A stretch of DNA of 32,000 nt, taken from an uncultured archaeon (GTDB lineage Archaea; Asgardarchaeota; Thorarchaeia; Thorarchaeales; Thorarchaeaceae). Shown piece after piece: positions 1-32,000 of the stretch; position 1 is the first letter of the stretch, and each line of letters opens with the position of its first letter. The notes below the pieces were generated by a model that did no database searches, had not been told where the DNA came from, and saw only the letters and a list, made by a program, of their open reading frames with translations. The position numbers and the translations under genes are program-made. The stretch covers positions 66,000 to 97,999 of the forward strand of contig CAZYLT010000011.1 of NCBI GenBank assembly GCA_964648855.1, given 5' to 3'.

Positions 1-419
1 AGAATGAGTAGTGCAATGCCTCCTAAGGAATAGGGAACAATAATCGAGATAATTGCATCTATGAAGATACTGAGCGTGGACTTGTCAGCTGGATTGCCTC
101 TTGCTTTCATGTATGGAATGCGAATGAAGTCGCCCAGACTCCCGGGAATAGCTAGATTAGCCAGCTGTGCTATGCTTAGTGCTTCAGTGGCCTCGGTTGT
201 TTTGAGTCTAAGCCCAAGGCCCTCCGATATGATTTGCCAACGAGCTCCCTTTAGTACCATTATCGGAATTATCAGAAAGGCGATTCCAAGAATAGTGACT
301 GGGCTGACCGATAGAGAAGCGTTGACCATTGCGGTGAAATCGATAGTTGTGAGTATGTAGATGAACAACCCAATTCCTATGAAGCGAATTAGGTGTCTAG
401 CTAGCATACCCCTTTTCAT
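1..419 (-). CDS. Lysylphosphatidylglycerol synthase TM-domain / flippase-like (UPF0104) membrane protein; 5' part only, runs off the window start
   Basis: Not in the ORF track. My translation from ATG at 419 (GAGGG upstream) gives MKRGMLARHLIRFIGIGLFIYILTTIDF...LKGARWQII...LANLAIPGSLGDFIRIPYM, with the family-typical RW and NxxxPxxxGDxxR motifs and hydrophobic helices. Confidence 0.8.
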   Translation of the reverse strand, partial: MKRGMLARHLIRFIGIGLFIYILTTIDFTAMVNASLSVSPVTILGIAFLIIPIMVLKGARWQIISEGLGLRLKTTEATEALSIAQLANLAIPGSLGDFIRIPYMKARGNPADKSTLSIFIDAIISIIVPYSLGGIALLI

Positions 420-730
420 ATCAATCCCTCAAGGTCTGACCCACTCTGTTTGTATCTCATTCCCTATATTGGTGAATTCAGCAATGAAGATAGTGAGAAT
501 ATTGCTATTTCAATTCATCCAATGGGTACCAATAGACAGAGTCCGTTGAATCTATGAATGATATGCTCCCACTAAAAGCGGTATTAACTACCATATCAGT
601 GGTAGTTCATGGATTGAGGGCAGTTTTTGAAGTTGAAATTACCATCTATTTGGTTACATGGAGCATATGTCTCAAAAACCGCCTACCTATTATACTGGTT
701 TTTGCATCAAATGACTCAGCACTTGCCCAT

Positions 731-2116
731 ATGAAGAGGTGTCTGAAACTGCACGAAGAGGAAATCGAACCCGAAATTACAAGAGAACATGACCTCGAAG
801 GAACCGAGTCTGTCCAGGATTCTGCAAGCGAGATGCGATGGTTGTACGTCCTAGCAATTGGCCTGGGATTCTTTACCACAGGAATCAGCTGGAGTGTCTA
901 CAACAGCTATCTCCCCGCAGAGTTCCTTCCAACCTTCATTGTTGGTGATCTTCAAAATACCATAATTGGTGCTATAATGGTATTAGATAACATTCTGGCT
1001 GTTCTTATTCAACCATATATTGGGGCCAAGTCTGACAGCACTAGGACGAGATGGGGACGAAGGATGCCCTATATCATGGTTGGAACTCCTCTTGCTGCTG
1101 CCTTTTTCACGCTAATTGCATATGGATGGGCTGTCTTTGGTTTCTGGTTCATGCTGGCCATCATAACTATCTTCAATATTTCAATGGCTTTCTATCGAGC
1201 TCCTGTTGTAGCTCTGATGCCGGACTTGGTATCTTCAGAACATCGAACAAAAGCAAATGGCATCATTAATCTGATGGGTGGCATTGGTGCAATCTATGCC
1301 TTCGCGATTGCATCTCGTATATTCAAAATAAACAGCTCTGCATTGGGTGCCTTCCTTGGTGTGACTGCCGCACAAGTTGGGCCTATTCTTACTTTCCTGT
1401 CTACTTCCATCATCATGGTTGTGGCAGTAATCATCCTCTTTTTCGCCATCAAAGAACCAGAAGTAGCTCCTGTGGATGCGGACAAACCACGAGAAATCGG
1501 AATTGTTGAGGCATTTCGTGAGGTTTCCTTCTCCGAGGACAAGTCGGCTGCAGCGATACTTGGTGCCATTTTCATGTGGTTCTTTGGGTACAATGCAATT
1601 GAAACTTGGTTCACAAAATACGGGAATGAAATTCTTGGTTTTGCTGTTGAAGATGCTTCATTTCTTCTCACAGGCATTGCTCTGTCTTTTGTGATCTTCG
1701 CAGTCCCTGCAGGATTGTTAGCTGAAAAGGTAGGGAGACGGAACACGATACTTGTAGGCCTTCTGATTATGCACGCAAGCCTGATTGCGCTCTGGTTTTC
1801 AGCCGACTATAATACCATTCTTGGGATATTCGCTGTGGCCGGAATTGGTTGGGCATTTGTGAATGTGAACAGCATTGTTATTATGTGGGAGTTACTTGGA
1901 AAAGCCCGGATTGGAGCTGGTACTGGGCTCTACTACGCAGCCAGTATGGGCGCAGCAATAGTAGGTCCATTCATAGCAGGAGTATTCTTCGACCTTACGT
2001 CTATCAGCCTGCTATTTCCACTATCTCTCATTTTCTTCATTCTCGCCTTTGTCCTAACTATTGCTGTAAGGACCGGCGAAGCGGGGGATGAAAGTAAGAG
2101 TGAAATGGCCGCATAG
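731..2116 (+). CDS. MFS transporter, GPH/SLC45-like (maltose/sucrose-type)
   Basis: About 12 TM helices; GAKSDSTRTRWGRRMPY loop motif and LAEKVGRR in the C-terminal half. The track start (554) is probably too long; the true start is likely 731 (ATG) or 749 (CTG after GAGGTG). Confidence 0.85.
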   Translation: MKRCLKLHEEEIEPEITREHDLEGTESVQDSASEMRWLYVLAIGLGFFTTGISWSVYNSYLPAEFLPTFIVGDLQNTIIGAIMVLDNILAVLIQPYIGAKSDSTRTRWGRRMPYIMVGTPLAAAFFTLIAYGWAVFGFWFMLAIITIFNISMAFYRAPVVALMPDLVSSEHRTKANGIINLMGGIGAIYAFAIASRIFKINSSALGAFLGVTAAQVGPILTFLSTSIIMVVAVIILFFAIKEPEVAPVDADKPREIGIVEAFREVSFSEDKSAAAILGAIFMWFFGYNAIETWFTKYGNEILGFAVEDASFLLTGIALSFVIFAVPAGLLAEKVGRRNTILVGLLIMHASLIALWFSADYNTILGIFAVAGIGWAFVNVNSIVIMWELLGKARIGAGTGLYYAASMGAAIVGPFIAGVFFDLTSISLLFPLSLIFFILAFVLTIAVRTGEAGDESKSEMAA

Positions 2117-2122
2117 GTTTTT

Positions 2123-2150
2123 GAGGGTGGCATCTTTTTTATCCACCCTC
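2123..2150 (+). terminator. Hairpin after the MFS stop codon
   Basis: GAGGGTGG (2123-2130) / CCACCCTC (2143-2150) form a perfect 8-bp stem with a T-rich loop, 6 nt after the stop. Confidence 0.5.
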
Positions 2151-2269
2151 TCTAGCTTCTTCCCAGCATAGTATTCACCCGAATACGTTGAATGGTTTTG
2201 AATTTGTTTTTGAAACATCATCACGCAATGTGAGAACCATTAATAGCAGTAATAGAAGTAAAGGTCATA

Positions 2270-2989
2270 ATGAAAGACCGGAAACACACTATTTGTGAAA
2301 TCTGTGGTCAGCCCATCACTGTAGATGAGACTAGAGTCAACGCTTCTGGTTGGCTTGGCTCACTGGTGGGATACGGTGGAGATGTTCACTACTCTTGTGC
2401 TGCTCGCATTGCTAATGATCGAGCCTATCTTTCTGGCGAGCCGCCGTGGGACATAGGACGCCATCATCCTGAGTTAGAACGATTGGTGGAATCAGGAGAA
2501 TTAGAAAGAGGGCAAGTTCTTATTCCTGGAGTTGGTCTTGGTCAGAATGCGATTTATCTTGCTAACCACGGATTCGAAGTGGTTGCGGTTGACATATCCC
2601 AGGAGGCAATCAAGAAGCTAAATCAGAGAGCATGTACAGCAAATGTGAAGATACGTACTGTAGTCACCGATTTCATAACAGATGACAAGAGAATCGAGGG
2701 GTCTTACGATTACGTTTTCGAACGGTCCTTCCTTCAGACTCTTCCGCCAATGCTGAGACTGAAATATTTTCAAAGAGTTGCTAAAATCTTACGACCAGAT
2801 GGGATGTACATAGGTATTATTCGTGGCCCTAGACATCCGCCGGCTACTAACCAACCGTACTCATTCGAGCGAAAGGAGATTGTGGATTTGATTACGCCCG
2901 ATTTCCAGAGGCATGAGATTTCCAAAACCGTTTCTGGACAAGGCGATGGTGTCCGAAATTACTGGTTAGTAAAAGCTTACATCAACTAG
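2270..2989 (+). CDS. Class I SAM-dependent methyltransferase (TPMT/TehB-like) with N-terminal CxxC...HxxC extension
   Basis: PPWDIG, motif I VLIPGVGLG, VVAVDIS, YDYVFER, LRPDG. Confidence 0.85.
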   Translation: MKDRKHTICEICGQPITVDETRVNASGWLGSLVGYGGDVHYSCAARIANDRAYLSGEPPWDIGRHHPELERLVESGELERGQVLIPGVGLGQNAIYLANHGFEVVAVDISQEAIKKLNQRACTANVKIRTVVTDFITDDKRIEGSYDYVFERSFLQTLPPMLRLKYFQRVAKILRPDGMYIGIIRGPRHPPATNQPYSFERKEIVDLITPDFQRHEISKTVSGQGDGVRNYWLVKAYIN

Positions 2990-4106
2990 ACACCTTGTTT
3001 GCTTGAGGTGAATAGACACCATCACATTCTTCATCTCTACTGCTTCCAACAAATATCAACAGGCCGAGCGTTGACATGAATGCTGCAAAAATCATTATTG
3101 CATGATAACCGGGCCAAAGTGCAAACAGCACAGTAGCGATAATCGGGCCCAAAACCCCTGATATTGACATGACAGATGTTAGAAGGCCGGAGGCGGTTGA
3201 TCTGTCCAAGTTTCGTTCTGTGACGTACTTGAGCGCTCCAACATAAAGGCAAGACCAGGCAAAGCCAAGGATGATTTGTGTTGGGATGACCTGCAGCACG
3301 TTCGTGACGAAAACAAGCGAAGTGAAGGTTAAAGCCGAGCCAACAAGTCCGGTTGCAACAAGTGTTCTACATCTGAATCTATCTGTGAAACCAGCCATGA
3401 ATATGACCTGTGAAACTGCATTTGTCGCTTGAATCATGCCAATTAGGAAGTAATCCGCACCAATATCGAATAGGAATAATGGCCAAAGTGTCCATAGAGC
3501 AGAGGCACTGCTATGGCGGATTAAGACTGCAGTGTATACTGACCAATTACGTTTCAGAGTTTCAATAGGAAATAGAGGAACATCTACTGCTGGATGATGC
3601 ACAGTGGGCAGCGTCATTGTGCAGACAAAAGCCAGCGCAAAGAATAGAGTAGATACCAAAAATGAATTGTATATTCCAAAACCTGCTGCAAATCCTGCAG
3701 CTACCGTTCCAATGCCCCATCCAACAGCTCCGAAAGCGGCGAATTTTCCCATCTTGATATCCGACTCAAATGCATACGCCGCAAGAGCTCCCGGATACAT
3801 TCCGATGCAGAAGCCGTTTAGAATGCGAATAACAAATAGGATTGACGGATCTGAGGCAAACAGCAGAAGTGTAGAGCTTACAGTGCACAGAAGGAGTCCT
3901 CCCCTCAGGATAATCCGCCTCCCATAAATATCCCCAGCTCTTCCGAAGATATAGGATGAAACAAATGCTGCAATAGCATAAGCACCAACAATGAATGTGA
4001 TATAGAACTCATCTGTGCCAAGAAACTCTCTAGCAAGAATTGGTATGTAGGTGCCAGCTGAGAATACAGCCGCACCCGCCATCATCTGGATTGTCTGAGT
4101 ACGCAA
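2982..4106 (-). CDS. MFS transporter
   Basis: Motif A (FGRAGDIYGRR), IRILNGFCIG, about 12 TM helices. Confidence 0.9.
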   Translation of the reverse strand: MRTQTIQMMAGAAVFSAGTYIPILAREFLGTDEFYITFIVGAYAIAAFVSSYIFGRAGDIYGRRIILRGGLLLCTVSSTLLLFASDPSILFVIRILNGFCIGMYPGALAAYAFESDIKMGKFAAFGAVGWGIGTVAAGFAAGFGIYNSFLVSTLFFALAFVCTMTLPTVHHPAVDVPLFPIETLKRNWSVYTAVLIRHSSASALWTLWPLFLFDIGADYFLIGMIQATNAVSQVIFMAGFTDRFRCRTLVATGLVGSALTFTSLVFVTNVLQVIPTQIILGFAWSCLYVGALKYVTERNLDRSTASGLLTSVMSISGVLGPIIATVLFALWPGYHAIMIFAAFMSTLGLLIFVGSSRDEECDGVYSPQANKVSS

Positions 4107-4557
4107 CAGGCCATCACTAATTCAAAGACAAAAGCAGCCATCTAATTAAGCGTATGATTATGTCAATTGGATTTATGGCACTATCCTGCAATAAATGACC
4201 ATTGTCACATACTCCTTGCTGTCGGAGGACTTTATGAGGAGAACGGGTGCAGATGATGAAATACAAGATGGTCTGTCCGTCGACTACATATGTAGGATGA
4301 TTTTGAACGACTTGACATCAATCACAAAGATGAGACTCCCTTGGCGGTCAAACATGTATCCTGACATTAAGCAAAAACATCATGTAGAGTGAACGAATTG
4401 CCTGTTTTCAATACATCGTTCTCCTGCAATCTACTACATCCCCAGAGTAGACTATAGGGTACTTTATCAATGCCTCCACTCCAAGGCAATCTCTTCATCA
4501 GAAGTGATGAACTCATTCAGCCTTATTCACGGGCTGCCTGCTTGGTGTCGTAGTCTA

Positions 4558-5877
4558 TCACTCCTCACATTTGAGTGGCGGATATCGATTTCCAATACGT
4601 TGATTCCAGGTTCTGCGAAATGCCTTAGATTTCCACACATTATATACTACAAAGCCGATGATAAGCCACCCTGCGCCAATAAGGAGGGCATCAACTCCCA
4701 GAAAGAGTATTAGTATCAATGGTACGACTATTCCCAAGTATGTGAGGTAAGGAAAGTAAGGGACCTTGTAGGCTCTCTTGAGATTAGCAAATCTTTTTCT
4801 TAGAGCCAAGACTGAAAGGCACACCATAGAAACTACGAGCATATAAGCGAAATTTGATATTTCAGCTATTGCTGTAACACCTTCAGATATGATGAGCGCT
4901 AAGCAGATGATTGCAGTTATGGCGACTGCGTTGGTTGGCACGTCTCTCTTGGACAGCCTAGCAAAGAATTGTGGCAAGAATTCATCTCTGGCCAAGGCAT
5001 ACGCGTTTCTCGAGGCTGCCATGAGTGCCACATTCAGTGTGGAGAGTGTCGCAAGAGCAGCTGCAAACACCAATAGGTTTCTCCAAATCCCAACATCAAA
5101 GAACTGAAGGAGTGCAACCTCAGGATTGATTATTTCTCCGGCGCTTACAGCACCAGCAAAGACGAAGGCGAATCCTGTGTAGAGAATGCCAGAGATGACC
5201 ACAGATGCTATCAATGCCTTTGGGATTGTAATCCTCGGTTCCTTGACCTCCGCCGATATTGTGGTTATGGTTTCGAATCCAATGTAACAGAGAAATACAA
5301 TACTGGTGGCAGGCAATAACGCAAAGACACCATTTGGAAACATGTTTTGATAACTAGAGATGTCAGTGATCAATACCCCCCTTCCAATGAATATGATGAA
5401 CATGATGATTAGGGCCGCAGTGATAATCTTCTCAGCTTCTATGACCTTTGTTACCCCTGAAAAGTTGATGGCAGCGAAAATTAGAAAGGTGATCACGGCT
5501 ACGGGAAGTGCAGGAACGGTTGTTCCGCTGGTTATGTAGAGCGAAAAAGCTGCCGCACTGAAAGAAGCATAGGCCATATTGCCCATCCAAATAAGCCAAC
5601 CTACGTAGTATGCCGAACTGCCGAATGCTTCCTCAACAAAGCAGAATCCTCCTCCTTCAACAGGATACATAGCAGCCATCTCGCCATAGTGCATGGCGAT
5701 AGCCACTGCCAGAATAAAATTGAAAATGAATGCAAGAATCACGGATGGGCCCGTTATTGCCGTTGCGTCTCCTAGCAGGACAAACACACCTGCGCCCATT
5801 GTTGCTCCAACGCCAAGCATCGTAAGTCCTAAAAGACCAACGTTCCTATGAAATTCCTTTTCTTGAATAACTGACAT
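4558..5877 (-). CDS. APC-family amino acid permease
   Basis: GATMGAGVF, YGEMAAMYPVEGG, YIGFETITTISAEVKEP, SRNAYALARD. Confidence 0.92.
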   Translation of the reverse strand: MSVIQEKEFHRNVGLLGLTMLGVGATMGAGVFVLLGDATAITGPSVILAFIFNFILAVAIAMHYGEMAAMYPVEGGGFCFVEEAFGSSAYYVGWLIWMGNMAYASFSAAAFSLYITSGTTVPALPVAVITFLIFAAINFSGVTKVIEAEKIITAALIIMFIIFIGRGVLITDISSYQNMFPNGVFALLPATSIVFLCYIGFETITTISAEVKEPRITIPKALIASVVISGILYTGFAFVFAGAVSAGEIINPEVALLQFFDVGIWRNLLVFAAALATLSTLNVALMAASRNAYALARDEFLPQFFARLSKRDVPTNAVAITAIICLALIISEGVTAIAEISNFAYMLVVSMVCLSVLALRKRFANLKRAYKVPYFPYLTYLGIVVPLILILFLGVDALLIGAGWLIIGFVVYNVWKSKAFRRTWNQRIGNRYPPLKCEE

Positions 5878-5973
5878 ACCTGTCTAAAAAACACGCAATT
5901 AATATATTCTTCGTTGGTAGAAATACCATTACTGAGAATTGTGGCAAGTATGAAGATGATTGGCTGGGCCATC

Positions 5974-7023
5974 TCATCTACAATCTTTCAGTAGAAACTC
6001 ATACACCAATTTCAGCGTATTCTTCACGTCATTCAGCCTGATAGTTTCGAAACTGCTATGTGAATATCGGCAAGGAACCCCAACGGCTGCAACCTTTTGA
6101 CCTTGAGAAGCGATTCTATAGCCGTCTGTTGCATAGTTATGATACACAGCTCTTTGGAATTCAATATTGTTGTCACGTGCGGTATTCGACAATGCTTCGG
6201 TTATCTGATGGGAGTAAACGATTTGGCTATCTTTGATGACAATCACTGGTCCCTTGCCCAGACCGACATTTGCTTCTCCCTGTGTTCCTGGATAATCGTC
6301 TGCTAACCCGATCTCTATTACAAGTACGGCATCAGCATCTATCTCATCAGCGATGGCAGTCGCACCCTTGGCTCCTATTTCCTCCATAACTGTAGAAACA
6401 AAAGTTACTGTTGGTTTCGAGTCTTCAGAGACCTCCGAAAGCAGTTGTGCCAGCCGCACCATGATAGCCAGTCCAATTCTATCATCAATGCATTTTCCAA
6501 CCACGTTTTTCCCGATTAATGTAGTTTCAGTATCATAGACAACATGGGTTCCAATATCAATACCCTTCTCATTGACTTCTTCTGATGATTGTGCTCCAAT
6601 ATCGATAAAGACTTCATCCCAAGATGGTATCTTCTTTTTTCCTTTTGCCCCTGCGATGTGGGCTGTTTTCACACAGAAGCAACCGGGTATCATCCCTTGC
6701 TCAGCCATGAACAACACCCTTTGGCCAGGCATAAGACGCATATCCGGTTGATATCCTTGGGTATTCCATTTCGCCTGTATGAACCCATTGTCATCAATAT
6801 TGCTCACCAAGAATCCTACTTCATCTGCATGAGCTACAATAACATAGTGCCTTCTTGTACCCCCCATTGTGGCCGTTAAATTGCCAATCTTGTCTGTTTT
6901 AATCTCATCGCAATACTGAGATAATTCATCTCTAACCCGTTTCTGTACAATCTCTTCGCGGCCTACTGGTCCTGGCAACTCACATAGTTCTTTGAGCGTC
7001 GCAAATATATCCTCAGACAACAA
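5974..7023 (-). CDS. M42-family (TET/Frv-like) metallo-aminopeptidase
   Basis: AHADEVG, DDRIG, EEIGAKGA and YSHS metal/catalytic motifs. Start probably TTG near 7023 rather than the track start 7143. Confidence 0.9.
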   Translation of the reverse strand: MLSEDIFATLKELCELPGPVGREEIVQKRVRDELSQYCDEIKTDKIGNLTATMGGTRRHYVIVAHADEVGFLVSNIDDNGFIQAKWNTQGYQPDMRLMPGQRVLFMAEQGMIPGCFCVKTAHIAGAKGKKKIPSWDEVFIDIGAQSSEEVNEKGIDIGTHVVYDTETTLIGKNVVGKCIDDRIGLAIMVRLAQLLSEVSEDSKPTVTFVSTVMEEIGAKGATAIADEIDADAVLVIEIGLADDYPGTQGEANVGLGKGPVIVIKDSQIVYSHQITEALSNTARDNNIEFQRAVYHNYATDGYRIASQGQKVAAVGVPCRYSHSSFETIRLNDVKNTLKLVYEFLLKDCR

Positions 7024-7373
7024 TATCCCTACCGATTCAATTTGGTTGAACATATAAATACGATTCATTGATGTAGACTCGCATAGCAGAAGAACCTCAG
7101 AATAACAAAATACAAACATGTCCGCCAATTCAACACAGTCCATCTCTCAGTGTGAACAAATTCAATCAATGATTATCAGCGTACGCACGATTGTCCTTTT
7201 GGTGGTAGCAATCCTTTCTCTAGCACTGGCGTTATATGGTGTCAGATATGGGCACTGATGCTATCCTCTTCCTTTGAGATTTGCAGTTACTTACTACCAT
7301 GTATATCCGGATATTATAGAGCGATTATTCAGCTATTACCTGAGCATATATACCGTCATACACACCATATTGT

Positions 7374-7829
7374 ATGGCATTCGAAGACATTCTAATCGGA
7401 CTTGGAATTGGGCTCCTAATTTCATTTTTTATCTATGTTATAATGGCAATCCGTCTGCGCCATCGTATATCCCAAGTAGAATCCGAATTCCAGAAACTTT
7501 GGGCTCAGCAGGAATCGAGTGTCAGAAAGGATGCTGCTAATAGAAGCCGATATGTTCTCAAGGGGAAAATTGCAGAGCACATGGTCCCCATGCTGAGTGA
7601 TATATTCACTTACGATCCGTCTGATGCCAGATTCATTGGCTCTCCTATCGACTATCTCATCTTTGATGGCTATACTGAAGTGAAGGACACCAAGTCAGGG
7701 TGTCCGATAACAGTGGTATTGGCTGATATCAAGACCGGTGATGCTCGATTAAACAGGACAGAAAAGAGAATTAAAGAGGCAGTGGAGGCGGGCAGGGTCC
7801 GGTGGGAAACCCTTAGGGTAGATTTCTGA
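7374..7829 (+). CDS. Holliday-junction-resolvase-like endonuclease (Endonuc_Holl family) with N-terminal TM anchor
   Basis: SRYVLKGKIAEHMVP, DARFIGSPIDYLIFDG, ADIKTG, V(E)AGRVRW; residues 6-27 are hydrophobic. Confidence 0.85.
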   Translation: MAFEDILIGLGIGLLISFFIYVIMAIRLRHRISQVESEFQKLWAQQESSVRKDAANRSRYVLKGKIAEHMVPMLSDIFTYDPSDARFIGSPIDYLIFDGYTEVKDTKSGCPITVVLADIKTGDARLNRTEKRIKEAVEAGRVRWETLRVDF

Positions 7830-7926
7830 ACAGGAATTTTCTTCTTAATCGGTTCCCCGATTGGCAAGTAATTAGAACAGGTGTTCTAGCTAGTCTTAGG
7901 AAGAGTGATTTTTTCTGCAGAAATTA

Positions 7927-8256
7927 CTACTCGTGGAAACAATCTCGCATTAGTGCTTTCATCAATGCATCTCTTATGGTGCCTTCGTCAGGAAGGCCCA
8001 AAATCTTCTCGTGGCAAATTGCAATCGTTGGGAGACCAAGGATTTCCTCCTCATATACACTCTCCTCGTTTTGTCCCACATCTATTTCCATCACAGACTT
8101 CTTAGACATTCCAAATTGAGTCAAGGTGTCCGATAGGATCTCATGTGCAGCATCGCAAAAGAAACAGTAGTCGCTCCTATAGAAAGTGATGCAGCTGGAC
8201 TGGTCGCATCCTTGTTTAGAATTCAGTGCTGTGGTGGCAAGCGCACTTGATTTCAT
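7927..8256 (-). CDS. Thioredoxin/glutaredoxin-like protein
   Basis: CFFC active-site motif, EIDV, cis-Pro LPTI; GGAGGT ribosome-binding site upstream. Confidence 0.75.
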   Translation of the reverse strand: MKSSALATTALNSKQGCDQSSCITFYRSDYCFFCDAAHEILSDTLTQFGMSKKSVMEIDVGQNEESVYEEEILGLPTIAICHEKILGLPDEGTIRDALMKALMRDCFHE

Positions 8257-8344
8257 TCAGGTACCTCCCGGATTGTACTGTGCAGCTGTAGTACACGCCT
8301 GAATATATAGGGCTAATTGGTGTGAATACAAAATATTAGGCCAA

Positions 8345-8830
8345 TCAATCTGCTTCGTTTCTAGCTTCAAAATCCTTATGTAGCTTTTTTGCGAGGCTTA
8401 CTCCAAATTCAAATGCCCGTTCCCGTTCTCCATCCGCCAGAGGCCCTTTTCTTCCCTCTACCTTGCATGAAAGGCCTGACATCACACACTCGATTCCAGG
8501 CAACTTATCTTCAATAATCTTCTCAAGTTTGTTAAGTGCAACGCCCCTGTTACCTCCGGTATAGGTGTCAAATGCAGCTCCTATTTTGCATTTTGGGTGA
8601 ACTATTGATGCCCTTTCTATGAATTTGACAAGGTTATTGGCTGGCTTTTGGTTATGGTTAGGACAACCGAGGAGAATCGCATCATAGGCAAGTAACTGAT
8701 CTGTATGAATCTCACTAGGCTTGACAACTCTAACTTCAGTATCCCCAGAATTGCTGATTCCCTTACCTATCTCTTCAGCAATGAGTTTCGTATTACCATA
8801 GACACTCTCGTATACAACAATAGTCTTGAA
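8345..8830 (-). CDS. Flavodoxin-domain protein
   Basis: VVYESVYGNTK FMN-binding loop, LLGCPNH, GAAFDT. Start at 8830 or 8848. Confidence 0.88.
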   Translation of the reverse strand, partial: FKTIVVYESVYGNTKLIAEEIGKGISNSGDTEVRVVKPSEIHTDQLLAYDAILLGCPNHNQKPANNLVKFIERASIVHPKCKIGAAFDTYTGGNRGVALNKLEKIIEDKLPGIECVMSGLSCKVEGRKGPLADGERERAFEFGVSLAKKLHKDFEARNEAD

Positions 8831-9025
8831 CATAGGAACTCGTTGCATCCAGCATTACTCCCCCTATTTGAGTTGCTCGGCTTTAACTATGTATTTTCAT
8901 GAATATTCCATATCTCCGGGGCCAGTTCATTCACTTGGGAATTTGTAAATAACACTTATTACCCATCGTGCTTTCTCCCGCCCAGCGAACCATAATTCGC
9001 GTACGCAAGTCGGGAGGACTATGAT

Positions 9026-11947
9026 TTGAAGTACCACAAGTTCACTCTATTTTTTGCAGTATCCTTCCTTCTCATAGGCGTGGCTATAGTTTCACCAACC
9101 TTTGCTGCCAGGCCTCCGAAGGACACAACACCACCATCAGTCACTATCACCAATCCCAGCGATGGGGAAATAGTGTCTGGGATTGTCACAATCACATTTT
9201 CAGCTACTGATGAGAATCCCGTTGTAGGCTATGAGATTCTCATAGATGGACAACTGTATTCTGAGGACCAGACCTATGATTGGGATACAACTATAGAGTC
9301 AGATGGTGACTACTCCATAACATGTAGGGCAAGAGACAACTCAAGGAATTGGGGTGAAGACTCGATCTTGGTCACTGTTGACAATAGCGGTGAAAACATT
9401 GCTCCATCAGTCACCATTACGAACCCCACTGATGGTTCAAGTGTTTCTGGAATAGTAAGCATAACTGTATCCGTAAATGATGAGGAAACACTTACGCCAG
9501 ACATATACATTGATGGAACTCTTGTCGCCTCAGCATCCACCTATGATTGGGACACTACTGGTTATACAGATGGCTCACATGAGATATTCGCAGAGGCAAC
9601 TGATGCAGGTGGACTCACTGGTTCTGATACAAGCACGGTATCGGTGGATAACAGTGGATTGGAGGAACCCGTCTCTGATGCCATCAAAGTGATGACCTAC
9701 AATATCGAGGCATCTGGTGCCAATGAGGATTGGAAGCAGGTAGTAAAGGAGGAAAACGCGGACATTCTCATTCTCGTAGAAACAGGGACATGGGACGACA
9801 ATGGAAATCAAATTCTCAATGACGTAGTGAATGAGTTCAATTCTTACTTCTCAGATGAAACACCATATGTTGGCTACTGTGCTCAGGACATCACCTATTC
9901 AACTAGTGGCGAAGCAATTTTGAGCAGATATCCAGTCTTGGAGTTCAATCAAATCCCAATAGTTCCTCTAGACGATGGATCAGACTATGATGTCACTCAC
10001 GACTTTGTAGAAGCCGTGTTGGATATTGATGGAACAGTCGTTCACGTCTTTGGTTCACACCTGAAGGCAATGTCCGGTTCGGAAAACGAATGGAGACGAG
10101 AACGAGAAACGGAAGGAATAATCAATTACATGGACAATCTTGGCAATATTCCCATTATGTACGTGGGTGACCTCAATTCATTCTCTCCTGATGATACGGG
10201 TGACTTAGCCCCGATGGGCGATTTAGGATATGGCCCCATGACAATGAAGCTCTATTCATCGGACCCCACTTACGGTCAATACTCGTCCGATGTACATACG
10301 TTCACGGATGTCTTCAGAACTCTGAATCCGACGGATCCAGGCTATACATATGGCCATCAAGACACACAATACACCTCGAGAATTGACTTCTTGATTGTCA
10401 ATTCATTCTTCAATGACAAACTCATCAATTCAACCTGTGGTGACACGCTTACTGCAGACACAGGATCTGACCACTACAGTGTTGACCTATTCGTAAACTG
10501 GAATTCAACATCGGAACCGGATACAACTCCGCCCACTCAAGTCACAGGCCTTGGAGCCACTACTGTGAGCATGTCACAAATCGACCTATCTTGGAATGCC
10601 AATACGGAGGACGACCTATCACATTATCGCGTGTACCGAGATGGCGTTCTTGTTGCACAAGTGTACGACACTCAGTACAGCGATACCGGCCTTGAGCCCA
10701 GTACCACTTACGCTTACGAGGTTTCAGCTCGTGATACAAGTCTAAACGAGGGGCCGAAGTCTGACCCTGTCACTGCAACTACAGATGAGGGCGGAAGTGC
10801 TACTCTGGTTGTGCTCAACGAATTCCTACCAGACCCCTATACACTATACTCTGAAGAATGGATTGAGCTTTACAATCCACAGGATTTGGACGCCGACTTA
10901 TCTGGATATATATTGGATGACATCACTGATGGCGGAACCAATCCGTACACAATTCCTGCGGGTACAACAATTCCTGGGAAAGGATTCTTGGTCTTCTATC
11001 AGGGGGTCACTGGAGTAGGCCTGAATAATGCAGGTGATACTGCCAATCTCATTCAACCTGATGGGAGCACCATCCAAGACTCCTACAGCTATACATCATC
11101 CACAAATGACGTCAGCTACGGTCGAGAAACCGATGGTGGGTCAACTTGGACCACTTTCACATCGCCTACGCCAGGAGCCTCAAATGGAGGGACATCCGGA
11201 AGTGGTGATGTCGTAGTGCTCAATGAGTTTCTACCTGACCCATATTCGCTATATAGCGAAGAATGGATTGAACTCTATAATCCAACGGATAGTGAAGTTG
11301 ACATCTCAGGTTACGTATTAGACGACATCACATCGGGTGGGACTAGTGCCTATGTCATTCCAGATGGAACTGCGATACCAGCATACGGGTTCATAGTATT
11401 CTATCAGGGGACAACTGGAATTGCATTGAATAACGATGGTGACACAGCGAACTTCCTCAAGCCGGATGGAACAACCGTCCTTGACTCCTATAGCTATTCG
11501 TCATCAACTGATGATGTGAGCTATGGTCGCGAAACTGATGGTGGGTCAACTTGGACAACATTCACATCACCTACGCCTGGCGAGAGTAATACCGGACAGA
11601 GTTCAAACACGAAGGTCCATGTGTCAAGTATCTCTTTCTCCACACGGTATTCCTCTAATGGACGAACCGAATACCTCGATATCACCGTAACTGTGGTTGA
11701 TGAATCTGGTTCTCCTGCTGAAGGGGTCACGGTTGACGGAACTCTGCTGTTGCCAGATGGCTCAAGTGAGAGCTATAGTGGTGTGTCTGACCTCAACGGT
11801 GAGGTCACCTTCACCTACTATTTCAGACCGAACCAATTCCTTCGCTCAGGAGATTATACATTCACTGTTGACAACCTCTCCGGAACCGGCTTTGAGTACG
11901 ATTCAGCTGCTAATCTAGAAACTTCTGATATTTGGACAAAACAATAA
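9026..11947 (+). CDS. Secreted multidomain EEP (endonuclease/exonuclease/phosphatase) protein: signal peptide, 2 Ig-like, EEP, FN3, 2 lamin-tail domains, Ig-like
   Basis: N-terminal signal peptide; two PSVTITNPxDG Ig repeats; EEP motifs TYNIE, ILVET, GSHLK, GDLNS, RIDF, GSDH; FN3 DTTPPTQVTGL...YAYEVSARD; two VLNEFLPDP...EWIELYNP...LNNxGD...SYGR...PTPGxSN copies. TTG start 8 nt after GGAGG. Confidence 0.88.
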   Translation: MKYHKFTLFFAVSFLLIGVAIVSPTFAARPPKDTTPPSVTITNPSDGEIVSGIVTITFSATDENPVVGYEILIDGQLYSEDQTYDWDTTIESDGDYSITCRARDNSRNWGEDSILVTVDNSGENIAPSVTITNPTDGSSVSGIVSITVSVNDEETLTPDIYIDGTLVASASTYDWDTTGYTDGSHEIFAEATDAGGLTGSDTSTVSVDNSGLEEPVSDAIKVMTYNIEASGANEDWKQVVKEENADILILVETGTWDDNGNQILNDVVNEFNSYFSDETPYVGYCAQDITYSTSGEAILSRYPVLEFNQIPIVPLDDGSDYDVTHDFVEAVLDIDGTVVHVFGSHLKAMSGSENEWRRERETEGIINYMDNLGNIPIMYVGDLNSFSPDDTGDLAPMGDLGYGPMTMKLYSSDPTYGQYSSDVHTFTDVFRTLNPTDPGYTYGHQDTQYTSRIDFLIVNSFFNDKLINSTCGDTLTADTGSDHYSVDLFVNWNSTSEPDTTPPTQVTGLGATTVSMSQIDLSWNANTEDDLSHYRVYRDGVLVAQVYDTQYSDTGLEPSTTYAYEVSARDTSLNEGPKSDPVTATTDEGGSATLVVLNEFLPDPYTLYSEEWIELYNPQDLDADLSGYILDDITDGGTNPYTIPAGTTIPGKGFLVFYQGVTGVGLNNAGDTANLIQPDGSTIQDSYSYTSSTNDVSYGRETDGGSTWTTFTSPTPGASNGGTSGSGDVVVLNEFLPDPYSLYSEEWIELYNPTDSEVDISGYVLDDITSGGTSAYVIPDGTAIPAYGFIVFYQGTTGIALNNDGDTANFLKPDGTTVLDSYSYSSSTDDVSYGRETDGGSTWTTFTSPTPGESNTGQSSNTKVHVSSISFSTRYSSNGRTEYLDITVTVVDESGSPAEGVTVDGTLLLPDGSSESYSGVSDLNGEVTFTYYFRPNQFLRSGDYTFTVDNLSGTGFEYDSAANLETSDIWTKQ
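9134..9660 (+). repeat. Two tandem Ig-like domain repeats, 270-nt period
   Basis: CCATCAGTCAC at 9134 and 9404; ACCTATGATTGGGA recurs in both copies. Confidence 0.75.
10811..11590 (+). repeat. Two tandem lamin-tail-domain repeats, 405-nt period
   Basis: Copies at 10811-11185 and 11216-11590; GATGGTGGGTCAACTTGGAC is identical in both. Confidence 0.9.
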
Positions 11948-11964
11948 TAGCACAACAAAGATGC

Positions 11965-12003
11965 CGGGGCCTGCCAAATCCTTAGCCGGTCTCGGTCTCT
12001 TTC
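11965..12003 (+). terminator. Possible hairpin plus pyrimidine tract after the EEP gene
   Basis: CCGGGGCC...GGTCTCGG pair with two G-U pairs, followed by TCTCTTT. Confidence 0.3.
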
Positions 12004-12173
12004 AACCATCTCTTCATCATACCGTAGAGCAAATCCACCTGCTCATGTGTCAATTTATTGAGCGACCCTGTTATCCAATTCTTCTTCATTTTAGCACTTA
12101 CATATTCTTCTCGAAGATTCTTTGGCTTTGATTCCTCCATCCGAAAACCTCATCCAGCTTATTTCCAAATGAC

Positions 12174-12698
12174 CTATGTCCACATGTGTTTTGGGTCGAA
12201 GGGATCAGCAGGGCTCATATTTTCATCTCGTACTAGAACATCGTTCTCGAGACTCAGAGCTACAATCGGCTTCGACCCGGAGAATGCAGTGGTGCCCTCT
12301 ATCAAGTATTTGAGAACATGTATGTTTTCCCGCAGGAAGATTTTAGTGTCATTATCAAATGGTTCCTCTGATATTATGAATGCATAGTCTGGAGTAATGA
12401 CCTCTGCATATCGTTTCAGTCTATAGACTTCTTTGAGCGTAGGACGGTTACTTACAATCTCAACAAGCACAGTTCTCTTCGATGCTGATGGAAGTGGTTT
12501 CTCAATAGAAACTTCGCCCACTATCTCCGGGTACTGTTCCCAGGATTCAATCACAGGTTTAGCCAATTCCTTCGCTGCTTCTCTAACCTTTTCCCTAATC
12601 ACATCAGGGTGCGTATACAATTCGCAGCTGCCCACCGCTTCAAAGCTTTTCTTCAGTTGGGCTTCGACTCTCTTCATTAGCTCCTCTTCTATGGTCAA
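12174..12698 (-). CDS. Hypothetical protein, possibly a degenerate restriction-endonuclease-like fold
   Basis: Good coding composition; GGAG upstream of a TTG start; VLVEIV...TLKEVYRLKRY...YAFIIS resembles the Mrr-type core. Confidence 0.65.
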   Translation of the reverse strand: MTIEEELMKRVEAQLKKSFEAVGSCELYTHPDVIREKVREAAKELAKPVIESWEQYPEIVGEVSIEKPLPSASKRTVLVEIVSNRPTLKEVYRLKRYAEVITPDYAFIISEEPFDNDTKIFLRENIHVLKYLIEGTTAFSGSKPIVALSLENDVLVRDENMSPADPFDPKHMWT

Positions 12699-12820
12699 TC
12701 TGTGATTCTCCTGCTATTCAATAAAAATGCGCTCGACTATAGGCATTATGGTCCGTGACTTGCAGCAAGTCTGCGTTGAACATATTAGGTGCGAATTTCT
12801 CTGAGCAAATTGTGATTGAC

Positions 12821-13213
12821 ATGGATCGAACGAAATATTACAGATTGATGTACTTAGTTGCAGCCATTTGGAATTGGGTGCTTGCCATTACCTTTCTGAT
12901 TCTACCTCGAATTAACATAAACTACTTCTCACTTGCAGGCGACACCATTCCTCCAACACTCCTATGGTTTGATTGCTTCATGGGGCTTGTCTTTGCCTTC
13001 GGAATTGGATTCTATCTTATCAGCGTGAACCCTCAGAAGAACCATGGACTAGTTCAAATTGCTGCCTTCGAGAAGGTCTGGGTGTTTGTAATCGGATTCT
13101 CATACTTCTTGATAGGAGAAGCATCTCTTCTTTTGGTTGGAGTGGTTGTTGGCGATTTGATATTCGGTCTTCTCTTCATAGATCATCTATTGGCTACACG
13201 TAGAGCATCTTAG
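12821..13213 (+). CDS. Small 4-TM hypothetical membrane protein
   Basis: Four hydrophobic segments (AAIWNW...FEKV...GDLIFG). ATG at 12821 after GTGA. Confidence 0.75.
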   Translation: MDRTKYYRLMYLVAAIWNWVLAITFLILPRININYFSLAGDTIPPTLLWFDCFMGLVFAFGIGFYLISVNPQKNHGLVQIAAFEKVWVFVIGFSYFLIGEASLLLVGVVVGDLIFGLLFIDHLLATRRAS

Positions 13214-13320
13214 AAGGGATAAGAAACTTATAGGGACGGAACGAATATGAATCACAGAAAAATCTGACATCTGTTCTCTTTTCTCCGGAATCGCAGGTAA
13301 ATGGCGGTAGGTCACAAACA

Positions 13321-13536
13321 ATGGTATTCGTGCCGGAAACGGTGGTAGAATTGCTAATTGAAAGAGCCAGAAACTCATCGGAAATCAGTAGACTGGCTCA
13401 AGATATTTCCTATGCTCAAGACCGAATGGATGACTCTGAGGCAATGTTGTCAGATGTTCAGAGTCCCCTCTCAACATGGGATAGAATCAAGGTCTTTGAC
13501 AAAACGACTGAGGAGATTCAAGAAGAAGCTGTTTAG
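13321..13536 (+). CDS. Small hypothetical helical protein or gene fragment
   Basis: 71-aa acidic, helical-looking ORF filling the gap between genes; no recognisable motif. Confidence 0.4.
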   Translation: MVFVPETVVELLIERARNSSEISRLAQDISYAQDRMDDSEAMLSDVQSPLSTWDRIKVFDKTTEEIQEEAV

Positions 13537-13584
13537 TTCCTTCTAGCAGCAGTAAACTCATTGAACTCTGCGTGGGAATGTCTG

Positions 13585-14823
13585 CTATGTCGGGAGACTT
13601 TCATTTCCTTTTTTCCGCTTTTCCTCTTCACCTAACTTGCTTCTCGAAACTGGAATCAATGCCAAGAGGGGTAGTGATATCAAGGAGAAGAAGAATGGAT
13701 TCAGATTATCCATATTCTCCTCGGCGCCGACCGATGTAGCTACAATCCCGCCGATGACCGAAAAGAAGCCGGAAAAGGACCTTGCACTCTCAACAATTCC
13801 TTGTGCTTCTCCTCTCCGTGTTTCTTCGGAATGTCCTGCGGCAAGTGAGACCGAGGACACTGCAATCAACGGCCAAACAGGAAAGATCCAAACGAGGGCA
13901 GCGGTTAGTGGATGATTAAGAATGCCAAGAAGGAAGAGTGCCACGTTTCCAAAGATGCCGAGTTTTAATGCAAATGAATCGCCGATACGGTCCGTAAGCT
14001 TTCCATATGCAAATGCCCCTATTGCCCCTGCCAGTCCACTCAAGGCTGAGATCACACCGATCCAGAAACTCTCTCGTCCGTAAATAATGTACATCTTGAT
14101 CTGGAAAATCGGTAGGAAGACCCCTCTGCCCACGCTCACCAGCAGAATTGCCAGTGTGATGTATAGCAAGAGTGGTTTCATGTTTCTCAACCCCTCAATT
14201 ATGCCTCTTCTTGCTGGCTCTTCTGTTGTTACATCACTCTCTTGGAATATCACCTGAAAAACGACCATGGACAGAAGATGTATGCCTCCGGTGAATATGA
14301 AGATCCAATACAGAGGCACAATCTCCCAAAAATAGCCAATGATGAGAGCACCTATTCCCCATCCAGCCGAAGAAAAAAGAAAGAAAGACCCGATATTCGA
14401 TGCCCTGCCTTCTTCCTTAGACATGAGAGTGATTACTGCATTCCTGACAGGATTATACATTGACGTAAACAAGGCTGCGAGTGTATACATGAAGAGGATA
14501 AAGATGAGATTCAATAATCCAGGTTCTCCAACAAATTGCGTGAGAGCAAAGAGTACCGTAAAAATCGCCTGACCAAGAATGGAAATGACTAGCAGCTTCT
14601 TCTTTGATGAGAACACATCGCTAACCCATCCCCATACCCATGAGAGCAGGATGGCAGTCACTGCTACAAGGGTCCGGCACAGTGAGCTTGCAATGAATCC
14701 GTATAGGTCATAGACGTACAGAGGTATGAACGTGAAATAGAGTGAGTTGACAAGACCTGAAGTGAGCTGCATGGGAATGATTGCTGCCCCACTTCTAGTA
14801 AAGACAAGTGACTTCTCTTCCAT
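13585..14823 (-). CDS. MFS transporter
   Basis: WGWVSDVFSSKK and YGKLTDRIG motif-A copies, about 12 TM helices. Start probably 14823. Confidence 0.88.
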   Translation of the reverse strand: MEEKSLVFTRSGAAIIPMQLTSGLVNSLYFTFIPLYVYDLYGFIASSLCRTLVAVTAILLSWVWGWVSDVFSSKKKLLVISILGQAIFTVLFALTQFVGEPGLLNLIFILFMYTLAALFTSMYNPVRNAVITLMSKEEGRASNIGSFFLFSSAGWGIGALIIGYFWEIVPLYWIFIFTGGIHLLSMVVFQVIFQESDVTTEEPARRGIIEGLRNMKPLLLYITLAILLVSVGRGVFLPIFQIKMYIIYGRESFWIGVISALSGLAGAIGAFAYGKLTDRIGDSFALKLGIFGNVALFLLGILNHPLTAALVWIFPVWPLIAVSSVSLAAGHSEETRRGEAQGIVESARSFSGFFSVIGGIVATSVGAEENMDNLNPFFFSLISLPLLALIPVSRSKLGEEEKRKKGNESLPT

Positions 14824-14942
14824 GTTCGCCCCTTCATGCAAGAATTAGCGTTTGCATTCCTCTTTTTAAGCGGACTGTTTTTGATACCATGTCTGTCAAT
14901 TCTGGGCTTCCCATTTCTTCAAAATATATGCATTATCACAAA

Positions 14943-14978
14943 CTTTATTATCGAATGTGATATCGCTAACGATATCAC
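14943..14978 (+). promoter_or_regulatory. TATA-like box followed by a perfect 9-4-9 palindromic operator, probably the PadR site
   Basis: CTTTATTA at 14943-14950, then GTGATATCG-CTAA-CGATATCAC at 14957-14978, 23 nt before the PadR gene. Confidence 0.7.
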
Positions 14979-15001
14979 TAAAGACATAAGGTCGTTACAA
15001 C

Positions 15002-15754
15002 TTGCAGCCGAATTTGCGTGAAAGACTCAACGAAACCATTGAGCTCTTTCGAGAGAAGGGAGCTACGAATAAGGCAGACGCCCTGACCCTGGAAGATCTG
15101 GGCTTGCCAAAGATGTTCGAATATTTGATATCATCTCCCATGGCATCTAATCTACCCTTCATAGAAGAGGACGGGAAATACTACCTTGATGAGAAACATG
15201 CTGATGATATCCAAGAGGGCATGGTTTCAGGTATTCCGTTCACCAACTGGGTAAAGCAGACCGGAAGAGTCCCTCGGGGATACCTGCGTTATAGGGTATT
15301 GCTTATGCTAAGAGACAAGCCGATGGCTGGGTCTGAGATCTCAGATCAAATTGAGAGAGATACATCCGGACAATATAGACCCAGTCCGGGATCCATCTAT
15401 CCGCTGCTTCAGCAGCTGAACGAACGAGGGATTATTGAAGAACTGCCACTGGTGGATGGGAAAAAGAGGTACAAACTTACGGAGTTTGGGCAGGCATTTC
15501 TTGATGAACAGACTGGAATGTTTGAACAGATGAGGAATCGACTCATATCTGGTCCAATCCCTGCTCCTCCATTCTTAGAGCTTCCAGATGATATTAAGTA
15601 TCTCAGCGAATCTGCCAGGCATCTCTTTAGGCGAATGATGGAGCTAGCAATAGAAATCTGTGAGAATCCAGACCCTGCATTGGCTAAAGAAGTAGACTTA
15701 CTCTTCAAGAAGACCACACAGAAACTGGATGAAATTCTAGAGCGCATAAGATGA
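15002..15754 (+). CDS. PadR-family transcriptional regulator with an extra N-terminal domain
   Basis: RGYLRYRVLLML...PSPGSIYPLLQQL...KKRYKLTEFG. Confidence 0.88.
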   Translation: MQPNLRERLNETIELFREKGATNKADALTLEDLGLPKMFEYLISSPMASNLPFIEEDGKYYLDEKHADDIQEGMVSGIPFTNWVKQTGRVPRGYLRYRVLLMLRDKPMAGSEISDQIERDTSGQYRPSPGSIYPLLQQLNERGIIEELPLVDGKKRYKLTEFGQAFLDEQTGMFEQMRNRLISGPIPAPPFLELPDDIKYLSESARHLFRRMMELAIEICENPDPALAKEVDLLFKKTTQKLDEILERIR

Positions 15755-15794
15755 ACGGCTGCGAGTTGTGACCTGATCAAAGAGGTCGAAAGAA

Positions 15795-16478
15795 ATGAGT
15801 ACAGTACTGAATGTAAAGAACGTAGTAAAGACATATCGACTTGGGGAAGTTCCTGTTCAAGCTCTAAGAGGTATAAGTTTTGAATTGCATGAGGGAGAGT
15901 TTCTGGCCGTACTAGGGCCCTCAGGAAGTGGCAAGTCAACCCTTCTGAACATGGTTGGTGCCTTAGATAGGCCCACGACTGGGAATGTCATCATCGATGG
16001 CGTTGATATATCAGAGTTGGATGATAATGGACTGGCAGACCTGAGAAAGAATGTTGGCTTTGTATTTCAATTCTTTAATCTCATTCCACGATTAGACGCA
16101 CAAGGAAATGTGGAACTCCCCTTGATGATAGCTGGTGTTTCTCTAGATAAGAGACGAACACGGGCAAAAGTGGCATTGGAGAAGGTTGGGCTTGCTGACC
16201 GTAGGCACCACAAACCGTCGGAACTGAGTGGTGGAGAACGCCAACGGGTGACCATGGCTCGTGCCTTAGTAAACAATCCTAGCTTTCTGCTGATGGATGA
16301 ACCGACCGGCAACTTAGATTCAAAGACTGCAGCTGGTGTCATGGAGCTGGTTGCTGACTTGAACAGCAAAGAAAATGTGACTATCATCATGGTAACTCAT
16401 GACCCAGAAGCGAGTAAGTTTGCTCGCCGTACGGTTAGAATGCGTGATGGATTAATCATTTCAGATGAGGTGAATTAA
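15795..16478 (+). CDS. ABC transporter ATP-binding subunit (LolD/MacB-like)
   Basis: Walker A GPSGSGKST, VFQFFNL, LSGGERQR, Walker B LLMDEPTGNLD, VTHD. Confidence 0.95.
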   Translation: MSTVLNVKNVVKTYRLGEVPVQALRGISFELHEGEFLAVLGPSGSGKSTLLNMVGALDRPTTGNVIIDGVDISELDDNGLADLRKNVGFVFQFFNLIPRLDAQGNVELPLMIAGVSLDKRRTRAKVALEKVGLADRRHHKPSELSGGERQRVTMARALVNNPSFLLMDEPTGNLDSKTAAGVMELVADLNSKENVTIIMVTHDPEASKFARRTVRMRDGLIISDEVN

Positions 16479-16479
16479 G

Positions 16480-17742
16480 GTGAAAATACGTGACACATTA
16501 TCCTATTCATTTGGAGCTATCCGTCTTCGGAAACTGAGGTCAGGCCTCACGACTCTGGGAATTGTTATTGGCATAGGAGCGATTGTTGCCCTGCTCTCCT
16601 TCACACAAGGCTTTCAGGTCGCGATCTCAGGACAGTTCCAGGAGGGTCTCTCGACGGATGTTGTAACCGTGTCTTCTGGTTCAGGCGGCTTCTTTGGATT
16701 TGGTGACGACGACTCGGATTTTTCGCTCTATGCCAATGATACAAATCTCATCAATGAGGTCGATGGCGTTGTCACATCTTCTGCATCCGTATCAAAGACC
16801 GTCACTGCGGAGCTTGAAAGCATGGATAGAATACTCAGTCTGACAGGTGTGGACTTTGAGTCGTATGAGCAAACCTACTCGACATTTGTTGCAGCATATG
16901 GCAGTATTCCTGATAACCCGGCTGAAGATCAAGTCGTCGTTGGATATAGTTTCTATGACCCCTGGGGCAATGGTACTCATCCTGTTGAATTGGGCGACAT
17001 AATCAATGTTTACTATACTGTAAGAAATGGAACTCAATTAGTACCCATCAATAAGACATTGAGTGTTATTGGGATCTTAGAGGAAATCGGTGCCTTTGGT
17101 TTTGGCCCATCTGATAGTGGAATGTACGTACCGCTTGAAGCAGCTCTAGCCTATTTTGATACCGAAGAAGTGAGTCAAATAGCCGTGAAACTCGAGAACG
17201 ATGATGATGAGTTTATCGAGAGGGTTTCCGATGAAATAGAGGAATTGTTTCTCAACGAGGTGACAGTCACTTCAGCAACAGCATTGCTTAGTACAATCTC
17301 AACTGCACTAGCAACCGTTGAACTTCTTCTTGCAGGAATAGGCGGCATCTCATTACTTGTCGCCGGAATTGGAATCATGAATATCATGATCGTTTCCCTC
17401 ATGGAGAGAACCCGCGAAATTGGCATTCTGAAAGCTCTTGGAGCAAAGAGTCGGTCTGTTCTTGGAATATTCCTTGGTGAGGCACTGATTATTGGGCTCA
17501 TTGGGGGAATTCTTGGTATTGGACTTGGTGCCTTTCTGGCAAATCTATTCGGTGGCGTCTTCGGCGGAGCTGGTGGTATGAGTGGTTCTCCTGCCGGTGC
17601 TATAGGTATAACTCCAGTCGTAACACCTCTCTTGGGTTTTCAAGCGTTGATATTTGGGGTATTGGTAAGTGTGATATTTGCAATCTATCCTGCCCGACGT
17701 GCATCGAAACTTGAACCAGTTGATGCCCTACGATCTGAGTAA
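16480..17742 (+). CDS. ABC transporter permease (MacB/FtsX-like)
   Basis: LRSGLTTLGIVIG, large extracytoplasmic domain, GIMNIMIVSLMERTREIGILKALGA, YPARRASKLEPVDALR. Confidence 0.95.
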   Translation: MKIRDTLSYSFGAIRLRKLRSGLTTLGIVIGIGAIVALLSFTQGFQVAISGQFQEGLSTDVVTVSSGSGGFFGFGDDDSDFSLYANDTNLINEVDGVVTSSASVSKTVTAELESMDRILSLTGVDFESYEQTYSTFVAAYGSIPDNPAEDQVVVGYSFYDPWGNGTHPVELGDIINVYYTVRNGTQLVPINKTLSVIGILEEIGAFGFGPSDSGMYVPLEAALAYFDTEEVSQIAVKLENDDDEFIERVSDEIEELFLNEVTVTSATALLSTISTALATVELLLAGIGGISLLVAGIGIMNIMIVSLMERTREIGILKALGAKSRSVLGIFLGEALIIGLIGGILGIGLGAFLANLFGGVFGGAGGMSGSPAGAIGITPVVTPLLGFQALIFGVLVSVIFAIYPARRASKLEPVDALRSE

Positions 17743-17751
17743 ACTCGCAGT

Positions 17752-17776
17752 CCCGAGGTTAGCCCTCGGGTTTTCT
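17752..17776 (+). terminator. Hairpin plus T-tract ending the PadR-ABC operon
   Basis: CCCGAGG-TTAGC-CCTCGGG-TTTTCT, 9 nt after the stop. Confidence 0.65.
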
Positions 17777-17814
17777 CCCTGTTGTATTTGGCAGCCCACT
17801 GGTCGGAGAATAAT

Positions 17815-17958
17815 ATGGTTCCATCCATTTTGGTATTGAGGGGTAATGAAAAAAAATCGAATACTTGTCCAAAGTGCGGCGGAACTAATTTGCAGAACGC
17901 CAATACCCTACGGGAGGTCGAAGTGTCCAGAATGTGGATAGGATGTCGACCACTATGA
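17815..17958 (+). pseudogene. Possible frameshifted CPxCG zinc-finger microprotein
   Basis: CPKCG lies in ORF 17815-17958; CPECG lies in the overlapping +1 frame ORF 17846-17941. Confidence 0.35.
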
Positions 17959-18102
17959 GTGAAACCCTGAAGCCAACATAGTTGCATCAAATCTTGTGCT
18001 ACAACAATCGCCCTTGAGGTCAATCTCTTGGTCAGTTATGCATATTAGCATGAACCGATGGGTTTCTATTAAGCAACGTATGAATATGAATTGGTGGATA
18101 TT

Positions 18103-18429
18103 ATGACTATGGTTTCGTATAAGCTGTATTTGGAAGATTCCGGCGATGGATATGGGATGAAATTTGCTCTTGAAACTGGATACAACAAGCAACTAGTGAA
18201 GTCTATCAAGAGAATGGATTGGAAGCTTTCTCATAGGGGATGGGACCAATACAGTAAGGTATGGAGATTTGACATCAACGACTATGTGGTTGAGGAGCTG
18301 CGAATATTGGGCGTCGATGTCCCGGACCTTGAAAAGTGCAAGGCAGCTGAAAAAGCTCTGACTAGCGCTGAAAGTGACTTCTCTGACGATACATTCCCCA
18401 TAGAAGGCGAACTTGAGGTTTTCGAGTAG
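18103..18429 (+). CDS. Small protein with a HARP-like motif and acidic tail
   Basis: YNKQLVKSIKRM...RGWDQYSKVWRF; TATA-like CTATTAAG about 30 nt upstream and a GGTGG ribosome-binding site. Confidence 0.7.
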   Translation: MTMVSYKLYLEDSGDGYGMKFALETGYNKQLVKSIKRMDWKLSHRGWDQYSKVWRFDINDYVVEELRILGVDVPDLEKCKAAEKALTSAESDFSDDTFPIEGELEVFE

Positions 18430-18596
18430 TTTTCTGGGATATTTGCATTTTACATACAGTATTCCTAGCTGACTAGGTTGTATCTCCGTTTCCCCAAAGA
18501 TACCGGCGAATAGAACACCGCTTCTATCAAGAATCTATCAGGGTATGAAGAGATGCTCGAAGATGAGCAAGCCAAAATTCCGAATCACCCCAAGTG

Positions 18597-18650
18597 TATA
18601 AATCTAAACTATAATAGTTAACAAATATCTTTATTAACTATAATGGTTTA
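18597..18650 (+). promoter_or_regulatory. TATA box plus double palindromic operator upstream of DUF3307-SatD
   Basis: TATAAA at 18597-18602; AACTAT-A-ATAGTT at 18607-18619; AACTAT-A-ATGGTT at 18636-18648. Confidence 0.65.
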
Positions 18651-18695
18651 CTATTTAGGTGAAGAACAGGTATTGATGCTTCTGGATGTGGTGAA

Positions 18696-19187
18696 ATGAA
18701 AGATTCACAAAGACTTCTTGGTATATTGATGACTCTCTTCAGCATTCTCTTCATAGTTCTACTAAAGGTGTATCCCCTTGAGTTACTGCTTGCTCCGTTC
18801 TACGTTATTCTCTTCAATTTTTTTCTGACTCTCTTTCTTCCTGGACTGATTATTGACTTGGTCTTTTCCTGGCTAGGAAGGGGCGCCAACAACAATATCT
18901 CTGAGATGTGTGGTGGTCTGCGATATGGAGGGTACCTCATCGGATACACAGAACGGGGTCTGATATACCTGGCATTTATGATAGCCTATTTTGAAGATAC
19001 GATATCCTTCGTGTCTGTACTGAGTTTTCTCTCAGTTATTGTCGCCGGGAAGGCAATCTTCAGGTATTCAAGTCGAGGAACTGATGATAGAGCCTGCGCA
19101 GATTGGTATATTCTTGGCACATTGATGAGTATCACCATGGCTCTAGCATTAACATGGTTTGGTTTCAGATTTCTACTGGCAGGATGA
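18696..19187 (+). CDS. DUF3307/SatE-like multi-pass membrane protein
   Basis: GYLIGYTERGLI...IVAGKAIFRY...DWYILGTLMS matches the conserved C-terminal half of DUF3307-type proteins; adjacent to satD; GGTGA ribosome-binding site. Confidence 0.72.
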   Translation: MKDSQRLLGILMTLFSILFIVLLKVYPLELLLAPFYVILFNFFLTLFLPGLIIDLVFSWLGRGANNNISEMCGGLRYGGYLIGYTERGLIYLAFMIAYFEDTISFVSVLSFLSVIVAGKAIFRYSSRGTDDRACADWYILGTLMSITMALALTWFGFRFLLAG

Positions 19188-19194
19188 ATCTGCA

Positions 19195-19833
19195 ATGATT
19201 GCGACCATATTCGACATTGTTGCTTCGAAGGATTTAGGTCGCGAGAAACGGGCAGCAATGGACAAAAACCTTCGAGATATTTTGAATCAGGTCAATGACC
19301 GATTCGGTGATTATTGTGTAGCCCGACCAGCTCTAACACAGGGAGATAGCATTGAGTTGCTTGTGGACAGCTGGCAGCCTATAGTATTCCTCGCTCACAA
19401 GCTTTTGATGAAAGGAATCGAGTTTCGTGTCGGCTTAGGAACCGGTAAAATCACCCTCAAGAAGGACATTGCTGATGAATGCGATGGGCCTGCTTTTTGG
19501 AATGCCAGAGATGCACTTGATGAGGTCAAACAAATGAAATATATGTCCCGAGTCGCCGGGTTCAAGATTGATGACAAGTCCTCAAAAAATGAGGAAATGG
19601 ATGTAATTAATTCAGTTCTATTTCTCACGACACTGCTCAGTCAAACGACCACTCAACTTGAGCACTGCTACTACTATCTCTGGGAGGATAAGGGGCTCTC
19701 CGAGATCGCCGCCGTTACAGAGACCTCTACAGCTAATGTGAGCAAGTCTTTGAGCAAGACGCCGTGTTATCTTCTGGATAGGGTAATGAAGTATCTCAGT
19801 AATCTGCCCAATAATATTTCCAAAACAGCGTGA
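19195..19833 (+). CDS. satD: SatD-family protein (nucleotide-cyclase-like palm domain plus C-terminal HTH)
   Basis: IFDIVASK, LTQGDSIE, FRVGLGTG, DGPAFWNARDALD; HTH GLSEIAAVTETSTANVSKSLSK. Confidence 0.82.
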   Translation: MIATIFDIVASKDLGREKRAAMDKNLRDILNQVNDRFGDYCVARPALTQGDSIELLVDSWQPIVFLAHKLLMKGIEFRVGLGTGKITLKKDIADECDGPAFWNARDALDEVKQMKYMSRVAGFKIDDKSSKNEEMDVINSVLFLTTLLSQTTTQLEHCYYYLWEDKGLSEIAAVTETSTANVSKSLSKTPCYLLDRVMKYLSNLPNNISKTA

Positions 19834-19958
19834 TGAACGCATCGATCGGCTCTCACAGGAGCATCAAATGACGACTATTATACGATACAGATGCTGTACT
19901 TCAGGCGAACATAGGCACTACTCTTGGTTGCTCTGATTCCGGGTGCTCCATGGCGTAC

Positions 19959-19994
19959 CTCGCGGTTAGCTACATCAAAATATGGGGTTGAAAG
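19959..19994 (+). repeat. Solitary degenerate CRISPR-repeat-like sequence, in opposite orientation to the array
   Basis: CTCGCGGTTAGCTACATCAAAATATGGGGTTGAAAG versus the array repeat (minus strand) GTCACAGAAGCTAATCCCAAAGAATGGGGATTGAAAG: about 26 identities in a hand-made gapped alignment, including AGCTA, CAAA, ATGGGG and TTGAAAG. Confidence 0.55.
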
Positions 19995-20127
19995 TCAAAG
20001 AGAATTTATCTCAGACTTTTCTGCAACCGTGAAGACTCCTTGATTACCTGGGATTTGCAATATTGCTACGCCCAAAAATATCCACGTATTCTCCGATAGA
20101 GGGTAGTCATATACAGTTCTTGTGAGA

Positions 20128-20380
20128 TTCCTGTCGCTTTTGCAGGAAGCTTTAAGTGAGTTGCAGATTGCTGCGGAGATGGAGAAATTTACAGTGAGGA
20201 ATTGCGTTCATCCGAGGCGGTTGCGTTCATCGAAACCGTCCTACAAACTAGTCTAAGAGATGGAACTCCTCCTTCAGTGTTTTCTCCGAATACGTTTTGT
20301 TCCAGAGTTAGCGACTCAGTGAAGACTAGGTTCTACTGCTGCTCTGGTTCATGCTATTTTTCATCAATGTTGGTGATAGA
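20128..20380 (+). promoter_or_regulatory. his operon promoter and structured 5' leader with a short uORF
   Basis: Inverted repeat TTCCTG-N9-CAGGAA (20128-20148), TTTAAG box (20151-20156), uORF 20179-20256, several nested stems within 20216-20329. Confidence 0.45.
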
Positions 20381-21364
20381 ATGACAACTGTACGACTTGC
20401 TATTCCAAATGGACACTTGAGTAAAGAGACGATGGATGCCTTTACCCGCGCAGGGTACAAGATCTCCGGACAAGAACGGACATACACACCTATCATCAAC
20501 GACCACCATATCGAAGTGAGAATACTCCGCCCTCAGGAGATCCCGATTTTTGTGGCAGAGGGCTTGCAGGATATCGGTGTGACCGGCATGGACTGGATCA
20601 AGGAGACCGACGCAGATGTGGAGGTCATCCTTGACCTAGAGTACTCTCGTGTGCGGATTGTGGTTGCAGTGCCAGAGGGGCTAAAAGAAGTCAACACTCT
20701 GGCAGAGCTTTTGAGAGAATTTGCTGACAGAGGCAGGCCACTGAAGATTTTCACCGAATACCTGTCCTTAACCGCTAAGGCATTGATTGAGAATCCGATG
20801 TATAGGGACCTCTACGGTTCGATGAAGCCCACGATAGTGACGCCCTGGTGGAGGAGCGGCAGCAATCCTGATGTGGGAATCTACCTGTCCTTCGGCGCAA
20901 CAGAAGCAAAGCCCCCGACGTTGGCAGATGCCATAGTGGAGGTTGTTGACACTGGCACCTCCCTACAACAAAACAACCTGAAGATAATTGAAACTCTCTT
21001 GGATTCCACGGCAGTGCTTGTCGCCAATCCTGATTCGATAAGGAATCCAGCCAAACAGGAGAAGATCTGCGATGTCATGACACTCCTCGGCGGAGTTGTC
21101 GAGGCACGAGAGAAGCTGCACATCTTTGCAAATGTGGCATCAGAGAACCTAAAGGAACTGCTTGCTGAACTTCCTGCCCTTCAGAAGCCAACTATCAGTT
21201 CGTTGTCCGAGGGTGGATGGGTGGCGGTTAATACCGTGATTGACAGGGCACTGTTTCTCGAACTGGTTCCGACACTACGAAGACTAGCACAAGGACTTGT
21301 GGTGTATGAGCCACGGCAAGTGCTCCCACTAGATGATTTGAAGATTGAGGGGATGCCCCAATGA
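20381..21364 (+). CDS. hisG: ATP phosphoribosyltransferase, long form
   Basis: LAIPNGHL, LRPQEIP, DIGVTGMDW, SFGATE, DAIVEVVDTGTSLQQNNL and a C-terminal regulatory domain (PTISSL). ATG at 20381 after GGTGA. Confidence 0.95.
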   Translation: MTTVRLAIPNGHLSKETMDAFTRAGYKISGQERTYTPIINDHHIEVRILRPQEIPIFVAEGLQDIGVTGMDWIKETDADVEVILDLEYSRVRIVVAVPEGLKEVNTLAELLREFADRGRPLKIFTEYLSLTAKALIENPMYRDLYGSMKPTIVTPWWRSGSNPDVGIYLSFGATEAKPPTLADAIVEVVDTGTSLQQNNLKIIETLLDSTAVLVANPDSIRNPAKQEKICDVMTLLGGVVEAREKLHIFANVASENLKELLAELPALQKPTISSLSEGGWVAVNTVIDRALFLELVPTLRRLAQGLVVYEPRQVLPLDDLKIEGMPQ

Positions 21365-22665
21365 CGCCTTCTGAGATAACCAAAATTTGGGACTCGAAGA
21401 AGAGCTCAGAACTGAATGTCAAGAGAGGATGGCCATTCACAGAGGAAGTTTCCTATCCCGTTGAGCAGAAAGTACGTGGAATTCTCAACAGAGTGAGAGA
21501 GATGGGCGACAAAGCTCTGATGCAATACACGAGGTGGTTCGATGGGATTGACTTACAGCCATCAGAGATGAGATTGACTGCTGAGAAAATTTCGCTGGCC
21601 TACGAGCAAGTAGGAAGAGCAGAGATAGATGCCATGAGGGTGACCTCTGAAAGACTACGAGAGGTTGTTGAAAGAACTCGAGATGCCTTATCATTCTCCA
21701 TTGACCTCTCGGGCACCACAATCACCCAAAGGCTCGAGCCCCTCACTGATGTGGGCTGTTATGTTCCGGGTGGTGAAGCAGCATATCCAAGCTCCCTCCT
21801 GATGTGCGCCATACCTGCTCAGGTTGCGGGTGTGAAGAGGATAGCTGTCTGTACTCCCCCCAGAGAGGACGGGGTTAGTCCGATGACTCTCATCGCTGCA
21901 GATATGTGCAATGTGGAAGAAATCTATCAGATTGGAGGCGCTCAGGCCATTGCAGCGATGGCTTTTGGCACAGAGAGTATTCCACCAGTTCAGAAGATTG
22001 TGGGTCCGGGCAATAAATACGTGGCACTTGCAAAAAGAATGGTCAGTGATAACACGCTCATTGACATGCCAGCCGGACCCAGTGAGTTGCTGGTCATCGC
22101 AGATGAGAGTGCCAATGCCGGGTCTGTCGCCTTGGACATGATCTCACAAGCAGAACACGGAGATGACGCGGTCTCAATCCTGGTCACAATATCGGAAGGT
22201 TTCGCCAGCGAAGTTTTGGCTGAGCTTGAGATCTTAGTTGGTACTTCTCCCCGGCAGAAACACGTCAGAAATTCGTTAGGAGAGAATGGAGGTATCTTCT
22301 GTGTGGACACTCTGGATGACTGCATCACGTTTGCAAATGACTTTGCGGCAGAGCATGTCCAAATCATGACTAAGAACCCTAGAGAAGTTGCTGAACGCAT
22401 TAGAAATGCAGGGCTTGTTCTGCTTGGAGAATATACCCCAGTTGCTGCCAGTGACTATGGACTGGGAGTCAATCATGTCTTACCAACTAAGGGTTATGCT
22501 AAGTTGTACTCGGGTCTATCAGTACTTGATTTCGTGCGTCTTGTTCGCATTGTCGAGTTGAGTAAGGAGGGGCTGGAAGATATTTCTGATGCACTGTGCA
22601 CTCTTGCCAAGGCTGAGGGTCTTTCCAACCATGCCCGTGCGATTCAAGGGAGGTTTGGATTATGA
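21361..22665 (+). CDS. hisD: Histidinol dehydrogenase
   Basis: GCYVPGG, GGAQAIAAMAFGT, KIVGPGNKYV, DMPAGPSE, SQAEH, AAEH, NHVLPT. Confidence 0.97.
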   Translation: MTPSEITKIWDSKKSSELNVKRGWPFTEEVSYPVEQKVRGILNRVREMGDKALMQYTRWFDGIDLQPSEMRLTAEKISLAYEQVGRAEIDAMRVTSERLREVVERTRDALSFSIDLSGTTITQRLEPLTDVGCYVPGGEAAYPSSLLMCAIPAQVAGVKRIAVCTPPREDGVSPMTLIAADMCNVEEIYQIGGAQAIAAMAFGTESIPPVQKIVGPGNKYVALAKRMVSDNTLIDMPAGPSELLVIADESANAGSVALDMISQAEHGDDAVSILVTISEGFASEVLAELEILVGTSPRQKHVRNSLGENGGIFCVDTLDDCITFANDFAAEHVQIMTKNPREVAERIRNAGLVLLGEYTPVAASDYGLGVNHVLPTKGYAKLYSGLSVLDFVRLVRIVELSKEGLEDISDALCTLAKAEGLSNHARAIQGRFGL

Positions 22666-23759
22666 CCGACAACCGGTCGCCCTACATGTCACGTAAGATG
22701 TCGCAGCTTCGAGCATTTCCAACATACTCTTCTGAAACAACGAAGATCTGGAAGGGGCAGGAACTCCTCTGTTTGGATAGTAATGAAAACCTGCAGTTAC
22801 CTCTATCTCTGCTAAAGAGAGTGATGCAGGAAGCCATTGACCTCATTGACCCGCGGATATATTCCGCGAACTTGCAGGATGACTTGGCCAAGCAACTAGC
22901 TGAGTATTTGGGAGTTGATCCATCCAGCATCATCTTCGGTTCTGGAGGTGACGGGCTCATCCAGATGCTAGCGAGTTCCTTTATGACGGATGGCGAGTCG
23001 GCAGTGGTGGTTGAACCATCATTCAAAATGTATTCCAAGAATCTGAGGATGTTTGGACGCACCGTCAAGTCAGTGTACCTCGGTGACGAGTTCAAGATGG
23101 ATGTGGATAAAATCATCAAGTCTTTGAGAGGCGATAACGAGGTTGTGTTCATCTGCTCCCCCAATAATCCTACAGGAAATCAATTCCCCCTGGATGATGT
23201 GCTTGCCATAACAGAAGCAACTCAAGGACTTGTTGTTGTAGATGAAGCATACGCTGAATTCGCAGATTATACACTGGTTGAGTCGTTATGGAACTATGAC
23301 AACCTGGTGATACTGCGGACCTTTTCAAAGGCATTCGGGCTCGCGGGGTTACGCATTGGGTTTGCCGTCACCGATGATGCCTTTGCTGATATTCTGCGAA
23401 AACACGTTCTTCCTCCGTTTCCTGTATCTACGTTCTCCATGTTGGTTGCGAGGCTGCTTCTGGAAAATATTGAGGAGGTTAGGAAGTCCATCAAAGACGT
23501 GCGGGTAGCACGGGTTAAATCCCAATCGTATCTTGGCTCTATTGACGGTATACGCTTGTTTCCCTCGGATGCCAATTTCCTATTAATCCGAGTCCCTATC
23601 TCATCTGTTGATGCACAAGATAGACTACTGGACTGTGGTATCAAGGTCAGAGTTGTTGACTGGATCGAAGATGGTGCCAATTACATCCGATTGACAGTTC
23701 CTCCGCTTTCTGAGGTGTCGCGTGTCAAAGACTGCTTCGAGGAGGCATTTGGTCAATGA
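22662..23759 (+). CDS. hisC: Histidinol-phosphate aminotransferase
   Basis: LDSNEN, CSPNNPTG, VDEAYAEF, RTFSKAFGLAGLRIG (PLP lysine). Confidence 0.96.
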   Translation: MTDNRSPYMSRKMSQLRAFPTYSSETTKIWKGQELLCLDSNENLQLPLSLLKRVMQEAIDLIDPRIYSANLQDDLAKQLAEYLGVDPSSIIFGSGGDGLIQMLASSFMTDGESAVVVEPSFKMYSKNLRMFGRTVKSVYLGDEFKMDVDKIIKSLRGDNEVVFICSPNNPTGNQFPLDDVLAITEATQGLVVVDEAYAEFADYTLVESLWNYDNLVILRTFSKAFGLAGLRIGFAVTDDAFADILRKHVLPPFPVSTFSMLVARLLLENIEEVRKSIKDVRVARVKSQSYLGSIDGIRLFPSDANFLLIRVPISSVDAQDRLLDCGIKVRVVDWIEDGANYIRLTVPPLSEVSRVKDCFEEAFGQ

Positions 23760-24337
23760 GGACAGCAAAGCTTGAGCGGCGCACCAGTGAAACAACCGTT
23801 AGGATATCTGTGAATCTAGATGGACAGGGAAATGCAGACATCCAGTGTAGGCCTGAACTCGTGAAGCATATGCTCACGGCGTTTACGGTCCACAGTGGCA
23901 TTGATCTGCAGATTCAAGCGGAGGGAGACCTCCAGCACCACATTATTGAGGATATTGCCCTCTGCCTAGGGAGGGTTATCCGTGAATGCATAGACGATAT
24001 CGATGAGATTGCACGATTTGGTCATGCTTTGATACCCATGGACTGTTCTCTGGCACTGGTGGCTATTGATGTCTGTAATCGCCCTAATGGGGTGATTGAT
24101 GTGGGTGCTGTCGAGAACAGGGTAGAAGACGCTCAAGTGCAAGACATAGTGCACTTCCTTGGTACGCTTTCATCCTCCTTGGGAGCCACTCTGCATGTGA
24201 AGGTACTGTATGGCGAGAATGACCATCACAAATTGGAGGCGGTATTCAAAGCTCTGGGCAGGGCATTGCGAGATGCGCTTCGACTGAGAGGTACGAATGA
24301 AGTTCCATCCAGCTCGAAAGGGGGTCTCCAGCTGTGA
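23756..24337 (+). CDS. hisB: Imidazoleglycerol-phosphate dehydratase (monofunctional)
   Basis: RRTSET, HHIIED, PMD, NDHHKLEAVFKA, SSKG. Confidence 0.96.
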   Translation: MRTAKLERRTSETTVRISVNLDGQGNADIQCRPELVKHMLTAFTVHSGIDLQIQAEGDLQHHIIEDIALCLGRVIRECIDDIDEIARFGHALIPMDCSLALVAIDVCNRPNGVIDVGAVENRVEDAQVQDIVHFLGTLSSSLGATLHVKVLYGENDHHKLEAVFKALGRALRDALRLRGTNEVPSSSKGGLQL

Positions 24338-24936
24338 GGGTTGGAGTACTGGACTACGGTGCGGGCAATATCTTCAGCATATTGAGTGGACTGAAGCGAG
24401 CTGACATGCCTGCGGAGGTGTTCAGAGACCCCCATTCTCTCCCCTCATTTGATGGCATTGTAATTCCAGGTGTCGGCAGTTTTTCCCAAATTACCTCGGC
24501 ACTCGACAGATTCCGCGAGGGTATACTAGATTTTGCGAATTCAGGGAAGGTAGTCCTCGGAATCTGTTTAGGAATGCAAGTCTTACTCGATTCAAGCAAA
24601 GAGGGTAGTGGTGATGGTCTCGGACTGATAAGTGGGGTAGTTAAACGGCTTCCTCCCAAAGTAAAGATACCCCACATGGGGTGGAACAACGTAGAGATAT
24701 GGCAGACAAATCCGCTGGTTGATGGGCTATCCGAGTCACCATATTTCTATTTTGTACACTCCTATTATACAGCTCCCGATGACTCATCCTGCATCGTGGG
24801 AACCACCCAATACGGCCTGGAGTTTGCTTCAATTATAGGAGAGGACACACTCTTCGGTGTACAGTTTCATCCTGAGAAATCCGGAAAGGACGGGGCACAA
24901 GTTCTGAGGAACTTCAGGAGGTTATTGCAGAGATGA
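24334..24936 (+). CDS. hisH: Imidazole glycerol phosphate synthase, glutaminase subunit
   Basis: DYGAGN, PGVG, GICLGMQ, PHMGWN, YFVHSY, QFHPEKS. Confidence 0.97.
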   Translation: MRVGVLDYGAGNIFSILSGLKRADMPAEVFRDPHSLPSFDGIVIPGVGSFSQITSALDRFREGILDFANSGKVVLGICLGMQVLLDSSKEGSGDGLGLISGVVKRLPPKVKIPHMGWNNVEIWQTNPLVDGLSESPYFYFVHSYYTAPDDSSCIVGTTQYGLEFASIIGEDTLFGVQFHPEKSGKDGAQVLRNFRRLLQR

Positions 24937-25667
24937 ACCACGTGAGGATATATCCCGCAGTTGACCTGATGGACGGTTCTGTAGTAAGGCTCTACAGAGG
25001 TAAGCCGGACAACAGGGTCGACTACGAACATCTGGGGTCTCCTTCAGAGATTGCGGAGATGTGGGAAGACCAAGGGGCAGAGATGCTCCATATCATCGAC
25101 CTCGACCAAGCTCTTGGAAGAGGGGATAATCTTGATGAGCTGAAAAAGATTATTCGCAGAATCGATATACCTGTTCAGTTCGGAGGTGGACTGCGAGACC
25201 TGCAATCAATCTCTAACGCCTTGAACAGTGGAGTGGAGCGCGTAATTATTGGTACACTTGCAGTCAATGAATCTGGGATTATTCAAAAGCTTGACGATAT
25301 CTATGACTTAGAGAGAATTATTTTTGCCCTTGACTACAAGCAAAACGAAGTTGTATCGGAAGGATGGGTCGCCAAGACACGACTGAGCCCGCGAGACCTT
25401 CTCAGCAGATTTCGTCAAGAGGGGGCAAAGCGGTTCCTTCTAACATCAGTTACTCAAGACGGTACCCTGAGAGGTCCTGATCCGTATTTGACCGAAATTT
25501 GCGGAACCAATCTCTCCGATATCATCATCGCAGGCGGAGTTAGCTGCACTGAAGATATCAGGAACCTAGCACGAATAGGTGTTGAGGGCATCGTTATTGG
25601 AAAGGCACTCTATGAAAAGAGGATTCTACTCCCAGAAGCAATCCAAGAGGCTAGGTGGTGGATCTGA
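24933..25667 (+). CDS. hisA: ProFAR isomerase
   Basis: [39 protein letters not shown]. Confidence 0.96.
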
Positions 25668-26431
25668 TGGCACTCACAAAACGGATCATCCCTTGCCTAG
25701 ATGTCGAGAATGGACGGGTGGTGAAAGGAGTTAACTTCCTGAATTTGAGAGATGCAGGCGATCCTGTAGCACTCGCAATCGAGTACTGTGAGAGAGGGGC
25801 GGATGAGTTGGCATTTCTTGATATCACGGCATCTGTTGAAAATAGAAGACCGCTCCAGCAAATGGTTCGCAAAGTAGCTTCAGACCTCACCATACCATTT
25901 ACAGTGGGCGGCGGCATCCGGGCCGTTGAAGACGCGCATGCACTTCTCTCAAATGGAGCCGATAAGGTAGCTGTAAACACTGCCGCAGTTGAATCACCTG
26001 TTCTGATCAGAGAGCTTGCAGATACATTCGGAGCGCAGTGTGTGGTGGTGGCCATTGATGCAAAGAAGAGTGACAGGGTTGGAGGGTTTGAGGTCTTTAC
26101 TTACGGAGGGAGGAAGGCTACTGGCATCGACGCGATTGAGTGGGCAGACCGGGCTGAGAAACTTGGCGCAGGAGAGATTCTCTTGACCTCCATGAATAGG
26201 GATGGTACAAAATTGGGATATGATATTGCTCTTACAAGGTCCGTTTCTAAATCAATCCGAATACCAGTTATTGCCTCTGGAGGGGCATCAGGGCCCCAGA
26301 GCTTCTTAGAAGTGCTGACCAGGGGTTGTGCTGATGCGGCGTTGGCTGCCTCATCTTTTCATTATGATGAGTACTCAATCCCAGAAGTGAAGCAATATTT
26401 GAACGATAGAGGAGTGAAGGTGAGATTATGA
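25667..26431 (+). CDS. hisF: Imidazole glycerol phosphate synthase, cyclase subunit
   Basis: [47 protein letters not shown]. The ATG overlaps the hisA stop (TGATG). Confidence 0.97.
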
Positions 26432-26769
26432 AACAAGTCGATATAAGCGACCTTGACTTCCAAAAGGGAGATGGATTAGTACCAGTCGTTGTTCAGGATT
26501 GCCAATCAAGAAGAGTACTAACGCTTGCCTATGCGAATCAAGAGGCACTTCAACTCACCTTAGATACTGGCTACGCCTACTTCTTCAGACGCTCTCACGG
26601 AAAGGTCATGAAGAAGGGGGTCACATCGGGCAACTGTCAACGTATCGTGGAGCTGTATACTGACTGCGACCTGGATGCCGTGGTGTACTTGGTTGAACCA
26701 ATGGGACCCGCATGTCATAAGGGCGATGAATCATGCTTTCATTACAGCATTAAACAGAAGGGTAACTAG
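26428..26769 (+). CDS. hisI: Phosphoribosyl-AMP cyclohydrolase (no HisE domain)
   Basis: [30 protein letters not shown]. Confidence 0.95.
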
Positions 26770-27011
26770 GTAGGCAACAAGTAACTACGAATCACCAATC
26801 ATAGGAACTGCTCTTCCGAAAAGCCAGTGATCCTCTGTAACAAGAATACCCTCGTGTGAAGAGGGCTGGCCAGAACAAGAGGACCTTTGCTATAGACAGT
26901 ACAATCTCAGGGTTTTCTCCAAGACGGTCTGCTGCAGTTCATCTCCATCTCTCCGCAAGATTTCTGCCCCTCCTTAGGGCCATGCCAATATTGATGGGCA
27001 ACACTGGTTCA

Positions 27012-30000
27012 CTCTCAATCCCCATTCTTTGGGATTAGCTTCTGTGACCATGGGGGAGCTTGTGAAGCCAGCCGTAGAATATGTTGTCTTTCAATCCCCA
27101 TTCTTTGGGATTAGCTTCTGTGACACGCGGGTATCCATCTTCATTGTGGTCCAGTCCACTTCCTTTCAATCCCCATTCTTTGGGATTAGCTTCTGTGACT
27201 CCAATCGTCGAGATACTCTCCAAACGCCTGCCCCAATACTTTCAATCCCCATTCTTTGGGATTAGCTTCTGTGACGGTCCTCAATCTTGGCCCCAACCTT
27301 AACGCTATTGAGTATCTTTCAATCCCCATTCTTTGGGATTAGCTTCTGTGACTTATGAGCGAAGAAGATATTTTTAACCGCGTCATGGACACTTTCAATC
27401 CCCATTCTTTGGGATTAGCTTCTGTGACCATACGCTATGAACGTCGCCCACATAGGCTTCGGATCCACTTTCAATCCCCATTCTTTGGGATTAGCTTCTG
27501 TGACGGGGTCCAAGCGATACCCTGAAGTTGCTCTTGAATCACAATCTTTCAATCCCCATTCTTTGGGATTAGCTTCTGTGACTCTACGACGATTACGCCA
27601 GAATGAAAGGGGGCTACGACTCCTTTCAATCCCCATTCTTTGGGATTAGCTTCTGTGACAAGGATAAGGTGGTGGTCGCGACGAAACGGGTCTCGGTCTT
27701 TCAATCCCCATTCTTTGGGATTAGCTTCTGTGACCTTGTGAGCTGAATCCCGCGTCTGCAGTTGCAAGATTAACTTTCAATCCCCATTCTTTGGGATTAG
27801 CTTCTGTGACCTGAAGACGTGGCTACGAGATGAGAGCAATCGACAGATCTTTCAATCCCCATTCTTTGGGATTAGCTTCTGTGACAGAGGCTATGCGAAA
27901 AGTGGGGTTTGGCGACTACTGGACCTTTCAATCCCCATTCTTTGGGATTAGCTTCTGTGACCTTCTTACAACACACTAAATTCCCGTCACTGCACTTCAA
28001 CTTTCAATCCCCATTCTTTGGGATTAGCTTCTGTGACTATCTGTGCCATCAGGGTCCTCGATGACCACCTTCCCTGCCTTTCAATCCCCATTCTTTGGGA
28101 TTAGCTTCTGTGACCAATTTTTGCTCATGGAAGTGTCTTAAGGCATGGATCTTTCAATCCCCATTCTTTGGGATTAGCTTCTGTGACTCAAGGTCAACAA
28201 ACAGTCGGTCTCAAAGATGTCCGAACTTTCAATCCCCATTCTTTGGGATTAGCTTCTGTGACTTGTATATTTCTGATGGAACCAGTGTTACAATGTATGT
28301 CTTTCAATCCCCATTCTTTGGGATTAGCTTCTGTGACAACGGTATTCCGCTCCGTGCGGATGACGCTATGGCAGCACTTCGCCAGATCTTTCAATCCCCA
28401 TTCTTTGGGATTAGCTTCTGTGACCATATTATGGATACTGATTGTGATGGAAGTTGGCAAGATCTTTCAATCCCCATTCTTTGGGATTAGCTTCTGTGAC
28501 AAACGCGGGCGACAGATAGAATTTAGAACGGCGACGATACGCCTTTCAATCCCCATTCTTTGGGATTAGCTTCTGTGACAAAATTGACTTTCCCGACGAC
28601 GGTAACAATATCGACACACTTTCAATCCCCATTCTTTGGGATTAGCTTCTGTGACGATGTGACTGGGAAATATGTTGAGTTGTATGTGCGTGTCAACTTT
28701 CAATCCCCATTCTTTGGGATTAGCTTCTGTGACGACGGAGAAAAGAGACTCAGAGCATGGATTCACGCCAACTTTCAATCCCCATTCTTTGGGATTAGCT
28801 TCTGTGACTCTGCGACTCGTGAAATCATGCTCTGGCCATATCGCCCTTTCAATCCCCATTCTTTGGGATTAGCTTCTGTGACTTTTGTTGAGTTTAGTAT
28901 GTTTTGGTTTCTTACATTCCTTTCAATCCCCATTCTTTGGGATTAGCTTCTGTGACCGCGGTCGTTTTCTTGTTGTGGTCAATTGCCCTATCTTTCAATC
29001 CCCATTCTTTGGGATTAGCTTCTGTGACTTAGTGTGGCAAGAGCGCCATCTGTCGTTCTCTCAGCCTCTTTCAATCCCCATTCTTTGGGATTAGCTTCTG
29101 TGACTAGTACAGAAGCACGTGCTGATGATACCGAGCCAATCATCTTTCAATCCCCATTCTTTGGGATTAGCTTCTGTGACATTATAGCCGTTCCATTGCT
29201 TACCGGCGGTGCAATGACACTTTCAATCCCCATTCTTTGGGATTAGCTTCTGTGACCCCAATCTTCTCCAGCATCATCATAATCTGCTGGCATTGCTTTC
29301 AATCCCCATTCTTTGGGATTAGCTTCTGTGACCCAATTACACCATGGAAAACACAGGTTGGGAAACTGAGGACTTTCAATCCCCATTCTTTGGGATTAGC
29401 TTCTGTGACAAGCACACACCCGGACCGCGAACCACCAAGACGGGAATGCTTTCAATCCCCATTCTTTGGGATTAGCTTCTGTGACACTCGAAGATTGAAC
29501 GGACTGTCCATGTATACCTGACCTTTCAATCCCCATTCTTTGGGATTAGCTTCTGTGACTACGGAGGAATAGAACAACATGATACACACAAGACACTCTT
29601 TCAATCCCCATTCTTTGGGATTAGCTTCTGTGACTACAGATGGATTGGCTGGGGTTAATGTCTATATACAAAACTTTCAATCCCCATTCTTTGGGATTAG
29701 CTTCTGTGACTCAAAACATGTGCGGAACAGATTGCGACAGAACGCAACTTTCAATCCCCATTCTTTGGGATTAGCTTCTGTGACCTGATATTGCTGCAGC
29801 AGCAAACTTAGAGGTGGCACCACTTTCAATCCCCATTCTTTGGGATTAGCTTCTGTGACGAGCCAGGAGTGGCAACTCATCACCGCTGACAGTTTTCCTT
29901 TCAATCCCCATTCTTTGGGATTAGCTTCTGTGACCTGGCGGGATTTGCTCACAAAAGCGACGATGCCTGGTGCGCTACGCGTGCTTTCAATCCCCATTCT

Positions 30001-32000
30001 TTGGGATTAGCTTCTGTGACTCAAAACATGTGCGGAACAGATTGCGACAGAACGCAACTTTCAATCCCCATTCTTTGGGATTAGCTTCTGTGACGCAATA
30101 TCCGGCGCGCCGCTTGAAAATTCTGCAACGATTCTTTCAATCCCCATTCTTTGGGATTAGCTTCTGTGACTGCGATAATTGGCGCCGTGGCATTTCGCGA
30201 CAGATGATCTTTCAATCCCCATTCTTTGGGATTAGCTTCTGTGACCTCTCTTGGACGATGAATGTTGCTCGTCCGGCAACACCCTTTCAATCCCCATTCT
30301 TTGGGATTAGCTTCTGTGACTCCATTTTTGTCGGGAATAGTTGAAGGACTCAATGCTCTTTCAATCCCCATTCTTTGGGATTAGCTTCTGTGACCAAGTC
30401 ATATTTGCGCCGTGGGAAGTATCAGTATATGACTTTCAATCCCCATTCTTTGGGATTAGCTTCTGTGACCCTCTATAGTCAAGCGGTTGATATCCTGACG
30501 AATATCTTTCAATCCCCATTCTTTGGGATTAGCTTCTGTGACTCAGGACCGAACTAGATGAATATGCTGAGCAGATCCCCTTTCAATCCCCATTCTTTGG
30601 GATTAGCTTCTGTGACGAAGAATTTATCATGGATAAATTACGTAAGAGATACTTTCAATCCCCATTCTTTGGGATTAGCTTCTGTGACTTGGTAGGATGG
30701 ATTAAGCGGTTGAAGGGAGTTATAGTCTTTCAATCCCCATTCTTTGGGATTAGCTTCTGTGACGACGTTACCATCAAGACCACGGCGGACACATACTTCA
30801 ACTTTCAATCCCCATTCTTTGGGATTAGCTTCTGTGACCTCCCGATAAAAAATGAGAACGAAACTTGCTTGGCACTCTTTCAATCCCCATTCTTTGGGAT
30901 TAGCTTCTGTGACCTCAATAGCATTGTAGGATTTTCCTGTGCTTGACCCAGCCCTTTCAATCCCCATTCTTTGGGATTAGCTTCTGTGACTGCGCATGGA
31001 AAACAAGAAGAACTACTGTCGTCTGACATCTTTCAATCCCCATTCTTTGGGATTAGCTTCTGTGACAAATAGAGGTTTGACAATTACAGATGATTTCCTG
31101 ATATGCTTTCAATCCCCATTCTTTGGGATTAGCTTCTGTGACCATGTTAACAGACAAAGAACTAGATATTTTTCATTGGGCCTTTCAATCCCCATTCTTT
31201 GGGATTAGCTTCTGTGACTCCTCATAGAGGCCTCTGAGGATGGTTCTACGTGGTCAACTTTCAATCCCCATTCTTTGGGATTAGCTTCTGTGACAATAGA
31301 CGTGCAAGAGCACGATGTAGATCTATCTGTGGTCTTTCAATCCCCATTCTTTGGGATTAGCTTCTGTGACATCCCAGTAGAAGTCTGTATAGGTGAGACG
31401 TTGCACGTATCTTTCAATCCCCATTCTTTGGGATTAGCTTCTGTGACTTCTTGGCCATCATCTCTTTCACATCAAAGCCAAACATCTTTCAATCCCCATT
31501 CTTTGGGATTAGCTTCTGTGACAGTAATTCGCATATACACGAGAGCAGCGATGAAGGCCAGTACAACTTTCAATCCCCATTCTTTGGGATTAGCTTCTGT
31601 GACTATTCTAGAAATTCATGATTTATTTGGTGATCTTTATTCTTTCAATCCCCATTCTTTGGGATTAGCTTCTGTGACTCAGCATCAAAAACAAGTGCAC
31701 TATCTTCTACATATACTTTCAATCCCCATTCTTTGGGATTAGCTTCTGTGACATAGAAAAATTGAGAGGGAGAGTAGAAAAAGGAGTACATTTACTTTCA
31801 ATCCCCATTCTTTGGGATTAGCTTCTGTGACAATGTTGATCTTTTTCCTTTTCATTGTGACACCCCTTAATCTTTCAATCCCCATTCTTTGGGATTAGCT
31901 TCTGTGACTGAGTTTCAATGGCTTTGTTTCCATTTGCATATTAGCCTTTCAATCCCCATTCTTTGGGATTAGCTTCTGTGACAGGGCGCCTTTTTGCTTC
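27012..32000 (-). CRISPR. CRISPR array with a 37-bp repeat; 66 repeats and 65 full spacers (35-50 nt, mostly 37-40) in the window, continuing past the window end
   Basis: Repeat on + is CTTTCAATCCCCATTCTTTGGGATTAGCTTCTGTGAC. On the minus strand it ends ATTGAAAG, the typical Cas6 8-nt handle. The leftmost copy (27012-27048) carries a T>C change, consistent with the trailer end, so the leader should lie beyond 32000. Counts were made by eye. Confidence 0.99.

Follow-up and report, generated by a model that had tools for sequence, protein, structure and literature searches.

The window, by which we mean the whole 32,000-nucleotide stretch of DNA analysed here, belongs to a 3.1-Mb genome of a Thorarchaeota (Asgard) that is 94.6% complete. 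It contains a two-gene unit on the plus strand, in which a gene for a small membrane protein is followed by a gene for SatD with an intergenic gap of 7 nt in the ORF listing (Table 1). Both ORFs are found exactly where a sequence-only reading of this DNA had described a tightly linked gene pair. An alternative TTG start codon for SatD at position 19159, which would make the gene overlap with that of the membrane protein, was rejected since the homologues begin with MIAxIxDI, at the ATG. The names SatD and SatE derive from satD-satE of the Streptococcus mutans sat locus, where sat stands for "secretion and acid tolerance".

Table 1. Features of the SatD cassette and its upstream region; positions are counted from the first nucleotide of the window.
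Feature	Position	Strand	Basis
Distal operator-like site TAAACTATAATAGTTAAC	18605..18622	+	Repeat/palindrome; weight matrix score 18.1 bits
Proximal operator-like site TTAACTATAATGGTTTAC	18634..18651	+	Repeat/palindrome; weight matrix score 20.3 bits
TATA-like element TATTTA (inferred promoter)	18652..18657	+	~39 nt before the start codon
Membrane partner, 163 aa	18696..19187	+	ORF; five TM helices predicted, N-terminus inside
SatD, 212 aa	19195 (ATG)..19833	+	ORF; PF16264
Palm / class III cyclase-like domain at the N-terminus of SatD (residues 1 to ~148)	19195..19638	+	PF16264, AlphaFold2 model, Foldseek, VIA-align
SatD C-terminal helical HTH (sigma-70 region 4 / YlxM-like) plus stop codon	19639..19833	+	Profile matches; model helices 152–203
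CRISPR array, 66 repeats of 37 nt	27012..31982		

The cassette is surrounded by genes for a PadR regulator and a MacB-type ABC transporter, by small ORFs and by a hisGDCBHAFI operon. MFS and amino-acid transporters and peptidases are encoded farther out in the window. The sequence-only reading had placed the pair in an accessory patch next to a CRISPR-like repeat. The accessory character is borne out by the patchy distribution described below, but the CRISPR array lies 7.2 kb downstream of the cassette, behind the eight-gene his operon, and the window contains no cas genes. A link between cassette and CRISPR array was rejected on these grounds. Other Thorarchaeal copies adjoin genes for a hydrogenase, RNase HII, Elp3 or LigT. 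Across 19 Asgard loci, the 110 neighbouring ORFs match 110 different Pfam families. Transporters and beta-helix proteins are the ones that recur, and matches to PADLOC models are scattered and generic. Recurrent defence or mobile families are absent from the neighbours of these 19 loci, a result that pertains to Asgard genomes only, and three Asgard contexts examined in detail contain housekeeping genes instead of defence or mobile genes. Neither SatD nor the membrane partner matches any PADLOC model at E ≤ 1.

The second gene of the pair does code for a SatD protein, as had been proposed. Residues 2–143 match the Pfam family PF16264 with an E-value of 2.2e-16 and 60.6 bits (cut-off 29), and the same family is present in all of the more than 100 Thorarchaeal homologues. 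An AlphaFold2 model based on 41 homologues (pLDDT 92, pTM 0.89) was compared with the PDB using Foldseek. The top matches were all class III adenylyl or guanylyl cyclases (probability 1.0, E ~3e-4), namely Rv1900c, Ma1120, OaPAC and CyaC, with the Pycsar cUMP synthase 7r65 lower in the list. Structural alignment with VIA-align returned GTP cyclohydrolase III (MJ0145, 2qv6) as the best match, with a Z-score of 12.0 and an rmsd of 2.9 Å over 114 residues. Class III cyclases scored Z 9.3–10.3 over 117–133 residues (Z 9.4–10.3 for Ma1120, 4wp8/4wp9, and Mycobacterium tuberculosis Rv1900c, 1ybt), GGDEF domains scored Z 9.2–10.3, and the Cmr2 palm scored Z 9–10 within residues 1 to ~145. These searches support the prediction of a palm/cyclase fold. 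The likeness to GTP cyclohydrolase III and to GGDEF diguanylate cyclases, whose RxGGDEF signature is echoed by the bacterial SatD motif FRGDSFQ, concerns the NTP–metal palm fold and not the reaction, as both chemistry and architecture differ.

A broad SatD profile that combines Thorarchaeal, other archaeal and bacterial sequences retrieved the Ma1120 cyclase from Mycobacterium avium from among the PDB sequences (E 1.5e-4). The aligned elements, TDIxxS, GD and RxGxxxG, pair TGDIVxS of SatD with FTDIEEST, RGDS with QGDG, and RxxIGxG with RIGIHMG. Because this alignment pairs D7 and D51 with Ma1120, we equate these residues with the two aspartates that bind metal in class III cyclases, on β1 and in the β2–β3 turn. 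A profile of Thorarchaeota-only SatD sequences found no cyclase among the PDB sequences, and SatD does not match the Guanylate_cyc family (PF00211) at E ≤ 1. The Pfam SatD model recognises 32 of the 59 members of the broad alignment. The motifs DIVAS (D7, S11) and LTQGDS (G50, D51), which contain the acidic positions singled out by the sequence-only reading, hardly vary among Thorarchaeota or among 77 bacterial homologues. D7 and D51 are 97–100% conserved across bacteria and archaea, and the set of D7, S11, G50 and D51 is 96–100% conserved despite an overall identity of only 15–25%. If R78, G84 and G98 are included, conservation ranges from 83 to 100% in 41 Thorarchaeal and 77 bacterial sequences.

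In other respects, SatD departs from class III cyclases. The domain is about 25% shorter (~145 residues, compared to 170–190), the palm is fused to an HTH, and the Asn/Arg pair and the substrate-specifying Lys/Asp or Glu/Cys residues are not demonstrably equivalent. N103 and R105 (W-N103-A-R105), located on the helix that corresponds to cyclase α4, are invariant in Thorarchaeal SatD only, where they form a lineage-specific set of invariants together with four cysteines. The spacing between these two residues is N+2, as opposed to N+4 in class III cyclases. Bacterial SatD has Ser-Gly in the same columns and conserves R49 and R71 instead. One class III cyclase was found in 151 Asgard genomes, and its hhalign match to the Thorarchaeal SatD alignment is too weak (8.6%) for residues of helix α4 to be paired.

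The C-terminal 60 residues of SatD are helical. They match UPF0122/YlxM with an E-value of 0.024 and the YlxM structure 1s7o with an E-value of 1.7e-4; other HTH proteins match too, and relatives of SatD match Sigma70_r4, all in agreement with the HTH proposed before. SatD is a class III cyclase/GGDEF-type palm with both metal-binding aspartates and a sigma-4-like HTH.

The membrane partner is represented by a model with five long helices (pLDDT 88.5), and five TM helices are predicted, at the upper end of the four to five suggested by the sequence-only reading. The charged residues noted in the same reading are conserved (E86-R87 and K119..F122-R123-Y124) and belong to the motifs CGGLxxGGYLIGYxER and KAIFRYS; a third motif is RACADWYILGT. 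Nine Lys/Arg residues are located on the N-terminal side of the membrane and two on the opposite side. By the positive-inside rule, the N-terminus, the Gly-rich loop, E86-R87, K119, R123, R132 and D136 are predicted to face the cytoplasm. The protein itself is matched by no model in Pfam, NCBIfam or PADLOC. A Foldseek search with the model returned nothing at E ≤ 0.001, and the best VIA-align match among 48,161 chains has a Z-score of 8.6 with an rmsd of 5.2 Å. The best fold matches were five-helix bundles of RND/sterol-sensing-type proteins (MmpL5, NCR1, Patched). No fold is assigned, since a Z-score of 8.6 lies within the helical-bundle background. Neither Foldseek nor VIA-align gave a convincing match to a known transporter, enzyme fold or effector. 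Complex prediction with SatD and the membrane partner gave a score of 0.00, which we count neither for nor against an interaction.

The description of the partner as DUF3307-like proved half right. PF11750 (DUF3307) does not match the protein from the window at E ≤ 1, and not one of the 31 Thorarchaeal family members matches even at E ≤ 10. A profile of these 31 sequences, searched against 1.84 billion proteins, collected 533 representatives. Among longer relatives (~250 aa), 31 of 40 carry DUF3307 in the first ~120 residues. PF11750 covers residues 9–122 of the long relatives, and the Thorarchaeal partner aligns to residues ~140–260. Comparison by hhalign shows homology to the C-terminal ~120 residues of DUF3307 proteins, and to these only (99.6%, E 4e-24), which agrees with the earlier remark that the usual N-terminal part is missing. 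The missing domain, PF11750, is the one that contains the H..DF..Q, H..ID..K and DQ..H motifs. Partner and SatE C-module share the motifs GLxxGGxxIGxxER, AAKxIFR(F/Y) and RxxA(E/D)(Y/W)xIxGT, and E86, K119, G141, T142 and S145 are invariant across the C-module family. C72 and C134 are invariant in Thorarchaeota specifically. A split gene with the DUF3307 domain encoded elsewhere was rejected for this genome: PF11750 has no match elsewhere in the 94.6% complete assembly at E ≤ 0.1. Given the hhalign homology and the absence of DUF3307 from both the family and the genome, we conclude that the partner is a stand-alone C-terminal module of SatE-type proteins. This 5-TM module is not represented by a Pfam model.

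Close homologues of both proteins are numerous (45–87% identity), nearly all of them from Thorarchaeota, and they are encoded on the same contigs. The gap between the two genes measures 4–9 nt in 20 of 21 archaeal loci, mostly 7 nt, and one locus has a 4-nt overlap. Among 301 sampled Asgard genomes, 76 belong to the family of the window; SatD is present in 27 of these 76, and the membrane gene in exactly the same 27. Both genes are absent from many genomes of this family with completeness above 95%. Among such genomes of one genus, the cassette is present in 7 of 25 and in 6 of 14 cases. It occurs as a single copy. One genome (G266) contains a membrane gene with several stop codons beside an intact SatD gene. 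In other Asgard families, SatD comes first and is followed by a short membrane partner (130–138 aa).

A SatD-like ORF is located directly upstream and on the same strand in 79 of 80 bacterial SatE-type genes, taken from 80 genomes that were found via the long form of SatE. The non-iterated Thorarchaeal HMM alone detects SatD in 35 of these 80 loci. The SatE-type family has more than 590 species matches on chromosomes of many bacterial phyla. The canonical order, SatD followed by a full DUF3307 protein, is also found on plasmid pHOS300 of Halorientalis sp. IM1011. In the Thorarchaeal cassette this arrangement is reversed and the membrane gene precedes that of SatD, as had been pointed out. No phage record contains a SatD relative, and plasmid relatives are limited to two haloarchaeal megaplasmid records.

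Two 18-bp operator-like sites precede the operon at a distance of exactly 29 bp from each other. This array had not been mentioned in the sequence-only reading. The distal site consists of two half-sites of the type GT(T/A)(A/T)AC that are separated by 7 nt. The proximal site abuts the TATTTA element, at the BRE position. In related loci, TTATAA or TTATTA directly follows the proximal site at the same place. With a weight matrix derived from the sequences upstream of Thorarchaeal cassettes, 39 sites were identified in 18 Thorarchaeal loci, compared to 0.42 in shuffled sequences. Successive sites are spaced by 29 bp in 16 cases and by 58 bp in four, and the sites keep a fixed distance from the start codon. 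The entire 3.1-Mb genome contains 14 sites that score at least 14 bits, and the only cluster among them is the one upstream of the cassette. Bacteria present a counterpart: direct repeats upstream of satD peak at lags of 28 and 29 in 25 of 76 loci, with harmonics at 56 and 58. The level expected by chance is ~0.2 per lag, or about 0.4 over lags 28 and 29 together. The phased 29-bp array on the cassette promoter, recurrent in 18 Thorarchaeal loci, was newly observed here.

Taken together, the Thorarchaeal cassette resembles canonical SatD/SatE pairs in that its SatD scores above the PF16264 threshold, its membrane protein corresponds by homology to the 5-TM half at the C-terminus of SatE, the genes are tightly coupled and 28/29-bp phased repeats lie upstream of the operon. 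It differs by the missing N-terminal PF11750 domain, by the inverted gene order and by invariants restricted to Thorarchaeota, which comprise N103/R105 and four cysteines in SatD and C72/C134 in the partner.

How may this pair work? We favour a self-repressed cassette in which an NTP-binding SatD restrains its membrane partner, following a logic similar to that of toxin–antitoxin systems, and we hold this explanation with about even confidence. Our preference is based on the sole operator-like cluster in the genome and on a phenotype from Streptococcus pyogenes. In a meta-analysis of Tn-seq experiments on this species, satD was the only accessory gene that was essential in all data sets and strains, and satD is missing from 29% of S. 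pyogenes genomes (PMC11323703). Such a combination, essential yet accessory, would mark a gene that holds in check a harmful product encoded alongside it.

As to mechanism, the cassette probably controls itself. SatD dimers or oligomers may bind to the phased operator-like array. With the proximal site covering the BRE position beside the TATA box, SatD would then repress both genes. We infer binding of SatD to the phased sites, and repression rather than activation from the position of these sites. The palm domain may bind an NTP with a metal ion, and may also convert the NTP. Binding or turnover would set the DNA-binding state of SatD or its restraint on the partner. The membrane protein would be the output of the system, harmful or strongly active unless restrained by SatD. 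Its cytoplasmic Gly-rich loop, together with its E/R/K/R cluster, probably serves for contact or ligand binding.

Restraint of the partner by SatD is suggested by the S. pyogenes phenotype, which comes from a distant, putative bacterial homologue, and by the genome in which a broken membrane gene sits beside an intact SatD gene. The NTP site is supported by the cyclase-type fold and by the alignment of the highly conserved D7 and D51 with the metal-binding aspartates of Ma1120. The patchy, accessory distribution also fits a toxin–antitoxin or addiction-like logic. Like type II toxin–antitoxin systems, the cassette is a translationally coupled two-gene unit of patchy occurrence, with a promoter-proximal operator-like array and a predicted DNA-binding component, the gene for which is reported to be essential only in cassette carriers (PMC11323703). 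In contrast to the classical type II pairs, the cassette has far larger proteins, its putative toxin spans the membrane several times and the regulator contains an enzyme-like domain. The larger size counts against the favoured explanation, as do the Asgard neighbourhoods, which consist of housekeeping genes and not of mobile DNA. Furthermore, a pure repressor or antitoxin needs no aspartates of the catalytic type, and their presence leaves room for an enzymatic output.

A second explanation, possible but in our view doubtful, is that the pair serves ordinary physiology. The partner would be a small transporter, membrane enzyme or sensor for envelope or stress homeostasis, and SatD would be its nucleotide- or metabolite-responsive transcription factor, with no role in toxicity or conflict. 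The transporter and housekeeping genes in the neighbourhood (ABC/FtsX, MFS, CitMHS/ArsB and the his operon) are consistent with this idea, as are the wide occurrence of the family on bacterial chromosomes and the single copy of the cassette. A solitary operator-like cluster is also what a dedicated local regulator would have. However, such patchiness even among nearly complete genomes of a single genus is unusual for a housekeeping function, and the essential yet accessory satD of S. pyogenes is hard to reconcile with a benign regulator. Finally, the partner lacks a convincing transporter or enzyme fold, the best match having an rmsd above 5 Å.

The sequence-only reading had proposed a role in cyclic-nucleotide signalling or defence. 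In the antiviral scenario, SatD, as a nucleotide cyclase or an oligonucleotide synthase, would make a product that the partner senses; the partner would then act as a pore or another membrane effector of abortive infection, and the HTH would serve only for autoregulation or for sensing foreign DNA. The general layout, a palm-type nucleotide enzyme fold encoded beside a small multi-TM protein, is indeed shared with CBASS, Pycsar and mCpol systems. Both metal-binding aspartates are conserved family-wide, the structural matches include the Pycsar cUMP synthase and the Cmr2 palm, the invariant cytoplasmic Gly-rich loop (GGLxxGGxxIG) and the K/R cluster of the partner could bind a nucleotide, and the distribution is that of accessory genes. 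In contrast to the documented systems, SatD carries an HTH and has an operator-like array of its own, and the fold searches link the partner to none of the known effectors. The lack of PADLOC matches for either protein, the absence of a recurrent defence-island or mobile setting at the 19 Asgard loci, and the restriction to two haloarchaeal megaplasmids with no phage copies also argue against a defence role. So do the short SatD domain and the transition-state Asn/Arg pair, which is not family-wide and is replaced by Ser-Gly in bacteria. We consider this scenario unlikely. The more specific proposal, in which SatD works as a palm-type nucleotide synthase and the Gly-rich cytoplasmic loop of the partner recognises the product, appears slightly less probable still.

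Very improbable is a reading of the palm as a catalytically dead dimerisation relic, with the pair consisting of a plain HTH repressor and a membrane anchor in an anti-sigma-like sequestration: the HTH does resemble sigma-70 region 4, co-transcription with a membrane partner is also a feature of sigma/anti-sigma pairs, and conservation is lacking at several catalytic positions of class III cyclases, but the near-invariance of D7, S11, G50 and D51 across such divergent sequences points to a maintained metal/NTP site, and degenerate cyclase or GGDEF domains normally lose such residues.

The pairing of SatD with DUF3307 proteins was already known from Pfam, and it occurs in hundreds of bacterial and archaeal species. 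In the literature on SatD, SatE and DUF3307 we found almost nothing beyond annotation mentions, and no biochemical study. What is new is the Thorarchaeal form, with its missing DUF3307 domain, inverted gene order and lineage-specific invariant residues. This form represents a natural deletion experiment: what invariably accompanies SatD is the 5-TM module from the C-terminus, and not the His/Asp domain. The 28/29-bp phased array also keeps its place at the front of the operon despite the reversed gene order. The 5-TM module and the phased operator-like array hence make up the conserved core of the system. If SatD were an active synthase, SatD and the SatE core would constitute a new and very widespread second-messenger-gated membrane system in bacteria and Asgard archaea, with the 5-TM module instead of the His/Asp DUF3307 domain as the minimal receptor or effector. 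The operator-like array and the S. pyogenes phenotype may provide a route to the function of a widespread cassette with a cyclase-fold regulator.

Direct repeats also lie upstream of the bacterial satD genes (SatD-SatE loci L006-L085). Their lags peak at 28 and 29 bp, and harmonics of this spacing appear at 56 and 58 bp. Because this spacing recurs in bacteria, the phased array of putative operator sites seen upstream of the Thorarchaeal cassette is a feature of the SatD-SatE family as a whole, as judged from these upstream sequences. Existing Pfam models capture this family incompletely, as our alignments (A3, A5 and A7) show. PF16264 matches only 32 of the 59 sequences in the broad SatD alignment. 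Since PF11750 spans just the N-terminal 120 residues or so of the SatE proteins, their conserved C-terminal 5-TM module is left without a Pfam model.

Canonical class III cyclases (PF00211) are found in one of the 151 Asgard genomes searched. The same search found no such cyclase in the genome containing the window. As far as a PF00211 search can tell, SatD is therefore the sole protein of this genome for which a cyclase fold was recognised.

Features of the window and of two related genomes (G266, G170; contigs C12, C434)
Feature	Location	Strand	Remarks
Protein, 973 aa	window 9026-11947	+	lamin-tail (LTD), bacterial Ig and fibronectin III domains
HARP-matching ORF, 112 aa	window 18091-18429	+	just upstream of cassette; Pfam HARP domain PF07443
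Cassette proteins	window 18696-19833		Cys: SatD C41, C96, C158, C191; membrane protein C72, C134
CRISPR array	window 27012-31982	+	66 near-identical 37-nt repeats, CTTTCAATCCCCATTCTTTGGGATTAGCTTCTGTGAC
Membrane gene with in-frame stops	G266:C12:6476-6939		SatD intact
Membrane gene with in-frame stops	G170:C434:3934-4410		SatD truncated

The HARP-matching ORF scores 25.2 bits with the HARP model, whose cut-off is 25. A similarly small ORF of 108 aa, which may be its counterpart, occupies the corresponding place in a genome of the same genus. The CRISPR array starts 243 nt past hisI and extends to the end of the contig; no cas genes were seen within the window. The 973-aa protein is probably a surface protein.

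The stop-bearing membrane genes in the two related genomes suggest that the cassette decays occasionally. Among Thorarchaeota, the cysteines listed for SatD and the membrane protein are invariant or nearly so. Our comparison with bacterial homologues covered the columns of C41, C96 and C191 in SatD and of C134 in its partner, and at these comparable positions Val, Ser, Trp or Glu replaces cysteine. The motif around C134 reads RACADW in Thorarchaeota, whereas the bacterial version is RxEAEY. Through redox chemistry or a metal, the cysteines of SatD and the membrane protein may link the two in a way specific to this lineage.
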